Shown: piece after piece, positions 1 through 64,000 of the stretch
Layout: each line of letters begins with the position of its first letter
Position numbering within the stretch: the stretch's first letter is position 1
Origin: a virus
Length of the DNA stretch: 64,000 nt
IMG/VR virus record: IMGVR_UViG_3300034072_002191
Coordinates: 16,692-80,691 of that record
Reading direction: 5' to 3' (one strand)
The notes under the pieces: generated by a model
The model's input: the letters and a program-made list of their open reading frames with translations, nothing else
Told to the model about the DNA's origin: nothing
The model's database searches: none
Translations under genes and position numbers: made by a program

Positions 1-273
1 GATTGGTTCCCGACGGTGCGCCAGATCGAGGAGCGGCTGAAGGCCTACGTCAGCCCCGAGCAGCATGCGATCAATGTCGCCCGGTACATCCTCCGGAACG
101 GGAAGCGCGAGACGGTGGAGGAGGCATGTGGGCCGGTCACTGACGAGCAGGTCCGGCGGATGAGCGCCGAGCTGCGCCGGATGGGGCTGGGGCTAGGGTA
201 CATCACTCAGGAGCAGCTGGATCGCGTCACGGCGGCCGAAAGGGCGGTGGCGCCGGAGCAGCACGCGGCGTGA
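1..273 (+). CDS. 3' part of an outer-prophage early/replication-region protein (5' truncated by the window)
   Basis: Frame is open from base 1 (DWFPTVRQIEERL...). A WFPT-type motif is common in phage replication/loader proteins. Its stop overlaps the next start (GTGA). Confidence 0.5.
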   Translation, partial: DWFPTVRQIEERLKAYVSPEQHAINVARYILRNGKRETVEEACGPVTDEQVRRMSAELRRMGLGLGYITQEQLDRVTAAERAVAPEQHAA

Positions 274-1010
274 AGGCAGAACAAAGCGTGATTCGAGCGC
301 GGGTTGGGAGTATCGGGGTGGTTGAGATGAGCGGGAACATGGGCACGGCTGGCACCTGGTGCATTCTGCGGACTAGCGGCGGACGCACGGTGCCGTTGGC
401 GCGATCGCTGGCCGCTGCCGGGTTCGATGTCTGGACGCCGGTCCGCACGATCCGCCGCCCGGCGCCGGGGCAGGGGCGTCGCCTGGTGATGGGCCAGCGG
501 CGCAAGCTGATCGACGTGGATCTGGCTATCTTGCCGGGCTTCGTGTTTGCTCGGGCAGATCAGCTCCATGATCTGGTGCGGGCAGCAGGCGCAGAGCCGA
601 GCCCGCACCCCAGCTTCTCGGTGTTCCATCAAGCTGGCCGTGTTCCGCTCGTGCGGGATACCAGCATCATCGGCCTACGAGCAGCGGAGGAAGACGCGCG
701 CGAGCTGCGACGCGCCGAGATGGAGGCCGAGACGCGGGAGGAGGCGCGCCGTGCGCGTGCCGATCGCATGCGCACCGAGAGCAATCGGCGCAAGATGCTG
801 CGTCGTGTGACGAAGGAGCTGCCCAGCGCAACCGAGGTGATGGTCGAGGGGATGCCAGCCTTCGATGGCCTGATCGGCGTTGTGGTGGAAGGCCGCGGCG
901 CCACTGCTGTCGTCGAGTTCGGCGGTTCGTTGCGCATCGAAATCGAGGCTTGGCAGCTGACGCCCACGCTGCTACAAAACGGGAACACTCAGCAGGGTGT
1001 TGCCGCTTGA
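270..1010 (+). CDS. NusG-family (NGN+KOW) transcription antiterminator of the outer prophage
   Basis: NGN motifs WCILRT...GFDVWTP...ILPGFVFA and C-terminal KOW-like VMVEGMPAFDGLIGVV...VVEFGG. It sits at the lambda-Q position before the late operon. True start may be 327 or 339. Confidence 0.8.
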   Translation: MKAEQSVIRARVGSIGVVEMSGNMGTAGTWCILRTSGGRTVPLARSLAAAGFDVWTPVRTIRRPAPGQGRRLVMGQRRKLIDVDLAILPGFVFARADQLHDLVRAAGAEPSPHPSFSVFHQAGRVPLVRDTSIIGLRAAEEDARELRRAEMEAETREEARRARADRMRTESNRRKMLRRVTKELPSATEVMVEGMPAFDGLIGVVVEGRGATAVVEFGGSLRIEIEAWQLTPTLLQNGNTQQGVAA

Positions 1011-1016
1011 GCGGCC

Positions 1017-1021
1017 TCGGG
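1017..1021 (+). repeat. 5-bp target-site duplication TCGGG (left copy)
   Basis: TCGGG immediately precedes TG at 1022. An identical copy lies at 37344..37348 after CA. Confidence 0.9.
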
Positions 1022-1068
1022 TGAAGCGTGACACGTGAAGCCGGAGTCTTTGACACAACTCCCCGGAG
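1022..1068 (+). repeat. Mu right end (attR): two transposase-binding repeats TGACAC-N7-CGGAG
   Basis: Copies at 1029..1046 and 1051..1068 (22-bp period). The first lies 7 nt in from the terminus, mirroring the site at the other end. Confidence 0.8.
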
Positions 1069-1126
1069 CATTCCAACGTCCGCTTAGAAGCGCCCGAGCC
1101 GCCGTTGAGCAGCTCCATAGCCGCCC

Positions 1127-1921
1127 CTAGAACGCCGCCGCTTCGTCCGCGCCCCAATCCTCGATCCGCAGTTCCCAACGGGTGCGCCCTTTGCTGGCGC
1201 GCTCATATTCTCGGGCCTGGCGAAAGATGCCGTAGTGAACCCGGCGCCGAAGGCCGGCAGTCCTGTCGGGGTCCTCCACCACCAGTAGCGGCCTGCTCTC
1301 GCCACGATCCAGCGAGATCTCGAATAGCGTGTCGACCTCGTCGTCGGTCAGGTCGCCAAGCGTCCAGGCCCACGAGCTTTTCCGCACGCCCTCGACAACC
1401 GCGAACCCGCCATCGGGAAGCGAGGTGACGGAGCCGGTGTCGATCGCGCGCCGTCCGCTGCCCCATTCGTGCCCCCAGCTCGGGGTGAAGGAGCGACCGA
1501 CCATGAGGACGCCTGCAGATAGCGCGGGCGAGCCGGCAGGCTGCGCCACGGTGAGCCTGACATACCGAACGCTCGCCGTGGTCGCGTCGCCGAACCAGAG
1601 GGCGTGGCTTAGCGCTGGGAAGCGGCCGGCGACGTCAGGCACCCGAAGCGCGGTCGAGCTGGCGATGGAGACGCTGGTATAGTCGGTCGTGCCCCCTGTG
1701 ATCGTCCAGGTCGCGGCAGCGGCCGCCGGTTGAAGGTAGCCAAGGAAGATCGTGTTGATCGTCCGAACCTGGCCGAGATCGAGATCGAGCGTCACGGCGC
1801 CAGTCGCTGTGTCCATCCACACTTCTCGTGGATCTGGCGTCAGGAGGTTCGCCACGCCCGACCCTCGCGAGGTTGCGACGGCAGCGATCGGCATCGGCTG
1901 CAGGATCAAAAGGTTCTTCAT
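1127..1921 (-). CDS. Tail-tip/distal-tail-like structural protein (last Mu gene)
   Basis: 264 aa, beta-rich. Translationally coupled to the upstream gene and last in the tail operon. Confidence 0.6.
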   Translation of the reverse strand: MKNLLILQPMPIAAVATSRGSGVANLLTPDPREVWMDTATGAVTLDLDLGQVRTINTIFLGYLQPAAAAATWTITGGTTDYTSVSIASSTALRVPDVAGRFPALSHALWFGDATTASVRYVRLTVAQPAGSPALSAGVLMVGRSFTPSWGHEWGSGRRAIDTGSVTSLPDGGFAVVEGVRKSSWAWTLGDLTDDEVDTLFEISLDRGESRPLLVVEDPDRTAGLRRRVHYGIFRQAREYERASKGRTRWELRIEDWGADEAAAF

Positions 1922-2286
1922 GCCGCCAGCTTCCTTAGAACGGTGACCGTGGAAAGGCCGGTCGCCAAGTTGTCGGCCGCACCGAGCACGAACACGTCGA
2001 CGCCATTGTCGTAGCCCAGGCGGCCGATCTGGAGCGTGATCACCTGGCCGCGATAAGCCTGCCAGCGGCCTTTCAGGATATGCTCATCCATCACTAAGGG
2101 ACCGCTCAAGAACGCGAGCTGGCGGGCAGCTTCGGTTGCAGCGGCGGACTTGAAGGCGATGCTCGATGCGCGCTCCACCGTGAGTGCGTCTGCGCCCCAA
2201 AGCGCGGCGCGGGTGGTGTCCTCTGCCACCACCCACAGCTCCTCCGATTGAAGCCATTGCGCAAACAGGGGATCGACCGAAGCCAT
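1918..2286 (-). CDS. Tail protein, probably the detached C-terminal part of the tail hub protein
   Basis: 122 aa with AATEAARQLAF...GQVITL...RLGY...V.VLG pattern typical of hub C-termini. Coupled to neighbouring genes. Confidence 0.55.
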   Translation of the reverse strand: MASVDPLFAQWLQSEELWVVAEDTTRAALWGADALTVERASSIAFKSAAATEAARQLAFLSGPLVMDEHILKGRWQAYRGQVITLQIGRLGYDNGVDVFVLGAADNLATGLSTVTVLRKLAA

Positions 2287-2289
2287 CGG

Positions 2290-2544
2290 TTAGCGGTTCG
2301 CTTCGGTTTCGAGGTTGTACATCACGCTGAGGACGGAGCTAAGCTGAACAAGCAGCGGGCTCATCGGCGCCTCGGTGGCGACGCCCGACATGGCCCGCCC
2401 GAGCGCGGTCTTGGTGGCCGCATATGCGTCGCTGCCGATAGCATCGAGCACCGCCTGCTTCCAGGCCGGCACCGGCGTCGGCGCGGGTTGGGGAATCGGA
2501 AACGGATCGATGGAGCCGTTCGGCACCTCATTCTCTTCGGCCAT
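2290..2544 (-). CDS. Small hypothetical protein of the tail-fibre cassette (possible chaperone)
   Basis: 84 aa, RBS-like AAGGA upstream. Positional equivalent of 59170..59496. Confidence 0.55.
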   Translation of the reverse strand: MAEENEVPNGSIDPFPIPQPAPTPVPAWKQAVLDAIGSDAYAATKTALGRAMSGVATEAPMSPLLVQLSSVLSVMYNLETEANR

Positions 2545-2583
2545 TCTACTCTATCCTTTCAGACGTTGATCATCGGTACGCAG

Positions 2584-3279
2584 TTACATGCCAGTCAGGT
2601 CGACCAGCCAAAATCGCCATTGCTTGTAGACCTGCTGCCCCGGTTCACCCGTGGTCGGGCCGCTCATGACATCGCGGTTCACCGACTTGACGCCGGCATT
2701 CGCAGCGTCGGTGTATCCGCCGAAAATATATGTCCGATAGCGTCCGTTGCCGAGATCGGAGACGAAGAAGCCACGGTCTGCCAGAAGCACGCCGTACTTC
2801 TTACCGCCTGGGACCGGCTGCAGGTTGTCGATCGAAGCCAAGTTCGAATAGCCGGGCGGCAAGATGGCGAGCGGGCGGCGGATATCGTCGAAGATCAGTT
2901 TCCCGGCCGCGTCGAAGCACTCGAACGTCGCCTCGCTAGATCTGTCCCCCGGGTGCCTCCCGAAGAGGTACAGATCGCAGCTACCAGCCTTGAGCCCGAC
3001 AAACCGCAGGGTGTTGGCGCTCGACGCGATCGCCGTGGCGCACTTGTCCCCGGTGATGACGACGATCGGCGCCTCGGCCAAGCCCAGGCCGCCAACCTCC
3101 ACCCATTCAATCGGCTGCTGCGTCGTCGTGTTCAGGAAGGGCGGCGAAGTTGAGGACGTGGTGGAAATCGTCGTGCCGGCGTTCGGGCCGACCGAGACCT
3201 TCTTCAGGAAGACATAGGGGGATTGGTCGACGCTGAACATCAGCCGCCCCGCGCCGTCCCACACATCAAGGTAGCTCAT
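2584..3279 (-). CDS. Tail-tip accessory protein
   Basis: Start MSYLDVWDGAGRLMF overlaps the upstream stop (ATGA). Internal repeat FECFDAAGKLIFD. Similar to 58389..59159. Confidence 0.7.
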   Translation of the reverse strand: MSYLDVWDGAGRLMFSVDQSPYVFLKKVSVGPNAGTTISTTSSTSPPFLNTTTQQPIEWVEVGGLGLAEAPIVVITGDKCATAIASSANTLRFVGLKAGSCDLYLFGRHPGDRSSEATFECFDAAGKLIFDDIRRPLAILPPGYSNLASIDNLQPVPGGKKYGVLLADRGFFVSDLGNGRYRTYIFGGYTDAANAGVKSVNRDVMSGPTTGEPGQQVYKQWRFWLVDLTGM

Positions 3280-3572
3280 ATGTACCCGTACTCCAGGATC
3301 ACCGGCTGACGGCTGTCGATGTATGGAGACGGATCGGGCACCCACGACAGGGTGTTGCCCGACAGCGTAAACTTCGGCTGATAGCTGGTCGCCACGGCAT
3401 TCGAATTGTTCACGAAGTAGACGGGCGAATAGGTCGCCCACTCCGCGACGGTGATGCTGCCGGCGTCATTCGGGCCGATATTCACCCGCCCGATGAACTT
3501 CATGTTGAAGACGGAAGCGTCGATCACCAACGCCCCGTCCTTGTTCCACACCTGAAAGCCGCCATCGGTCAT
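3276..3572 (-). CDS. Small tail-tip accessory protein
   Basis: 98 aa MTDGGFQVWNKDGALVID..., typical of genes following central fibres. Similar to 58042..58389. Confidence 0.7.
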   Translation of the reverse strand: MTDGGFQVWNKDGALVIDASVFNMKFIGRVNIGPNDAGSITVAEWATYSPVYFVNNSNAVATSYQPKFTLSGNTLSWVPDPSPYIDSRQPVILEYGYI

Positions 3573-6500
3573 GATGGCGGCCCCATCCGGACGCGCATGA
3601 CGTTGTTCGCATCATAAACCCGCCAGTTGCCGCCGCTGTATTCGGTGCGGTAGCCCCCGGAGGGAGACTCGAAGGTCACCTGGTCGGCACGGAAGCGCAG
3701 GCTGCTGAAACTGCCGTTGTTCGCCAGCTTGATCCCGGCGATCCGGCCATTCGCGTCGATATTCAGCACCCACTGGCCGAAGACCTGCGCGACATTGTTG
3801 TTCAGGGTGGTGATCGCCGTCTGTTGCGAGCTGATCGTCACGCCCTGCGTCGAAACCGTGCTACTGAGCGATGCGTATTGCTGGCTCACCGTCGAAAGCG
3901 CCTGATACGTTTGGTAGATGCTGGCTTCAGACGAATAGGGCGTGACCGAGGTCCCGCGCTCCAATTTGATCTGACGAACTGCAGCCCCACTTGTGCCGAG
4001 GTTAGGCGCGCTCGTCATATTTGCAGCGACGAACCGCACGCGGCACCAAGCGGTGCCGGCCGGGGATGTCGCATACATGGCGAGATTCTGCCGGTTCACT
4101 CCTGGAGTGTTCCAAAAGGAAGGCTGCGTCACATTCGGCCCCCAGCTGTGGCCCAGCTCGTTGATCTGGTCGGATGCCGAATAGAAGATCAGTTCGAACC
4201 GGCAGTAAGCATTCGCCGATGCGTTCCAGACGTTCGCGTCCCCCGAGAGAACAAGTACCGCGTTCTGCTCCATTGGGATCAAGCCGCTGTCGAGGATAAC
4301 GATACGCTCCCCGTCAGCGGTGGCGTTCCCCGAGCCCCAGAAGAAGTAGGAGCCCCAGGAGTCGCGAGCCGTACCCCATCCGCCGACCACATCGTGCCAG
4401 CCTTGTGTGTAACCGGCCTCCCCGCTTCCGTTTGGCGCGAGGTTAGGGTTACCCGCGACCAAGCGCTGCGTGATCTGGGCGACATTGCCCTGGAGCGTGC
4501 TGGTTGCCGACTGCAGGGAAGAGATGCTCGACCCTTGCGTGGTCATCTGAGATTGCATGGTCACGCGCTGGCCATCCAGCGTGGAGATCGCCTGATACGA
4601 TTGCGTTAGCGAAACCTCATTGGAATAGACGGTGGGTACTGGACTGCGTTCGAACTTCGCCTGGCGGACCGCGGCGCCGCTCTGCCCGTCGTTGGTCATG
4701 TTGCCGAAGATGATCCGGCAGCGCGCCCACATTGCTTGGGTGTGGTTCGGCGACACGCCCGACACCGCCAGGTTCTTGCGATTCTGCCCCGGCGAATTGC
4801 CGAACCACAGGCCCTGCACCGCAGGCCCGCCGTACACAGGGCCGATCTGCTGCGTCATGCCGGCGTCGGCAAAGAAATACACCTCAAGCCGCGCATAGGA
4901 GTTGCCCGCCGCGTTGTAGGCGCTCGCGTCGATCGTGAAGGTAAACGGCAAGCCGGGATCGAACAGAACCGGGTTGTGGTACAGCACCACCGCCCGCTCA
5001 CCGGAAGTCTGGGCTCCCGAGCCGTTCCACTGCGCATAGCTTCCCCAGACGTTGCCGGAGATGATCGACCAGGCGCCGATCTCCTGCGACCAAGCCCGCA
5101 GGCCGTCCTCAAAGCCGCCGTTGCCCAGCAGGTTGGGGCTCCCCGCCACCAAGCGGGTCTGCACCGTCGCCATGTCGCCCTGTAGGTTGGACGTGGCCGT
5201 CTGAAGCGAGGAGATCGAGGTCGATTGCGTGCCCAGGGTGGTGCTGAGCTGCGCCACCTGTTCGTTCGCCGTCGTGATCGCGGTGAAGGCTTGCGCGACG
5301 GACGCCTCGTTCGTGTAGGGCGTAGCTGCGGCGCCAAGCTCCAGCTTCACCAGTTGGACGGCCACCTGCCCCGAACTGGGCAGGTTCTGGCCAATGATCC
5401 GCACGCGAGCATTGACGGCACCCGCCGGCGCGGTCCCGGTCACCACGGAGCCGAGGCGATTGCCTGCATCCGCAAAGCCGAGCGGGGCGTTGCGAACCGG
5501 CCCGGTCGAGCCGGAGAGGACATTGCCCGAGGCATCGTACCAGAGAATATCGGCATACATCGACGCCCCGGCTCCGGTAACGCGCCCGCGATAGGAGAGC
5601 GTATATTGCCGGCCGACTGAAACCGGCACGAAGTCGCTGACGATGAACGCCGTGGCAGGCGGATTATTACAAAAGGCGGAGCGGCCCTCGGCGTCGGCCG
5701 TAGCTACGCCCCAGGTCCCTGCGCCGGCGCCCCAGTTGGCGAGGCCGTTTTCGAACCCGCCGTTCTTCACCAGGTTCATGTTTCCGGCTTGGACGGTCTG
5801 TGTGAACGTCGCGAGGTTACCCGCCGTCGTAGAGGCCTGGCTGGTGACGTTCGAGATCTGCGTCCCGTAGGTGGTCAGCAGCTGCCCCTGAGACGTGTTG
5901 ATGCCCTCGGCCGAGGTGATCCGCTGCGTCAGATCCGGAATGCTGGTCGTAACCAGGCCGCTCACGCTCCCCTGGAGCTGAGATATGAGGCCCTGGGCTG
6001 TAGCAATGTCCCGCTGCGCCTGGGAGATCGAGGCTTCAAGGGCAGCCCTGGCGGCGGCGACCTGGTCGCGCACCGGTACCACGTTCCCCGATGTGTCCTT
6101 CAGCGCATTGAGGGCCGTGTTGGCCGAGCCCTGCGCGGTGTCGGCGGTGCCCTTCGCGGTATCCGCAGTGGACTGGGCCTGCACCACCGCCGCTTGCAAG
6201 TTCACGACGGTCGAGCCGTCGCCGAACACAACGTCGGTCGCCAGCACGATCCCGGCCAAGGCATCGCGGGTCATGACATGCTGGTTGCGCCGATAGCCAA
6301 GCCGACGGCGCGAGACGGGACGGAAGGTCGCCTTGCGGGTCACATCTACGCTGCGCGCCCGCACCACGGGCGTCCCCCATGCCCATTCGCGCAGAATGAT
6401 CCCGCCGGCATCTAGCACCCACATCAGCGACACATCGCTCAGCAGCGCGTCGAGAGCGGCGGCAGCCGTCCCATTCTCATCCGCCGCGACCCAGCCCACT

Positions 6501-7399
6501 TCGGCCGGCCGGGCCGCGACCGCCGCCGCCACTGTGCCGGCGGCGAAGGGAATGGCGGACACGGTCGCGGCGATGCGTTCGGCAATTGCCGGCGCCGTCT
6601 CGACATAGGTCGCGCCAATCTCGCCCTTGATGTCAGCGCAGAGCGAGCCGGCCGGCTGGGTCCACCACTTCACACAGGCGATCGAGGGGCACACGACGCC
6701 GCCGCCCTGCGGCGCCACTGCCGCCTGAAGCGCCGCCCAGGTGGCCGCGATCGACCCTTGCCAGGCCAGCAGCGTCAGGGTGGCGGCATTGGCCCCCTTG
6801 TCTCGCACGGCCGAAAACTCGGCCCACTGGCGCGAGGGGTCACCAAAGCAATAGATCTGCCGCGCTGCATCGATGCACTCGCCTTCCAAGTTCCACACCC
6901 GGCCCCATGCGCGCCGCTTGATCTTCCCCTGCCACTCCACCGGTCCCTCGATGCCGCCGGTGCCCGCGAACCGCGAGGTAAGGATCGGCTTCTTCAGGTC
7001 TGCCGCCGGGTCGGAAAGGCTCAGTGTCAGCACGCCGTCGTCTGTGCTGACGTCGATCACCTTGCCCGAGGTGATCTCCGCTGGGCTTGGCGCTTCGCCG
7101 AAGCGAACGGTCATCGCCGCGTCCAGCCAGTGTAGGCCGGCGAGCTCCGCCAGCGCGGCCGAGCTGCTTGGCGCCCAGCGTACGGTCATCGCCTGGGGCA
7201 CGCTGCCGCCGCCCAGATCCTTGCCGTCGAACTCGGTGGAGCTGACGATCGTCGGCAGGCCGGCCAGGCCGCGCCGCCAATGCTGCCCCAGATAGAAAGA
7301 GGGCTCGGAGCCGCCGGCGCCGGAGAGCCGCGTCGTCACCACCGCACCCGTCGTGGCCGATCGCGGGCTGGCTTCGATCAGGATAAGGGGGGCGGCCAT
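3569..7399 (-). CDS. Tail hub N-terminal domain fused to a central fibre with three CBM-like repeats
   Basis: 1276 aa, directly after the tape measure gene. Three NL..NG.(F)E.G...K(L/F)E domains separated by coiled-coil linkers. J-type C-terminus (RVYDANNVMRVRMG). Confidence 0.8.
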   Translation of the reverse strand: MAAPLILIEASPRSATTGAVVTTRLSGAGGSEPSFYLGQHWRRGLAGLPTIVSSTEFDGKDLGGGSVPQAMTVRWAPSSSAALAELAGLHWLDAAMTVRFGEAPSPAEITSGKVIDVSTDDGVLTLSLSDPAADLKKPILTSRFAGTGGIEGPVEWQGKIKRRAWGRVWNLEGECIDAARQIYCFGDPSRQWAEFSAVRDKGANAATLTLLAWQGSIAATWAALQAAVAPQGGGVVCPSIACVKWWTQPAGSLCADIKGEIGATYVETAPAIAERIAATVSAIPFAAGTVAAAVAARPAEVGWVAADENGTAAAALDALLSDVSLMWVLDAGGIILREWAWGTPVVRARSVDVTRKATFRPVSRRRLGYRRNQHVMTRDALAGIVLATDVVFGDGSTVVNLQAAVVQAQSTADTAKGTADTAQGSANTALNALKDTSGNVVPVRDQVAAARAALEASISQAQRDIATAQGLISQLQGSVSGLVTTSIPDLTQRITSAEGINTSQGQLLTTYGTQISNVTSQASTTAGNLATFTQTVQAGNMNLVKNGGFENGLANWGAGAGTWGVATADAEGRSAFCNNPPATAFIVSDFVPVSVGRQYTLSYRGRVTGAGASMYADILWYDASGNVLSGSTGPVRNAPLGFADAGNRLGSVVTGTAPAGAVNARVRIIGQNLPSSGQVAVQLVKLELGAAATPYTNEASVAQAFTAITTANEQVAQLSTTLGTQSTSISSLQTATSNLQGDMATVQTRLVAGSPNLLGNGGFEDGLRAWSQEIGAWSIISGNVWGSYAQWNGSGAQTSGERAVVLYHNPVLFDPGLPFTFTIDASAYNAAGNSYARLEVYFFADAGMTQQIGPVYGGPAVQGLWFGNSPGQNRKNLAVSGVSPNHTQAMWARCRIIFGNMTNDGQSGAAVRQAKFERSPVPTVYSNEVSLTQSYQAISTLDGQRVTMQSQMTTQGSSISSLQSATSTLQGNVAQITQRLVAGNPNLAPNGSGEAGYTQGWHDVVGGWGTARDSWGSYFFWGSGNATADGERIVILDSGLIPMEQNAVLVLSGDANVWNASANAYCRFELIFYSASDQINELGHSWGPNVTQPSFWNTPGVNRQNLAMYATSPAGTAWCRVRFVAANMTSAPNLGTSGAAVRQIKLERGTSVTPYSSEASIYQTYQALSTVSQQYASLSSTVSTQGVTISSQQTAITTLNNNVAQVFGQWVLNIDANGRIAGIKLANNGSFSSLRFRADQVTFESPSGGYRTEYSGGNWRVYDANNVMRVRMGPPS

Positions 7400-10300
7400 C
7401 AGCTCGTCCTCGCCAGTTGGAGCAACCGCGCCACGTCACTGTCGGACACGCTCTTCCCCAGCAAATCGACGGCCTTCTTCAGCGTCGCCAGGATCTGCTC
7501 GTTCTGGGCGATGACCTTCGCGTTCTGGTCGTTGTTCTCGTCCAGGGCGGCATTGGTGGCGGTAAGCGCGGGATCGCTCGCACGCTGTTGCGCGGCGCTG
7601 ACATCGGCATTGACCTTGGCGATCGCGGCACGGGCCTGGTCGACGATCGCCGCGCGGTCGACCGCAAACCCGCCGGTCGTGCCATAGACTTCCTTCGATA
7701 CCGAATTGAGCTGCTCGTACAGCGACGCGAGCTTGTCGCCTGCGCCATCGACGCCCGCCTGGACGTCGGCCTGTGCCTTTGTGATCGAATCGAGCAGGGC
7801 CGTGCGTCGATCGACGGCCGAGCCCTCGAACATCGATCCGGAGGTCAGTTCGTCGACCAGGCGTTTCAGGGAACCGACCTGCTGATCCATCAACTTGTCG
7901 GTAAGCGCTACCCGCTCCTTGGCATTCGCCGCCTCCACCTGGACGATGTCGAAGCCATATTCCCGCGCGATGCGCAGCCGATCCGCGGCTTCCTTCTCGA
8001 AGGCCTTGAACGACTTGGTCAACTGGCCCGAAACGCCGCCCAGCAGATCCTCGACATTGCTGACCTTCAGCGCCTCCTGCATTGCCTTGTCGATGTCGCT
8101 GGACGATCCCAGCGCCTTCTGGACCGCGCCTGACAGCCCCTTGATCGCACCATCGGAAATCGCGTTTGCGATGGCCGCTCGAACTGCGCCATCGGCATCG
8201 TTGTTGTCGAACTTCAGGACGCCGTCGCGGTCGCCATATTTCCCGCCGACGCTGGTGCCGCCCGAGGGATCGACCCGGTAGCTGTCCTTGTACTTGTTGA
8301 TGCTGACCGCAAAGCTGCCGACGTCGGCGCCGAGCGTGCTGGCGATCTTGCTGAGCGCGCCCTGGACGCTACCGGCGAGGTTGCCGAGATCCGTCTTCAC
8401 CTCGGCCGAGTTGCCGCTGACGTTGGCCTTCTGATCGACGCTGGTGATCTGCGCCGACCCGCGCGGCGTCGACTTGAAGAGGTTGCCGACCAGGCCGCCA
8501 AGCACGGAACCGATGATGTCGCCGCCGGGGATCGGGATGAAGCTGCCGATGGCGCCGCCGATCTGGGCACCGGTGCCGCTCATCTTGATGCCGAGGGCGT
8601 TCCCGAGGCCGGCCACCATCGAGCCCGTCGCGGCGCCGGACAGACCCTTGCCGATGTTCTCGCCGGCGAACTTGCCGATCGAGCCGCCGATATTCTTGGC
8701 CGTTTCCTTGTTCGTGAAGATGCTGGCGATCGACGTGGCGATGCCCCCGGTCGCCTTCGCGATCAGGGAGTCCGGGGTCATGGCCTCCTTGCGCTTGCCG
8801 GTGACGACGATCTCGGGATTGAGGTTGGCAGCAATAGCGTCGCCGATCTTGGTCCCGATCTGGACCGTCCCGGCGCCGCCGGCACTGGAACTGACTGCGC
8901 CGGCGGCCGACGATGCGGACCGCGCCAGGCTGTCCAGCGCCTGCGTCGTGCGACCGGTGGACGCGGTGACCTGGTCGACGGATGCCGCCATCCGAGCCGA
9001 TGCGTCCTTGATGACGCTGGTCCCGTTCGCCTGATCCTTCAGGTCGCGGAACATGTCGCCGAATAGATCCTCGAAGAGCTTCTGGCCCTTCAGCGTGGCG
9101 AAGGCATCGAGCAGCTTGCCGGGTGTCTTGATGAACTGCCCGAGGTCGCCCCGTACCCACGCCTGGGTGGCCTCCCGGACCGCGCCCTCGACCGAGGAAA
9201 CAGCGTCGACATAGATCTGGGTTTTCTGGCGAAGAACGTCCACCTCGCGCTGTTCCGCGCGGAGAGCTTGGACCGACGCTAGGATTGCTTCTTTCTGATC
9301 CTCACGCAGGGGGCGCAGGTTCTTCTCCAGCGAATAGACCGTCCGGAGCGCCTCGGCCTGGTCGGTCTGGCCCCGTGCCTGGAGCTGGAGGATTGCGAGG
9401 GACTGCTGCTGCCCGATGATGAAGTCATTGTATGGCCGAACCAGGCCGGCTTCGATTTTGCCCTTCGCCTCGTCGAGCCGCTTTCCGAATGCGTCGAAGT
9501 CGGCCTGATCGATCAAGCCGGCGGAGAGCATCCCTTTCTTCTTGCCGAGGATGCCATCCAGCGCCCCAATCGCCTTGGCAGCCTTGTCGGCGAGAGTCTC
9601 CGGTGCTGCGAAAGCCTCCTCGATCGAACGCAGCAGGCCCGTCTCCACGGTCTGCTTTGCATCCTTGGCACTGACAATCAGGGCCTCGAAGTTCGGCGGC
9701 TTTTTCCGGCTGAGATCGTCGATCAGGTCATCGAGCTGGCGGACGGCCTTGTCTGCTTGCTGCACCGCCGGCGGCGTCTGGCTGAACGCTTCCGTGATCG
9801 AGGCGATGCGATCGGCGGTATCGCGGCCGAACTCGTCGAGCGATGCCGTGGACTTCGGCTTCTTCGGCTTCGTCGTTTTGTACGGCTTCAGCGGATCGGC
9901 AACCCCTTTGCCGTCGACAGCGTCCCGCGCCATCCGCGCCGCAGCCTGGTCGTTCAGCGCTTGGGGAAGCGTGAACAATTCTTGCTTCAACGCGATGATC
10001 TGCTCGGTCGTGTAGCCGGCCAGCTTGCCCGCCTGAGCCATGCTGTCGACACGCTGACGGATTGCCGTGGCATCCATCTTGCCGGTGAGAACTTCATCCC
10101 GAAGCGCACGAAGCGGCGCGGTCTCCTGCGAGATCGCGGCCTGCTGGCGCGTGCTGCCGGAGCCGCCGCCATAGCTGGCGCCGGGATTATCGGCGAGGTA
10201 GCCGCCGATCGTGGTAAGCAGGCCAGGCTTGCCGAGGCCGCCGATCCTATCCCTGGCTGCCTTCTCATCCTGCTGCCCCTTCAGCAGCATAGCCTCGGCC

Positions 10301-11211
10301 TGCAGGCGGATCGTCTCCCGCAGCTCGGCATTGTGGCTTTTGAACTTGCCGGTGTTGAGATCGATGACCTTGCCGAGCAGGGACTGGGCGTTGCCGAAGG
10401 CATCCGCCGCCTTCGCAGCCTTCTCCAGGTTGTCCTGTAGCTCAGCAGCCTCGTTCTTCGTGTCGAGCAGCTTGGTGACGAACGGCCCGAGGATCATCGT
10501 AGCGCTGAGGATTACGGCACCCCAGGGCGAGCCGAGGAACTGCGCCGTCTTACCGATAGCGCCACCGACACCCATCTGTTCGACGGCGAGCGCAGTCTGC
10601 CCTGCCTGCACGGAAAAGGCGCGCAGCACGCTTTCGGCCGTGAAACCGGACATCGAGATCATCAAGCCCATGTCCTGGAACTGCTGGCCCAGCATGCGCG
10701 CGCCCAGCGCCTGTTCGCCCATGCTGCGGACATTGGTGCCGCCGGCGCGCTCGACCCGCTGCTGCGCCTCGACGACGCCAAGCTTGGCGGCTGCCAGACT
10801 CCCTTCGGCCGATGCGAGCGCGCGCGCGGCCGCCTGCTGTTCGCTGGCGCTGGCGGTCGTGGCCTGGGCGGCGCGTTCCTGCGCCTGCGCCCAGGCGATC
10901 GCCGCGGCTTCCAGCTTCTTCTCTGCGATCGTGAGCTGTTGCGACTCGCGGCTCAGGCCCGAGACCGTCCCGGTGAGCTGCTGGACGGTGAGGCCTGCGC
11001 GCTCCAGCTCCGCAGCCACGGTATCGGCTGCGGAGCTGGTCTTGCGCAGTTCGTTGCCGAGAGCCTCGGTCGCGGTTTCGGCGACAGCCTCAGCCGCGCC
11101 GAGATCCTTCGCCGCGCCCGAGGTCTTGTTGAGGTCGCTTGTAAGGTCGCTCAGCGCCTTCTGAGCGCCCTCGGTGTCACCGGTGATGATCAGGCCGGTC
11201 CGCAATGTCAT
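7399..11211 (-). CDS. Tail tape measure protein (Mu-like phage)
   Basis: 1270 aa, Ala-rich helical, GQQFQD and FLGSPWG motifs. Follows the chaperone genes. Confidence 0.9.
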   Translation of the reverse strand: MTLRTGLIITGDTEGAQKALSDLTSDLNKTSGAAKDLGAAEAVAETATEALGNELRKTSSAADTVAAELERAGLTVQQLTGTVSGLSRESQQLTIAEKKLEAAAIAWAQAQERAAQATTASASEQQAAARALASAEGSLAAAKLGVVEAQQRVERAGGTNVRSMGEQALGARMLGQQFQDMGLMISMSGFTAESVLRAFSVQAGQTALAVEQMGVGGAIGKTAQFLGSPWGAVILSATMILGPFVTKLLDTKNEAAELQDNLEKAAKAADAFGNAQSLLGKVIDLNTGKFKSHNAELRETIRLQAEAMLLKGQQDEKAARDRIGGLGKPGLLTTIGGYLADNPGASYGGGSGSTRQQAAISQETAPLRALRDEVLTGKMDATAIRQRVDSMAQAGKLAGYTTEQIIALKQELFTLPQALNDQAAARMARDAVDGKGVADPLKPYKTTKPKKPKSTASLDEFGRDTADRIASITEAFSQTPPAVQQADKAVRQLDDLIDDLSRKKPPNFEALIVSAKDAKQTVETGLLRSIEEAFAAPETLADKAAKAIGALDGILGKKKGMLSAGLIDQADFDAFGKRLDEAKGKIEAGLVRPYNDFIIGQQQSLAILQLQARGQTDQAEALRTVYSLEKNLRPLREDQKEAILASVQALRAEQREVDVLRQKTQIYVDAVSSVEGAVREATQAWVRGDLGQFIKTPGKLLDAFATLKGQKLFEDLFGDMFRDLKDQANGTSVIKDASARMAASVDQVTASTGRTTQALDSLARSASSAAGAVSSSAGGAGTVQIGTKIGDAIAANLNPEIVVTGKRKEAMTPDSLIAKATGGIATSIASIFTNKETAKNIGGSIGKFAGENIGKGLSGAATGSMVAGLGNALGIKMSGTGAQIGGAIGSFIPIPGGDIIGSVLGGLVGNLFKSTPRGSAQITSVDQKANVSGNSAEVKTDLGNLAGSVQGALSKIASTLGADVGSFAVSINKYKDSYRVDPSGGTSVGGKYGDRDGVLKFDNNDADGAVRAAIANAISDGAIKGLSGAVQKALGSSSDIDKAMQEALKVSNVEDLLGGVSGQLTKSFKAFEKEAADRLRIAREYGFDIVQVEAANAKERVALTDKLMDQQVGSLKRLVDELTSGSMFEGSAVDRRTALLDSITKAQADVQAGVDGAGDKLASLYEQLNSVSKEVYGTTGGFAVDRAAIVDQARAAIAKVNADVSAAQQRASDPALTATNAALDENNDQNAKVIAQNEQILATLKKAVDLLGKSVSDSDVARLLQLARTS

Positions 11212-11218
11212 GGCCTGG

Positions 11219-11590
11219 TTACCCCTTCACGCCGTTCAGCGCGTCACGAGCAGCGCGCTCCATGATCTGAATGCCCGCCCAAAGGCGGGGTGTGACCGTG
11301 ATCCCCGATCCATCGAGACCTGCGCGCGCGGCCGAATAGTCGAGCCCCATCCAGTAGATCGTGCCGTCAAGGCCGCGTGCGATCGCGCGCCATTGGGTGG
11401 AGACGGAGAAGAACGCCAAGGCGATGTCCCAATTCCGCCGCCACACCTCGAACTTGCCTCCCGCCTGCGCGGCGCCCTCGATGCGCAACGCCAGTTCTTC
11501 GAGGCCGTCTCGCCGCGCGTCGGCGGCAGCCTCGCTATAGTCCGCCGCGCCACCCGTCGCCCAGGTCCGCGCGGCTTCCTTCAGTTTCCC
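11219..11590 (-). CDS. Tail assembly chaperone -1 frameshift extension (DUF1799-like, GT-type product)
   Basis: Open -1 frame from slippery GGGAAC-type site GGGAAAC (11590..11584) through NWDIALAFFSVSTQWR...GLDYSA. Confidence 0.8.
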   Translation of the reverse strand, partial: GKLKEAARTWATGGAADYSEAAADARRDGLEELALRIEGAAQAGGKFEVWRRNWDIALAFFSVSTQWRAIARGLDGTIYWMGLDYSAARAGLDGSGITVTPRLWAGIQIMERAARDALNGVKG

Positions 11591-11910
11591 TCCGCCGCCA
11601 TGTTGACGGCGTCGAAATAACCGCGCGTAATTGCTCGCCGCGCCCAGGGCAGGCGGATTACCTGGTCCCGGACCTTGTCCGAATAGAGCACCGGCTGCTG
11701 CTTATCGTCGACCAGGTCGTCGAGGCTGGCGACGATGCGGCGCAGGAAGTCTGTCGAGCCTGTCACCGTATCGAGATCGAAGGTCTCGAACTCCTCGCCA
11801 TCGACGATGCGATAGGTGACCTTGAAGGACTGCTTCTCGTGCCCGCCGTCGATCGGCGTCATCGCGGTGACGGTGTGGGTGAAGGTGGGTTCGTTGGTGA
11901 CGACGAACAT
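11581..11910 (-). CDS. Tail assembly chaperone
   Basis: MFVVTNEPTFTHTV... between tail tube and TMP. Ends G GGA AAC TGA. Confidence 0.85.
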   Translation of the reverse strand: MFVVTNEPTFTHTVTAMTPIDGGHEKQSFKVTYRIVDGEEFETFDLDTVTGSTDFLRRIVASLDDLVDDKQQPVLYSDKVRDQVIRLPWARRAITRGYFDAVNMAAEGN

Positions 11911-11936
11911 GCTGCTGAACCTTTCTCTGCGAAACT

Positions 11937-12872
11937 TTAGGTGAGGGAGATCGACCACTGGTCGTTGCCCGCCGCGCTGGGCAGCGGCACGAAGGTCAGC
12001 GGCCATTCGACCACGCCCTGCTGATTATCGAGCCCGCTGGGTCGCTGCTGGACGGCACGCGGCAGCGAGATCGCCACGCGGCGGCCGGCGACGGTTCCAT
12101 GCGAAAGCGCGATCGCCTGGCGGGGCTTCGGCGAGATCGACATCTGATAGGGGTTGTACGTCGCCATCGGCACGGCCTCGACCGTCACCGACGCGGTCTC
12201 GCTACGGTCGACGATGGCGATTTCCTCGCGACCGACCAGCATGCGCGGCTGCACATCATTGCCCAGGTTCAGGCCGAACTGCCGCAGCACGAACGAGACG
12301 CCTCCGATCGTGAACGTAGGCGTGTTCGTCTTGCTCGCAACCTGCGGCTCCTGGAAGCTGCTCAGGTCAATGGCTGGGGCGGCCTGATCGCTCGGGATGG
12401 TGAAAAGACCCGTCAGGGTCACCCGCACGCCGGGGACGCCCTGCGCCGTCACGGTCAGTTCGCCGGTGCCCCGGCAGCCCGTCATCACGTAGCGCGTGGG
12501 GCCGACGAAGAAATAGATCGAGCCGGACTCGTGGTTGGCGCTGACCGGCGAATAGGTGACGCTCGTGGTGGCCACGATCACCTCGGCGACGCCAAGCATT
12601 CGCATCAGCATCGACCAGCCTGGCGCCGTGCCAGCCGTGCCCGAACCGACCAGCTCGAAGGTCCCGGTCAGCACGGCGCGCAGGCCGGCCGCAATCGTGT
12701 CCTGGGCGCCCATGTACGGCAGCTCGATGTTGCGGGAGACGTCGTCGCCCTCCATCGGCTGGAACGACACGTCGGTCAGCAGCACCGCGTTCGCGGCGAC
12801 CGGCGCCGCATCGGTGCCGTAGGTCGTTTCCTTTTTGACCAGGATCGTCTTCGACTTCCAGAAGATCGGCAT
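11937..12872 (-). CDS. Tail tube (major tail) protein, non-contractile type
   Basis: 311 aa, K.ETTYGTDA N-terminal motif. No sheath gene in the operon. Confidence 0.8.
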   Translation of the reverse strand: MPIFWKSKTILVKKETTYGTDAAPVAANAVLLTDVSFQPMEGDDVSRNIELPYMGAQDTIAAGLRAVLTGTFELVGSGTAGTAPGWSMLMRMLGVAEVIVATTSVTYSPVSANHESGSIYFFVGPTRYVMTGCRGTGELTVTAQGVPGVRVTLTGLFTIPSDQAAPAIDLSSFQEPQVASKTNTPTFTIGGVSFVLRQFGLNLGNDVQPRMLVGREEIAIVDRSETASVTVEAVPMATYNPYQMSISPKPRQAIALSHGTVAGRRVAISLPRAVQQRPSGLDNQQGVVEWPLTFVPLPSAAGNDQWSISLT

Positions 12873-12874
12873 GG

Positions 12875-13075
12875 TCAGTCCTCCACTTTGGTGAGTTCAC
12901 CCGTCGCGGGATCGCGCAGGTATCGGCCGCCCTCACTCGGGGTGGTCGCGGCCGGTGCCGGTGTGTCGGGCTCGGCCTGGGGCTCCGCTGCCGCCGGCGG
13001 CGTATCGTCCACCGGCCGCTCAGCCGGGGTGGACGCCTCAGCAACGCCTTCGGCGGTGCTCACAACCTTCTTCAT
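12875..13075 (-). CDS. Small Pro/Ala-rich hypothetical protein
   Basis: 66 aa ending PSEGGRYLRDPATGEL. Coupled to neighbours. Confidence 0.6.
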   Translation of the reverse strand: MKKVVSTAEGVAEASTPAERPVDDTPPAAAEPQAEPDTPAPAATTPSEGGRYLRDPATGELTKVED

Positions 13076-13506
13076 CGTGCGATCCTCAATTGGTCATCCA
13101 GGACAAAATCGAGCTGATAGGTCGCGGCACCGCCGGCCAGGCTCACCAGCTCGCCCCGCGCGAGCCGATAGACACCGGGCACGTCGGCCGGCCCCCAGCC
13201 TGCGACCGCGCCGATCACGCCCTCGATCAGCCGCTCCAGTTCATCCTCGACGGCTTCGCCCAGCGGGTCGGCGGCCGAGCGAACGACCAGGACGACGCCG
13301 AGGAACCGGTCGACGCTCTGGCGATACAGGCCCGTTGCCGCGTCGGCCGCGCCGCCGCGCAGCCCGAGCGTCAGCAGGAACGCCGCCGGCGTGAACTGCG
13401 GCAGCGCATTGCGCGCCATCGCGTCGGAGAGTTGCGTGGTGGTGCCGATGCGGCCCGCCAGCGCAGGGCACGCGGCAGCAATCCGCGCTTTCACAGCCTC
13501 GCTCAA
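13072..13506 (-). CDS. Tail terminator (Mu gp37-like)
   Basis: 144 aa with PAAF and LARGELV...YQLDF. Positioned after gp36. Confidence 0.7.
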   Translation of the reverse strand: MSEAVKARIAAACPALAGRIGTTTQLSDAMARNALPQFTPAAFLLTLGLRGGAADAATGLYRQSVDRFLGVVLVVRSAADPLGEAVEDELERLIEGVIGAVAGWGPADVPGVYRLARGELVSLAGGAATYQLDFVLDDQLRIAR

Positions 13507-13931
13507 ATGAACCCCCGTAGATTGTCCGGCGTCAGCTCGCGCGCGCGGTCGACGAACTGGACGCCGCTCGTGCCGGCGCTGCCGGGCTCGATGCCCACGA
13601 CGCTCAACCGCAGCTTGCCGTCCGCGATGTCGCGCAGTGCCCGCTGCGCACCGTCAAAATCCTTCTCGATCTTCGGATCGGGCGCGAACGGGTGCAGCTT
13701 GTAGATCGCGATCGCCAGCGCCAGGTCGCGGACCAGGTCCGGCACATCGGAGAGCGGCAACTGGTACCGGCCGGCCAGGTACCCATCGATTACGGCGCCG
13801 GCATCGCGGATAGCACCCGCGATGATCGTCGCATCGATCTGACCGGTCGGCGGTGTGGCGCGGTCGGTCAGCTGCAGCAGCAGCCGTGCGCCGAACCGAT
13901 CCACCAGTTGCTGCTGGGTGATGTACGGCAT
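13503..13931 (-). CDS. Head-tail connector, Mu gp36/DUF1320 family
   Basis: MPYITQQQLVDRFG...IDGYLAGRYQLPL...IADGKL. Confidence 0.9.
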   Translation of the reverse strand: MPYITQQQLVDRFGARLLLQLTDRATPPTGQIDATIIAGAIRDAGAVIDGYLAGRYQLPLSDVPDLVRDLALAIAIYKLHPFAPDPKIEKDFDGAQRALRDIADGKLRLSVVGIEPGSAGTSGVQFVDRARELTPDNLRGFI

Positions 13932-13933
13932 GG

Positions 13934-14185
13934 TCAGGCGTCGCCTTCCTCGCGATGGCAGGCGAGTTCTGGATCGGCCTCGATCGCCAGGATCTCGTCT
14001 TCGCTGAGGTCGGCGATTGCGATCCGCTCGGGAGTAGGACCGAACGGTCGACCCGCCCGGCGGCGACCCTTTGCGGGACCGACGACCACCAGGAAGCCGG
14101 TTTCGGCGCGCGCGTCGTCGCTCGCCGAAGGATCGGTCGCGGGAGTCTCACCCGCGACCTGCGTTGCCCTTCTCGATGCGGCCAT
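13934..14185 (-). CDS. Mu gp35-like small head-associated protein
   Basis: GRRRAGRPF...LSEDEILAIEADPEL motif, directly after the major head gene. Confidence 0.7.
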   Translation of the reverse strand: MAASRRATQVAGETPATDPSASDDARAETGFLVVVGPAKGRRRAGRPFGPTPERIAIADLSEDEILAIEADPELACHREEGDA

Positions 14186-14199
14186 CGTCCGATCCTCCG

Positions 14200-15096
14200 T
14201 CAGGCCAGCCACGGAGTGACGAGCAGCTCCGCCGAACCCGCCCAGGGGTTGGACTCGCCACCGTTCACCAGCGCGGACGCGAGGATCTTCTTGCCGGCGC
14301 TTTCCAGGGTCGGCGGAACGACCAGCAGGTTCGGCACGATGCCGAGCGGCTTGCCATGATCGCCCTTCATGCCCATCAGTGCGGCGCGAGCGATTTCATA
14401 GTTGGCCGGGGTCAGCGGCTGCTTCGAGCCCCAGGCGAACTGCCAGAAGCCGAACCCGACATTGGCCCGCGCATCGGCACCGTAGATGAACTCGTTATTG
14501 TCGAAGACGTTGTCGTCCTTCTCGTCATCCTTCGTGACGAATTTGAAGTCCTTGCGCTTCTGCAGGATGATCGGCTTCAGCGCGCGGCTCGCGTCGATCA
14601 GGAACCAGGGCGTGCCGGTGCCGCCGTCCGTATTGGCGATCGACAGGACCGTGCTGCCATCGGCATCGATCACGGGATGGTCGATGTCGAAATAGAACTG
14701 CCCGTCATAGCAGTTCGTCGTGAAGCCCTGCTTGAGCAGGCCGAACGCCAGCTCGTCCCAGGTGCCGCCGGCGGAGAGCCCCATTTCCTCGAACATCGGC
14801 GCGTAGACGCCGATATTGTCGGTCTCGATGTCGTCGCGATCGACGGCGATGGTGAGTTCCCAGCGCTTTTCCTTGATCGCATAGTCGCCCTGCGAAAGGT
14901 TCTGGATCGCGCGCGGACCGAGCCACTCGCGGACCTTCGGGATCTTGCCGAGCCAGCCGTACTTCTGCTCCTTGGTGGAACTCGGCACGGTGGTGGTGAT
15001 CGCGCCGTACTGGCTTTTCGCCTGCGTCAGGCCCTGCTTGTAGGCGGTCGAGAAACCGGTGCGGACGGCCGCCAGGTTCGCTGCATTGATGATCAT
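14200..15096 (-). CDS. Mu-like major head subunit (gpT family)
   Basis: 298 aa, YGWLGKIP.VREWLG, CYDGQFYFD.DHPV, GFGFWQ.AWGS. Confidence 0.95.
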   Translation of the reverse strand: MIINAANLAAVRTGFSTAYKQGLTQAKSQYGAITTTVPSSTKEQKYGWLGKIPKVREWLGPRAIQNLSQGDYAIKEKRWELTIAVDRDDIETDNIGVYAPMFEEMGLSAGGTWDELAFGLLKQGFTTNCYDGQFYFDIDHPVIDADGSTVLSIANTDGGTGTPWFLIDASRALKPIILQKRKDFKFVTKDDEKDDNVFDNNEFIYGADARANVGFGFWQFAWGSKQPLTPANYEIARAALMGMKGDHGKPLGIVPNLLVVPPTLESAGKKILASALVNGGESNPWAGSAELLVTPWLA

Positions 15097-15108
15097 TGAA
15101 CTGTCCCC

Positions 15109-15510
15109 TTAGAACTCGACCCAGACGCCCTGGGCGTCCACGCCCCGGCAGATGCCGGCAACGCTGCGGGTGTTGGTGCCGTTGGTCTTGGCGACCGTCT
15201 GATCGTCCACGACGAAGACCTGCTTGCCGTAGTCGGCCCAGCTGATCGCATCGGCCGAGGCGCTGTTCGCGTAGCGGAACACGCCGCGACGGACCCGGAC
15301 CGTGACCGCGCCATCGGCGCCGGTGTTGATCTTCTGCTCCTCGGCGCGGCCGAGCGCGATAAGGGTCGTCGAAACCGCGCCGGGCACCGCCACGGTGCCG
15401 TTGAGGCACACCAGCGCGCCGGCGAAGATCGTGGTTGCGCCCTTCACCGGAACCTCCAGCAGGGTGCCCTGCTGGCGCGGCGTGTTGCGATCGGAGATCA
15501 GGGCTACCAT
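15109..15510 (-). CDS. Capsid decoration/cement protein
   Basis: 133 aa between protease and capsid genes, VFVVDDQTV...GVWV. Confidence 0.7.
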   Translation of the reverse strand: MVALISDRNTPRQQGTLLEVPVKGATTIFAGALVCLNGTVAVPGAVSTTLIALGRAEEQKINTGADGAVTVRVRRGVFRYANSASADAISWADYGKQVFVVDDQTVAKTNGTNTRSVAGICRGVDAQGVWVEF

Positions 15511-16565
15511 CAGAGCACCTCCGTCCGGCCCGCCTGAGCAGCGAGCGTCTTTTTGTAGGCTTCGGGATCGAGGCCCATCAGCGCGATGACGGCCTGGTCG
15601 GCTTCGCCGAGGGCGCCGTCTTCACGCGGCTTCGGCGCATCGCTCAGGCGCGTGCCGTGCAGCACGGGGAGTGCGCCGATCAGCGCCTCTGTTCCGGCCG
15701 GGTCCGCCATGTGCAGCGACACATAGCGATCCCGCATCGGCTTCACGCCGACATGACCGGCGCGGATGGCGCCGTCGACAAAGCTCTCCGCCGCCGCACG
15801 GGTTCCGGCCTCGCGCAGCTCGTTGAGCTGGCTCGCAACGGTCGCCAGTTCGCCCTGGAGAGCGAGGATCGTGGAGCTTTCGTCACGGCCGGCGCGCGCC
15901 TTGACGCCAGCGAGCACCGCCGCCGGCGTTGCCGTCTCGGCGAGGCCGACCGCCAGCGCGATCGGCGCAAGCGCCGACTGCAAGGCGGTTTCGGTATTGC
16001 CATCGCCCATGCGGGCCTTCAGCGCTGCGGCGATGTCCGCATCGCTGGCATTGCCGTCGAGCCCCAAAAGCTCGATCAGCATTACCTTCCAGTCCATGTC
16101 CGTCTGTCCTTCCGAGTGAAGTGAAGCCATCCCGACGAGGTTCGGGGTGTTGATGAGGCTGGCGCGCAGGATGCGGTCGACCACGCCGTTGCGGGCGTGG
16201 AGGATCGCCGGCGAAACACCGCGATAGGCCTTGTCCTCGATCAGCTTGCGGCCCTCGCCGGTCCATTCGACCCGGCCCCAGATCCCGCCCTCGCGCGCCT
16301 GCAGCTCGACGATCCAGCCCCGTGCCGGGGCAGACCCACCCTTCGGGGCCAGCAGATCGGTCGCATGGTTTTCGTCCAGGACCAGCTTCTCGCCAGCCGG
16401 GAGCGATGCCGACATCAGGGCAGCGGGATCGGTAACCCGATACGGACCGCGCCCGTCATGGGTGCGGATCTCGCCGGCCGGCAGCAACTGAATCCATTCG
16501 GGCGCCCCATCGGCTTCGAGCGCGATGGGCGACGCGGAACAGAGGGCGAGGCGGGGCTTGTTCAT
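15510..16565 (-). CDS. Mu gp32 (I) prohead protease/scaffold
   Basis: PEWIQLLPAG, DENH, APARGWI, VEWT, YRGVSP, L.NTPNL motifs. ATG at 16565. Confidence 0.9.
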   Translation of the reverse strand: MNKPRLALCSASPIALEADGAPEWIQLLPAGEIRTHDGRGPYRVTDPAALMSASLPAGEKLVLDENHATDLLAPKGGSAPARGWIVELQAREGGIWGRVEWTGEGRKLIEDKAYRGVSPAILHARNGVVDRILRASLINTPNLVGMASLHSEGQTDMDWKVMLIELLGLDGNASDADIAAALKARMGDGNTETALQSALAPIALAVGLAETATPAAVLAGVKARAGRDESSTILALQGELATVASQLNELREAGTRAAAESFVDGAIRAGHVGVKPMRDRYVSLHMADPAGTEALIGALPVLHGTRLSDAPKPREDGALGEADQAVIALMGLDPEAYKKTLAAQAGRTEVL

Positions 16566-16600
16566 GCCGACCGTGATGCCCGCTGCACACGTGCGCAAAC

Positions 16601-16617
16601 ATGCCCGCGAAGGCGGG
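16601..16617 (-). promoter_or_regulatory. Putative late-activator (Mor/C) site upstream of the protease gene
   Basis: CCCGCC-N6-GGCAT on the - strand. The same motif lies upstream of the lysis operon (25046..25062). Confidence 0.4.
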
Positions 16618-16718
16618 CAATGGAGGTCGGAAGATGTCGGGGGCGCGCGGATGTTGCCATTGCCAGCGCGGGAAATCAAACGTGCCGAGATCGGAAGTCG
16701 ATCCCAGAAGGACCGGCG

Positions 16719-17210
16719 TTATCCCTTTACGATCGTCTCCAGGTGTTCGTCGACGATGTCGAGGATGTTGCGCTCGTCCACGTCGGAGATCCCCAGCCAG
16801 ACACGTGCAGGGATGTTGCCCCAAGGGATAGGCCGACCATGACGGTCTGCGCCGAACTGCCCCTTCGCCGCACCTTCCTGCATGACGCCGGAATATTCGA
16901 GATTGGAGCCGATCTCGACGGCGGCCCGATCGGCGGACATGACAATCTCGTTGGAGAGGCGCCGCGACGGACCGGTCAACGGCTTCGTCAGGTTCCCTTC
17001 ACCCAGGCGGCGATACCGCTCGATCGTGGACGGGCGCTTCGCCGCCCAGGCGGTGCCGTCCGGTGCAATACCAGCGCGAAAGCGCCCCTTGGTCGCCTCG
17101 ATCATGTACTCGCCCACGTCCCGGTGAAGGGGGGTAAGGTCAGCAAGCCCCTCCTGAGCGGATCGCAGTGCCTCGACGATGGGGGTTCCGTTGAAGATGA
17201 TCCGAAGCAC
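16719..17210 (-). CDS. Virion morphogenesis protein (Mu gpG)
   Basis: RF...APDGTAWA, GSNLEY...QEG, IPAR.WLG motifs. Confidence 0.9.
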   Translation of the reverse strand: MLRIIFNGTPIVEALRSAQEGLADLTPLHRDVGEYMIEATKGRFRAGIAPDGTAWAAKRPSTIERYRRLGEGNLTKPLTGPSRRLSNEIVMSADRAAVEIGSNLEYSGVMQEGAAKGQFGADRHGRPIPWGNIPARVWLGISDVDERNILDIVDEHLETIVKG

Positions 17211-17286
17211 TGCTATCTTTCCTTGTACTGGCCGCATCCACCCGCCGGCAGATACCCGGTGTCGTTCTGGACGTTTGGGGAGGCGG

Positions 17287-18534
17287 TCAGCCCCTCTTCC
17301 CCGTGCGGATCGAGAAGCTCAGCAGCGTCAGCGTCCGGCGCCGGCGCCAGAACTCCCACCGGGTTACGAACTCCTCGCCATCGATCGACGTCGCCAGCTC
17401 GAACACCGGCACCTTGTGCCGATCGGATTGGCCCACATAGCGCGGCGTCGCGTCGGCCACGCGCGGCAGCATGGCGAAGTCGGCCGGCGTCACCGCGCGC
17501 TGCCCGCGCCGGGTCTCGACGGCAGCGTCGCCGTGCTGCGCGCGAATATGCTCCAGCTCCGAGGGCGACAGGGATAGATCGAAGCCGGCGGCGTCGAGCT
17601 TCTCCCGCGCGATCGCGTCGACCTGGTCGCTGGTAAGCAACCCCAGCGTCCGGCCTGGTTCGATGGGCTTGCCCGCCCAGCTCCGCTGCGCATATCGGCG
17701 CAGATCATCCGCCACGCTCGGTAGCGATCGATAGGAGTCCGCCAAGGCGTCGCGCTGCGCCTCCGGTACCGCGTCCATGAACCCCTTCGCGATGCGATAG
17801 TCCCAGCTGCCGATCTTGGAGGCCATGGCTTGCACAGTCGGCGAGGCGGTTGCGCCTGGGGCGTACCCCCAGCCCTTGGAGACGCCGACTTGCGCGCCCG
17901 TCTTTGGATCGGTGCGGTCCCAGCCCGCCGGCAGCCTCTTGGCGGGATCGCCGCCGAGGCGGACCGCTGCGCGCTCGCTACGCGCGCCGGTGACGTAGCA
18001 GGTGCATCCCCAGCCCGAGGGCGGGTAATGCTGGATCCAGAACGCATGGGAAGGCGGCAGGACCAGGCCGTCCCACGAGAGGTGGATGATCCGCGGTTCC
18101 TTGGCGTTGCCGTGCCGGTACACCCAGAAGGCAAAGTCGCCCTCGGTCAGCTGGGCGTGCCGGCCGGCCGCATAGCTGGTTGCCGCATTGGTGCGGTAGA
18201 TCGTCCGCGTACGCCAGGCGCGGCCGGCGGCTGTGTCTTCACCCGTCCAGCCATGCCAGCCGTTCCGCTCGACGATCGACCGGAAGTCGTCGCGAAATGC
18301 GCCCAGGCTCTTTCCCTCGGCGATCGCGCGGTCGACTGCCGCCGCCAGGTCGGAAAGGAGGTCGGCCTTCATGGCACCCGCGACCATGAAGGCATGGTCA
18401 TGCGCCTCGTGCTTCAGGTCATCCCAGCGCCGTGTCGGGACCTGGTTGCCCAGCTTGCGCCGGAAGAACGCGATCTGTTGGCTGAAGGGCTTCCGAAAGG
18501 CACCTGAGAGGCTGCTTGGATGCCCCTCAGGCAC
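17287..18534 (-). CDS. MuF (gp30) minor head protein with C-terminal PBECR-like nuclease domain
   Basis: MuF motifs AF.VAGA, IYRTN..TSY.AGR, HLSWDG, YPPSGWGCTC. C-terminal LEHIRAQHG...GQRAVT.ADF..LP. Confidence 0.85.
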   Translation of the reverse strand: MPEGHPSSLSGAFRKPFSQQIAFFRRKLGNQVPTRRWDDLKHEAHDHAFMVAGAMKADLLSDLAAAVDRAIAEGKSLGAFRDDFRSIVERNGWHGWTGEDTAAGRAWRTRTIYRTNAATSYAAGRHAQLTEGDFAFWVYRHGNAKEPRIIHLSWDGLVLPPSHAFWIQHYPPSGWGCTCYVTGARSERAAVRLGGDPAKRLPAGWDRTDPKTGAQVGVSKGWGYAPGATASPTVQAMASKIGSWDYRIAKGFMDAVPEAQRDALADSYRSLPSVADDLRRYAQRSWAGKPIEPGRTLGLLTSDQVDAIAREKLDAAGFDLSLSPSELEHIRAQHGDAAVETRRGQRAVTPADFAMLPRVADATPRYVGQSDRHKVPVFELATSIDGEEFVTRWEFWRRRRTLTLLSFSIRTGKRG

Positions 18535-20098
18535 TTTCCGCCTCCAGGTCCGACCGCCCGGCCGCGTGGGCGGCCATCATGCCCTGAGCGAGGGTCACAG
18601 CGATCTTCGACGTGTCGAGGTCGGGAAACGCGGCCAGCAGCATCGCCTTCAGCTCGTCTAGCGTACTGGCCGCTTCCAGCATCGCCTCGATCGTGCCTAG
18701 CAGGCCACCCATGTCGGCCGAAGTATCCTCGACCAGCTTATCCCCGATCGCATCACCGGGGAACGGCACCTGATCGGCACGCGCCCGCACGCCCTGCAAC
18801 GCGAGCTGCGGCGGCAGCGCGGGCGCCGGTGCCATGGCAGTCGCCGCGCTGGTGAGGATGCGGGCGCCCTCCGCCGGCTCGGCGAAACCCAGCTTGTCGC
18901 GGACCTGGGCTTCCTCGATCCGAACGCCCAGTGGCACCACATCCTTCAGCACGCGCGCCAGGCGCTCCAGGTCCTCAGGCTCCGCGCGCTCAATCTTGAC
19001 CTTGGGATAGCGGGGCTGCCGGCCATGTTCGAGATCGACCCAAGGTCGGATGAGGCAGCGATTGAGCGCGCTGGCCGTCGCCTTCGCGTCGGCTTTCTCG
19101 ATATCCTCCGCAACCGACTTGTGGACCTTCGCCTGGCCCGAACCCAGACCGCCAGCCTGCGCGTCGGTGGTGTTGGTCTGCCCGAGGACCGCCTTCGAGA
19201 TCTGCCGATCGAGCCAGTCGGCGCGACGCTCGTACAAGTCGGAACCCGCGCCGACGTTCGCGCTCTCGATGAACTCGATCATCATCCCCTCGGGAATGAT
19301 GGCAGCGCAATCGCCGGCGATGTTGGCGACGGCACGGAAGAGCGTGGCCTTGTCCTCTCGCGTGGCGCCCGGGTGGAACTTGCCCACGCGGACAGGCTGG
19401 CCGAACGTCTGCGCGAAGATCGCCCAGTCGCGCTGGGTGAAGGCCTTGAACATCCATGCCCACGCCGCGACACGCGCGATCCCGGACCGCGCGGGAAGAC
19501 CGCTCTTTGCTTTGATCGAAAGGTGGATGAACTTGAACGGATCCAACGGTTCATCGGGGCCGTTGCCATCGATCCCGCCCCGAAGCATCGGCGTGCGGCC
19601 GTCCGCCTGGGCGAACGTGAAGAACCGGGGATCACGCCACTCCAGGCGATCCGGTCGCCACTGGCCTTCGCTCGTGTCCCAAATGATCTCTGTGAAGCTC
19701 ATGCCCTTGCCGATCGCGTCGAGCATGTCGAACAGTTCGTCCGCCAGCTCGTCCCGCGTCAGCCAGTCGCGCACCATATCGGCGATCTGGACGTCGTGCG
19801 CGTCGTCGCTCGCCGCCTCAACGGTGATGTCGAGCTGAGCCACGGATCGCTTGCGCGTTCCGAGCACACCCAGATAGTGCAGGTCGCGTTCCTCGATCTG
19901 CTCGGCCAGTTCGAAGTAGCGCATCGGATCGCCCTGGTCCGCTTCCCGCAGGATATTCGCCAGACGAACGGGTGTCAGGCCGTCGCCCGGATAGCCGCCA
20001 TAGGGTGAACGGACGCCAGCAAGCGTCGGCCCGGCAACCTCGCGCGTCAGCACCTCGCGGCGAAGCGGCCGGCCGTGCAGATCCACCAAACCCGTCAT
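18527..20098 (-). CDS. Portal protein, Mu gp29/DUF935
   Basis: GLTP.RLA.ILREA..GD, IEERD.H, FGQP.RVGK, ISKAVLGQT. ATG at 20098. Confidence 0.95.
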   Translation of the reverse strand: MTGLVDLHGRPLRREVLTREVAGPTLAGVRSPYGGYPGDGLTPVRLANILREADQGDPMRYFELAEQIEERDLHYLGVLGTRKRSVAQLDITVEAASDDAHDVQIADMVRDWLTRDELADELFDMLDAIGKGMSFTEIIWDTSEGQWRPDRLEWRDPRFFTFAQADGRTPMLRGGIDGNGPDEPLDPFKFIHLSIKAKSGLPARSGIARVAAWAWMFKAFTQRDWAIFAQTFGQPVRVGKFHPGATREDKATLFRAVANIAGDCAAIIPEGMMIEFIESANVGAGSDLYERRADWLDRQISKAVLGQTNTTDAQAGGLGSGQAKVHKSVAEDIEKADAKATASALNRCLIRPWVDLEHGRQPRYPKVKIERAEPEDLERLARVLKDVVPLGVRIEEAQVRDKLGFAEPAEGARILTSAATAMAPAPALPPQLALQGVRARADQVPFPGDAIGDKLVEDTSADMGGLLGTIEAMLEAASTLDELKAMLLAAFPDLDTSKIAVTLAQGMMAAHAAGRSDLEAESA

Positions 20099-20252
20099 GC
20101 CGTCCGATCCCTCACGATGAAATTGTCGATTAAGAGGCCTGAGAGGCCACTGAGAGGGGCGCCGACCCCATTCTGCGCATCGAGGTGCGTCAAGCGCCCC
20201 CACGGGCCTCCTAGGGCCTCAAATTCGAAGACGCGTTTGGAGGCTCCTGCCA

Positions 20253-22013
20253 TCAGATCGCCCCGCGCAGCCGCATGCCCATCGGCGAGCGCCACCAGTT
20301 GGAGTTCTGCTCGTCGTCATCGCCGTCATCGCGGCCAGGGGCCGGCACGGCCTCGTAGCCGTAGGCGACCGCTGCCTGGCGCGAGGCGTACCAGGCCAGC
20401 ATGCCGCCGATCGCCGTGTCGCCGTGACGGGGGAACCCGTCGCCACCCTTGAAGCGGAAGTCGTCAGGCACCTTGATGATGCCACCGACATATTGAAGCG
20501 CCTGGTGATCGAGCACCACGTCCGCATCGGCCGCGACGACGATCGTCTTTTCGCCGAACGCGTTGACATAGGGCACCGCGTTCTGCCGGTACCATTCCTG
20601 GCTTAGCTTCACCTGGCTGACGCGAGCTCCGAAACCGGAGACGAAGCCCGAAGGGGACGCGTAGCCGATCGCGCATACCTCGGCGAGATAGGCGCCGTTG
20701 CCCGTGGCATCGAACGCCGCGTGGCCCAGCCGGGGCAACCGCCGGAGGATGTAGAAGGCAACGTCCCGCTGGGTCTCGAACGGCACGTTGCGCAGCTCCA
20801 CGATCAGCTTCTGCCGCCGGACCAGGTCCTGCCCATATTCGGTGATGATCGGCCCGGAGGTGTCACCCGACCGCGCGAAGTCCCAGCCGAGATCATGCCG
20901 CCGATCCTGGTCAAGCCGATCCAGGACCGGCTTCACCTGCTCGACCAGGAAGCGATCGGTTACCGCCTTGCGCGCCTCAGGCCCCAGCTCGGCGAAGTCG
21001 CTGCCCAGCGTCCAGCGGATCACCGGCACGTCGCGGCTGGTGACGGACTCGATCACGACCTGGCTCAGCGCCGACCCTTCAGCGTCGGCCGGGATCGCAT
21101 CCAGTTCCTGCGCCATCTGCGCCCTGCGCAGGCCATAGGCGCCCCGGATCTTGGCTTCCCATTCCCGCTCAGCCTCGGTCGAATATTCCATGCCGCGCAG
21201 CAGGCACACCCGGCGGAACAGGCCGTTCTTCACCGCCGCATCGAACGGGATGAAGTGGAGGCTGAAGGGCACCTTGCCCGCCTTGGCCTCGTTGATCAGC
21301 TCATTGAACGGGTTGAGCTTGCCATTGTGGGTGGAGATCACCCGGATGCGCCCGCCCCAGATCAGCAGCGCGTTCACCGCGTCGAGCACCGCGCGGACGT
21401 TCGCGTGGAACGCCGCTTCGTCGATCACGACGACGCCCTGGAGGCCGCGGATATTCTCCGGCCGTGACGAAAGCGCCTCGACGCGGAAGCCGCTGGCGAA
21501 CCGGACGCGATAGGCGGAGATCTGGCGCGAGCTTCCGTCTTCGAGCTGGTCTTCGAACAGGAACTCCTCGACCTGGCCGAGCTGGCCCGCGACCACCTTC
21601 GCGAAGTGGGCGACATAGCCGATGAACTCGCGGCCCTTGTCCTTCGTGTCGCCGATATAGAAGACGTTGTCGCCGCCGGCCGACCGCGACGCCGCTGCGA
21701 TCAGCGTATCGTCCAGCGCCTCGGCATAGGTGATCCCGGTACGGCGGCCCTTCTCGCCCAGCTTCAGCGGGGACTGGTCTTCCAGCCACGCCTTCTGGTG
21801 ATCCATCAGGATGCCGTCGGCGAGCGGATCGTGGTCGGCGGGGATCTCGGCGCCGCGCGGCAGCTCGACCGGCAGCTCCGCCGGATTGCGGGCGAGGACC
21901 GGCGGCCGTTCGACGGTCCCGCCGGCGAGCGCGACGCCGGCGGCGGCTGTGGTGACGACATTCGCGACGCGCTTCAGCAGAGACGGCGCGTCCCGGCCTG
22001 CGTCCGACGTCAT
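20253..22013 (-). CDS. Terminase large subunit, Mu gp28-like
   Basis: EKGRRTGIT, VVIDEAAFH, ISTHNG, GWDFARSGD, RHGD. Confidence 0.95.
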   Translation of the reverse strand: MTSDAGRDAPSLLKRVANVVTTAAAGVALAGGTVERPPVLARNPAELPVELPRGAEIPADHDPLADGILMDHQKAWLEDQSPLKLGEKGRRTGITYAEALDDTLIAAASRSAGGDNVFYIGDTKDKGREFIGYVAHFAKVVAGQLGQVEEFLFEDQLEDGSSRQISAYRVRFASGFRVEALSSRPENIRGLQGVVVIDEAAFHANVRAVLDAVNALLIWGGRIRVISTHNGKLNPFNELINEAKAGKVPFSLHFIPFDAAVKNGLFRRVCLLRGMEYSTEAEREWEAKIRGAYGLRRAQMAQELDAIPADAEGSALSQVVIESVTSRDVPVIRWTLGSDFAELGPEARKAVTDRFLVEQVKPVLDRLDQDRRHDLGWDFARSGDTSGPIITEYGQDLVRRQKLIVELRNVPFETQRDVAFYILRRLPRLGHAAFDATGNGAYLAEVCAIGYASPSGFVSGFGARVSQVKLSQEWYRQNAVPYVNAFGEKTIVVAADADVVLDHQALQYVGGIIKVPDDFRFKGGDGFPRHGDTAIGGMLAWYASRQAAVAYGYEAVPAPGRDDGDDDEQNSNWWRSPMGMRLRGAI

Positions 22014-22603
22014 GTCCGCAACCCCAGCACGTCGCGCCGGATCTGCGCGATCGAGTCGGCGCTAAGGCCTGCCTCGCGCATCTGCTTCTCGGCCTTGCCG
22101 ACTTCCTCGGCCGCCGCCTCCAGCTGGCTGTTGACGCGTTCTTCCAGCTCGCGGCGATGGCCGGCCGACGTCTTCTGTGCCGCGACGATCGAATTGAGCG
22201 AGCGCGACAGCTCCAGGATTTCTTTCGACTTCAGCTCGCCGCCTTCGACCCGCTCATAGATGCTGGCCTTCAGGATCTCGGCGATCGCGACGGTCACGTC
22301 GTCAGCGTCCCCGGTGCCGAGGCTCGCGACCAGGTCGTTCGTGACGGTGCGCAGCTCGTCCAGCCGGCGAAACTGGATCGTCTTGCGAATTGACCAGCGG
22401 TTGAACGCCGAACGGCTGACCGGCTCGATTCCACGCGACGCCAGGCGCGCGTTGAACTGATCGAGGATCAGGTTCTGGGGCAGGCTCCGCTGGCGCAGCG
22501 CCTCCAGCGCCCAGACGATGTCTTCCTCGGCCGCCTCCGGCAGCATGTCCAAGGTAGAGAGCCTACCACGACCCTCGCGCCGATCGGCGCCGGCGCCAGG
22601 CAC
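22010..22603 (-). CDS. Mu gp27/DUF3486 (terminase small subunit)
   Basis: GR.S.LD.LP, SRSAFNR, GLSAD....IRR.VLG. Confidence 0.85.
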   Translation of the reverse strand: MPGAGADRREGRGRLSTLDMLPEAAEEDIVWALEALRQRSLPQNLILDQFNARLASRGIEPVSRSAFNRWSIRKTIQFRRLDELRTVTNDLVASLGTGDADDVTVAIAEILKASIYERVEGGELKSKEILELSRSLNSIVAAQKTSAGHRRELEERVNSQLEAAAEEVGKAEKQMREAGLSADSIAQIRRDVLGLRT

Positions 22604-22606
22604 CGC

Positions 22607-22903
22607 TCAGTCCTCGTCCGAGGGACGCGTCACGCCCTCGATCACCGCGCGGCGATCGACATGGTCGCGGCCCAGCTTGGTCAACGCTGCCACCATCACG
22701 GTCCCGGCCTCGGTGATCCGCACAGCGCCCAGCTCGTCGAGCAGGCGCAGCTGCGTGCGGACCCAGTCGCGCGTGCGGCGGAAACCGAACGCATCGAGCA
22801 CGTGCATCAACACGGCTTCATTGAGGCGGCCGTCGATCTGGCTCGCCAGTTCCTTCAGCATGCACAGCCGGGCATCGGCCGCATAGCTATCGGCGTAGTT
22901 CAC
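22607..22903 (-). CDS. Mu gp26-like winged-helix protein
   Basis: RL..LKEL...N...L...L, RD.VRTQL..L.ELG, G.DHV......GV.RPS. Confidence 0.8.
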   Translation of the reverse strand: MNYADSYAADARLCMLKELASQIDGRLNEAVLMHVLDAFGFRRTRDWVRTQLRLLDELGAVRITEAGTVMVAALTKLGRDHVDRRAVIEGVTRPSDED

Positions 22904-23226
22904 GCTTTCGCTCCCAACAGATGATCCTCGATGCGACGCATGGTCCTGGTCACGCTGCTCAGCTCCGATTCGAGCGTCTTGAGTTTCCCGTTCATGTCGC
23001 TGAGTTGCAGGCGCAGGCCGTTGACGTCCTCCTTGCTGGGCAGGTGCTTCAGCTCGGCCTCGATCGAGAGGATGCGACGATCATGCTCGTCGATTGCCTC
23101 GTCCTGCGCCTGCTGTTTGGCGGCCAGCGCGGCGCCGCCCTTGCTCATCCAGACCCACACCGTGTTCGCGATCGACAACAGCAACGACAGGGCGGTCAGC
23201 CCTGTGATCAACCATTCAAACTTCAC
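22900..23226 (-). CDS. Mu gp25/DUF2730-like membrane protein
   Basis: N-terminal TM helix, RI..IE..L.HLPS, coiled coil. Confidence 0.8.
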   Translation of the reverse strand: MKFEWLITGLTALSLLLSIANTVWVWMSKGGAALAAKQQAQDEAIDEHDRRILSIEAELKHLPSKEDVNGLRLQLSDMNGKLKTLESELSSVTRTMRRIEDHLLGAKA

Positions 23227-23441
23227 CGGCTCCCCCTCCGCTCAATCGCTTCCTGGCAACGGATGCAGCGCGTCGCGGACGGCAGTGCCGCGCGCCGTGC
23301 CGCCCCAATCTCTCCGCCACATCCGTGGCATGTGACATCGCCCGGTTCGTCCAGGCCTGCCCGGATGCGGGCGATTGTGCTGTCCGTCTGACGGGCGAAG
23401 GTCGCCTCGGCCGCCGCGACGATCGCGTCGTCATCTTCCAT
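23223..23441 (-). CDS. TraR/DksA C4-type zinc finger protein
   Basis: CHGCGGEI..ARR.ALP...RCIRCQ. Confidence 0.9.
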   Translation of the reverse strand: MEDDDAIVAAAEATFARQTDSTIARIRAGLDEPGDVTCHGCGGEIGAARRAALPSATRCIRCQEAIERRGSR

Positions 23442-23769
23442 CGGGCGGTCCTCCGTCGCGCACTAGGACGGACCAGTCACCGACATATTCGACGGCCGAC
23501 CGGCACTCGTGCCAGGCACCGCGCGCCTGGACGATGTAGCGGGCGACCATGGTCTCGCGCGCGATCACCGTGTCGAGCAACACCACCAGGCGCCCGTCCG
23601 GAAGCGCGAACGGCGCCAGCGGCGAGAGGGCGGGCGCAGCTGGGAAGCGATCTGGGCACGGCGCGAGCCGCGCAGCGTCCGGCGTGACTGCGGCCAGGCG
23701 TGGCGCCTGCCTAGTGCAACTCGGCGAACAGAACATCGAGAGGGCTAGCACCATTGTCCGCAGCCGCAT
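23431..23769 (-). CDS. Putative o-spanin (Rz1-like lipoprotein)
   Basis: Signal-like MRLRTMVLALSMFCSPSC, Pro-rich, overlaps the 3' end of the i-spanin gene. Confidence 0.6.
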   Translation of the reverse strand: MRLRTMVLALSMFCSPSCTRQAPRLAAVTPDAARLAPCPDRFPAAPALSPLAPFALPDGRLVVLLDTVIARETMVARYIVQARGAWHECRSAVEYVGDWSVLVRDGGPPDGR

Positions 23770-24055
23770 CGGCTTTCTCCTGAAGGTCCCGTTGGTCATT
23801 GCCGAAGTCACGATCGCGCCGATCCTTGGCGGCGCCGGCCGCACGATCGGCGGCTAGGGTGGTGTTGAGCACCGCAACGTCCCCGGCCGAGCGATCGGCA
23901 GCGACGACGCGCCGGTCATGGCGCGACAGCCAAACACCGAGCACGATCCACAGCACCACGACGATCACGCCGGTCAGCACGATCTCCGCGATGATGCGGC
24001 GGCAGTTCTCCGGGACACCGATCGTGCCCAGCAGGCGAACGATGGGGCCGATCAT
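23711..24055 (-). CDS. Putative i-spanin (Rz-like)
   Basis: One TM helix plus a helical periplasmic part, within the lysis cassette. Confidence 0.65.
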   Translation of the reverse strand: MIGPIVRLLGTIGVPENCRRIIAEIVLTGVIVVVLWIVLGVWLSRHDRRVVAADRSAGDVAVLNTTLAADRAAGAAKDRRDRDFGNDQRDLQEKADAAADNGASPLDVLFAELH

Positions 24056-24309
24056 ACCGGCGCACTCCCGGTGTCACCCGCTTCGCGCTGCTTTCGATCG
24101 CTCCGGTTGCGCGCATAGATCGCGCCGGTGGTGGCGGTCAGCATGGTCGCCCAGGCGCCGGCAAAGGCCATCTCGCGAAAGGCGCCGCTACGCACATAGT
24201 CGGCGATCGACAGACCGAGGAACGTCAGTCCGCCCAGCAGCGCGAGCACCCGCACGATGTCGAGATACTCGTTGCGACCTCCGTACAGCAGATCCTTCAG
24301 CGCCTTCAC
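24052..24309 (-). CDS. Putative holin
   Basis: 85 aa, two TM segments, basic C-terminus, follows the endolysin. Confidence 0.7.
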   Translation of the reverse strand: MKALKDLLYGGRNEYLDIVRVLALLGGLTFLGLSIADYVRSGAFREMAFAGAWATMLTATTGAIYARNRSDRKQREAGDTGSAPV

Positions 24310-24923
24310 AGGATCAGCGCCCGCATCGCCGCATAGCGGGTCTGGCGATCGTCCCAGCCGTTTGGCGGCCGGCTGGCGCGCGGATTGCCCCGGTTCACGC
24401 CGTTCGAGACCGCGAGCAGATCATCCTTGTCCGCCCAGACCGCTAGGCTCTGCTCGTCCCAATAGGAACAGAAGGCCAGCAGGCCGAGGGACCAGTATTC
24501 GAGCAACTCCGGATGCGCTTCCAGGTCGATGCCGAGCTTTCGGCCGAAGTGGCGGTAATTGCCCCGCCCGGTGACGCCGCCGACGCCGCGCCCCAGATAC
24601 CGGAAGCCGTCGCCCTTCTGGTCGTTGCCTAGATCAGCGCGCCCCTCATAGCCGATCTGGGCGGGCGTCGGCCCCCAGATCTCGCGGGCATATCGGAAGC
24701 CGCCGCATTCGTGCGCGCACTGGGCCATGAAGTGCGCCAGGCGGAGACCGGAATCGAGGATGCCATAGGTGCGGAAGTGGATATTGGCGGCGAGCCCCAG
24801 TTCGGCCGCGACCGCCGGCGCGGCGCCCGCGCGTGCGAATAGCGCGGTCAGCGTGTCGCGCCCGATAATACCGTCCTGGCCGACGCCAAGGCGCTTCTGC
24901 AGCTGTTGTGCGTTTAGATCCAC
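24306..24923 (-). CDS. Endolysin, glycoside hydrolase family 19
   Basis: LAHFMAQCAHECGGF, GRADLGN...GDG.RY.GRG, TGR.NY. Short N-terminal PG-binding-like DGIIG..T. GTG at 24923. Confidence 0.9.
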   Translation of the reverse strand: MDLNAQQLQKRLGVGQDGIIGRDTLTALFARAGAAPAVAAELGLAANIHFRTYGILDSGLRLAHFMAQCAHECGGFRYAREIWGPTPAQIGYEGRADLGNDQKGDGFRYLGRGVGGVTGRGNYRHFGRKLGIDLEAHPELLEYWSLGLLAFCSYWDEQSLAVWADKDDLLAVSNGVNRGNPRASRPPNGWDDRQTRYAAMRALIL

Positions 24924-25045
24924 GAGCCTGCCCTGAAGTGAGTGAAGGCGGGGTAAACTCGACTGGAACGCGTCCCCCGCCCGAGGCCTGAAACTGCGCG
25001 GAAGTGGCGGTAGATTGCATGCCATCGGACGATGGCAAGAAGTCA

Positions 25046-25062
25046 ATGCCATCAGGGGCGGG
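25046..25062 (-). promoter_or_regulatory. Putative late-activator site upstream of the lysis operon
   Basis: CCCGCC-N6-GGCAT, matches 16601..16617. Confidence 0.4.
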
Positions 25063-25070
25063 AAGGAAAA

Positions 25071-25427
25071 TTAGAAGAGCGAAAGCTGCGCTGAACCCTT
25101 TGCAGGCGGGTCAGCCATGCGTGCGAAAAGCTTGTCGATACCTGTCTCAACCATCCCGAGTTTCCGCGCGATCTGCGCGTTGCTCAGGCCGAGAGCCCGA
25201 TAATGACGAGCCCGCTCGTTTCGAGCAAGAGGAACGCGGATCGTGGCGGGCGAATAGCGCCGCGACAGGAGGTCGGCGGCTTCTCGACCGATCGCCTGGA
25301 CGATCTCATGGTCGGCGGGGATGGTGGTCGGTACGTAGAGCCGGGTACCCCCGAACGCCTGCGCCAGCGCGACGAAGCCATCTTCGCCGAGCAGTGCCTT
25401 CAGGTCGTTCGAGAGTTCTCCGATCAT
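25071..25427 (-). CDS. Mor/C-family transcription activator
   Basis: L...FGGTRLYVP plus C-terminal HTH (GLSNAQIARKLG). Last gene before the late operon. Confidence 0.85.
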   Translation of the reverse strand: MIGELSNDLKALLGEDGFVALAQAFGGTRLYVPTTIPADHEIVQAIGREAADLLSRRYSPATIRVPLARNERARHYRALGLSNAQIARKLGMVETGIDKLFARMADPPAKGSAQLSLF

Positions 25428-25693
25428 CCGTTGCTCCGCGCCAGCGGGGCAAGGGCATGGAACCGGGCGGTGACGGTCAACCGGTCATCGGGGATCACCG
25501 TCGTGACCGTCTGGCGACGCACGATGAACGCGTTGCCCTCCGATCGGATTGCATAGTCCGTGACGCCCAATGTCATCGCTGCACCATGGGCGCGCGCGAA
25601 TGATGCCTGCAGCTCGTCGCGCAGTTGCTCGACGTCGAGCCCGGCCGCGTGCTCCAGGAAGCGCAGAAGCGCATTGTCAGAAACGCGGATCAT
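25424..25693 (-). CDS. Hypothetical phage protein
   Basis: 89 aa, VSDNALLRFLE..AG.DVE motif. Coupled to neighbours. Confidence 0.65.
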   Translation of the reverse strand: MIRVSDNALLRFLEHAAGLDVEQLRDELQASFARAHGAAMTLGVTDYAIRSEGNAFIVRRQTVTTVIPDDRLTVTARFHALAPLARSNG

Positions 25694-26364
25694 TTCCCCT
25701 CCAGTTCCAGCGGACGCAGCGACGCGCCGACGCCGCCATGAAGCTGAGCGGCGCGCCCGCTGCTGACGCCGTTCCAGTAATCATTGCCCGCGCGCAGGCC
25801 GCTGGCCTTGGCTTCGCGCACGTCCACGGCGATCAGGTCAGAGTGATGGGTCACCATGTACTGCTCGATCAGCGGATCTTTCTCGCGATCGGGGACGAGA
25901 GCCTTCATCTTGGTCAGGACAGCTGCCGCGTAGCCTTCGCAGAACACGTCCGCGCGGGCGCGCTTGCGCCCCGGCCGGCAACGACGAAGCGCCGTGGAGA
26001 TATACTCTGCCCGCGCCTTGCGTAGCTGCCGAAACAGCACGGCGAAGGCATAGCTGGCGACCTCGGGAGCCGCGCCCCGGCCGACATATCGGCGATCGAG
26101 CTGGTCGTCGATGAACACCTCGACGCCGAAGGCGCGACGCACAGCCGCGCAGAGAAAGCTTTCCCACTTGCTCGGCCGCTGGGTCCGCGAGCCACGCGCG
26201 GCAGCCTCCTCGATCTCCGCCAGTTCCACGTCGGCCGAGGTGACGCCGTATTCATCCATGATCTTCCGCGCCGCATCCAGCGCGGCCGCAGCCTCGTGCT
26301 CATTGGCGCTCTTCGCGAGCGCCAGGCACTTCCGGAGCCGGGCCATCATCGCCTTGGGGATCAT
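25690..26364 (-). CDS. DUF2786-family protein
   Basis: RLRKCLALA.SANEHEAAAAL..A..IM.EYG. Confidence 0.85.
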   Translation of the reverse strand: MIPKAMMARLRKCLALAKSANEHEAAAALDAARKIMDEYGVTSADVELAEIEEAAARGSRTQRPSKWESFLCAAVRRAFGVEVFIDDQLDRRYVGRGAAPEVASYAFAVLFRQLRKARAEYISTALRRCRPGRKRARADVFCEGYAAAVLTKMKALVPDREKDPLIEQYMVTHHSDLIAVDVREAKASGLRAGNDYWNGVSSGRAAQLHGGVGASLRPLELEGK

Positions 26365-26564
26365 GGCCGCGTCGCCCAGGCGGGGGGATTGGCGGCCGGT
26401 GCCGGCACGCCGGGCGCGGGCGCAAGCGGCAGCGCCGTCGTGCAGCCCGCGCATTCGGCGGAGCTGCGGCCGACGATCCAGTTCGTGCCGCCACAGCCGG
26501 GGCAGTGGTCGCCGGAATGATAGAGGGGCCGGTAGCCCCGTAATGTCGGAAGCATGTGATACAT
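26361..26564 (-). CDS. Small zinc-ribbon protein
   Basis: CPGCG...W.VGR.SAECA.C. Coupled at both ends. Confidence 0.6.
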   Translation of the reverse strand: MYHMLPTLRGYRPLYHSGDHCPGCGGTNWIVGRSSAECAGCTTALPLAPAPGVPAPAANPPAWATRP

Positions 26565-27319
26565 CACCGTTTCCCTTCCTTGGTGGCGCGGAGCACGCGG
26601 CCGAACTCGCGCGCGACGATGTCCAGCTCGCTCGCCGTGGCGAACAGAAGCTCGATCTCCATGCCGGTGAACTCGTGGGCCGCGCGGTTCACGTCCCATT
26701 CGGGCGGACATGCGCCGCAGTCCCAGAGCTTACCCATCAGCGCCTCGATCAGGCGGCGCTTCAACACGATCACGCGGGCCTCGGGCTTCACGCCGTCGAG
26801 CGTCTGGCTCCAGCCGTTACGCTCGGCCATCGCCTTCAGCGCCTCGATCAGGCGATAAGCGAGGCCCTGGTTGGCCCACTGCAATCGCTGGCAGCCCAGC
26901 TGGCGGCGGGCGAACGCCTCAAGCGCCGGCTCGGACGGATCGTCAATGGCGCCGAGGGCGTGCAGCGACAGCCACAGCGCACGCGCCTTCACCGCCGTCT
27001 TATGGTCCGCCGGCTTCGGCTTGCTGCGCCCCGCCGGTTGGGCTGGCTTCCAGCCGCGCGCCTTGAACCGCTCGATCACCTTGACCAGGTCGCCCTCGGT
27101 GCAGTCGGTGCAACTGGCGACGCCGGCGACGTCGAGCAGGATGGCGCGATAGTCGTCGTCGCTCAGCGCCAGATCCTTTTTGGCGATGTGAACCATCGCG
27201 ATCATCCGACGCTTCGCCGGGCTGGCCGACCGGACTTGGGCCGCAGCCGGCTTGCGGCCGGGCATCGAGCCCACGCCGGAGAACCGCCCACTGCCGAAAA
27301 TGCGCGCCGCCGACTTCAC
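26564..27319 (-). CDS. gemA: GemA (Mu gp16/DUF1018)
   Basis: IA.VHIAKK.L.L.DDDYR..L, ARALW.SL..LG, LIEALKAM..R. Start could also be 27265. Confidence 0.9.
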   Translation of the reverse strand: MKSAARIFGSGRFSGVGSMPGRKPAAAQVRSASPAKRRMIAMVHIAKKDLALSDDDYRAILLDVAGVASCTDCTEGDLVKVIERFKARGWKPAQPAGRSKPKPADHKTAVKARALWLSLHALGAIDDPSEPALEAFARRQLGCQRLQWANQGLAYRLIEALKAMAERNGWSQTLDGVKPEARVIVLKRRLIEALMGKLWDCGACPPEWDVNRAAHEFTGMEIELLFATASELDIVAREFGRVLRATKEGKR

Positions 27320-27726
27320 AGGACGCTCCCCGTGAAGTGCGCGACGACCATGTCGCACAAGGCGAGAAAGGAGGGATCGCGCTGCCGCATGGCCTGCGCC
27401 TTAGCGACGGCATATCCGATGGTGGCGTGATCGCGGTCATCGAACGCCGGCGTGATCTGGCCAGTCGTTTTGCCTGCCCAGCGGTAGGCGAGCCAAATGG
27501 CGGCGAAGCGGGCGCGCACTGCACCTTTGGAGTGCGTCCGGCCGATCATCGCCTCGCGGCTGACGCCGGTCTCGTATGACACGCGGTCGATGATCTGGGA
27601 CACGGTCGGAACCGCGTGGATCACCGTCGTATCCGGCTCGGAGATCGCCGCGCGGATGCGCGCGGCCGTCACTTCGTCTAGCTCGCCCTGGAGCACGACG
27701 AAGCGGACCTTCACCGGCGCGTTCAT
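27316..27726 (-). CDS. Stand-alone DnaA C-terminal (domain IV) HTH protein
   Basis: II..VS...GVS...M.G........RAR..AIWLA.......I...F.DRDH.TI.YAV.K. Confidence 0.85.
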   Translation of the reverse strand: MNAPVKVRFVVLQGELDEVTAARIRAAISEPDTTVIHAVPTVSQIIDRVSYETGVSREAMIGRTHSKGAVRARFAAIWLAYRWAGKTTGQITPAFDDRDHATIGYAVAKAQAMRQRDPSFLALCDMVVAHFTGSVL

Positions 27727-28694
27727 GCTGCCCTCCGGCGTGCATCGCTCGTGCGGCTGTCGATCGCTTGGCGAACATGCCGTTCGTCGAGCACGGATTC
27801 GGTCGCGATCGCCGCCATGTTCGCGCTTTCGAGCACCTGGCGGATTTCGCGGAGGCCGCCATGGGCGGGCGAGAGCCCGATGCCCAACAGCGTGCGGATC
27901 ATGTCCGGATCGTCGATGTTGTTCGCATCGAGGAACGCACGGATGTCCTCTTCGAGCGGCACGTTCTGGATATGGAAATGGGCGATCCGGCTGTTGAGAC
28001 GCGCATAGGCGTGGCGTTTCACGCCGCCCCGGATGCGCTCGACCAGCTCCTCATTGCCCAGCCAGCACACGCCGAGGCCGGTGCTGTCGTGCCAACCGCG
28101 GATCGTCTCCATGGAGTCGAGATCGAGGTGATTGGCCTCATCGACGATCAGCAGCACGCGCCGATGGCGAACGAACTCCTCGACCTGGGCGGACCGCTGG
28201 GCGACCCAGCCATTTGGGCTGGCCAGGCCCATGGCGCGCATCACGCGGGCGATCATGGCGCTGGGCGTGCGGTCGGTCTTGTTCAGCTCGACATAATAGA
28301 CGCTGTCGCCCATCGCGGCCTTGTAATGGAGCGCGGCCTTCGTCTTGCCGGTGCCCGGCCCGAGCGCCGCAGCCGTCATGCGGCCCCCGTGCGCCCATTC
28401 CATCAAGAACAGCAGCCGGTCGGCCGTCTTCGTCTCGATGAAGGAAACTTCGTTGAGGGCCAGTTCGGCGCGCGCCTCCTGGCTCTCGACCAGCTGCTTG
28501 AACGCGAAGATCGCCTTGGCGACATTCTCGCGGTTGCCCTGGAAGCTCGGCGTTGCCCAGGACGAGACGCTGCCCGACGGCTTGTTCATGCGCTTCGCGA
28601 GCGCTGTCCAGCTCAGCGCGTTCTTCTCACGGTAGGCGCGCAGCCATTCGAGCATGTCCTCGAAACTGAGCTTGATGTTTGCAGGGTCGTTCAT
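27723..28694 (-). CDS. MuB-like AAA+ transposition ATPase
   Basis: N-terminal HTH, Walker A GPGTGKT, Walker B LIVDEA, RL.SRI, GGLR. Confidence 0.95.
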   Translation of the reverse strand: MNDPANIKLSFEDMLEWLRAYREKNALSWTALAKRMNKPSGSVSSWATPSFQGNRENVAKAIFAFKQLVESQEARAELALNEVSFIETKTADRLLFLMEWAHGGRMTAAALGPGTGKTKAALHYKAAMGDSVYYVELNKTDRTPSAMIARVMRAMGLASPNGWVAQRSAQVEEFVRHRRVLLIVDEANHLDLDSMETIRGWHDSTGLGVCWLGNEELVERIRGGVKRHAYARLNSRIAHFHIQNVPLEEDIRAFLDANNIDDPDMIRTLLGIGLSPAHGGLREIRQVLESANMAAIATESVLDERHVRQAIDSRTSDARRRAA

Positions 28695-28779
28695 GGTAGG
28701 TGCGTTCCTTGGGTGTTGTGGGGCTTCTGCCCCCGTGCCGGCCGCGTGCGAGGTTCCAGCTCGCGCGCGGCCAATTCCT

Positions 28780-30759
28780 TCATCCCTTCACGACGCGGAG
28801 ACGGCGGGCGCCGGCTACCATCTGGTCGAGCGCTGCCCCGCGAGAGGCCTCTGAGACGTTGCTGGGAACCGCCTGAGCGGTGTGCTTGAGAGCTGCCGCC
28901 GTCTGGCCGCGCGAACGGACAGGGCGGATGGCGCCGGGCGATGGCAGCACCTCGACGGGCGTTGTCGCCGCTTGCAGCGCGGCCACCTGGTCGGCTTCGA
29001 GCAGGTCCAGCGCACGCTCCTGGTCCTTGACGGCGCGGCGGTGATCCTTCTCCAGCTTGGCGCGGCGCTTGGCCGCTGCCACGTCGAGAAAGCCGGTCGC
29101 TTCGATCACGGGCGCCGAGCAAAGATAGCGGCCAGTGCGATCGTAGACGTGAAGCGGCGCCAGCAGATCGTCCGGATCGAACCGCACGGTCACCTTGTCA
29201 CCTGCGATGCGGCCGAGCGCCTCGGTCCAGTAGCGGTTGCCGAACAGGTTGATCGCACCGGTCTTGCGATCGGTCGGCCGATCGTCGGCGGTCAGCAGCG
29301 CGAGCCGGCGCTGTTCCTCGGTCGCCTTGCGCACCGGGGACAGCGCATAGCTCTCGGCGAAGACATCGTCGAAGCTCCGGCCCGTATCGCGCGCCATCTC
29401 GGTCCGCCGACCTGGTCGCGAGTTGTGCGCAGCGAACGCGGCCTCAACAACTTCCTTGAAGCGTTCGAGCGGGATAGCCCGCGACCCATAATTCTCCGGC
29501 TTCGCGTCGGGGCGGTTGCCCGTGTAGGCGCCTTCGAAGGCCGGATGCTTGGCGATCGCGTCGCAGAAGTCGCGGAACATGCGCTCGATCGGCTTCGACT
29601 GGCCGCGATAGGGCTTGGCCCAATGCGTCTGCACGCCCAGCTGGGTGAGAATGCCCAGCGGCTCCTCGTCCCGGATCTTGAAGCGGAAGCGGGAGGTGGC
29701 GCCGCCAGTGATCCATTTGCTCGCGAAAGCACGGCCGTTGTCCAGCAGGATGCCGTCTGGAATTCCGTACCGCTCCAGCAGATGGGCGAGCGCCAGGCGC
29801 GTCTCGATTGCGCTCTCGGTCCGCCCGATCGACCATGCCAGGAACTTGCGGCTGAAAATGTCCTGGATGGCCACCATCATCGGGCGCGCGATCGTGCCGT
29901 CTGGCCACTCGACGAACACGTCCCAGCGATGGCCGTCGATGTTCACCAGTTCCATGGCGCGGAGGCCGGCGACGCTGCGCTGCTGCGCCGGTAGCATCCG
30001 CCGCAGCGCTTCATCCCCCTCGCGCCGCGCCACAACGACGCGCGGGTCGACCTCGCGGTCGAACTTCCGGCGCAGCGTCCGCTCGATCGGGAGCGCGATT
30101 CCGCGCGGTTGGCAAAAGTCCCGAAGCACGCGCTGATAGCAGCTTGAAAAGCTCGGCTTGGACGGGCGCAGATAGTCCGAGAGCAGCAACTGCCAGGCGC
30201 CTTCGTCGACCTCCACTTCCTTGCCGCCGCCGCCGCGCCGCCGCGCCAGGTGGGGCAGCCGATCGGCCGCCGGAACACCGGCGACCAGCTCGCGCCACTG
30301 CCACAGCGTGGAGGGCGACTTGCCTTCGCGCTTGCCGATCGCGGCGATCGCGGCCGATGCGGTCATCCCGGCCTGTTCGAGCAGCGAAACCGCGTCCAGG
30401 ATGCGCAGCCGCTCGGCCGCCTCCGCGCGGACATCGTCCGTCTGTCCCTCGAACCAGCGCCATAGCGAGGCGGCGGCCGATTCCGGCTGGGGGCTGGTAT
30501 GCGCTACCGCCGAAACGCCCATGGCGATGATCGCCGACCGAGCCGCGATCGGGAGGACCGAGACGTGGTATTCTAGGCCACCGCCACGGGCGCCCACGCG
30601 CGGCCTGGCGAGCGGCGTGCCGTCGTCAGCCTGGCGCAGCGCCCAGCACTCTTCGACGGCACGCTCGTGGACCTTGCGCTTGGCGCGCGACAGCCCAGGC
30701 AGCGCCAGCTCCGCCAGCTCTGCCGCCGTGAACCACTCTTTTCCCCCACCCAATTTCAC
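28780..30759 (-). CDS. MuA-like DDE transposase
   Basis: Mu HTH N-terminus (WFTAAELA...LPGL), catalytic IDGH / LDNG / KPIER, C-terminal VRFDP. No visible disruption. Confidence 0.97.
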   Translation of the reverse strand: MKLGGGKEWFTAAELAELALPGLSRAKRKVHERAVEECWALRQADDGTPLARPRVGARGGGLEYHVSVLPIAARSAIIAMGVSAVAHTSPQPESAAASLWRWFEGQTDDVRAEAAERLRILDAVSLLEQAGMTASAAIAAIGKREGKSPSTLWQWRELVAGVPAADRLPHLARRRGGGGKEVEVDEGAWQLLLSDYLRPSKPSFSSCYQRVLRDFCQPRGIALPIERTLRRKFDREVDPRVVVARREGDEALRRMLPAQQRSVAGLRAMELVNIDGHRWDVFVEWPDGTIARPMMVAIQDIFSRKFLAWSIGRTESAIETRLALAHLLERYGIPDGILLDNGRAFASKWITGGATSRFRFKIRDEEPLGILTQLGVQTHWAKPYRGQSKPIERMFRDFCDAIAKHPAFEGAYTGNRPDAKPENYGSRAIPLERFKEVVEAAFAAHNSRPGRRTEMARDTGRSFDDVFAESYALSPVRKATEEQRRLALLTADDRPTDRKTGAINLFGNRYWTEALGRIAGDKVTVRFDPDDLLAPLHVYDRTGRYLCSAPVIEATGFLDVAAAKRRAKLEKDHRRAVKDQERALDLLEADQVAALQAATTPVEVLPSPGAIRPVRSRGQTAAALKHTAQAVPSNVSEASRGAALDQMVAGARRLRVVKG

Positions 30760-30761
30760 GT

Positions 30762-31229
30762 TCAGTTCCTCCCGGTGGAGATCACGGGCGCGGCGCCAGC
30801 GAGGGCACGGCGTCGCCGCTTCAGCTCTTCCATTTGTCGGTCGATCTGGCCGAGTTCGGCCGTCAGGATTTCTTCCCCGACCAGCAGTGCGGCGCCGATG
30901 CGCCGGGTCAGCCGGTCGAGCAGGTCATGGCGTTCGGTGACGGCGGTCAGCGCCAGCAGCCGCGCGAACGAAATGGCGTGGTTCTCCCGCGCCTCGGACG
31001 CATAGGCATCCAGCATTGCCTTCGAGACGTCGTCGTCGAGCAGCTCCGAAACCGCGCCGGCGAGCGCGAACCGCGAGCGGGTGTCTTCCTTGAGCATCAC
31101 CGCGACGGTGGCCGCGATCTCGCGGTCCAGACCCGCCAGCGCGGACGCGGTCTTCGCCGGCTGCGGCACCTCGAAGGTGAACGCGAACTGGCCAGGCGGT
31201 ACGGAGGGGCGGCGCTTACCCATTGTCAC
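30762..31229 (-). CDS. Conserved Mu-like early protein upstream of the transposase (HTH/CII-like)
   Basis: SR..LA..VSELL...VSK.MLDAY.S.ARE.H.IS. Confidence 0.75.
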   Translation of the reverse strand: MTMGKRRPSVPPGQFAFTFEVPQPAKTASALAGLDREIAATVAVMLKEDTRSRFALAGAVSELLDDDVSKAMLDAYASEARENHAISFARLLALTAVTERHDLLDRLTRRIGAALLVGEEILTAELGQIDRQMEELKRRRRALAGAAPVISTGRN

Positions 31230-31983
31230 CCTTCAGCCGGCGCCGAAGCGTCTTTTCAGATGGGAGGTTTGGGTAGCGTTCCAGCAGCCACTGATAGGCA
31301 CGGCGGAAGGACGGGTTGCCTGCGCCGCGCAGATAGCCTTGCAGCGCCTCTAGCGCTTCGCTTTCAACATGCGCTCGTTTGCCTCCACCCTTGTATCGCG
31401 GACACAGTTGCTGGGCACGGTCATTGACCCCCAAACCGGCAACACGGCTGAACCAACTGGAGATGCTGCGGCCGGAAACCTTATGGTTGCTCGCGACCAA
31501 ACCGATAGCCGCTCCCTTCGGGATGCCCGTGCTGACCAGTTGTTCGACCTCCGCGAGGATGCCTGCGCGGCGGCGTGCGATGAACTCGAAGGGAGTCGGC
31601 GTCTGCCAAGGGCTGGATCCGCGAACGGCATCCGCGTTGTGCTCGTGCATAATGGCGCGTAGGCACGCATCCCGGTATTTCCGGCTCGCCCAGGGCGGGC
31701 AGCGCGGCACGAGCCCAGCAGCGTAGACTTGGTCGGCGAACGACGGATCGTAGACTTTCAGCAGGTATGAGGTCCGACCGAGCCGAACTGCCTCTACCCA
31801 TTCATGTGCGGGGATCTTCCAAAGAAAGCGCTGGGCGAACTGCTTGCGCTTCTCAGACTCACCAATTCGTTGGTCGAAGTGAGACATTGCGACAGAGCGA
31901 CACCAGCGCAAAGATGCGATCTCGCGCGTCTCTCGCTCGATCATCGCATTTGCGAGGACGATGCTAGATTGGCGACCGCTCAT
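31216..31983 (-). CDS. Protein carrying a copy of the MuA end-binding (I-beta/gamma) domains, no DDE core
   Basis: C-terminal ~120 aa aligns by eye with MuA ~114-243 of this same element. Confidence 0.75.
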   Translation of the reverse strand: MSGRQSSIVLANAMIERETREIASLRWCRSVAMSHFDQRIGESEKRKQFAQRFLWKIPAHEWVEAVRLGRTSYLLKVYDPSFADQVYAAGLVPRCPPWASRKYRDACLRAIMHEHNADAVRGSSPWQTPTPFEFIARRRAGILAEVEQLVSTGIPKGAAIGLVASNHKVSGRSISSWFSRVAGLGVNDRAQQLCPRYKGGGKRAHVESEALEALQGYLRGAGNPSFRRAYQWLLERYPNLPSEKTLRRRLKGDNG

Positions 31984-32252
31984 GCCATTGCTCCTGCGTT
32001 GGCGTCGCGGCCGGCCTCCTCGGCCGCGACTGGGGGCAGTTGGACGTCGCCGGTGGTGCGACCCGAGGCGGCGACAGAGGCGTCCAGGGGGATCGGGTGC
32101 GTGGCAGCGAGCTGCGCCACGGAACGGTGATCAAGAAACGGATAGGAGCCGTCCCGCGCGCGGGCAGGCCGGCCGGCACCTTCCAGGAAGGCGACCAGGC
32201 GCTCGACGCGCGCGGGGGTCAGATCGGTTGGGGCGCCGCGAAGATTGCTCAT
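31980..32252 (-). CDS. Hypothetical early protein
   Basis: 90 aa, ATGA-coupled at both ends. Confidence 0.5.
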   Translation of the reverse strand: MSNLRGAPTDLTPARVERLVAFLEGAGRPARARDGSYPFLDHRSVAQLAATHPIPLDASVAASGRTTGDVQLPPVAAEEAGRDANAGAMA

Positions 32253-32545
32253 GCGTCGGTCCCTTCGTCACGCTCGCCCAGCAGCGCGCAGGTGCGCGCA
32301 TAGGCTTCGGTTGCAGACCGCTCAGCGCGCCGGCCGGCGGCGATGCGGTCGAGAAACTCGGTCTCCGGCGCCGTGACGGCGACCACCCGCCCGCGCAGCG
32401 CTTCGATGCGCTGCTGGCGATCGCGGATGCGGTCCAACGACAGGTTCGTCCGGGCACGTTCCATCGACGTGCGGTCCTGGACGGCACGCTGGAACACGAG
32501 GCGGCACTGCCGCAGGCGCTCGGCCTCGGACACCTGGCGGGCCAT
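32249..32545 (-). CDS. Hypothetical early protein
   Basis: MARQVSEAERLRQCR..., coupled to neighbours. Confidence 0.55.
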   Translation of the reverse strand: MARQVSEAERLRQCRLVFQRAVQDRTSMERARTNLSLDRIRDRQQRIEALRGRVVAVTAPETEFLDRIAAGRRAERSATEAYARTCALLGERDEGTDA

Positions 32546-32997
32546 CACTGCGCACCACCCAGCGGCTGCTGGTGGCTGCAGCCTACGTCGCCGCGAACGC
32601 CGCAACGGGGGCAGGGCTCGCGGGACGCCGCGTAGCGCGGGCCGCCGAGATCGACGACCAGGCCGAGCGCCCCGGCATCGGCGAACCGCCGGCCGCCAAG
32701 CGCTTTCACATAGGCGTCGGACGCGCTCGCGGCGGCCTTTTCCCAAGCATCGGGGAAATAGTCGTGGTTCGCCACGCGCGCGCCGCCAGCGCGGGCGCGG
32801 GCATCGCGGCGCTGGCGATCCTTCTTCCAGGCGTCGATCGCGCCGCGCAGCCGCGCCAGCGTCGTCGGCTTCGGCGAATCGGCCAGCCGCATGCTTTGAA
32901 TGGTCGACATCGGGAAGCCGGTGACGCGGCAGAACTCCGCCAGCTTCGCTTGGTCACGCGCCAGCAGCGCGTCGAGGTGCGACAGCAGCGCGCTCAC
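32545..32997 (-). CDS. Hypothetical protein, N-terminal HTH-like plus C-terminal CPRCG..C.H zinc motif
   Basis: 150 aa, coupled. REPCPRCGVRGDVGCSH. Confidence 0.6.
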   Translation of the reverse strand: MSALLSHLDALLARDQAKLAEFCRVTGFPMSTIQSMRLADSPKPTTLARLRGAIDAWKKDRQRRDARARAGGARVANHDYFPDAWEKAAASASDAYVKALGGRRFADAGALGLVVDLGGPRYAASREPCPRCGVRGDVGCSHQQPLGGAQ

Positions 32998-33515
32998 CGC
33001 CGCGTCTCCGCTTCGTCCTTGGCCTGCCCGAATGCTTCCTGGTACCGGAGCGCATCGTCATGATCTTCGGTCATGCAGGCGATGCGATGGGTCTGCTGCA
33101 GGAGCTGCTGGGTTGCGGGACTGATCTTCGTCCAGTGGTTCCAGCAGAAGGCGTGCCCTCGCCGAACGGGAACATCGCATCCGACCGCCGCGCATGGCGT
33201 CGACCCGCCGCCGCGCGGACGGTGCGCGGGCCTGAGAAGTGCGCCGGGCGTCACGCCGCGCCGGGCCAGTTCGGCGCGCAGCAGCTCGGTATCGACGGTC
33301 AGCAGGTCGACCGTGTCGCCCGCCAGCTCGATCCCGCGATCGCGGTTGGGCAACCGCCGGACCTTGCCGGCGCGTTCGAGCTGATCGACGTAGCGGTGCG
33401 CGTTGGCCTTCGTCGTCTCGAACCGCGCGCCGATCTCCTGATAGGTCGGCGCGAAGCCAGCGCACGTGATGCGGTCGCGGATGAAGTCGAGCACTTCCAC
33501 CTGGCGCGGGGTCAT
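32994..33515 (-). CDS. LexA-type DNA-binding domain fused to a Cys/His zinc-like domain
   Basis: MTPRQ.EVLDFI......GFAPTYQEI......L.R.G...R.....RGIEL, then CAAVGC...FCWNHW. No S24 peptidase. Confidence 0.8.
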   Translation of the reverse strand: MTPRQVEVLDFIRDRITCAGFAPTYQEIGARFETTKANAHRYVDQLERAGKVRRLPNRDRGIELAGDTVDLLTVDTELLRAELARRGVTPGALLRPAHRPRGGGSTPCAAVGCDVPVRRGHAFCWNHWTKISPATQQLLQQTHRIACMTEDHDDALRYQEAFGQAKDEAETRR

Positions 33516-33727
33516 TGCAGCATCCCCCAGACGAGGACGCTCCAGGGCACGACGTTGGCCGCGATCAGCATCGCCAGGAACAGCCAGTCGCCACACCGCA
33601 TAGTGGGCAAGCCGGCGGGGAGAATGTACGCGCCGGTGCATTCGAACGCGCTGCAGTTCGGGCAGCCTCCAAAGTCCGCTTCCAGGGTGAACTGGCGGCA
33701 GCGCGGGCAGATCTCAGCGTTGCTCAT
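33512..33727 (-). CDS. Small Cys-rich protein with C-terminal TM helix
   Basis: CPRC...CPNC plus hydrophobic tail. ATGA overlaps on both sides. Confidence 0.5.
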   Translation of the reverse strand: MSNAEICPRCRQFTLEADFGGCPNCSAFECTGAYILPAGLPTMRCGDWLFLAMLIAANVVPWSVLVWGMLQ

Positions 33728-34713
33728 TGGTCGATTGCTCCTGATCCACGGCGCATCGGCGCCAGCAGCTTCTGGGCTTCGGTCGGCAGTAGGGCGTGGA
33801 AGTCCGGGGACTGGAGCAGGCCCAGCCGCTCGCGAGCATCCATGCGGGAGAGGGTGCCGATGATCGTCGCGAACCGCTTCGCGCGCGGATCGCCAACCGG
33901 TCGGTTGGTGCCGCGCACCAGCTGGAGCGCGTCGGAGACGGACTTCGCGGCGTTGCCATAGCCGTGATCGATCATCCGACTGGCAACACGCTCTTGCTCG
34001 TCCCGTGGCAACTTGGTGAGCTGGCGCAGCTGAGCCGCATTTCTCAGCACCGGATGCCGGGCCTCGCGGAACAGGGCGATCACCGATGGGGCGAGCCCGC
34101 GATAGAGAGCCAGATCATTCCGGATCGTGCGGTCCGAGAAGCCCAGTTCCGCGCCCACTTCACGCGACCAGCCATAGACGTTGGAAATTGTTTCCAACGT
34201 CCGCTCTGCTTCCGCTTTCACGGCGCGCGGGACCGAAAGCTCGCGGTGCTCCACGTCCTTGATGCCGGCCTGAGATCGCTTGAGCATCACCAGCTCGGCG
34301 ATGAACGCGGCGCGGTCGATGGGGTCGAGATCTCGACGCCACAGATTTTCGGTGACCTCGCGCATGCGGCGATGGGCACGGGACCCTGAAACTTCACGAG
34401 CCTCGATTAGCTCGATCCCGGCCAGCTCGGCGCCGGCATGCCGATGCGCGCCTGCTACCAGGAGCCACCCAGGCTGGCCTTTCTCGCGGCAGATCTCGAT
34501 CGGCGTCTGCTGGCCTTCGCGCGCCATGATGTTGCCGAGTGCCTCAGCCCACACGGGGTCGATTGGCCGCAGTCGCTCACCTCGGCGGATTTCCGAGACG
34601 GGAACCAGAAGGATCTCGCCGGCAATAGCAGGGAGTATTTCAGCGTCGGCAGCTGGGACGATGTCGTTCTGGACAGTCTGGACCGAAAGATCGGTGGCGG
34701 ATGCAGTGTTCAT
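33724..34713 (-). CDS. ParB/Srx-like N-terminal domain protein with HTH
   Basis: RLRPID...L...M..EGQ.TPI, LVAGAHR, E..ENL.R.DL...DRA, LG.S.RTI. Confidence 0.85.
   Translation of the reverse strand: MNTASATDLSVQTVQNDIVPAADAEILPAIAGEILLVPVSEIRRGERLRPIDPVWAEALGNIMAREGQQTPIEICREKGQPGWLLVAGAHRHAGAELAGIELIEAREVSGSRAHRRMREVTENLWRRDLDPIDRAAFIAELVMLKRSQAGIKDVEHRELSVPRAVKAEAERTLETISNVYGWSREVGAELGFSDRTIRNDLALYRGLAPSVIALFREARHPVLRNAAQLRQLTKLPRDEQERVASRMIDHGYGNAAKSVSDALQLVRGTNRPVGDPRAKRFATIIGTLSRMDARERLGLLQSPDFHALLPTEAQKLLAPMRRGSGAIDQ
34177..34201. repeat. Perfect 11-bp inverted repeat inside the parB-like gene
   Basis: GACGTTGGAAA-TTG-TTTCCAACGTC. Confidence 0.7.
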
Positions 34714-35078
34714 GCTCCGACACCCCGCGTCTGATCCAGGTGCTTCCAGATTCGGCCAAGCGCGCTGCGCGAAGGGGCACGTTCCGGCCCGAACTCGGCC
34801 GAAATGACCCCTACCGCTTGCTCCAAAGGCATCTGCCGATGGAGGCGAATGACCATCTCCCGGACAGGTAAGTCCGACCAAACCTTCGGATAGCGTTGAG
34901 ACCGGAGTTCGCCGTCCTGGCGGCAGAGTCGGAAGACCGGCGGCGAGTAGGTAACCGCGATCGCATAGCCACGGCTTTCCACGACAGTTTGCGTGGCAAG
35001 GAGGCGCTCAAGCTGAGCGATGCGGCGATCCAGCGCTTCCCAGCGCGCGGCGTCTGAGCTGTTCGAGGCCATGTTCAA
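34710..35078 (-). CDS. Hypothetical early protein with C-terminal HTH-like motif
   Basis: HRQM.LEQA......FGPERAPSRSALGR.W. Coupled to ner and parB. Confidence 0.65.
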   Translation of the reverse strand: MNMASNSSDAARWEALDRRIAQLERLLATQTVVESRGYAIAVTYSPPVFRLCRQDGELRSQRYPKVWSDLPVREMVIRLHRQMPLEQAVGVISAEFGPERAPSRSALGRIWKHLDQTRGVGA

Positions 35079-35323
35079 CGCCCGCCAGCATTTAGACGAT
35101 GCGGGCGACGACGCTTTTCGCTACCGTCCAACTTCATGGAATCGGCCTCATCCTGGAGAACCTCTTCGATCGCTTCGCGCACGCGGCGGCTCGTTCGCCC
35201 GCGAAAGAGATCGCTCACGCCCGTCTTCGGCAGGCCCTTCGCTTCGATGAAGGCAGCGACAGTCCGGTACCGTTTCCTCAGCACCGCCTTCACGTCCTCC
35301 GGATGGGTCCGGTCCAACATCAT
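35075..35323 (-). CDS. Ner-like (Cro-equivalent) transcriptional regulator
   Basis: HPEDVKA.LRKR..TV.AF....GL. Divergent from the repressor. Confidence 0.8.
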   Translation of the reverse strand: MMLDRTHPEDVKAVLRKRYRTVAAFIEAKGLPKTGVSDLFRGRTSRRVREAIEEVLQDEADSMKLDGSEKRRRPHRLNAGGR

Positions 35324-35410
35324 GGGTCAACCTTCCAACTCTTTGTCCCTATTTGTTGGACCATGCCCCATTATATTGGGCCTGCCAACCCATAATTGTG
35401 GACCTGCCGC
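35324..35410. promoter_or_regulatory. Divergent repressor/ner promoter-operator region
   Basis: AT-richer spacer. 19-bp direct repeats at 35368..35386 and 35390..35408 (15/19 identical) and a partial copy at 35356..35367. Confidence 0.7.
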
Positions 35411-36115
35411 ATGATCGAGGGTGCGCCGCAGCGATTGCGCGAGGAGAGGGAGCGCCTTGGGCTGAACCAGCGAGATGCGGCAGCACTCGGATCAGTCAGC
35501 AAAAACACACAGTTAGCTTATGAGAGTGGGTCCTCTCCGATTCCGCTTAGCTATCTGGGTCTGATCGGCCTGAAGGGATTCGACGTCAGCTACATCGTCC
35601 TTGGCGTGCCGGCGGCAGATAGCCCGCGCCGACAGCTGCACGACGAAATGAGGGCTTCATTGGCGCGGTCAACAGCGCCGGCTACGGCTGCGCCGCGTGC
35701 CGATGATCTTGATTTGGTTGAGGTCCACGAAATTGACCTCGCCTATGGTCTGGGCGGCACCTTTTCCGATTTGCCGGTAGAAACCCAGGTGCTTCATTTC
35801 CCCCGGACCTGGCTTGAGACAATTACGAAGACGCCGCCTTCGCAGCTGACCTTTGCGCATGGCCGGGGCGACTCCATGATGCCAACCATGATGGATGGCG
35901 ACATTGTGCTCATCGACCGCTCACAGCGCACCGTACGAGAACAGGACGCAATATGGGCGTTCACAGTCGGAGACATCGCAATGATCAAGCGACTTCGTAT
36001 CCGCAGCGAAACGGTTCACATTCTGTCCGACAATGATCGGGTTCCGCCCGACGAAGCGCATCCCGAAGAGGTTAACGTCGTCGGGCGTGTAGTTTTCATT
36101 GGCCGCCGGATCTGA
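35411..36115 (+). CDS. Prophage repressor, XRE HTH plus S24 peptidase (CI/LexA type)
   Basis: RLREERERLGLNQ...YE.G, GDSM.PT..DGD.VLID, IKRL. Confidence 0.92.
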   Translation: MIEGAPQRLREERERLGLNQRDAAALGSVSKNTQLAYESGSSPIPLSYLGLIGLKGFDVSYIVLGVPAADSPRRQLHDEMRASLARSTAPATAAPRADDLDLVEVHEIDLAYGLGGTFSDLPVETQVLHFPRTWLETITKTPPSQLTFAHGRGDSMMPTMMDGDIVLIDRSQRTVREQDAIWAFTVGDIAMIKRLRIRSETVHILSDNDRVPPDEAHPEEVNVVGRVVFIGRRI

Positions 36116-36126
36116 GGGAACGATAA

Positions 36127-36629
36127 TGCTGTTGCTTGGGCTCACCGCCATGGTCCTCGGCCAGACAGGACCGGTCGTCGTGCGACGTAAAGATCCGATA
36201 ACCGACCAGGCAGCAGTTGTCGCCGCGTGGGAAGCCAATGGCTCGGCGATAGCTGTTGGCTGCACTCCAGCCACGAACACCATTAGGGTGATCTATATGG
36301 CTGAGCGGCACTATTTCGGGCGCACTGGCCTTCTTACAAGCGCGTGGGGACTTACGTATCGCTTCGATGAAAGCGAGCCGGTTTCCCAAGATTGGTTGCA
36401 TGATGACCACACTGCCGAAATGTCCGGAAGTGGCCGGATCGCTCCATTCATCGACAAGCTAGCAACGTCGAAGCGTCTTGTGATCAGGGCAAAAGAGAAC
36501 TTCGGGCGCGGCGACTCATTCGACGCCATATTCGATTTGGGAGATGCGCTTCCTGCGTTGAAGGAGGTTCTTCGTGAGTGCCGTACGAACAAGATCGTGG
36601 GGAAGCTAACTGTTAAATTTGGGCTTTAG
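36127..36629 (+). CDS. Secreted/periplasmic protein co-transcribed with the repressor (possible superinfection exclusion)
   Basis: Signal-like MLLLGLTAMVLGQ, KDPITD motif, lower GC. Start approximate: ATG about 36126, the ORF-track frame opens at 36099. Confidence 0.6.
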
Positions 36630-36648
36630 TTAGAAGGCAGTAATTCCG

Positions 36649-36813
36649 ATGGACGTCGACAAGGCCATAGAAGCCGCAGCTCGCGCGCTATGCCGATTAG
36701 CCGGCAACCCGGAGAACACCCGCTTCGAAGGTAAGCCGATGTGGCAGAGCTACATCCCGGAAGCGACCGCCGCGATCACGGCCGCTCTGCCCTTCATCCA
36801 GGGCCACAACTAG
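36649..36813 (+). CDS. 54-aa hypothetical protein (not in ORF track)
   Basis: MDVDKAIEAAARALCRLAGNPENTRFEGKPMWQSYIPEATAAITAALPFIQGHN. GAAGG upstream. Confidence 0.6.
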   Translation: MDVDKAIEAAARALCRLAGNPENTRFEGKPMWQSYIPEATAAITAALPFIQGHN

Positions 36814-36814
36814 C

Positions 36815-36928
36815 GTGGCTCGCTCGGTCCTCGGTCGGCTTGAGGCCAGCATCATGGGCGCCCTGGTGATCGCCGCGATGATCGGCACGATCGTTGGGGC
36901 GGTTCGGATGCTTAGCCTGGTGCGATAG
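36815..36928 (+). CDS. 37-aa single-TM peptide (not in ORF track)
   Basis: GTG 1 nt after the previous stop. MARSVLGRLEASIMGALVIAAMIGTIVGAVRMLSLVR. Confidence 0.35.
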   Translation: MARSVLGRLEASIMGALVIAAMIGTIVGAVRMLSLVR

Positions 36929-37019
36929 GGGTCCCACTTCAGCGAATCCGCATATGTTGGAAGGCATCACCGAAAGTGGCAGATTTCCGTGATTTCTGCG
37001 CCTCAGACAGCAAAGACGC

Positions 37020-37047
37020 AAAGTGGGACCCGTTGAGGTCCCACTTT
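37020..37047. repeat. Perfect 11-bp inverted repeat near the Mu left end
   Basis: AAAGTGGGACC-CGTTGA-GGTCCCACTTT. Extra half-site at 36929..36939. Confidence 0.7.
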
Positions 37048-37318
37048 CGCGCTCGCGTAAATTGTTGCGGCGTGAGAGAATTGCCCTCAGACACTCCTAA
37101 GAGGACGCATTTCCGCGTCTTAGAGGCCCTTGAGAGGCTGTTCAGCCGCCGGTCGCCGACTCTGACACATCCTGTCAAAGGGCTGTCTATTTCACGCGTG
37201 CGTTTTGACAACGTCGCTCCCACCGATGCGCGCTAGCCCCTGTTGCAAACCCACGGATTTCCGCCATTTGTCCGCGAAAGATCGGGTAAGCGGGGCTAAT
37301 CCCGGAATTCAACCTTCA

Positions 37319-37343
37319 CTCCAGCAGCAAGTGTCAACTCTCA
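37319..37343 (-). repeat. Mu left end (attL) with transposase-binding repeat
   Basis: - strand TGAGAGT-TGACAC-TTGCTGC-TGGAG. Degenerate copy at 37160..37177. Confidence 0.8.
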
Positions 37344-37348
37344 TCGGG
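37344..37348 (+). repeat. 5-bp target-site duplication TCGGG (right copy)
   Basis: Follows the terminal CA. Identical to 1017..1021. Confidence 0.9.
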
Positions 37349-37428
37349 ACCTTCGATCTGGAGCACGGCTCTTGCGACTCCCGCCAGACTGACCGGCGCA
37401 GACCGCGCTCGGGCGGAAGTTTCAAGCT

Positions 37429-37785
37429 ATGAGCAAACGAAGATTGGCGGGCCTGCCTCCCAGGCTCGCCTCGCTGCCGTCCCGGCTCGCCACATTCGAG
37501 AGCGGCGATCGCGGGCGGACGCAGGCCAGCCCTTGGCGGCAATGGTACAAGACGCCTCGCTGGCGTGCGACGCGCCTCCGGATCTTCGCTCGCGATGCCT
37601 ATCGCTGCCAATGGCCAGGATGCGGGCGCATCGAACCCAACACCTCGCTCCTAGTTGCCGACCATCGTACGGCGCACCGCGGCGACGAACGTCTCTTCTG
37701 GGACGAGGGTAACATCCAGACGCTCTGCAAGCCCTGTCACGACGGCGCGAAGCAGCGCGCCGAGCAGCGCGGCCGCAGTCGCTGA
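37429..37785 (+). CDS. HNH endonuclease (HK97 gp74-like packaging cofactor)
   Basis: WY...RW, RD.Y.C...C, DH...HRGD..LFWD..N.QTLC..CH. Confidence 0.92.
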   Translation: MSKRRLAGLPPRLASLPSRLATFESGDRGRTQASPWRQWYKTPRWRATRLRIFARDAYRCQWPGCGRIEPNTSLLVADHRTAHRGDERLFWDEGNIQTLCKPCHDGAKQRAEQRGRSR

Positions 37786-37880
37786 CCCCACCCCCCGGTC
37801 AAAAGTCTGGCCGGGCGCCGCCGCACTGGACCGCTCCCGTCCCACGCGGAGAAAAAATCCCGGTGGAGCGGCTGGGGGTG
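37786..37880. other. Probable cos/packaging-initiation region
   Basis: Non-coding gap between HNH and terS with CCCCCGGTCAAAAGT...CGCGGAGAAAAAAT, the usual cos position in HK97-like phages. Exact cut site not determinable. Confidence 0.5.
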
Positions 37881-37906
37881 CGAACTTTCGCCGGAGGTAG
37901 CCGCCG

Positions 37907-38467
37907 ATGGCGCAACGAAAATCGACTATCGACTGGGCGCGGATCGAACTTGAATACTTGGCGGGTGAAGATTCCATCCGCGAAATAGCTGACCGACACG
38001 AGATTTCCGACACGGCTATTCGGAAGCGTGCGAAAGAGCATGGGTGGGTTCGCGAGGTTCGCAGTGCGAACCGGTGCGAACCTGCCCGCCAGCCGCCTCC
38101 GCCGCCCCGCTCGGACCCGGAGACGCCCCGCGATCCCGGCCAAATCGCAGACGATGGCCGCTCGCTCGTTGGGCGCATGCTGGACGAGCTGGACACAGTC
38201 ACCAGCCGCCGCGGTGAGCTTGAAGACCTGATCATCGCTGCCACGGATGGCGACGACGACGACAGCCGGCGCGACGCGATGATGAAGGCGCTGAGCCTGG
38301 GCAACCGTGCGAACACGATGAAGACGCTCGCGCTCGCGCTGAAGACGTTAAACGAGGCTGCGGCGCCGCAAGGGAAGAAGGCCGCGCAGCAGGAGCGGGC
38401 CGCCGCGGTCGGGAGCGGCAGCCGCTTCCAAGGCCTTGGACCGCCGACACTGAAAGCGGTGAAGTAG
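37907..38467 (+). CDS. Terminase small subunit
   Basis: DW..IE.EY.AG..SIREIA..H.IS...IRKRAK..GW HTH, C-terminal GKK...A. Precedes terL. Confidence 0.8.
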
Positions 38468-38468
38468 G

Positions 38469-40184
38469 GTGCTCACCTGGTCGACGGCGTGCCCGGACTG
38501 GAAGCGCCGGATCAAAGAGCGCCGGTCGTTGATCCCGTTTTCTCCGCTGTTTCCTGCCTCCGCAGAGGCGAAGATGGCGGTGTTCACGTCGCTCAAGATC
38601 GTCGACCTCGGGTACAACCCGGCAACCAACGATTATTGGACGATCGGCGAGAGCGCGGACGAGTGGCTGCTCGACTTCGTCGCCGCGATCTTCGGCGCAT
38701 ACGATCCCGAGACCGGGCAGCAGATGATCCGCGAGGGCTTCCTGCTGGTCTCGAAGAAGAACACGAAATCGACGATCGCCGCCGGCATCATGCTCACCGA
38801 GTTGATCTGCGGCTGGCGACCCTCGGACGAAAACCTGATCCTGGCGCCGACGATCGAGGTCGCCGGCAACAGCTTCAAGCCCGCGATGGATATGATCCGG
38901 GCAGACGACGAGCTCGACGCGCTTCTGCATCCGCAGGAGCACATCCGGACCATCACGAACCGGAACAACAAATCGACGCTCAAGGTGGTTGCTGCCGACA
39001 GCGCGACGGTGTCGGGCAAGAAGGCAAGCCGGGTGCTGATCGACGAGCTTTGGCTGTTCGGGAAGAAGGCCACCGCCGACGCGATGTTCCGCGAGGCGAC
39101 GGGCGGCCAGGTGGCGCGCCCGGAGGGGTACACGCTCTACCTGACGACACAGTCGGACGAGCCGCCGGCGGGGGTGTTCAAGGACAAGCTGGCCTATGCG
39201 CGCGATGTGCGCGACGGCCTGGTGCAGGACAACGAATTTCTCCCGGTGCTCTACGAGTTTCCGGAGGAGATGATCGAGGCGAAGGAGCACCTGCTCCCCG
39301 CCAATTTTTACATCACCAACCCCAACCTGGGGCGTTCGGTCAGCCAGAAGTGGCTGGAGAGCCAGTTTCAGAAGGTCGAGAACGCCGAGGACGGCACCAA
39401 GCAGGTCTTCTATGCGAAGCACCTCAACGTCGAGATCGGAGTCGGCCTTCGGCATGATGCCTGGGCGGGGGCCCTCTATTGGGAGGCGGCGGCGGCGCCG
39501 CCGGAGATCTGGGACGGCTCGCTCGAGCATTTCGTCGCCATCTGCGAGGTGGCTGTGGCCGGCATAGACGGTGGAGGTCTCGACGACTTGCTCGGCCTGA
39601 CGTTGCTCGGCCGCCACCGGCAGACCAAGGCCTGGCTTAGCTGGTCGCATGCCTGGGCCCAGCTCGACGTGTTCGAGCGCCGCAAGGATATCGTCAGCCG
39701 GCTGCAGGACTTCATCGCCGAGGGATCGCTGACGAAGTGCGAGGACCCGACGCAGGATCTGGTCGAGCTAGCGAACATCCTGGAGCAGGTAAAGGATGCT
39801 GGGCTGTTCCCGGAGGAGTACGCGATCGGGCTCGACCCGGCTGGCGTGGCCGCGATCGTCGACGAGCTTATAGGGCGAGGCTTCACCGAAAAGCAGCTGC
39901 TCGCGATCTCGCAGGGCTTCCGCCTGTCGGCTGCGGTCTGGGGATCGGAGCGCAAGCTCAAGGACGGCACGCTGCTCCACGCCGTGCAGGAGCTGATGAA
40001 CTGGTGTGTCGGCAACGCGAAGGCTGAGCAGCGCGGGAACGCGGTGCTGATCACCAAGCAGGTCGCCGGCAAGGCCAAGATCGACCCGCTGATCGCCCTG
40101 TTCAACGCCGTCATGCTGATGGCTCGCAATCCGGCGGCGGTGCCGCCGTCCGTCTACACGCGCCGCGGCATCATTCGGGTCTGA
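38469..40184 (+). CDS. Terminase large subunit
   Basis: [38 protein letters not shown]. Confidence 0.95.
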
Positions 40185-40194
40185 AGGAGGGCGT

Positions 40195-41508
40195 ATGGGA
40201 GGCATGTCGCCCGACGATTATCGCCGCGCGGCCGGCTATCGCCGGTCCGAGGCGCAACGGGCGCCGGTGATGGTTGCTCGCACGGGTCCGGTCAGCGCAG
40301 CCCAGGTCATGACCTTCGAAAGCCCCGAGCTGGTCGACTTTCTTCGCGGCGGTGCACCGTCGGCCAGCGGCACGCACGTCGACGAGCTGATGTCGCTGCG
40401 GAACAGCACATTCTTCCGCGCGGTGAACCTGATCGCCGCCTCGATCGGCATGCTGCCCACCTTTCTCATGCGTCGCACGGTCGACGCGCAGGGGCAGGAG
40501 CACATCCAGAAGGCCAAGGATCACCCGCTCTATCGGGTGCTGCACAAGCGGCCCAACACCTATCAGACGGCTTTCGAGTTCAAGAGCCACATGCAGCAGC
40601 TCGCGCTGCGCCATGGCAACGCCTATGCACTCATCATCCGGGGCCTGCGGGGGAAGGTGGTGCAGCTGGTGCCGCTGCCGCGCGGCGCCGTAACCCCAAA
40701 GCTCTCCAGCGACTGGGTGCTGACCTTCGAATATCGCCGCCCGACTGGTGGAACGGTGACCCTTCCGGCGAGCGACGTCTTCCACTTTCGCCACCCAATC
40801 ACGCGCGACGGCCTGACCGGCGTCAGCCTCGTCGACATGGCTCGCAATTCCATCGGGATCGCGGCCGATGCCGAGAAGGCGGCCGGCAAGCTGCTGAACG
40901 GCGGCGTCATGGCGGGCGGGGCGCTGGAAACCGACAAAGGCCTGGGGGACGAGGCGATCGATCGCCTGAAGGCGAGCATGGCCGAGGACTATACGGGCAC
41001 CGACAACGCCGGAACCTGGATGATCCTCGAAGAGGGCATGAAGGCCAAGCCGTTCATCGCCAGCGCGCGGGATGCCCAATACGACGAGCTGCGGAAGCGA
41101 CAGGCGGAGGAGGTATCACGCTTCACCGGCGTGCCGCGCCCGCTTCTTATGTTCGACGAGACCAGCTGGGGCAGTGGCATCGAGCAGCTGGGGCTGTTCT
41201 TCGTGACCTACTGCCTCATGCCGTGGTTCATCGCCTGGGAGCAGGCAATCGAGCGCTCGTGCTTCACCGATGCCGAGCAAGATGCCGAAGAGCTCTACGT
41301 CAAGTTCAACGAGGGCGCGCTGCTGCGCGGCTCGCTCAAGGATCAGGCCGAGTTCTTCAAGGCAGCCCTGGGCCCGAACCAAGCCTATCGCTCGGTCAAT
41401 GAGGTGCGGAGCGCCTTCGATCTCAACCCAAAGACAGGCGACGAGACCGGGCCCGACGCAATTCCGCAGCCAATCGCCGCCCCGCAACCGCAAGGGACCA
41501 CCAAATGA
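40195..41508 (+). CDS. Portal protein, HK97 family
   Basis: DHPLY.VL..RPN, GNAYA, GVS, ILEEGM, F.GVP, SGIEQ, LLRG, NEVR. Confidence 0.95.
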   Translation: MGGMSPDDYRRAAGYRRSEAQRAPVMVARTGPVSAAQVMTFESPELVDFLRGGAPSASGTHVDELMSLRNSTFFRAVNLIAASIGMLPTFLMRRTVDAQGQEHIQKAKDHPLYRVLHKRPNTYQTAFEFKSHMQQLALRHGNAYALIIRGLRGKVVQLVPLPRGAVTPKLSSDWVLTFEYRRPTGGTVTLPASDVFHFRHPITRDGLTGVSLVDMARNSIGIAADAEKAAGKLLNGGVMAGGALETDKGLGDEAIDRLKASMAEDYTGTDNAGTWMILEEGMKAKPFIASARDAQYDELRKRQAEEVSRFTGVPRPLLMFDETSWGSGIEQLGLFFVTYCLMPWFIAWEQAIERSCFTDAEQDAEELYVKFNEGALLRGSLKDQAEFFKAALGPNQAYRSVNEVRSAFDLNPKTGDETGPDAIPQPIAAPQPQGTTK

Positions 41509-42494
41509 GCGAGCAGCCTCGCCCGCCCGGGCGACCGGACGCCATCAAGACGTTGGGCGGCAAGCCCCTGCCGGGCGCGAAGCCCGCTGCCGCGGTGCCG
41601 GGCCGGCCGCGCGCGATCATCGGCAACGTGCAGGGCCGCGAACGCCCTGGCGCGCTGCCGCTCCCCGCCGATCGCAAGGTGTCCGCCTTCTCGCCGGCGT
41701 CTGTGCTCGATCGCTGGGGCGAGGATGCGGCTGGTATCCGCCCGGCCGCGCTCGAGCAGGGCGATTCGACGATCACTATGTTCGACGTGATCGGCGAAGA
41801 CTGGTGGACCGGCGGCGGCGTGACCGCGAAGAAGGTCGGCGCCCAGCTCCGGGCGATCGGCAATCGCCCAATCGAAGTGCAGATCAACAGCGGCGGCGGC
41901 GACATGTTCGAGGGCCTCGCGATCTACAACGTGCTTCGCGAGCATCCCGCCGAGGTGACGGTCAAGGTCATGGGCATGGCGGCTTCGGCCGCCTCCATCA
42001 TCGCCATGGCTGGGGACCGCGTCGAGATCGGCGCCGCCAGCTTCATCATGATTCATAATTGCTGGGTCGTGGCGTCGGGCAACCGCCACGACATGGCCGA
42101 AGTCGCCGCCTATCTGGCGCCGTTCGACCAGGCCATGGCCGATGTCTACGCCCAGCGGACCGGCAAGACGGCCGCCGACGTCGCGAAGTGGATGGATGCC
42201 GAGACCTACATGTCGGGCAGCACCGCGATCGAGCGCGGATTCGCCGATGCTCTCCTCTCGGCTGACCAGATGAAGGTCGACGAGAAGGCCAAAGCTTCCG
42301 ACCGCGAGGTGAACGAGGTTCGTGCACTCGAGATGACGCTGCTTGCCAGCGGCATGTCGCGCGCGCAGGCCCGCGCCCGCATCAAAGCACTCAAGGGCAC
42401 GCCGGACGCTGCCCGCGAGCCCGCCGACACGCCTGGCGCTGGCGGCAATGACCTGCTCGGCCCGCTGGCCGGGCTCCTCAACAGCCTGAAGTAG
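41505..42494 (+). CDS. ClpP-like head maturation protease
   Basis: INSGGGD.FEG.AIYN, GMAASAAS.IAMAGD, MIHN, ET.M....A...GFAD. Confidence 0.95.
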   Translation: MSEQPRPPGRPDAIKTLGGKPLPGAKPAAAVPGRPRAIIGNVQGRERPGALPLPADRKVSAFSPASVLDRWGEDAAGIRPAALEQGDSTITMFDVIGEDWWTGGGVTAKKVGAQLRAIGNRPIEVQINSGGGDMFEGLAIYNVLREHPAEVTVKVMGMAASAASIIAMAGDRVEIGAASFIMIHNCWVVASGNRHDMAEVAAYLAPFDQAMADVYAQRTGKTAADVAKWMDAETYMSGSTAIERGFADALLSADQMKVDEKAKASDREVNEVRALEMTLLASGMSRAQARARIKALKGTPDAAREPADTPGAGGNDLLGPLAGLLNSLK

Positions 42495-42510
42495 ACCAGG
42501 AGAAGCCCCC

Positions 42511-43905
42511 ATGAAGTTCAGCACCCGCACCGCCCTTGCGGCGGTGGCGACCGTCCTCGCGCATCCGTTCCGCGCGGCGGCAGCGCCCAAGCCCAGCCTG
42601 ACCCTGAAGGCGCCGACGCTCGGCGACCTCGCCGCCGCCGGCAGCATCACGGTACCGCGCGCGATTGCGACCGCCCGCGTCCGCATGGATGCGAGCGACC
42701 CCAAGGCCTTGATCGAGCAGATCAACGCGGCGGTGAAGGAGATGCGCGACGTCAACGACCAGCGCCTGAGCAAGCTCGAAGCCAAGGTCGATCCGCTCGA
42801 CGCGCAGCAGTTCGAGAAGATCAGCGCGACGGTCACGGACCTCGAAAGCGCGCTGAATGCCATCAACGCGAAGATTGCCTCTGCGGCGCTCGACGGCGCG
42901 GGGCGCAATCAGCCGAAGGACCCGGAGTATTCCGACCGGTTCAACGCATGGTTCCGCGGCGGCAAGCACGAAGACGATCTGAAGGCGCTTCATCGTCCGG
43001 GCGGCGTCCGTGCCGCAATGACCGAAGGCTCGCAGGCCGATGGCGGCCTTACCACGCCGGTCGAGTGGGACCGCACCATCGAGGGGCGCCTGAAGCTGAT
43101 CTCGCCGATGCGCCAGAATGCCCAGGTGCAGGTGACGTCGCGCGCCGGCTTCACCAAGCTGTTCACCGACCGCCAGGTCGGCAGCGGCTGGGTCGGTGAG
43201 ACCGCGGCGCGTCCGGCCACGTCCACGCCGCAGTTCACTGCGCTGACTTTCGGCAATGGCGAGATCTACGCCAACCCGGCCGCGTCCCAGACGCTGCTCG
43301 AGGACAGCGAGATCGATATCGAGGCTTGGCTCGCGGGCGAGGTCGAGACCGAGTTCGAGCGTCAGGAATCGATCGCCTTTCTCAGCGGCGACGGCGTGAA
43401 CAAGCCCTACGGCTTGCTCACCTATGTGACCGGCGGCGCCAATGCGGCGCGTCACCCCTGGGGCGACATCAAGCTCGCCGCCTCCGGCGCCGCGGCTGCG
43501 TTCACCTCGGACGCGATCATCGACCTGATCTACTCGCTGCCTGCGGCCTATTCGCAGGGCGCCAAGTTCTACACCAACCGCACGTCCCTTGCGGCCATGC
43601 GGAAGCTGAAGGACGGGCAGGGCAATTACCTGTGGCAGCCCACCTATGTCGCTGGCCAGCCGTCCACGCTCGCCGGCTACGGCGTGATCGACATGCCCGA
43701 CATGCCGAACGCCGCGGCGGGCAACGTCGCACTGCTGTTCGGTGACATGGCCCGGACCTACCTGATCATCGACCGGCGCGGCGTGATGATGCTGCGCGAC
43801 CCGTACACCAACAAGCCGTTCGTCAGCTTCTACACCACGAAGCGCGTCGGCGGCGGCGTCCAGAACCCGGACGCGATGAAGGCGATGAAGATCGCCGCCA
43901 GCTGA
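42511..43905 (+). CDS. Major capsid protein, HK97 fold
   Basis: DGG..P.EWDR, WVGE, LLEDS, GDG.NKP.G, KLKDG.GNYLWQP, FGD, KRVGG. RBS AGGAG. Confidence 0.95.
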   Translation: MKFSTRTALAAVATVLAHPFRAAAAPKPSLTLKAPTLGDLAAAGSITVPRAIATARVRMDASDPKALIEQINAAVKEMRDVNDQRLSKLEAKVDPLDAQQFEKISATVTDLESALNAINAKIASAALDGAGRNQPKDPEYSDRFNAWFRGGKHEDDLKALHRPGGVRAAMTEGSQADGGLTTPVEWDRTIEGRLKLISPMRQNAQVQVTSRAGFTKLFTDRQVGSGWVGETAARPATSTPQFTALTFGNGEIYANPAASQTLLEDSEIDIEAWLAGEVETEFERQESIAFLSGDGVNKPYGLLTYVTGGANAARHPWGDIKLAASGAAAAFTSDAIIDLIYSLPAAYSQGAKFYTNRTSLAAMRKLKDGQGNYLWQPTYVAGQPSTLAGYGVIDMPDMPNAAAGNVALLFGDMARTYLIIDRRGVMMLRDPYTNKPFVSFYTTKRVGGGVQNPDAMKAMKIAAS

Positions 43906-43918
43906 TCGCTGACGATCT

Positions 43919-43982
43919 CCGGGCCGGCTTCGGCTGGCCCGGTTGATCGAAGCGGCGCCGCGTAGCGCCGTTTCGGTCAACC
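43919..43982 (+). terminator. Twin GC-rich hairpins after the capsid gene (attenuator/stabiliser)
   Basis: CCGGGCCGGC-TTCG-GCTGGCCCGG, then GGTTGATCGAAGCGGCGC...GCGCCGTTTCGGTCAACC. No U-tract. Confidence 0.45.
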
Positions 43983-43994
43983 ATGGAGGCCCCC

Positions 43995-44222
43995 ATGACC
44001 ACGAAGAACCCGACTGCTGCGGCGTCGACCGCGAAGACCACCGACACCGGCCGCTTCGGCGCCTCTGGCGCTCCTGGCGTCGACGTCGACCTCGATACCT
44101 CTCACCCGGCGCTCGATGCGGACCCGCGCGCGAACACCACCGCCGAGCAGAACCAGATCGACTTCAACGACCCGGCGAAAACCAGCCAGGAGGCTGTCGA
44201 GGATACGCTGAAGGCGAAGTGA
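43995..44222 (+). CDS. Small hypothetical head-region protein
   Basis: GGAGG RBS before ATG 43995. HPA.D.DPR..TT..QN.IDFNDP. Confidence 0.7.
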   Translation: MTTKNPTAAASTAKTTDTGRFGASGAPGVDVDLDTSHPALDADPRANTTAEQNQIDFNDPAKTSQEAVEDTLKAK

Positions 44223-44278
44223 CCACGGGCCGCGCCTCACCGCGCGGCCCAACCCCTGCACGACCATAGGAGGGCCCC

Positions 44279-45067
44279 TTGGCCGACAATGTCACCACCC
44301 CCGTTGCCGACGGCAAGGTTCTTGCCTTCAAGGATATCGGCGGCATCCTGTTCGCCCTGAACCTGCTCGTGGACGCTGCCGGGCAGGATGTGATGGGTCT
44401 GGTAGCCGCCAGTCCCGCCGCCAACACCATGCTTGGGCGGTTGAAGGCGATCGCCGATCTGCTGACGTCGCAGAACGGCTATGTCGACGGGCTGGAAGGA
44501 TTGCAGACGGCCGGCAACGCCACCCTGACCCAGATCGCGGGCTATCTGGACGGCGTCGAGGGGCTGCTCGCAGCCGCGACCCCGCCGGGCGAGAGCTACA
44601 TCGGCCGCCTTGGCGGCGATGTGCTGACTGCGCCCGGTAGCACGCCGACGGTCAGCACCACCGCTTATGCCAGCGGCAATGTAGTCGGTAGTCTGATCAC
44701 CTTCACCGGCGCCGCGCGCCTGGCGGCCGGTTCGGGCCTCATCCAGGCGGCAAGCGTGATGTCCAAGAGCGCGCAGACCGCAGCGCTCGATCTCCTGATC
44801 TTCTCCGCGAATCCGTCAGCATCCACGTTCACGGACAAGGCGGCCGTCGCGATCAATGCCGCCGACCTCGACAAGCTGGTCGGCGTGATCCACCTGACCG
44901 ATTGGTCGGCGCTCGGCACTGCCTCGATTGCCCAGGCGGTCGGTGGCGGGCTTCCCTTCAAGCTGGCATCCGGCACCTCGATCTACGGCGTGCTGGTCGC
45001 GCGCGCGGCGATAACGCTGGCCTCGACGTCCGATCTCACGCCGTCGCTCCGGATCATTCCGGGCTGA
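44279..45067 (+). CDS. Putative head decoration/spike protein
   Basis: AGGAGG plus TTG start. Internal repeat GY(V/L)DG(L/V)EGL and beta-rich C-terminal domain. Confidence 0.6.
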   Translation: MADNVTTPVADGKVLAFKDIGGILFALNLLVDAAGQDVMGLVAASPAANTMLGRLKAIADLLTSQNGYVDGLEGLQTAGNATLTQIAGYLDGVEGLLAAATPPGESYIGRLGGDVLTAPGSTPTVSTTAYASGNVVGSLITFTGAARLAAGSGLIQAASVMSKSAQTAALDLLIFSANPSASTFTDKAAVAINAADLDKLVGVIHLTDWSALGTASIAQAVGGGLPFKLASGTSIYGVLVARAAITLASTSDLTPSLRIIPG

Positions 45068-45080
45068 TCGGAGGCTCGCC

Positions 45081-45581
45081 ATGCTGACACAGCTCATTGC
45101 CCTTGGCCTGTTCGCCGCGCCGAGCGGTGGCACGGCGGAGAAGGGCGCGGTGATTGCCACGCCGGATCGCACCGCCAGCATGACGGTGGTGCAACCGAGC
45201 GCCTCCCGCGGCACGGCGCTGCCCCTCGGCGCGGCTGCATGGGCGCAGCAGTTCGATCCCGGCGACCACGCACCATACGCGATCGACTTCACCGAGCTGC
45301 TCGACGAGGATGAAGGCATCGCCAAGATCGAGGCGGTCAAGGTTTCCTCGACCGCCGCACTGCTCGGCATCGGTGTCGATGCGGCATCCGGCTACCGGCC
45401 CATCATCGACGCGGCCGGCAAGAAGATCCAGCTCTGGTTTCTGGTCGACCAGGCTTTCTGGGAATCCTCCTCGTTCGCGGCAGACGGCGTGCTCCTGCCG
45501 GTGTCCGTTCGCATCGTGACCGATGCCACCTCGCCCAAGCGCTATGAGCGCACGGCGATCTTGACGGTCCGGCAGCTGTGA
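45081..45581 (+). CDS. Fibre/adaptor-type structural protein
   Basis: DP.D...Y.IDF..LL ... R.ERT..L.VRQ motif. GGAGG RBS. Confidence 0.65.
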   Translation: MLTQLIALGLFAAPSGGTAEKGAVIATPDRTASMTVVQPSASRGTALPLGAAAWAQQFDPGDHAPYAIDFTELLDEDEGIAKIEAVKVSSTAALLGIGVDAASGYRPIIDAAGKKIQLWFLVDQAFWESSSFAADGVLLPVSVRIVTDATSPKRYERTAILTVRQL

Positions 45582-45799
45582 AGATCGAGAATGGCGACCG
45601 GGTGCGGCTGGAGATCGCTGGCGTGTTCGACGGCTGGGCCGGCCGCCAGGGCAATCGCGTCTCCTTCCTGCCCAACCGAACCGCGGCGCGGCCGGAGAGC
45701 GTCAAGGGGGGCATGCTCGACGGCAAGCCTGTGCGCCTGGCGACCAGCGTGGAGGGGGCCGGCCCGTTCTACACCGCGCGATTCGAGGCGATCGAATGA
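45578..45799 (+). CDS. Small hypothetical protein
   Basis: 73 aa, GTGA/ATGA coupled. Confidence 0.6.
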   Translation: MKIENGDRVRLEIAGVFDGWAGRQGNRVSFLPNRTAARPESVKGGMLDGKPVRLATSVEGAGPFYTARFEAIE

Positions 45800-46425
45800 C
45801 CATCTCTGAAATGCGCGCACTGGTTGGGCTACCCGACAACGCCACCGACGCAGAGGTGGTCGCCGCCTATGCGGCGCTCACCGACGATGCACCGCAGCCC
45901 AGCCTGCCGCTGGTCGAGCCGCTCACCGTCGAGCAGGCGCGCATGCAGTGCCGGATCGACGACGACGTTGAGGATGCGCTCATCGCGCAGAAGATCCGCG
46001 CCGCGCGCGAATGGGTCGAGCGGCATACGGGTCGCATCCTCGCGCAGCGGACGCTGACGGCCGGGTTTTCCGGTTGGGGCAAGGCATTAACGATCTACCG
46101 CCGCCCTGTGGTCTCGATCGACGCTATCGCGTTCAACGGCGTCGACGGCGACGCGACCTTCACCGATTTCGGCACCGCGCTCGGCGTCTATCCGACCCGC
46201 ATCGTGCCCGCCGCGCGCACGTGCTGGCCGCGGCTGCGGCCCGGCGGCGGCGTCACCGTCGCCTATACCGCGGGCTACGACGCCGGGAAGGTGCCGCTTC
46301 TCTATGTCGAGGCGATGCAGGTTCTCGTTGCCGGCATGATGACCGATCGGACAGGGGGGTACGAGCAGGCGATCGCCGCCGCCAAGAACATGCTCGAGCA
46401 TGCTGCGCGGGCGACGCGCGTCTGA
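45796..46425 (+). CDS. Head-tail connector (gp6-like)
   Basis: EPLTVEQA..QCRID...ED.LI...I.AAREWVE..TGR, V.YTAGY. Confidence 0.9.
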   Translation: MTISEMRALVGLPDNATDAEVVAAYAALTDDAPQPSLPLVEPLTVEQARMQCRIDDDVEDALIAQKIRAAREWVERHTGRILAQRTLTAGFSGWGKALTIYRRPVVSIDAIAFNGVDGDATFTDFGTALGVYPTRIVPAARTCWPRLRPGGGVTVAYTAGYDAGKVPLLYVEAMQVLVAGMMTDRTGGYEQAIAAAKNMLEHAARATRV

Positions 46426-46805
46426 TGGCGATGATCCAGCCGGGGCGGCTGAACCGCCGGATCCAGATCGAGCGCCCAGTTGCCGACACCAGCCTCGACG
46501 GGGCGGGCTCCGGCACTTGGGCGGCGGTTGGCTTACCGGTGTGGGCCGAGGTGCAGGATGCGCTTCCGAGCCGCGGTGAGAAGGTCGCTGACGGCGTCAA
46601 TATCTCCGCGCGTCCTGCGCGCATCCGCATGCGCTACCGCCGGGACATCACCAGCGACATGCGCTTCGTGCTGCTCCGGAAGGAAGGCGCCACCTACGTG
46701 GCGGATCGCATCCTCCAGATCGTCTCCGGCCCGGCGGAGTTGGGCTTCCACGAAGGGCTGGAATTCATGGCCGAGGACTATCGCCCGGCCGGGAACCCTG
46801 CCTGA
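46425..46805 (+). CDS. Head closure / head-tail adaptor
   Basis: GRLNRRI.IE, VWAEV, RIRMRYR.DIT.DMR. ATG overlaps the upstream TGA. Confidence 0.9.
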   Translation: MAMIQPGRLNRRIQIERPVADTSLDGAGSGTWAAVGLPVWAEVQDALPSRGEKVADGVNISARPARIRMRYRRDITSDMRFVLLRKEGATYVADRILQIVSGPAELGFHEGLEFMAEDYRPAGNPA

Positions 46806-47335
46806 TGGTGACGGTCCGCGGGCGTGACTACCTGCAGCGCTACATGGGCAAGCTGCCCCAGGAGATCGAGGCAAAACTGCTGCGAGGCGCTGGCCGAACT
46901 GGTGGGAAGGTCGTTGCGGACGACGCGCGCGACCGCGCGCTGTCGGAGGAGGTCCGCGATAACATCGTCGTGAAGGTATCCAACCGGGATGGCCGGATCG
47001 TTGTCAGGATCACTGTTCGCCAGGGTTGGAGCTATTCGCTTGGCGTCTGGCAGGAATGGGGCACCGAACCGCACTTCATCAAGGTCGCCGAGGATCAGCG
47101 TCAGGGACGCAGCATCGGACGCATCAACAAGCTGGTGAAAGAGGAGTCGCTCGTGATCAACGGGCAGTTCGTCGGCGATACCGTGCACCACCCCGGCGCC
47201 CGCGAGGCGCCATTCCTCCGCCCAGCGCTGGACCTGCGCAGCGGCGACGCGATCGCCGCGGCACAGGCCTACATCAACAGCCGGATCGTCGGCGGAAAGA
47301 TCGTGGGCGCCGAGGACATCGAGGACGAGCAATGA
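46805..47335 (+). CDS. HK97 gp10-like tail component
   Basis: EWGT.PH, V.HPG....PFLRPALD. Confidence 0.88.
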   Translation: MVTVRGRDYLQRYMGKLPQEIEAKLLRGAGRTGGKVVADDARDRALSEEVRDNIVVKVSNRDGRIVVRITVRQGWSYSLGVWQEWGTEPHFIKVAEDQRQGRSIGRINKLVKEESLVINGQFVGDTVHHPGAREAPFLRPALDLRSGDAIAAAQAYINSRIVGGKIVGAEDIEDEQ

Positions 47336-47745
47336 CGGACGTCGTCGAGGGAGCGGACATCGTCGGTGCGCTGCTCCGCGATTTCACGGACCTCACCGCG
47401 ATCGTGCCGCCCGAGCGGATCAAGATCGGAGCGCTGCCCGAACAGGCGCCACTGCCGCAGGTGCTGATCAGCACCACCAGCACGGTGGAGCGCAAGCCCC
47501 TGACGCGCGGGGCGCTGGTGCGGACGGTCGAGCGGGTGTCCGTGCGCGTCCGCGCCGACAATCTGCGCGATCAGCGCCGTCTCCGCCGCCTGGTTGTTCG
47601 CTGCTGCGCACACCGGACGGGCGACATCGGCGGCGGTTCGGCCGTTTCGATCACCACCGACGGCGCTGGACCGGAGGGTATTGGCCTCGGCGGCGCTTTC
47701 GAACGAACCCAGGACCTCCGCGTCAGTCACGACGTCGCGGTCTGA
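47332..47745 (+). CDS. Tail completion/terminator protein
   Basis: MTDVVEGADIV.ALL...L.A.VP..RI..G.LP....LP. ATGA overlap. Confidence 0.8.
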   Translation: MTDVVEGADIVGALLRDFTDLTAIVPPERIKIGALPEQAPLPQVLISTTSTVERKPLTRGALVRTVERVSVRVRADNLRDQRRLRRLVVRCCAHRTGDIGGGSAVSITTDGAGPEGIGLGGAFERTQDLRVSHDVAV

Positions 47746-47774
47746 TCTTCCGCAAGCGCCGCGGCGCCCATGGA

Positions 47775-47854
47775 CCCCTCGTAGCTCAGGATGCGCGCGA
47801 AGAGCGCCCGGCACCCGCCGGGAGGTCGCCTGGTGAAAGTCCAGGCCGAGGGAG
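47775..47854 (+). ncRNA. tRNA-like cloverleaf lacking a canonical anticodon loop
   Basis: Acceptor CCCTCG/CGAGGG, U8A9, D-stem GCTC/GAGC, stem CCCGG/CCGGG with 6-nt loop, variable AGGTC, T-arm GCCTGG-TGAAAGT-CCAGGC. No CCA. Confidence 0.7.
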
Positions 47855-47880
47855 CGGCTTTACCACCAGAGGAGACGACA

Positions 47881-48081
47881 ATGGCCGAAACGAAGAGGGG
47901 CTATGTGCCCACCACGTTCAAGGATGCCGGCACCGAGAAGGAATATGCCGGCGGCAAGGAACACGACTTCACCCACGGCGAATACGACAACTTCAAGGCC
48001 GCCGGCCTGATCGGCGACAAGCCGGCCGCTGGCGATGCCAAGGCGCCCACCAATCCCGCGAAGGGCGGCACCGCCGCCTGA
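47881..48081 (+). CDS. 66-aa hypothetical tail-region protein
   Basis: GAGGAG RBS. MAETKRGYVPTTFKDAGT... Confidence 0.7.
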   Translation: MAETKRGYVPTTFKDAGTEKEYAGGKEHDFTHGEYDNFKAAGLIGDKPAAGDAKAPTNPAKGGTAA

Positions 48082-48153
48082 TCCCGTCGGCCGAGGTTGC
48101 GCGGCCGATGCCCGCCGGCACCGCCGGCCCACCGCCCATGAAGGAGTAAAATT

Positions 48154-48600
48154 ATGGGTCTCGAAACCGGAGCAGGGTCGTCGATCGCCATTTCGGTCGC
48201 CGCCCCCGCCACCCAGGACACCGCAGGCTATGCAGCGTTGACCTACACGGAAGGCGGAAACTGCGAGAAGATCGGCACCATTGGTGCGACCTTTGCGAAG
48301 ACTGAGTTTCAGCCCCTCAAGGGGCCGAAGCAGAAGCTCAAGGGCAGCCCCGACTATGGGTCGCTCCAGCCGTCGTTCGCCGTCGACGATACGGACGCCG
48401 GTCAGACGCTCTTTCGGACCGCCGCAGACGACGAGACGAACGCGCTCTTTTCGTTCCGTGTCACCAAGCAGAACGGCGCCAAGCGCTACTTCCAGGGGCG
48501 TGTTTTCGGCTGGTCGGAGACGATCGACGGAGCAGATCCTGTCGTCATGGCCGCCCCGACCGTCGAGATCTGCACGAAGGTTGTGAAGGCAGCCTCCTGA
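48154..48600 (+). CDS. Major tail (tube) protein
   Basis: PAT.D.AGY.AL, K.KGS.DYG, D.GQ, YF.G.V. AAGGAG RBS. Confidence 0.88.
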   Translation: MGLETGAGSSIAISVAAPATQDTAGYAALTYTEGGNCEKIGTIGATFAKTEFQPLKGPKQKLKGSPDYGSLQPSFAVDDTDAGQTLFRTAADDETNALFSFRVTKQNGAKRYFQGRVFGWSETIDGADPVVMAAPTVEICTKVVKAAS

Positions 48601-48606
48601 TCCTGC

Positions 48607-48696
48607 CCGGCGCCCGCGACGCCGGTACCTCTATGCGCCAGCTCGCCGCGTGATCGCGGGATGCGTGACGGGCTGGCGCACCAATCCCGCGAAAGG
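48607..48696 (+). promoter_or_regulatory. Structured RNA leader (hairpin plus pseudoknot/kissing loop) before the tail chaperone
   Basis: Two hairpins with complementary loops CCCGCGA / TCGCGGG. A second CCCGCGA abuts the AAGG RBS. Confidence 0.55.
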
Positions 48697-48703
48697 CTAT
48701 CCC

Positions 48704-49120
48704 ATGTTCGATATCACCACGCAGGCGGTCGCCGATACCGCCCCCATCCATCTCAAGAGCGCTACCGGCGAACCGCTGTATGCCGATGCGGAGCGCACCA
48801 AGCCGGTCCAGATCATCATGCACAGTCCGGGCAGCAAGGCGTTCTCCGCCGTCGAGACCGCGCAGTCCGCCCGCGCCGTGAAGCGGCTCAAGGCGAATGA
48901 CGGCGAACTCAGCGCGACCAGTGCCGAAGAGCGCCTCCAGCAGACGGCCGAGGACCTCGCGGCACTCACCGTCCGCTTCGAAAACTTCACCTATCCGCCG
49001 GCGGGCGATGCGCAGGGCGCCGAGCTGTTTAAGGCGTTCTACGCAGATCCGAAGCTCGGCCACTTCGCCAAGCAGGTCTCGAAATTCGTGACCGAATGGA
49101 GCAACTTCACGGGAAAGTAA
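48704..49120 (+). CDS. Tail assembly chaperone
   Basis: MFDIT...HLK...GEPLY...PGS, ends ...SNFTGK on slippery G GGA AAG TAA. Confidence 0.85.
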   Translation: MFDITTQAVADTAPIHLKSATGEPLYADAERTKPVQIIMHSPGSKAFSAVETAQSARAVKRLKANDGELSATSAEERLQQTAEDLAALTVRFENFTYPPAGDAQGAELFKAFYADPKLGHFAKQVSKFVTEWSNFTGK

Positions 49121-49563
49121 GTCGCCAGCTGACCGTTTTCGTCCGGCAGATGGCTTGGCTCAACACCGTGCCCAAGCCGGACGAGCGGACCAGACGGGCG
49201 CGGGCGAACGCGCCGCTGCCCACACTGACTCGCGCCGAGAAAATGAAGCGGGATCGCATCTCGGTCCCGATGCCTCCGAACCCGCTTCCGCACATCGTAG
49301 AGCGTCTGCTTGAGATAGGGCTCAGCGAGGCGGCGGGTATGGGCGTTGGGCCGGTCAGCTGGCTTACGATCGACGCGTGGTGCCGGCTGCGCGGAATTGA
49401 TCTCCCGGCTTGGGAGGCGCTCCTGATCCGACGGCTGTCGGTCGAATATGTGGCTGAGCAGCGGCGCGCCGAGAGCGAGAACTGTCCGCCGCCCTGGCGC
49501 TGGCAGGTCACCGAAGCAGAAAAGAAAGCCGAGATCGCCGCGCTGGAGATGGTGCTCGGATAA
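49111..49563 (+). CDS. Tail assembly chaperone -1 frameshift extension
   Basis: Lambda-identical GGGAAAG at 49111..49117 leads into the open -1 frame (AWLNTVPK...L.EIG...W..I.AW...L..WE...RRLS.EY). Confidence 0.85.
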   Translation, partial: GKVSRQLTVFVRQMAWLNTVPKPDERTRRARANAPLPTLTRAEKMKRDRISVPMPPNPLPHIVERLLEIGLSEAAGMGVGPVSWLTIDAWCRLRGIDLPAWEALLIRRLSVEYVAEQRRAESENCPPPWRWQVTEAEKKAEIAALEMVLG

Positions 49564-49608
49564 CTCAACCATGCCCTGCTTCGGTAGGGATGATCGTGGA
49601 GGTTGCCC

Positions 49609-52600
49609 ATGGACGACGGCTCGCCCGCGCTTGAGGTCGGCTTTGCGATCGACATGGGCAATGCGTTCGATGACCTGGCGCATCTGCAGCGCGAGATGAA
49701 CACCACCGAGGCCAAGGTTGCTGCCGAAGCGGCCAGGATTGAGCGCGCAACGTCGGGAATGCTCGATATTGGCCGCGCGACTGCGGGCATCCGCACGTTC
49801 GGCAGCGCAGCGACCAAAGAAGCGCAAAATGCGGCCCGTGAGCTTGCCCGTGTCGAGAAGGCCGGGGAATCGCTATCCCGCCAACTGGAGCGGCAGGCTT
49901 CCACCTTCGGCAAGACGCGCGAGGAAATCCGCGCGATGAAGGTGGGGGCTGCCGCGCTTGCGGCGGAGCAGCAGGGCCTCAGCGAACTGGCATCGCGCCT
50001 CCGCGCACAGGAGGCTGAGCTATCCGCGGCAGAGCTGAAGGCATCTCAGGACGCGCGCGCCGAGGCGGAGCTTGCAGCCAGGGTAAAGCGCGAGGCGGCG
50101 GACGCGGCGATTGCGGCTGCCGAGCAGGAAGCCGCCGCAGTGAAGCGCGCCGCTGACGGCTATCGCATTTTCGAGGCCGTCGCGAAGCAGAAGTCGGCCG
50201 CGTACCGGCAGAGCCAACTCGAAACGGCTGCCGAGGCGCGTGAGGCGGAGAACCTCGCCGCCGCCGCCGTCCGCCTCAGGGCGTCGATCGACCCTGCTTT
50301 CGCGGCGCAGAACCGCTTCGATACCGAGATGGCGAACGCGAAGCGGTTGATTTCCGCCGGCGCGATCGGGCTAGACGACTATGCCGCCAAGCTCCGGATC
50401 GAACGCGCGTTGCTCGACGAAGCATCTGACGCGCATCAGCGCGGCGGACGCGCGGTCGGCTCTAATAGCGCCGCCCTCGCTGGACTGAGTTTTCAGGCGC
50501 AGGATGCCTTCACACAGATTTCGATGGGTACCAACGTCCTATCCGTGCTCGCCATTCAGGGCGGCCAGGCGGCTGGCCAGATGATCTATATGGAGGGCAA
50601 GCTCGGAAGCGTGGCGCGCTTCCTCATTGGGCCTTGGGGGTTGGCCATCACCGGCGGTCTGCTTGTCCTCGGCGCGTTGACCAAAGGCATGTTCGACAAC
50701 GAGGAGGCCGCCAAGGCCGCCGAAGCTGGCATGAAGAAGTTCCAGGATCGCCAGTCGGACATCGGCAACTTCATCGACGACACTACCGGCCGCCTGAAGG
50801 AGCAGAACAAAACCCTGATCCTGAACGCCATCTTGGCGCGGCAGGCGCAGATCGCCGCCAATGATAAAGAGGTCGCAGACAGCCGGCGCAAGGCGTTCGA
50901 TCGCGCCGGCCAGGCTGCGCTGCGGGCCACCCAGGCAGCACCGGGCACCACCACTTCTGGCGTCAGCTTCACGGATGATGTGGACGTGCAGCGCGTTATC
51001 AAGGCCGCGGGGAACGACACCGGCAAGCTCGCGGAAGGGCTCGCCGCGCTGGCGAAAACCCGCCCGGCTCTGGCGAAGGTGGCACTCGACGTCAGCTCCA
51101 TCGGCGGGCAGGCGATCCTCGCGCAGCGCGACAACGAGCGATTGAATAAGGAGCTGCGCGGGCTGGCGGGCGACACCAAGGCCTTCGCAAATAGCTCGGT
51201 TGAAGCGGTGAAGCGCCAAGCTGCCCTAGCGGCCGCCACTACGCCCCTCGAAAAAGCGAAGGCCCAGCTTGCAATCGTCGAGGCAGAGGGAGCTGCCGCG
51301 GTCAAAGCCGGCGGCGCAGCTGTCGATCAATACAAGCAGAAGCTTGTCGGCGCGACGCTCGCTGTAAAGGCTGCGGAGGAAGCGCAAAAGAAGCAGACGG
51401 CCGCTAATCGCGCTGCCGCTGCTGCCGGGCGCCGGGAGGAGAACCTTCAGGAGAAGCTGGCGCGCGAGGCAGCTGCAACCGAGGCGCAGACCCGCAACCT
51501 CTATGGTCTCGCCGCCGCATACCAAGAGTCGGGTGGCGCGGCTCTGATCGCGGAGGCGCGGGTGAAGGCAGAGTCTCAGGCGATCAAGGAGCGCGGTGAT
51601 ATCGATGCGTTCGTCGCGCGCCAGGTCGACCTGGCGATCGCGCAGCGCGTGGCGGATGCGGCGAAGACGACGGCCGCGCTGCGCGATCAGGCAGACGTGC
51701 AGGAGCAGGTGAACGCCGCAGTTGCCGCCGGCACCGTACCGGCTGCCGAGGCAGCCCAGATCGTGCGAGATCGGCTCGCCGACCTGCCACTGCTGACTGC
51801 GCTCGAAGCAAAGCGGGTGCAGGGCGATGTGGCTGGCGCGATTGCCGTCGGGCTCGCGCTCGACCAACAGCGCGCGGCGCGAGAGAGGCTCACCCAGGCA
51901 GAGGGGCGTGCCCGGTTCAGCGCCGCCGTCCAGTCCGGCACGGATCGCCTGGCAGAACTGCGCGAAGAGCTGCGTTTGATTGGCGCAACGGACGAAGCGC
52001 GGGCGCGCGGGCTCGCCGAGTTCCGCGCGCAGCAGGATGCAGCTTCCATGAAGGGCATCAAGCCGGAAGATGTTGCTGCCTATGTCAAGCTGCAGGGCGA
52101 CATCGCAGTCCAGACGGAGCGCAACCGCTCTGCGCAGGACGCCTATAACGATTCGCTGACGTTCGCTGCTGACAAGTGGGATTTGATCGCCCGCAACGTC
52201 CAGCGTGCCGGGCAAGGCATGGCCGACGCCTTCGGGGCCGCCGGCCGCGCCATTGGCGACCTCGCGACGATCTATGCAGGCTTTCAGGCCGACCGCGCGA
52301 GGCTTGATGCGCAGCACGATGCGCAGCTGAAGCGCTGGCATGGCAACGAGGCGCAGATCGCGCGCGAGAACCAGAAGTATGCGATCCAGACCTCGGCGCT
52401 GCAGATCGGTGCCTATGGGGATGCGGCAGCCGCAGCGAAGAGCTTCTTCTCTGAGGGCAGCGCCGGCTATCAGACCCTCGCGGCCGCTGAAAAGGCTTTC
52501 CGCGCCGTCGAGTTCGCTCTGTCCGTTCGCGCGATGGCGCAGGATGCTGCCGAGACGGTCAGCGCGATCGCGAAGAGTGGCGCGCGCGCCGCTGCGCACG

Positions 52601-54603
52601 GCGTAGAGGCCGTGGCGAAGGCGATCGCGTCTCTCCCGTTCCCTCTCAACATTGCGGCTGGCGCCGCGACGGCGGCGGTGATCGCCTCGCTCGGCATCGC
52701 GATCGGCGGGGCATTCGGCGGGTCCGGTCCGAAGCAGGCGCCGTCCAACACCGGCACCGGCACGGTCCTCGGCGACGCCTCGGCCAAGAGCGAGAGCGTG
52801 AAGCGCGCGATCGACGAGCTCAAGGCCGTCGACACGCTCACCAACGTCTATTCGCGCCAGATGCTCGCATCGCTGAAGTCGATCGATAGCCAGATCAGCG
52901 GCGTCGCATCGGTGATCGTGCGCGGCGGCGACATCAACGCCAGCGCGAACGTCGCGCAGGGGTTCAAGCCCAACCTCATCGGTTCCATTCTTGGCTCCAT
53001 TCCGTTGATCGGGGGCCTGCTCGGCGGCCTGTTCGGCACCCGCACGGACGTGACGGGCAGCGGCATCTATGGTGGACCGCAGACTATCGGCAGCATCAAT
53101 GCCGGCGGCTTCAACGGGCAGGCCTATTCGGACATCACCCGCACGAAGAAGTTCCTCGGCATCGTCTCCGGCCGGTCCTACTCGACCGAATACGGCGCGC
53201 TCGACCCGAACCTCTCGAACCAGTTCACGCTGATCCTCCGCAGCTTCAACGACGCGATCAAGGCCGCAGCGGTGCCGCTCGGGGAATCGACGGACGCCAT
53301 CCAGGCGAAGCTGAACGGGTTCGTCGTGAACATCGGCAAGATCGACCTGAAGGGCCTCACCGGCGAGCAGATCCAGGAGAAGCTGAACGCCGTGTTCGGC
53401 GCGGCCGCCGACAACATGGCCACCGCCGCCTTCCCTCTGATCTCGCAGTTCCAGAAGGTGGGCGAGGGCGCGTTCGAGACGCTGGTGCGCGTCGCGTCGA
53501 CCGTCGAGCAGGTCAGCACCTCGCTCGACCTGCTGGGCACCAGCGCCAAGGGCATGAGCGTTGCGGCCAAGCTGGGGCTGGCGGACCAGTTCGACAGCGT
53601 CTCAGCGCTGAACGACGCGGCGACCGCCTATTTCCAGGCCTTCTACACCTCAGAGGAGCAGGCGGCCGCCAAGACGGCGCAGATGGGCAAGGTCTTCGCC
53701 AGTCTCGGCCTGGCCGTGCCCTCGACGCTCGCCTCCTTCCGCCAGCTGGTGGAGGCGCAGGATCTCACCACCGCCGCCGGCCAGGCGACCTATGCGACCC
53801 TGCTCAAGCTGGCCCCGGCGTTCGCGGACCTTCAGCAGTCCCTGCAGGGGGCGAAGAGCGCCGCCGACATCCTGAGCGAGCGCCAGGACCTGGAGCGCCA
53901 GATCCTCGAATTGCAGGGCAAAACGGACGAGATCCGGAAACTCGATCTCGCCAAGCTCGATGCCAGCAACCGCGCGCTGCAGCTGCAGGTCTGGGCCATT
54001 CAGGACGCGCAGGAAGCGGCCAAGGCGGCGGACGAGCTACGCCAGGCATGGAGCTCGGTCGGTGACAGCATCATGGACGAGGTGAAGCGGATCCGCGGAC
54101 TGGGCGATGTCACCGGCTCCAACACCTTCGCCAGCCTGCTGGGCCAGTTCAACGCCGCCACCATCGCGGCGCGCGGCGGCGATCAGGACGCAGCCAAGTC
54201 GCTGCCGCAGCTTTCGCAGGCGCTGCTCGCAGCGGCGTCGAATGCGGCGACCAGCCGCCAGGAGCTGGCGCGGGTGCAGGCGCAGACGGCGGCCAGCCTC
54301 GAGGTGACCTATGGCGCGATCAACAAGCTGGGCACCGCCGCAACCGCGACCAGCAACACCGCGCTGCTCGCGGCGGCTGCCACCGCGCAGACCGCGACGG
54401 CGGGCTCGAACGACAATACCGCCACCATCGCCGATCTGCGGTCGGAGCTGGCGGCCCTCACCGACGAGGTGAAGCAGTTGCGCAACGACAATAATGCCGG
54501 GCACGCGGCGACCGCCGCCAACACCGGCAAGGCCGCAAAGGCGCTCACCACTGCGCAGGACGCCGCCGGCGGCGTCGCGATCGGCACGAAGGCGGTGGCA
54601 TGA
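49609..54603 (+). CDS. Tail tape measure protein (outer phage)
   Basis: About 1664 aa, Ala-rich helical. Lambda-type LSFQ.QD.FTQ..MG...QGGQ motif. GGAGG RBS. Confidence 0.92.
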   Translation: MDDGSPALEVGFAIDMGNAFDDLAHLQREMNTTEAKVAAEAARIERATSGMLDIGRATAGIRTFGSAATKEAQNAARELARVEKAGESLSRQLERQASTFGKTREEIRAMKVGAAALAAEQQGLSELASRLRAQEAELSAAELKASQDARAEAELAARVKREAADAAIAAAEQEAAAVKRAADGYRIFEAVAKQKSAAYRQSQLETAAEAREAENLAAAAVRLRASIDPAFAAQNRFDTEMANAKRLISAGAIGLDDYAAKLRIERALLDEASDAHQRGGRAVGSNSAALAGLSFQAQDAFTQISMGTNVLSVLAIQGGQAAGQMIYMEGKLGSVARFLIGPWGLAITGGLLVLGALTKGMFDNEEAAKAAEAGMKKFQDRQSDIGNFIDDTTGRLKEQNKTLILNAILARQAQIAANDKEVADSRRKAFDRAGQAALRATQAAPGTTTSGVSFTDDVDVQRVIKAAGNDTGKLAEGLAALAKTRPALAKVALDVSSIGGQAILAQRDNERLNKELRGLAGDTKAFANSSVEAVKRQAALAAATTPLEKAKAQLAIVEAEGAAAVKAGGAAVDQYKQKLVGATLAVKAAEEAQKKQTAANRAAAAAGRREENLQEKLAREAAATEAQTRNLYGLAAAYQESGGAALIAEARVKAESQAIKERGDIDAFVARQVDLAIAQRVADAAKTTAALRDQADVQEQVNAAVAAGTVPAAEAAQIVRDRLADLPLLTALEAKRVQGDVAGAIAVGLALDQQRAARERLTQAEGRARFSAAVQSGTDRLAELREELRLIGATDEARARGLAEFRAQQDAASMKGIKPEDVAAYVKLQGDIAVQTERNRSAQDAYNDSLTFAADKWDLIARNVQRAGQGMADAFGAAGRAIGDLATIYAGFQADRARLDAQHDAQLKRWHGNEAQIARENQKYAIQTSALQIGAYGDAAAAAKSFFSEGSAGYQTLAAAEKAFRAVEFALSVRAMAQDAAETVSAIAKSGARAAAHGVEAVAKAIASLPFPLNIAAGAATAAVIASLGIAIGGAFGGSGPKQAPSNTGTGTVLGDASAKSESVKRAIDELKAVDTLTNVYSRQMLASLKSIDSQISGVASVIVRGGDINASANVAQGFKPNLIGSILGSIPLIGGLLGGLFGTRTDVTGSGIYGGPQTIGSINAGGFNGQAYSDITRTKKFLGIVSGRSYSTEYGALDPNLSNQFTLILRSFNDAIKAAAVPLGESTDAIQAKLNGFVVNIGKIDLKGLTGEQIQEKLNAVFGAAADNMATAAFPLISQFQKVGEGAFETLVRVASTVEQVSTSLDLLGTSAKGMSVAAKLGLADQFDSVSALNDAATAYFQAFYTSEEQAAAKTAQMGKVFASLGLAVPSTLASFRQLVEAQDLTTAAGQATYATLLKLAPAFADLQQSLQGAKSAADILSERQDLERQILELQGKTDEIRKLDLAKLDASNRALQLQVWAIQDAQEAAKAADELRQAWSSVGDSIMDEVKRIRGLGDVTGSNTFASLLGQFNAATIAARGGDQDAAKSLPQLSQALLAAASNAATSRQELARVQAQTAASLEVTYGAINKLGTAATATSNTALLAAAATAQTATAGSNDNTATIADLRSELAALTDEVKQLRNDNNAGHAATAANTGKAAKALTTAQDAAGGVAIGTKAVA

Positions 54604-57600
54604 AGGTCGTACGCCCTCTGCCGATCAGCCTCACCGCGTCTTCGGTGCCGGAGAACGACTATCCGGCATGGGATACGGGCGCCACCTATGCGCTTGGCGC
54701 GCGGGTGATCGTCGCCGGGCTGCACCGCGTTTTCGAGAGCGTCATCGCGGGCAACCAGGGCCACAACCCGGCGACGGCCGGCGCTGGCTTCTGGATCGAC
54801 GCTGGTCCCACGAATCGCTGGGCGATGTTCGATCCCGCCGCGGGGCCGGCAACCAGCGCGACGGCGGCGATCGTCGTCACGCTGGCGCTGCCCGATGCCG
54901 TTGACGCGATCGGGCTGGTTGACCTGCAGGCCGCGAGCGTGCGGGTGGAGATCGCCACGGCGGCCGGCAGCATCTTCGACGAGACGCGTGGCGCACCGGC
55001 GGCGTGCGAGGTATTCCTGACGCTGCCGGCCGGCGCCGCGCGCTCGGCGACCGTCACGATCACGCCAGCCGCCGGTGCGGCGGCGATCGTCGGCAAGCTC
55101 GTGGCCGGCGCATCGCTCGACCTGGGCACGCTCGCCGATGCGCCGACGGTCGGGCTCACCGACTTCAGCCGCCGCGATACCGATCAGTTCGGCGTCACCA
55201 CGATCGTGCAGCGCGGCTGGACGAAGCGCATCGAGGGCAAGTGCCGCGTCGATACCGCGGCGGTGGATGGCATCCAGCGACAGCTGGCCGCCATCCGCGC
55301 GCAGGCGGCGCTGTGGATCGGGGAGGGGGATATCCCCAGCCTGATCAGCTATGGCTTCTTCAAGGACTTCTCCCAGATCGTCAGCCTGCAGGGGATCAGC
55401 ACCTGCTCGCTTTCGATCGACGGCCTGCCGGCGGCCGACATCGCGGTACCGGTGTCGGATCCAGCATTCGAGGGCGTGAGCGACTTTCAGGTCGTGCGGC
55501 CGCTCGCCGTCACCGATGCGGTGCTGATCGCGTCGAGCGTCGCAGAGAACGACTATCCGGTCTATTCACCCGACCGCACCTATATCGCCGGCGAGCGCGT
55601 GCTCGATCTCTCCGCGCACCGGGTCTATGAGAGCGCGGCGGGCGGGAACAAGGGCAACCTGCCGGGCGCGGATACCACGCACTGGGTCGATGTCGGTCCT
55701 GCCAAGCGCTGGGCGATGTTCGATCAGGCGCTTGGCACCGCAACCACCGCCGCGGGCTCTATCACTGTCCAGCTGCGCCCGGACAGCTCCATCGACTCGC
55801 TCGCCCTGCTCGACGTCGTCGCGACCAGCGTCCGCGTTCAGTCTCCCGGCTACGATCGGACGCAGACCCTCCCGCCGGACAGCACCACCGCGCTGTTCCT
55901 CGACCTCGCGGTCGCGGCGGGCGCCGATGTAACAGTGACGGTTACCGCCAGCGCTGGCGCCGTCTCGGTCGGTACGCTGCTGATCGGTGCGCGGGAAGGC
56001 CTTGGCCTGCTCGCGGACGCCCCGACCGTGTCCATCATCGATTTCTCTTCGAAGGAGACCGACGACTTCGGAAACACGGTGCCGGTGGAGCGCGCCTGGG
56101 CGAAGCGCATGGAGGCACAAAGCCAGGTTGCGACGCCCGCGGTCGACGCCTTGCTGCGGCGGATCGCGACGCTTCGGGCGGTGCCGGCGCTTTGGATCGG
56201 GGCGGCCGAGTTCGAGGCGCTCACGATCTACGGTTTCTTTCGCAATTTCGCGGCGACCCTGGGCGCGCAGGTCAGCACGACCTCGGTTACCATCGAGGGG
56301 CTCGCAAAGGCAGCGCCGGACGTTCCGTCCGATGAGGTCGTGAGGTGGGAAAATATCACCGGGCCGGGCAAGCCTGCCGACAATGCAACGGTGGGTGCGC
56401 CTCCGGGCACGAATGTTGGAGATGTGCCCGCCGAGCAGATTGCCGACGCGGTGAAGGACGCGAATGGCAACGTGGTGCCGGCGCGGCAGCAGTTCGCGGC
56501 GGTCAAGGCGGAGATCGATGCGGCAGTCTCCGACGCGCAAGACGAGGCAGCGGCCGCGCGCGATGACGTTGCCTCGGCCCGGAACGACCTCGCCATCGAG
56601 GTGCAGCGCGCCAAGGACGCGGAGGGCGCGATCAACGTCACGCTCGCAGCGGTGAAATCGACGGCGGATGGTGCATCTGCGGCCGTCACCGACGAGGCGA
56701 CGGTGCGAGCGCGGGACGATATCGCGCTGAGCAACAGGGTCTCCACGACCGAGGCCCAGTTGAGCGGCGGCCAGGATAGCGGCCTGCGCGCCCGGATCGT
56801 CACCGAGGAGACTACCCGCGCCAATCAGGACAATGCGATCGCTGCCCGGGTGTCCACGACCGAGGCCCAGCTGAACGGCAGCCAGGACAGCAACCTGCGG
56901 GCGCGCATCGCGACCGAGGAGACCACCCGCGCGAGCCAGGATGCAGCGCTGGCGAACCGGGCAAGCGCGATCGAAGCGATCGCGGTAATTGATGGCGCAT
57001 CGCTGAACGGGAACCCCACATTCAAGGTCTGGGGCAATCCGTTGGCGCCTCCTGACGGGTGGGTGTGGTGGGATGCCTCCGCGGGAATCGTCCGAGCAAG
57101 CGGGGTGAATGGCCGGCCTTTTGCTGCGCAATTCAACGCCTCGGCCAACCAGAACAGCGGCATCATGCAAGGCCTAAACGCTGCCTTCGGCGCTTTCGTG
57201 ATTGAGTTCACGGGCCGCGCGTCGGACTGGCAGGGTGCCGGCGTGCTGGCGCAGTTCCTGACTGACACGGGAGTCTGGGTTGAAGAGTGTAGAGTCTCCG
57301 CAGCTGCGACCCCGGACAGCTCGGGATACCAGAGTGCAGACGGCGGTGGCGGAGCTTACACGCGGACGTTCAGCGCCTTCTATAAAACGGGCATCAATGG
57401 TGCGATAAGGCGGGTCCAGCTCTTCGCGATGGCGAATTGGGACTACTTCGGCGAGCGTCGCGCCAAGACCATCGCGTTCGACCGTGTGTCGATCCGCCCC
57501 GCCACCGCTGCCGAGATTGCCGGCCAGCGGGCCGATATCTCTGCCACTGAAGCGCTGGGCCGCATCACCACCGAGGAGACGACGCGGGCCAATCAGGATA

Positions 57601-58040
57601 CGGCTCTCGCGAACCGCATCACCACCACCGAGGCGCAGCTTGCAGGCTCGCAGGGCAGCAACCTGCAGAGCCGGGTCGCGAACGAAGAGACGGCTCGCGC
57701 CAATCAGGATGCAGCGCTGGCGAATCGCACAACTACCGTCGAGGCGCAGCTGAACGGCACCCAGGGCAGCGCGCTCGGATCTCGCGTCACGACAACCGAG
57801 AGTGCGATCGCCAACCTGAATGGTCGAACGTCGGCATATTGGCAGGTGCTCGCCGTTGCCGGCAATAATCGTGCGCAGATGACCCTCCACGCGGACGCGA
57901 ATGGTGGTGCTGGCGTGGATATCGTCGGCGATGTCACGATCACCGGCAGCGATGGGGATGGGAGTGCCGTGATCGGTGGGCGCGGGGTCTTCACCTATTA
58001 CCCGAACGGTGCCCCGTGCGTGCGCCTGGGGCGGTGGTGA
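54600..58040 (+). CDS. Tail-tip protein: tandem duplicated ~290-aa domain plus central fibre
   Basis: Two copies of VVRPL...SSV.ENDY...HRV.ES...W.D.GP..RWAMFD. 37-aa repeats, a CBM-like insert and C-terminal VRLGRW. Confidence 0.85.
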   Translation: MKVVRPLPISLTASSVPENDYPAWDTGATYALGARVIVAGLHRVFESVIAGNQGHNPATAGAGFWIDAGPTNRWAMFDPAAGPATSATAAIVVTLALPDAVDAIGLVDLQAASVRVEIATAAGSIFDETRGAPAACEVFLTLPAGAARSATVTITPAAGAAAIVGKLVAGASLDLGTLADAPTVGLTDFSRRDTDQFGVTTIVQRGWTKRIEGKCRVDTAAVDGIQRQLAAIRAQAALWIGEGDIPSLISYGFFKDFSQIVSLQGISTCSLSIDGLPAADIAVPVSDPAFEGVSDFQVVRPLAVTDAVLIASSVAENDYPVYSPDRTYIAGERVLDLSAHRVYESAAGGNKGNLPGADTTHWVDVGPAKRWAMFDQALGTATTAAGSITVQLRPDSSIDSLALLDVVATSVRVQSPGYDRTQTLPPDSTTALFLDLAVAAGADVTVTVTASAGAVSVGTLLIGAREGLGLLADAPTVSIIDFSSKETDDFGNTVPVERAWAKRMEAQSQVATPAVDALLRRIATLRAVPALWIGAAEFEALTIYGFFRNFAATLGAQVSTTSVTIEGLAKAAPDVPSDEVVRWENITGPGKPADNATVGAPPGTNVGDVPAEQIADAVKDANGNVVPARQQFAAVKAEIDAAVSDAQDEAAAARDDVASARNDLAIEVQRAKDAEGAINVTLAAVKSTADGASAAVTDEATVRARDDIALSNRVSTTEAQLSGGQDSGLRARIVTEETTRANQDNAIAARVSTTEAQLNGSQDSNLRARIATEETTRASQDAALANRASAIEAIAVIDGASLNGNPTFKVWGNPLAPPDGWVWWDASAGIVRASGVNGRPFAAQFNASANQNSGIMQGLNAAFGAFVIEFTGRASDWQGAGVLAQFLTDTGVWVEECRVSAAATPDSSGYQSADGGGGAYTRTFSAFYKTGINGAIRRVQLFAMANWDYFGERRAKTIAFDRVSIRPATAAEIAGQRADISATEALGRITTEETTRANQDTALANRITTTEAQLAGSQGSNLQSRVANEETARANQDAALANRTTTVEAQLNGTQGSALGSRVTTTESAIANLNGRTSAYWQVLAVAGNNRAQMTLHADANGGAGVDIVGDVTITGSDGDGSAVIGGRGVFTYYPNGAPCVRLGRW
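56690..57800 (+). repeat. 111-bp (37-aa) imperfect tandem repeats in two blocks flanking a variable domain
   Basis: EETTRANQD.A.A.R..T.EAQL.G.Q.S.L..R units at about 56690-56970 and 57565-57800. Confidence 0.8.
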
Positions 58041-58041
58041 A

Positions 58042-58389
58042 ATGCCCTCAGGCTTGATGCTTTCCCTGTCCGATGGGACGGTCACCTTCGATCAGACGAT
58101 GCCTCTGGTGAAGTTCCTCGGCACGATCACGATCGGCGCGGACTACACGGGCGCCGCGTACCAGGGCAGCATCTACGACCCGCGCATCACCCAGTACGCC
58201 CTCCATCGGCCCGATTGGTGCCGGATCGACGGCGGGTTCAATTCGGAGGCGATCGATGCGAGGTGGCAGTTCGATGGGAATAGCCTGATCTGGACCTATC
58301 CGATCCAGCAGCCTCAGTACGTCACCGTCAACGGGTCGAGCTTCCTCATAAATCGTCCGAAGCAGACGATCAGCTATTTCCTGGTCTGA
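58042..58389 (+). CDS. Small tail-tip accessory protein
   Basis: MPSGLML...DG...FD....VKFLG. Counterpart of 3276..3572. Confidence 0.7.
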   Translation: MPSGLMLSLSDGTVTFDQTMPLVKFLGTITIGADYTGAAYQGSIYDPRITQYALHRPDWCRIDGGFNSEAIDARWQFDGNSLIWTYPIQQPQYVTVNGSSFLINRPKQTISYFLV

Positions 58390-59159
58390 TGCCGGTCGGA
58401 TTCGAAACCTATGATCCGAGCGGGAAGCTCCAGATCACCAGCGAGCTGCTCATCTATGTGCTGCGCGTCAGCGGCACGACCTTTGTTGAAAATCAACAGG
58501 TCGGCAACACGTGCCCCACCAGTTTCCGCGTCCCGACCACACAGACGTTCACCGACGCCCTGGTCGCGATCGGGGGAGGGGGCGGATATGCCGCAGCTTT
58601 CGCGGGGACCTGGGTGTCCGGAGAGCGCATTTTCGGCACGAACGCTCCCGTCGGCACGGCGTTCAACTATTTCGTTTTCGAGCGAAGCAATACCTATCCC
58701 GCCACCAATTTCGGCATCGAGGTGCGGCGTCCGACCGCGGAGATCGTATTCTCCACGAGCCAACGCGTCATGCGCGTCGTGCAGATCCTCGACTTGCCTA
58801 CCGGAGACGATGGTGAGGTGACGGTGCCGGGGCGGCAGCTCGCCTGGTGCCAGGGAGCATGGGCGGCGCACCGCATCGCAGGTCCCTTGCTCGCGGATAA
58901 TGGCGGCGGTCCTATCATCGTGGACCCGGGCACCCCCGGAGAGGGCGGTCAAGTCCAGTACCGCTGGCAGAACGATGGCAAGATCTATGGCGGCTGCCTG
59001 GCGAATGGTGGCGCGACGGTGCGCTCGGCGCAGGTCAGCTACGACGATGTGATGATCGGCCCGACGACCGATCCAAACCAGCCACCAGATTACCTCCTGC
59101 CTTTGAAGCTCTTCATCGTCGACGTGACCGGTCTGCCGGTGGGCGTCCAATTCTACTGA
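58389..59159 (+). CDS. Tail-tip accessory protein
   Basis: MPVGFETYDPSGKLQI, NFGIEV.....IVFS. Counterpart of 2584..3279. Confidence 0.7.
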   Translation: MPVGFETYDPSGKLQITSELLIYVLRVSGTTFVENQQVGNTCPTSFRVPTTQTFTDALVAIGGGGGYAAAFAGTWVSGERIFGTNAPVGTAFNYFVFERSNTYPATNFGIEVRRPTAEIVFSTSQRVMRVVQILDLPTGDDGEVTVPGRQLAWCQGAWAAHRIAGPLLADNGGGPIIVDPGTPGEGGQVQYRWQNDGKIYGGCLANGGATVRSAQVSYDDVMIGPTTDPNQPPDYLLPLKLFIVDVTGLPVGVQFY

Positions 59160-59169
59160 GGTGCACGAC

Positions 59170-59496
59170 ATGGCCGACATCATCACCGACGAACAAGCCG
59201 CCCAGATGCGGGAGCAGCTGGCGACCTGGGAGCGCCAGAAAGCCTACCAGGCTGCGCTCGCGCGGCATCAGCTCTATCTCGCGGTCAAGCCGATCGTGGA
59301 AAGCGAGGCTTTCATCGACATCCACCAGCAGCTCACAGAGCTACGGGCAAACGGGCCAAAGGATGACAGCTTTTTCGGCATTGGCATCGAGGCGGTCTAT
59401 CAGGGGATGACCGGCCTCGGCATCAACGTCGCGCAGTGGGTGGATCCAACGGCTCCGACCGACGCGCAGCCGCCGGCAGGGGATGCCGGCGCATGA
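59170..59496 (+). CDS. Hypothetical protein (possible fibre chaperone)
   Basis: GAGG RBS before ATG 59170, helical. Confidence 0.6.
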   Translation: MADIITDEQAAQMREQLATWERQKAYQAALARHQLYLAVKPIVESEAFIDIHQQLTELRANGPKDDSFFGIGIEAVYQGMTGLGINVAQWVDPTAPTDAQPPAGDAGA

Positions 59497-59978
59497 ATAT
59501 CACCATGAAAGGGGCAATGCCGATGTCGCCGGTCTTCGAAACGGTGCTGGCGAAATACGGCTGGATCCTGATCGGGATCACGTTCGGCTTCGCGGCGAAA
59601 TATGCGCTGCTGATCAAGCGCGGGGTGCAGGTGAAGGCGCGGTTGGTCTTCGCTGACCTGCTGCTGCTGCCGATGGTGGCGCTGATCGCCTATTGGCTCG
59701 CCACCCGCGCCGGCTTCGAGGCCGAGGCCGCGGCGCTGTTCTCCGCGCTCTGCACGGTCGGCGCGGATCGGCTGGTCAAGCTGCTCACCGATCGCTTCCT
59801 GCAGCGCGTGGACAGCGAGGCGGCGGCGATCGCGAACAGCATCGTCGGCACGGCGCGAAACACCACCCAGGCGGAGCTTTCCGCCGTCGCCCTGGTCGAG
59901 GCTGCGCGCGAGGGCCGCGCGCCGGCCGAATATGTGGCGCTGAAGCCGCACCCGCAGGCGCCGAAGTCGGGCGCCTAA
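59493..59978 (+). CDS. Putative holin
   Basis: About three TM segments, directly before the endolysin. Alternative ATGs at 59505/59517/59523. Confidence 0.7.
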   Translation: MNITMKGAMPMSPVFETVLAKYGWILIGITFGFAAKYALLIKRGVQVKARLVFADLLLLPMVALIAYWLATRAGFEAEAAALFSALCTVGADRLVKLLTDRFLQRVDSEAAAIANSIVGTARNTTQAELSAVALVEAAREGRAPAEYVALKPHPQAPKSGA

Positions 59979-60001
59979 CCCTCCAACCCGGAGACATCGA
60001 C

Positions 60002-60694
60002 ATGGACCTGACGACGCTGCGGCGGCGGCTGGTGGCGCTTGGCCAGCAGCCGGGCGCCGAGGGCGCGCCTTTCGGTGCCGCCGACCGCGCGGCAATCGCG
60101 ACCGCGCTCACCGATGGCCCTGACTATCGCCTGGATGCGCACGACATCGAGGACGCGGCCGACCGGCTGAAGGTCGATCCGGCGGCGGTGTGGGCTGTCT
60201 GGGACGTCGAGGGCAGCGCCTCGCCATTCATCGACGGCCGGCCGACGATCCTATTCGAGCCGCACCGCTTCAGCCGCGCGACCGGCCACCGGTACGATGC
60301 GAGCCATCCGAAGATCTCGTCGCGGGCGTGGAACCGTGCGCTGTACCCGGCGAGCCAGGCGGGCCGGTGGCAGCAGCTGCTCGACGCGGTGGCGCTCGAT
60401 GTCGATGCCGGGTTTGCCAGCGCCAGCTATGGCGGCTTCCAGATCCTGGGCGAGAACTATGCCATCTGCGGCGCAACCTCGCCCTGGGCCTTCGCCTGGC
60501 AGCAATCGCAGACCGAGGCCGACCAGCTCGACGCGTTCCTGCGGTTCGTGGAGGGGAGGGGCCTCGCGGCCGCACTGCGCCGGCAGGACTGGGCGACATT
60601 CGCCCGCGGCTACAATGGCAGTGCGTACCGCGAGAACCGGTACGACACCCGGCTGGCCGCCGCCTTCGCCAAGCGCCGCGCAGGTGGCGCGTGA
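60002..60694 (+). CDS. Endolysin, N-acetylmuramidase (DUF3380-type)
   Basis: AV..VE, P.ILFE.H.F, SAS.G.FQILG.N, W..FAR.YNG..Y..N.YD.RL. GGAG RBS. Confidence 0.92.
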   Translation: MDLTTLRRRLVALGQQPGAEGAPFGAADRAAIATALTDGPDYRLDAHDIEDAADRLKVDPAAVWAVWDVEGSASPFIDGRPTILFEPHRFSRATGHRYDASHPKISSRAWNRALYPASQAGRWQQLLDAVALDVDAGFASASYGGFQILGENYAICGATSPWAFAWQQSQTEADQLDAFLRFVEGRGLAAALRRQDWATFARGYNGSAYRENRYDTRLAAAFAKRRAGGA

Positions 60695-60927
60695 ATCCGC
60701 GCGAGCAGCTGATCGCCTATCTGGCGACGCTCGCCGCGCTCGTCGTGGTGCTGCTCGGCGCCATGATCATCGCCGCGCTGTCCAACAGCATCATCGGCAA
60801 GATGGAGGCGTTCGGCCTTGGCACCGTGACCGGTGGCCTGATCGGCCTGATGCGGCTGCCGTCCGCCCGGCCGATCGAGCCCGCCGGCACGCCGAGCGAC
60901 CCCGTCAGCACAAAGGAAGCGCAATGA
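60691..60927 (+). CDS. Small two-TM lysis-cassette protein
   Basis: GTG overlaps the endolysin stop. Two hydrophobic segments. Confidence 0.65.
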   Translation: MNPREQLIAYLATLAALVVVLLGAMIIAALSNSIIGKMEAFGLGTVTGGLIGLMRLPSARPIEPAGTPSDPVSTKEAQ

Positions 60928-61523
60928 ACCTGCAACGCTATGTCGCGCTGGGGCTTGCCCTGGCGCTCGCGATCGCGCTCGCCGTGATCGGAGACCTGTC
61001 CCACAAGGTGGAGGCGTTCCGCACCGTCACCTCGGGCGCTGCGCACGTGGCCGACAAGAACGGGAATCCGGTCACACTCTCCACCAAGGCGGCCCTCGCG
61101 CAGATCCGGATCCTCGGCACCGCGGTCGACCAGGCGCGCCAGGCGCGCGCCGACGCCGCGGCGAGGGATGCAGCCCACGTCATCACCGTCGAGCGCGCCG
61201 ATGCGCGCGCCAATCAGGAGGTATCGTCCGATGTTCTCGCGAAACTCGATCGCGTGCAGGCTGAGCTTGCCGCTTCTCGCGCTCTCGCTGCTCAGCGCCT
61301 GCGGGAGCTTGCAGCGGCCAGAGCCGCTCAAGGTGGTGGCGGAGCGCCGGCAGGCGCCGAAGATCCCGACGCCACCTGCCGAGCTGCTTTCGCCGCCGAC
61401 TGTGACGGCGTTCTTGCCCTCCTCGCGGCAGGCGAGCGGCAAACCGCCCAGCTCGTCGGCTGGCAAGCCTGGTGGGCCAAGATAGCGGCGAACCACGCCG
61501 ACGACGCGGAGCCCGCCCGGTGA
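60924..61523 (+). CDS. i-spanin (Rz-like)
   Basis: N-terminal TM (YVALGLALALAIALAVI), helical body, C-terminal Cys residues. Confidence 0.75.
   Translation: MNLQRYVALGLALALAIALAVIGDLSHKVEAFRTVTSGAAHVADKNGNPVTLSTKAALAQIRILGTAVDQARQARADAAARDAAHVITVERADARANQEVSSDVLAKLDRVQAELAASRALAAQRLRELAAARAAQGGGGAPAGAEDPDATCRAAFAADCDGVLALLAAGERQTAQLVGWQAWWAKIAANHADDAEPAR
61231..61485 (+). CDS. o-spanin (Rz1-like lipoprotein) embedded in the i-spanin gene
   Basis: AGGAGG at 61216, lipobox LLSAC, Pro-rich, +1 frame. Confidence 0.8.
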   Translation: MFSRNSIACRLSLPLLALSLLSACGSLQRPEPLKVVAERRQAPKIPTPPAELLSPPTVTAFLPSSRQASGKPPSSSAGKPGGPR

Positions 61524-61560
61524 CCCCGCTGCCAGTGACCTTGCCCATCGGAGACCGCGC

Positions 61561-63795
61561 ATGCGCCTGAATGCACTGAACTTGTCGCTTGCCTCGCGCG
61601 CCCTGTTTGGGGCGGCGCCGAAGGCGGCTCTGCTAGCTGGCGCATCACTGCCCGCCTTCACCGTTGCGACTTACAACGCCGATAGCCGCACTGCCAATTC
61701 CGGCGGTCGATCGGCGTCTGCATCGCTGGTTACGGTCGCCGCCGGGAACAATGGCGTCAACATGGCAGGCTATATCCAAGCAGTCTGCGGCAACCCATAC
61801 CTGCTGCGAGAAGGCTATCAGCACGCCGTCGGCGGAAGCACCACGCTTGCCCACCTTAATCGCGCGCAGTCGCTCAATATCGCCACCACGGGTAACCCCG
61901 CATACGACACCACAGGCGCGAGTCCGGACGGAATTTGGTCGCAGGGTTCGGATGGCCTTACCAGCGATATCAGCCAGTCCGGCAGCCACATCATCTCACC
62001 CTCTGTCGGCGTGAACGACGGCGGCGGGGTCACGGGCACCTTCTACAACGCCGGCGGCGTCGTCGCGGTGAATACGCTCAAGACGATCGCGGCTATCGCC
62101 GACCTCTACGGGCAGGCGGGCAAGGTCTGGTACGTCGGAAACGAGCTGCCTCGTGGGCGCACGCATTTCCCGCTGGAGCTACACACCGTCTCGGGCGGTG
62201 CATGGTCGACGACCTATTCCACCAACTTCACGGATGGCGAGAGCTATAGCGCCGTCGGCGTCGTTGGATTCTTCGATGCGGAGAACAAGTGGCGGCCGAT
62301 GCGCAAGGTCGCTTCCAACCCTGGACAGGACGAGTATGTCATCACCTCACCAGGCAACTACCTAGCCGGGGGGACGCCGCCGTCCAGCACCAGGACGACG
62401 TACAACGCTGAGCCCGGAGGCCTGTCCGCGACCAGCACCGCGCTCAAGATCATCAACGAGTTCATGAACTCGACAGCGGCGAACTTCGTCTCAGCGATCA
62501 ACGGCGTCGATTATGCAATTCCCGGTCTGCAGCATAACCGACCCTGGGTCCGTGTGGCCGACACCTTCAATGCCTATCTCGACACCAGCACCGGCAGTCA
62601 GCAGCTGGCGGCACCGGGCACGCTCGACAACCTTCAGCTGCACGGTACGCAGCTGGCCGCCTACCGCGTGGCCAAAGCGTTCCGCGCGAAGATGCTGGCT
62701 GACTATCCGAGCCTTGTTACGGTGGACCAGCGACCCACGCGGAATAACTGGTGGGCAGCGCGCGGGAATGGAAGCGCCACCACGTTCAGCGGGACACTGC
62801 CTCCGACGATGCGGGTCGGCTTCACCGACAGCCCGGCGCCCACCCTGGTGTCGCTGGACGGTGCCCCGATCGGTAAGGTCGATACCACGACCGGTGCAAT
62901 CACCGGCGCTGGTATCACCTCCGGATCGCTGAACTTTTCGACCGGCGCATTCACGCTCACGTTGCCCTCAGCTCCTGCGAACAACTCCCGCATCTGGTTC
63001 GAGCAGGACATCGGAAACTTCGATCTGACGACCATGACCGAGGGGACGATCGGCCGTAACGCGCTCTATAACGGCCTGTTCGACCTTACCCCGGCAACCG
63101 GAGGTAACCTGACTATCACCACCGGAACGGTCCTGGCCGCGCTGGCCACCTCATTGCCCGCCGCGAGCGTGCCCTACGGCTGGGACGTGAGCGGTGGCAC
63201 CGGCGCCGCGCTTGCCAACGGGGTCACGAACGGCACCACCACGCTCCTCGGTAGCAACGATACGTTGGCGCTGGATGGCAAGGGCTATCCGTTCCACATG
63301 GCCGAGTTCGCGGGCTATGAGACCTCAGGCGGCCCGCTCCTGCAATATCAGCAGTACAACATCAACGGCTTTGCTCTTCGAGCGAATATTCCTGGTGGCG
63401 CATACGGCAAGGTCATGAGTGGCGTGTATCTGCGCTATATGCGACCGTCCCTCATGGGGCGCACCTATGGCACGCTCGGTCATCGGTTCCAGATCGGCGG
63501 CGGGTGCAACGCGGTGCCGCGCAATTCGCCCAGCGGCATCGTCAACTCGACCGGCTGGCGGTCGAATTGGGGTGATGGGGCCACCGGCATGTACATTGGC
63601 GACGAGCTGCTGGCCGAAGAGGGCGGTGAGCTGGGGCTGCATCTCGTCAGCCCGACGATCTCGCTCGATGGCATGACGGCGATCACCAACCCGGCGTTCT
63701 CGATCTCGCTCGCCGCGACGGCTAGTGTGCCGTTCTCAGCCAAGCTCGGCATGACACGGGCGCAGGTCCGCCGGCGCAATGACTTCGGGGATTGA
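61561..63795 (+). CDS. Large SGNH/GDSL-hydrolase-like, probably virion-associated protein
   Basis: Block-like motifs ADSRTA, AVGGSTT, GVND, DNLQLH. Gly/Thr/Ser-rich beta domains. GGAG RBS. Confidence 0.6.
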   Translation: MRLNALNLSLASRALFGAAPKAALLAGASLPAFTVATYNADSRTANSGGRSASASLVTVAAGNNGVNMAGYIQAVCGNPYLLREGYQHAVGGSTTLAHLNRAQSLNIATTGNPAYDTTGASPDGIWSQGSDGLTSDISQSGSHIISPSVGVNDGGGVTGTFYNAGGVVAVNTLKTIAAIADLYGQAGKVWYVGNELPRGRTHFPLELHTVSGGAWSTTYSTNFTDGESYSAVGVVGFFDAENKWRPMRKVASNPGQDEYVITSPGNYLAGGTPPSSTRTTYNAEPGGLSATSTALKIINEFMNSTAANFVSAINGVDYAIPGLQHNRPWVRVADTFNAYLDTSTGSQQLAAPGTLDNLQLHGTQLAAYRVAKAFRAKMLADYPSLVTVDQRPTRNNWWAARGNGSATTFSGTLPPTMRVGFTDSPAPTLVSLDGAPIGKVDTTTGAITGAGITSGSLNFSTGAFTLTLPSAPANNSRIWFEQDIGNFDLTTMTEGTIGRNALYNGLFDLTPATGGNLTITTGTVLAALATSLPAASVPYGWDVSGGTGAALANGVTNGTTTLLGSNDTLALDGKGYPFHMAEFAGYETSGGPLLQYQQYNINGFALRANIPGGAYGKVMSGVYLRYMRPSLMGRTYGTLGHRFQIGGGCNAVPRNSPSGIVNSTGWRSNWGDGATGMYIGDELLAEEGGELGLHLVSPTISLDGMTAITNPAFSISLAATASVPFSAKLGMTRAQVRRRNDFGD

Positions 63796-63799
63796 TGCC

Positions 63800-64000
63800 A
63801 TGCCCCCGCTACTGCAATTCCTTTCGCTGGTGGTGCGCGTCGAGCCGTTGCTCGGCTGGCCCGGACTGACGCTGGTGGTGCTGCTCGACGGCACCATCAT
63901 CGTTTACAAGCCCGGCTACATGACGGCGCTCGATCCGATCGAGCATGCAGGCCCATTAGGTGTGGCGCGGATGGCCGAGTTCTTGCGAGTCGGCACATGA
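63800..64000 (+). CDS. Small hydrophobic hypothetical protein
   Basis: ATG 4 nt after the upstream stop. Hydrophobic N-half. Stop at the window end. Confidence 0.35.
   Translation: MPPLLQFLSLVVRVEPLLGWPGLTLVVLLDGTIIVYKPGYMTALDPIEHAGPLGVARMAEFLRVGT

Follow-up and report, generated by a model that had tools for sequence, protein, structure and literature searches.

Transposable phages are a model for DDE transposition, and their known regulation relies on the repressor/enhancer (I-alpha) axis, on MuB and on factors of the host. The locus described here raises the question of what such a phage could do with the end-recognition part of a transposase on its own. Within the 64,000-nucleotide stretch of viral DNA that we analyzed (the window), a minus-strand open reading frame encodes a 255-aa protein that had been predicted to be a catalytically empty copy of the transposase end-binding domains, and a candidate transposition regulator or anti-transposase. 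The questions are whether it is a functional gene, where it came from, and what it may act upon (coordinates in Table 1).

The gene lies in a Mu-like prophage on the minus strand, which encodes a Mu-type portal, MuF, MuA and MuB, together with DnaA_C-like HTH, gp16/GemA-like, ParB-like, LexA-HTH, ner-like and cII-like proteins. We found TCGGG outside both termini. This corresponds to a Mu-type target duplication, so that the prophage, which is intact, extends over 1022-37343 (36.3 kb) and was inserted by transposition. When up to two mismatches were allowed, TGACAC-N7-CGGAG was not enriched (22 sites found, 25 expected), and only the exact and one-mismatch sites, at the two prophage ends, are meaningful. 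The 255-aa frame is located inside a long record, which rules out a contig-end artefact.

Table 1. Positions, in the window, of the prophage features and of the parts of the 255-aa gene.
Feature	Position	Strand	Evidence
Right end: terminus TGAAGCG, then two contiguous 22-bp TGACAC-N7-CGGAG sites (1029-1050 and 1051-1072)	1022..1072	+	pattern search
Left end: terminus TGAGAGT, then L1 TGACAC-N7-TGGAG at 37336-37315	37315..37343	-	pattern search
5-bp target-site duplication TCGGG; second copy 37344-37348	1017..1021	+	sequence
MuB-like AAA+ transposition protein	27723..28694	-	Pfam
Resident MuA transposase, 659 aa (HTH_Tnp_Mu_1 = I-alpha, HTH_Tnp_Mu_2 = I-gamma, DDE_2, Mu-transpos_C)	28780..30759	-	Pfam
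cII-like regulator (phrog_2345), downstream coupled gene	30762..31223	-	Pfam, PHROG, contig comparison
Chimeric gene (N-domain + I-beta/I-gamma module)	31216..31983	-	ORF, BLASTP, PHROG, AlphaFold2, VIA-align
I-gamma-like subdomain, residues 202-255, ending with recognition helix PSEKTLRRRL	31219..31380	-	2ezi Z 6.1, rmsd 2.6, model 202-255 vs MuA 176-233; BLASTP
I-beta-like subdomain and basic linker (PRYKGGGK), residues 126-201	31381..31608	-	2ezl Z 7.8, model 126-201 vs MuA 97-174; BLASTP
Conserved N-domain core, residues 57-105; invariant I57 P58 H60 E61 W62 A65 L74 Y78 C95 P96 W98 R101 Y103	31669..31815	-	alignments, profile search
Long helix, residues 3-54, modelled as antiparallel homodimeric coiled coil	31822..31977	-	structure models
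Shine-Dalgarno AGGAG, 7 nt 5' of the gene's ATG	31991..31995	-	sequence
Swapped cassette, 780 nt; 226 other bases in sister prophages	31224..32003		contig comparison, joint 31223 to 32004
orf90, upstream coupled gene, without known family; last 7 codons within the cassette	31980..32252	-	ORF, Pfam, contig comparison
Prophage repressor (HTH + Peptidase_S24), divergent from the early operon	35396..36115	+	Pfam

The frame is uninterrupted and, consistent with the original prediction, translationally coupled: its ATG overlaps the TGA of the upstream orf90 (ATGA) and is preceded by the AGGAG, and its stop falls inside the first codons of the downstream cII-like gene, whose true start is probably the ATG at 31223 (MGKRRP). 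The gene had been placed in the early operon, two genes ahead of MuA; the operon position stands, but only the cII-like gene intervenes. The lower GC relative to its neighbours was also confirmed: GC is 0.609 and GC3 is 0.68, versus GC3 values of 0.76 in orf90, 0.83 in MuA and 0.85 in the cII-like gene. A scan of 30500-33200 for sigma-70 promoters and terminators returned no sites, which is weak evidence in a genome of 67% GC. From this layout, the gene is predicted to be co-transcribed with MuA. We conclude that the 255-aa frame is a true accessory gene, and that it belongs to the early (transposition) operon of this intact prophage.

The domain roles of MuA have been described, and its I-beta and I-gamma domains recognise the 22-bp MuA sites at the Mu ends (PMC3362531). 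Residues 136-250 of the 255-aa protein are collinear with residues 114-233 of the resident MuA (42/121 identical, 35%; BLASTP E 1e-11), and the alignment recovers the motifs that had been quoted for it. PHROG 310 ("transposase") matched residues 135-251 (E 1.2e-10), and an exhaustive phmmer search matched residues 128-253 to more than 20 full-length MuA-type proteins (~650 aa). AlphaFold2, run on a 62-row alignment, gave pLDDT values of 90-98 over residues 130-253. The best fold match was the Mu transpososome (4fcy_B; VIA-align Z 9.4, 121 residues aligned, model 126-255 versus MuA 97-233), to which Foldseek also matched the model (E 8e-4, probability 1.00). This C-terminal half is built of two helical HTH subdomains, I-beta first and I-gamma second, with the basic linker between them. 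This is the order of I-beta (aa 77-168, PDB 2EZK/2EZL) and I-gamma (aa 178-242, PDB 2EZH/2EZI) in MuA and in the transpososome 4FCY, and the basic Gly-rich linker and the hallmark residues are kept. Most MuA-conserved positions are retained, including R139, G153, A159, W177, G183, D188, L193, P195, GG199-200, P224, Y230, P241, T245 and R248-249. The I-beta recognition helix reads SGRSISSWFSRVAG in the 255-aa protein versus SPSTLWQWRELVAG in the resident MuA (~5/15 identical); the I-gamma helix (PSEKTLRRR versus PIERTLRRK in MuA) and the basic linker both follow the family consensus.

In contrast to MuA, the protein lacks the enhancer-binding domain I-alpha, the DDE core (II) and domain III (MuB/ClpX interaction). 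Pfam found no match in it to the DDE core (PF02914/rve) or to domain III, and it stops at residue 255, directly after the I-gamma recognition helix. The I-alpha winged helix (PF02316) was not matched by Pfam either, and the N-terminus comes from another family, unrelated to MuA. Since Pfam matches nothing on the ORF, we infer that the DDE core is absent, in agreement with the original prediction; the resident MuA has it. The proposed HMM check with the I-beta and I-gamma Pfam domains gave nothing, as no family reached E 0.1 on the ORF, PF09039 (HTH_Tnp_Mu_2) included; PF09039 does match a standalone relative (L035, E 5.9e-10). That the I-gamma model misses this protein indicates that its module is far diverged, and concerns detection rather than structure. 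A phmmer search of the ORF against PDB sequences produced a chance match only. The alignments and models show that in residues 126-255 the bipartite DNA-binding module of the Mu transposase type, I-beta/I-gamma, is complete; it is a predicted binder.

Calling this module a copy of the MuA domains was right as to the I-beta/I-gamma anatomy, but with 35% identity and a separate clade it is better described, from the alignment and tree, as a distant paralogue of the end-binding domains of the resident MuA. When a tree was built from the I-beta/gamma segments, the ORF grouped with its two homologues in a clade apart (support 99) with a stem of 1.33 changes per site, and the resident MuA fell in another supported clade. 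Since both the clade and the codon composition differ, our data show that the gene was acquired from elsewhere and not duplicated in place. A recent duplicate of the resident MuA is ruled out by the separate clade, the long stem and the differing codon GC.

We also found standalone I-beta/gamma proteins of 150-175 aa in Sphingomonas, annotated as "DNA-binding domain-containing protein" (e.g., WP_454887856.1 and WP_260171405.1). They also lack a catalytic core and are 36-43% identical to the C-terminal half of the ORF, but they do not have its N-domain and do not group with it in the tree. The single locus examined is an integrative conjugative element, in which the gene adjoins DndB/TGT-like genes with no Mu transposase nearby. 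The I-beta/gamma proteins free of catalysis are a heterogeneous set: another, P0020 from Rhodovulum sp. P5, is a MuA fragment or remnant that clusters at 90% identity or more with the vB_RhkS_P1 transposase of the same genome.

Since standalone proteins exist outside Mu prophages, the module can serve as a general DNA binder. Together with the changed constraints indicated by the long stem, this favors an alternative in which an ordinary early regulator of transcription binds DNA through the domesticated I-beta/gamma module, acting on phage or host promoters or operators with no role at the ends. The operon neighbours are themselves regulators (LexA-type HTH, cII-like and ner-like). We regard this alternative as somewhat unlikely: the I-gamma recognition helix and the basic linker are still near the MuA consensus, the gene resides within the transposition operon beside MuA and MuB, and no candidate operator repeats were found for the protein, the repeat searches near the ends having returned operator-like motifs of which none could be assigned to it.

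The N-terminal ~125-130 aa are without similarity to MuA, as had been claimed. Residues ~40-111 are similar to a distinct small family, whose members are 106-324 aa long and whose invariant core consists of IPxHEW followed by CPPW-x2-R-x-Y (commonly PRCPPWASRKYR among members), with 14 invariant residues across 12-14 proteins. A profile search located ~12 clusters of this family among 5.8 billion proteins. In phage-like elements of sphingomonads, the domain occurs by itself or joined to other C-termini. Both readable loci are situated in such elements, 5' of Mor-like genes and of a Mu-type protease/scaffold gene I. We did not find relatives of the N-domain in Pfam, PHROG, NCBIfam, PADLOC or a PDB profile search. 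ESM Atlas scores were at most 0.80, in the chance range; the Foldseek comparison suggested for the N-terminus gave no relative (BFVD, E of at least 2); and in VIA-align the long helix alone had matches, with generic coiled coils (Z at most 6.2). No catalytic motif, fold or family was recognisable in these library and fold searches. The N-domain is an undescribed small family of its own.

According to structure prediction, the N-domain has a single long helix (3-54), together with a small core of helices and a loop. A homodimer model of residues 1-130 scored 0.66, versus 0.00 for the best of three controls; in the benchmark, this score was reached by 20 of 30 proteins solved as one-chain pairs and by 1 of 23 solved as single chains. 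Contacts agreed 100% between runs, pLDDT was at least 87, and the interface was formed by residues 7-54 in antiparallel orientation. Such a dimer would be a ~7-nm rod with the two DNA-binding halves at opposite tips. The models support, but do not prove, that the N-terminal half dimerises. A dimerisation helix joined to a DNA-binding domain is also typical of regulators, which adds to the case for an ordinary transcription regulator.

Fusions of the N-domain with I-beta/gamma are extremely rare: 5.8 billion proteins contain three clusters of them. Besides the protein of the window, there are two other full-length members, P0002 and P0003. We did not find the N-domain joined to a full-length transposase (exhaustive phmmer). 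With the ORF as query there were no relatives in genome contigs or viral contigs; the N-domain alignment returned nothing in viral contigs, and only N-domain-only relatives in genome and metagenome contigs. Among 50,697 phage records searched by tblastn, the sole match was the transposase of Rhodovulum phage vB_RhkS_P1. No copy of the fusion turned up in the 401 alphaproteobacterial genomes searched, in which all C-terminal matches fell in open frames of 650-843 aa.

These relatives bear on the possibility that the gene is a non-functional remnant, an accidental transposase-fragment fusion kept open by its translational coupling to the cII-like and MuA genes. The original prediction had named a decaying fragment with no full-length homologues as the outcome that would refute it; two such homologues exist, fused in frame to a domain that has its own conserved family. 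P0002 is 89% identical, of the same length, with 28 mostly conservative changes, no indels and no frame breaks. P0003 is 54% identical overall, also without frame breaks, but its identity to the ORF is uneven: 71% in the N-helix, 71% in the N-core, 18% in the inter-domain linker, 50% in I-beta and 27% in I-gamma. Such uneven conservation points to selection on the protein, and thus argues against a dead fragment. The fold prediction is of very high confidence, the Shine-Dalgarno is strong, and the composition shows acquisition as a unit and not in situ decay of the resident gene. In favor of a remnant, the family has only three clusters, truncated MuA fragments do occur (such as that of Rhodovulum sp. 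P5), and the I-gamma half of P0003 decays yet its frame ends in the same way as the others. We consider a remnant highly improbable; judged from sequence comparison, the 255-aa gene is real and a decaying fragment unlikely.

All three fusion proteins end in ...NG-stop, an ending which in the window is made by the ATGGGTAA of the downstream gene. This shared ending hints that the three fusion genes occupy the same slot. The I-gamma half of P0003 is degenerate (15/55 identical, 16 gaps, recognition helix deleted). Since this half decayed while the N-domain was conserved, the core function of the family may not be bipartite end binding, and may reside in the N-domain, or in the N-domain plus I-beta. 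This is also what would be seen if the N-domain were the working part, as an effector or a docking site for some host or phage factor, and I-beta/gamma only localised it on DNA, whether at phage ends or elsewhere. The N-domain core is the best conserved part (71% in P0003, versus 50% in I-beta and 27% in I-gamma), and its occurrence by itself, or joined to different C-termini, in phage-like elements of sphingomonads fits as well. However, neither a catalytic motif nor a fold or family can be recognised in the N-domain, and its confidently predicted feature is the dimerising helix, which may be its whole role. We think such tethering quite improbable.

Contigs from public runs, compared over 30000-33000, provided sister prophages that differ at this gene. 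In two runs (X3 and X4) from two studies, position 31223 is joined to 32004 through 226 other letters. The contigs without the cassette are 3,265 nt (a freshwater metagenome) and 771 nt (an isolate) long, with flanks 97-99% identical to the window. The breakpoints coincide with gene borders: one lies ~20 nt upstream of the ATG of the 255-aa gene, the other at the ATG of the cII-like gene. The first leaves no room for a promoter of the gene's own. We therefore show a 780-nt cassette of foreign composition that is missing from closely related prophages. In a more distant IMG/VR relative (L039; cII-like protein 77% and MuA 57% identical), the slot instead contains a small Cys-rich ORF. For phage vB_CibM-P1, whose early region is arranged in the same way, no such gene is listed (PMC4236739).

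Since close sister prophages go without the cassette, the gene is, on the evidence of these contigs, dispensable for the basic cycle of the phage. This weakens the case for a positive accessory factor, in which the dimer would bridge the left and right ends or accessory sites, and thereby aid synapsis or protect the ends. The antiparallel geometry, which in the model sets the DNA-binding halves far apart, would suit a bridging role, as would the predicted co-expression with MuA and MuB from the operon layout, and the carrier prophage has transposed successfully, as its target-site duplication shows. Sister phages do without the gene, however, and in I-beta the recognition helix departs from its counterpart in the resident MuA. 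We know of no precedent for such a positive bridging factor, and a role of this kind is very unlikely.

The principle of a transposase-type DNA-binding domain at work without catalysis is already known, and by analogy this gene would be a variant of it. The Mu repressor c is a paralogue of I-alpha with an oligomerisation region (PDB 1G4D/1QPM), and binds sites that the transposase also uses. The 255-aa protein is likewise a non-catalytic phage protein with a transposase-type DNA-binding domain and a predicted oligomerisation element. Unlike Mu c, which has I-alpha and acts on operator/enhancer sites, it carries I-beta/gamma, the domains for end sites, in the reverse domain order; it has no PF02316 match, and the repressor of the present prophage is a separate S24/HTH protein. 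Catalysis-free parts of transposases that modulate or inhibit transposition include IS1 InsA, IS3-family OrfA, Tn5 Inh and the P-element KP/66-kDa proteins; of these, InsA, OrfA and KP carry the end-binding domain. These types derive from the gene of the transposase, through frameshifting, alternative starts or splicing, and so have identical DNA specificity. The 255-aa protein resembles InsA, OrfA and KP in having an end-binding type of domain without the catalytic core, but is only 35% identical to the resident transposase and lies in a separate clade. It differs from all of these types in being encoded by a separate, horizontally acquired gene, one gene upstream of MuA, with a diverged domain and a foreign N-terminus. 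Weaker and more distant structural relatives (Z ~5-6) with two HTH subdomains on one linker are CENP-B, the Pax paired domains, Tc3/Mos1 and TnsB; of these, CENP-B sets a precedent for retaining the DNA-binding module of a transposase after catalysis is gone (PMC3362531). Our literature searches did not find a described equivalent in Mu-like phages, and the original prediction had named none either.

The reading that we prefer, tentatively and with somewhat more doubt than belief, is that the 255-aa protein acts as a dimeric DNA binder on Mu-type end repeats, as a non-catalytic competitor. The dimer would bind in a sequence-specific manner to the bipartite 22-bp repeats of Mu-type ends, or to similar sites; its two modules would occupy or bridge end sites non-productively and so compete with a transposase. 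Occupancy would be non-productive since the parts for synapsis and catalysis (I-alpha, II and III) are missing. The logic would be that of the Mu repressor c, IS1 InsA and the P-element KP, transferred to Mu-type end sites. Given the diverged I-beta recognition helix, the dispensable cassette and a carrier phage that has transposed, the resident R1/R2/L1 are less likely as preferred targets than accessory sites or the ends borne by other Mu-like elements. Among the options of the original prediction, some of the new facts fit blocking of competitor ends, or a tether, better than blocking of its own ends.

A more specific version would make the protein a horizontally mobile, dimeric "anti-transposase", expressed in the lytic cycle, which jams or cross-links the end repeats of competing Mu-like phages or elements within one cell and spares its own; this seems unlikely. 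Since the gene is predicted to be co-transcribed with MuA in the early operon and has no promoter of its own, a repressed lysogen would not produce its protein to keep incoming phages out. Its absence there would count against the competitor reading, and the usability of the module as a general binder, the decay of I-gamma in P0003 and the Pfam miss count against it as well.

The gene may regulate or sabotage transposition. A separate, mobile gene with the end-recognition module alone would mean a further level of regulation or competition, exerted directly at the ends of the transposon, and would be a natural case of transposase-domain domestication inside a phage. The natural pairs of sister prophages with and without the cassette make the question directly testable, and the N-domain, as an undescribed small family, merits structural and functional work. 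If true, an anti-transposase would represent a class of inter-phage competition factor not yet described.

The Mu-like prophage lies immediately upstream of the packaging genes of an unrelated second prophage, which occupies the window from position 37429. Both are part of one 80.7-kb IMG/VR provirus record, with one phage inserted into or next to the other. In the Mu-like prophage, the MuF-like protein (window 17287-18534) has a weak C-terminal match to the nuclease-like PBECR3 family (E 5e-4, under Pfam's cut-off). Two groups of operator-like repeats, GGTCC(A/C)AC, occur between the repressor and the early operon and near the left end, and may serve as sites for a repressor or as an enhancer. 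The end repeat, the MuA-type site at the prophage ends, also has a palindromic variant, which is a candidate for the L2 site or for the site of a dimeric binder.

Coordinates of the two prophages, their repeats and the standalone I-beta/gamma gene (window positions unless a locus is named)
Feature	Position	Remark
Mu-like prophage, intact	1022-37343	36,322 bp
Target duplication TCGGG, 5 bp	1017-1021 and 37344-37348	flanks Mu-like prophage
GGTCC(A/C)AC, inverted pair	35311-35362	between repressor and early operon
GGTCC(A/C)AC, three copies, one of them a perfect 11-nt palindrome pair	36929-37047	near left end
Palindromic end-repeat variant TGACAGGATGTGTCA	37160-37180	~160 bp inside left end
HNH-like ORF	37429	second prophage
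Small-terminase-like ORF	37907	second prophage
TerL	38469-40184	second prophage
Portal	40195-41508	second prophage
Standalone I-beta/gamma protein, 173 aa	L035:9586-10185 (genome G449)	within integrative conjugative element

Catalysis-free proteins of this kind were also found in other settings. The integrative conjugative element that carries the standalone I-beta/gamma gene encodes a relaxase, a T4SS coupling protein, DUF2840, SLT and a RovC-like gene. The standalone gene itself adjoins DndB-like and TGT-like genes, which may form a DNA-modification system. Several proteins (P0014, P0029, P0030, P0045 and P0055), ~230-242 aa long, comprise I-alpha, I-beta and I-gamma, all ending near the domain I/II boundary. 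Some of these are probably fragments, because the P0030 cluster includes a 461-aa member; alternatively, the shared end point could reflect natural domain-I-only products.

The family of the N-terminal domain was found in compact phage-like elements, in Sphingobium ummariense RL-3 (L003:6800-17300) and at a second locus (L036:1-10500). Besides the N-domain protein, which is named “lysozyme family protein” at NCBI and weakly matches PG_binding_3, these elements encode a cI-like repressor, a Bro-N protein, a pair of Mor-like proteins, a Mu-type protease/scaffold I, a tail chaperone and a tape measure; neither a transposase nor a terminase was seen in the two stretches. They could represent defective prophages, satellites or GTA-like elements.

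The cII-like gene (window 30762-31229) probably starts at ATG 31223 (MGKRRP), rather than at GTG 31229. The breakpoint of the cassette with the I-beta/I-gamma ORF falls exactly there, and the homologue in L039, a related Mu-like phage, also begins MGKRRP. In that phage, a different, Cys-rich ORF of ~94 aa (L039:5710-5994) occupies the slot that precedes the cII-like gene. The slot looks like a hotspot of variable accessory genes.

Follow-up and report, generated by a model that had tools for sequence, protein, structure and literature searches.

A tRNA-shaped cloverleaf that has no anticodon lies between two genes in the late operon of a siphovirus-like prophage. It was found in a window of 64,000 nucleotides (the whole stretch of DNA analysed here), which is part of an 80.7-kb IMG/VR provirus record. 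The cloverleaf is real, is not a working tRNA and cannot decode. Its sequence looks derived from tRNA-Asn, and it is carried by a 116-nt insertion specific to one lineage (Table 1). With a probability of roughly 40 %, the element may be a tRNA-derived, decoding-dead RNA that acts in cis within the late mRNA, as a processing signal of the RNase P/Z type or as a stabilising signal.

Table 1. Location of the cloverleaf, its neighbours in the window, the contigs from other runs that carry the insertion, and the related elements of other phages
Feature	Location	Strand	Basis or remark
137-aa gene, neck/tail-terminator position	47332..47745	+	No Pfam or PHROG family
Lineage-specific insertion, 116 nt	47746..47861	+	Between the stop of the 137-aa gene and the ribosome-binding region of the small ORF
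GC palindrome, 12 nt, GCGCCGCGGCGC	47756..47767	+	5' flank of the cloverleaf; small hairpin possible
tRNA-shaped cloverleaf without anticodon	47775..47854	+	Sequence reading, scans, covariance models, folding
Shine-Dalgarno GAGGAGA of the 66-aa ORF	47869..47875	+	Homologue in relatives directly follows the upstream stop
Small ORF, 66 aa	47881..48081	+	Conserved in relatives; no family assignment
Two hairpins before the Shine-Dalgarno of the major tail gene	48087..48128	+	Comparison of 13 sequences
Major tail (tube) protein gene	48154..48600	+	phrog_158, E 8.6e-13; Atlas neighbours are tail tube families
Carrier contig from run X2	14.7-kb contig		28 differences over 1001 nt
Carrier contig from run X8	spans 911 nt		37 differences over 911 nt
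Carrier contig from run X3	reaches 47823		
Family A element	L183:1016-1102	-	After terL
Family A element	L184:9534-9622	-	Before a major head gene
Family A element	L188:9568-9654	-	Ahead of an exonuclease/terL block
Family A element	L203:12195-12281	-	
Family A element	L204:2735-2821	+	Before terS
Family A element	L209:4096-4182	+	
Family A element	L230:5660-5746	-	

The structural module of the siphovirus-like prophage occupies the plus strand from ~37.9 kb, in the order terS, terL, portal, protease, capsid, head-tail adaptor, head closure, tail completion and the 137-aa gene, followed by the 66-aa ORF, the major tail protein, chaperones and the tape measure. An earlier reading made from the sequence alone had assigned the element to a late tail operon. 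This was right, with head-tail adaptor, closure and completion genes upstream and the major tail, chaperone and tape measure genes downstream. The 137-aa gene and the 66-aa ORF, which have the same orientation as the cloverleaf, are separated by the 135-nt gap that contains it. The start of the 137-aa gene overlaps the stop of the tail-completion gene (ATGA), and homologues with 39–86 % identity occur in all related proviruses. No promoter or terminator consensus was found in the gap, and no T-run terminator lies 3' of the element. Two other coding interpretations of this region were rejected. An in-frame ATG at 47791, inside the cloverleaf, would give a longer small ORF, but relatives begin this ORF at the position homologous to 47881, behind a Shine-Dalgarno sequence of their own, and of the five substitutions listed for 47791-47880 four would alter the amino acid. 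An ORF on the minus strand (47269-47814), which runs antisense to a conserved gene, is an artefact typical of GC-rich DNA.

Protein clusters at 90 % identity contain proteins of Sphingomonas azotifigens, which indicates that the host lineage is Sphingomonas. No near relative was present in the phage and plasmid collections, where the sole match was one of 62 nt in the capsid gene, and the major tail protein had no match at 1e-30 in 300 Alphaproteobacteria and 300 Burkholderiales. A search with the capsid gave many GTA/HK97-type matches with 31–46 % identity, which are not diagnostic. No tRNA genes were found anywhere in the 80.7-kb record. The siphovirus-like prophage is apparently interrupted by a Mu-like prophage on the minus strand (window 1-37000 and the first 16.7 kb of the record, L145), and its packaging genes begin directly after the end of the Mu-like element. 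The junction that follows the small ORF has structures of its own. The second of the two hairpins before the major tail gene, GCCGGC-N3-GCCGGC at 48114-48128, is invariant in 13 of 13 sequences compared, and relatives (L004-L023) have a GCCGGC-N3-4-GCCGGC hairpin ~20 nt before the major tail Shine-Dalgarno, within the homologous 75 nt. The sequence of the first hairpin varies among 13 relatives while its pairing stays. Together they resemble a cis element conserved across the phage group, which might serve to stabilise or process the mRNA.

The stems and spacers described in the sequence-only reading are all present, and each of the 21 stem pairs is Watson-Crick. The acceptor (47776-47781/47847-47852) is topped by a C47775/A47853 mismatch and is separated by TA (47782-47783) from a D stem of GCTC/GAGC (47784-47787/47802-47805). 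The D loop, AGGAUGCGCGCGAA, has 14 nt and is without GG at the usual place of G18G19. A single G at 47806 leads to the anticodon-type stem (47807-47811/47818-47822), which encloses a 6-nt loop, CACCCG (47812-47817), reduced to 4 nt if its C-G pair closes; no alternative register of the cloverleaf gave a 7-nt anticodon loop. The variable loop, AGGTC (47823-47827), is followed by a T-type stem of 6 bp (47828-47833/47841-47846) and a loop of UGAAAGU (47834-47840), which retains U54, R57 and A58 but not the standard bases at positions 55 and 56. On the 3' side, CGG stands where CCA is expected. The earlier description of the element as an anticodon-less tRNA mimic holds, given the 6-nt loop and the absence of U33 and CCA. 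With U and A at positions 1 and 5 of the T-type loop, a T-loop-type fold would remain possible.

A scan of both strands for cloverleaves with Watson-Crick pairs only, under lenient spacing, identified 47775-47854 as the sole site in the window. There were no such sites on either strand of 472 simulated windows (150+322), each of 64 kb and generated by a first-order Markov model with the dinucleotide make-up of the window. With G-U pairs permitted, cloverleaf shapes were common (~1.6 per simulated window), from which the rate for Watson-Crick pairs only was roughly estimated at ~0.002 per window. Such a cloverleaf is rare for one window, but not across hundreds of thousands of windows.

ARAGORN and Rfam, both proposed as checks in the sequence-only reading, did not recognise a tRNA. 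ARAGORN called none in the window at default settings and no gene at thresholds of 95, 90 or 80 %, and at 70 % it proposed only an implausible tRNA-Leu fold. Rfam gave nothing at the gathering score, which for the tRNA model (RF00005) is 29 bits, and this model had no match at E<=10 in searches of 95 nt, 401 nt or the whole 80.7-kb record; real tRNAs scored 49–80 bits with the same tool. Matches to s2m, sR38, twister-sister and group-II D1-D4-4 (9.5–14.8 bits) were at chance level and were rejected. The T-type arm at 47834-47846, GGTGAAAGTCC, accounted for chance-level matches to the 5' end of a group II intron domain and to twister-sister (9.5–10.5 bits).

Comparison with real tRNAs nevertheless recovered a signal of ancestry. 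The best alignment of the 80-mer to 38 real alphaproteobacterial tRNAs scored 23, with tRNA-Asn(GTT), whereas structure-preserving shuffles scored 11.7 +/- 2.0 with a maximum of 20. None of 500 shuffles reached 23, so that the likeness to tRNA extends from the shape to the sequence. When real tRNAs were ranked with a covariance model (R2) that had only the window element as its input, tRNA-Asn(GTT) from two genomes came out on top, with 39.7 bits. The element retains U8, A14, R15, A21, G26, AGGTC, G53-C61, U54 and A58. It shares with tRNA-Asn(GTT) the order and spacing of the cloverleaf (2 nt, 1 nt and the 5-nt AGGTC), the D arm TAGCTCAG...GAGC, four of five anticodon-stem pairs, the G53-C61, U54 and A58 already listed, and a 3' A-then-G that matches A72 and G73. 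It differs in its 6-nt loop without U33 or anticodon, its 14-nt D loop without a positioned G18G19, its T loop of UGAAAGU on a 6-bp stem, the C1 opposite A, the CGG in place of CCA, and its failure to be detected by RF00005 (E>10) or ARAGORN. Alphaproteobacterial tRNA-Asn(GTT) is the closest type, and the element looks to be derived from it.

Comparable elements were found in other phages. IMG/VR was scanned for a D arm with an enlarged loop followed by AGGTC, which returned real tRNAs together with elements that ARAGORN misses. Ten loci constitute family A (L183, L184, L188, L201, L203, L204, L209, L215, L219 and L230). Its members consist of an acceptor, TA, a GCTC/GAGC stem with a 12–14-nt loop, G, a 5-bp stem capped by the 6-nt loop GTMAAA, AGGTC, and a 6–7-bp T stem with an 8–10-nt T loop. 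Their loop sequences include AGAAYCTAGATA, the D loop is conserved as AGAAYCYAGAKA and some members end in AACCA. RNAalifold gave a cloverleaf of 22 pairs, nine of them with compensatory changes. ARAGORN called none of the members, RF00005 had no match to them at E<=0.1, and within late operons they have the orientation of the surrounding genes.

A covariance model of family A (R1) matched the window element along model positions 1-80 with 42.7 bits (E 5e-11), the sole match in the 64 kb. In the reverse direction, L184 was the best match of R2, with 44.1 bits compared with 39.7 bits for tRNA-Asn, so that the window element and family A are reciprocal best matches. However, real tRNAs reached up to 41.6 bits with R1, and because they score almost as well, the link between the element and family A is weak; the architecture is shared and common descent is unproven. 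The window element resembles family A in its identical D stem, 14-nt D loop, G26, 5-bp stem, 6-nt loop, AGGTC and 6-bp T stem, as well as in its position on the coding strand of a late operon and in being missed by ARAGORN and RF00005. It has CACCCG rather than GTMAAA and a D loop of AGGATGCGCGCGAA rather than AGAAYCYAGAKA, and the hosts and phage types are different.

At the junction that carries the insertion in the window, 13 IMG/VR proviruses and one metagenome contig pass from TGA to a Shine-Dalgarno sequence and ATG within ~20 nt. The flanking proteins of the 13 proviruses are 39–88 % identical to those of the window, and the homologous ribosome-binding region, ACCACCAGAGGAGA, follows the 116 nt directly. 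The absence of the element from these distant relatives marks it as a young insertion confined to one lineage, which the phage group as a whole does not conserve, and indicates also that it is dispensable for this phage type. The sequence-only reading had named a lack of conserved structure in relatives as one half of what would count against it, and this half applies to the 14 more distant relatives, which are without the element. The relatives that are without it already carry the conserved hairpins before the major tail gene. R1 had no match in the loci of relatives, there was no second copy of the element in the 80.7-kb record or in five whole related proviruses, and these five proviruses contained no tRNA genes. 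Exact 23-mers and 25-mers of the element had no occurrence in IMG/VR and the JGI metagenomes. Within the sequences searched, the insertion showed none of the multiple copies, terminal inverted repeats or target-site duplication by which REP- or MITE-type elements are identified. A 17-mer of the T arm had at least 120 matches in genome contigs of unrelated phyla, none of which extended beyond ~30 nt, and these were dismissed as chance matches. One distant relative has its own insertion of ~50 nt, with a perfect 16-nt GC palindrome, in the region homologous to 47746-47880 (L021:2075-2130). The junction is a spot that tolerates or attracts structured insertions.

Logan contigs from three other public runs, which belong to different studies (X2, X3 and X8), carry the insertion without gaps, in flanks that are ~96–97 % identical to the window. 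Among the differences listed, the X2 contig has one inside the insertion, at 47834 (the first base of the T-type loop), and the X8 contig has two, at 47815 (in the 6-nt loop) and 47861 (the last base); none is in a stem, and the sole two substitutions in the cloverleaf are both in loops. Judging from the totals and the order of the rows, 15 further differences probably fall downstream of 47877. In the upstream gene, 9.4 % (X2) and 10.9 % (X8) of the third codon positions are different, a rate that predicts 11–13 changes per 116 nt, and on the differences listed the insertion has diverged ~8-fold less than these neighbouring positions (Poisson P ~2-3e-4). The 20-nt spacer that follows the insertion carries three changes in X8, and the 115 nt before it carry one (Fisher P=0.010, among the differences listed). 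However, the deficit relative to the overall rate of the flanking gene is not significant (P=0.06–0.08, among the differences listed), and the quiet block in X2 runs into both flanking genes, so that a recent recombination tract is possible. Selection on shape, which the sequence-only reading had advanced, receives some support from the 21 intact pairs, the alteration of all loops, the confinement of the listed cloverleaf substitutions to loops and the ~8-fold lower divergence; it is limited by the comparison with the overall rate of the gene.

The same limits favour a neutral explanation, in which a fragment of a tRNA gene, from the host or another phage, entered a permissive intergenic spot by illegitimate recombination and remains as a young relic without function. 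Its intact stems would then reflect recency and GC-rich sequence. The confinement of the element to a narrow lineage, with 14 relatives that are without it, is as expected of a relic, and so are the absence of a significant deficit against the overall rate of the gene and the near-identical block of X2 that reaches into both neighbouring genes. Searches for a promoter, a terminator, terminal repeats and a target duplication had no result, and tRNA detectors miss the element. On the other hand, descent from a normal tRNA would require that all loops were rebuilt, with a D loop ~7 nt longer, an anticodon loop 1 nt shorter, two to four changes in the T loop and loss of CCA. None of 21 pairs is broken and the T stem is one full pair longer, while random decay would be expected equally in the 42 stem bases and the 38 other bases. 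Since X8 is substituted both at the last base of the insertion and 19 nt before its start, a recent transfer would have needed a near-exact tract of ~133 nt. In addition, similar covarying elements hold equivalent places in other phages. On this evidence a relic is less likely than not, and only a little less probable than a cis-acting signal.

Under the preferred reading of the element as a processing or stabilising signal, a structure resembling tRNA-Asn(GTT) would have entered the late operon of one narrow lineage of siphovirus-like prophages of Sphingomonas as the 116-nt insertion. The features for decoding (anticodon loop and U33, G18G19, psi55-C56 and CCA) would then have been lost, and the coaxial helix of acceptor and T-type stem and the anticodon-type hairpin kept. 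To judge by its position and orientation, the element would be transcribed within the late polycistronic mRNA. The host enzymes that process tRNA ends may act at its borders, with RNase P cutting at ~47774/47775 and the 3' cut, by RNase Z or a different activity, falling near 47853-47855; in the absence of cleavage, the compact fold may be a barrier to exonucleases. The effect in both cases would be to separate the head/neck message from that for the small ORF and major tail protein, with structured, stable ends on both.

Such a signal is plausible because of its analogy with known systems and because of the late-operon context of similar phage elements. In the tRNA punctuation of animal mitochondrial transcripts and in the MALAT1 mascRNA, tRNA or tRNA-like folds serve as cleavage marks that release the flanking RNAs. 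These systems are eukaryotic or organellar, with enzymes and substrates characterised by experiment, and their link to the window element is by analogy. In plant mitochondria, t-elements are non-canonical tRNA-like structures that direct the cleavage of mRNAs by RNase P and RNase Z (Forner et al. 2007, PMC1920247). They keep the T arm GGTTCRANYCC, by which they were found, and their ends were mapped experimentally (PMC1920247). Like them, the window element is a non-decoding cloverleaf embedded in presumed mRNA beside coding sequence and co-oriented with the flanking genes, and 5' cleavage by RNase P and 3' cleavage by RNase Z would be a further likeness. It differs in having GGTGAAAGTCC and not GGTTCRANYCC, and t-elements are organellar. 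With psi-C missing from the T loop and G18G19 from the D loop, the canonical elbow used by RNase P and RNase Z may not form. The low predicted probabilities of the D stem (3 %) and of the acceptor in mRNA context (0.45) and the 14 relatives without the element are points against processing.

Folding with ViennaRNA gave, for the isolated element, probabilities of 0.99 for the acceptor, 0.7–1.0 for the anticodon-type stem and 0.78 for the T-type stem; in a 201-nt context, those of the anticodon-type and T-type stems were ~0.9 and 0.53. The D stem is so rarely predicted because the enlarged D loop can fold into a competing GCGC/GCGC hairpin. High stability of the acceptor, anticodon-type and T-type helices (-39.7 kcal/mol) would suit an element that works through structure alone, as an exonuclease barrier, a target of RNase E/III or a transcriptional pause between the neck and tail genes, its tRNA ancestry being incidental. 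The conserved hairpins that relatives use at the next junction and the unrelated GC hairpin of L021 at the same junction are consistent with this, as is the absence of the elbow determinants of tRNA from the element. Stability alone is, however, unexceptional; compared with shuffles of the same composition, the 80-mer had z=-2.5, but in a 146-nt context the shuffles folded almost as well (z=+0.45). A simple hairpin would also be enough, as in the relatives, and the 3' side offers no T-run terminator. A role of structure alone is accordingly improbable.

Phages counter anticodon nucleases with tRNAs of their own, and the overall tRNA shape of the element, with an Asn-type acceptor and D arm, could be read as that of a decoy or sponge for tRNA-targeting defence nucleases or for proteins that sense tRNAs, as the sequence-only reading had proposed. 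Anticodon nucleases, however, recognise the anticodon loop, which the element does not have (its loop is 6 nt, or 4 nt when closed), and there is no CCA end for sensors linked to aminoacylation. The element would be embedded in mRNA, without a promoter or terminator of its own, relatives do without it and no defence or anti-defence gene lies beside it, all of which makes a decoy highly improbable. Still less probable is a function at the level of DNA, as an attachment site for the tRNA-targeting integrase of a satellite or island, or as the scar of one. tRNA genes, including those for tRNA-Asn, are common targets of integration, and the record does have one phage inside another (Mu-like within siphovirus-like), but no integrase, direct repeat or duplicated tRNA half was found nearby, scars duplicate the 3' part of a tRNA and not a whole remodelled cloverleaf, and the same intact arrangement is present in four data sets. 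A chance fold of GC-rich intergenic DNA without tRNA ancestry is very unlikely and the least probable of these explanations, since, despite the frequency of shapes with G-U pairs and the hundreds of all-Watson-Crick cases to be expected from ~0.002 per window in ~250,000 windows, the element is closer to real tRNAs than 500 of 500 structure-keeping shuffles, is matched end to end by an independent model from other phages and forms a discrete insertion conserved in four data sets.

Cleavage by tRNA-processing enzymes, if it occurs, would make the element a simple and portable means of setting the ratio of neck to tail-tube protein after transcription. The logic of tRNA punctuation known from organelles would then operate in bacterial viruses, as a counterpart of the plant t-elements. 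Natural relatives that differ essentially by the presence or absence of 116 nt form a ready-made comparison. If the element is only a relic, it documents the entry of tRNA-derived sequence into phage operons.

The RNAs of family A covary, are absent from Rfam and lie in late operons, which suggests a phenomenon wider than one prophage. Unrelated phage types might have repeatedly recruited decoding-dead tRNA shapes, with a 6-nt 'anticodon' loop, an enlarged D loop and a lengthened T stem, as punctuation of late mRNAs, with host RNase P and RNase Z excising the messages for the most abundant virion proteins. The window element would be a young instance of this, derived from tRNA-Asn and seen soon after its recruitment. 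Such a general rule is rather doubtful at present. Two further types of tRNA-shaped RNA were observed in phages. One, found at L197:419-503 (plus strand) and L220:6228-6312 (minus strand) between the portal and the scaffold/major head genes, is called by neither ARAGORN nor RF00005; a 4-bp stem with a 5-nt loop replaces the anticodon arm, and the T loop is TTAAAGT. The other consists of tRNA-like genes with a normal T loop and CCA (L189:926-1015, minus strand; L222:1749-1838, plus strand; L198, L210, L211 and L229), which have a 7-bp stem with a GCAA tetraloop instead of an anticodon arm. RF00005 gives 47 bits for the L189 copy, and genes of this type lie inside tRNA arrays on very large phage contigs (90–223 kb).
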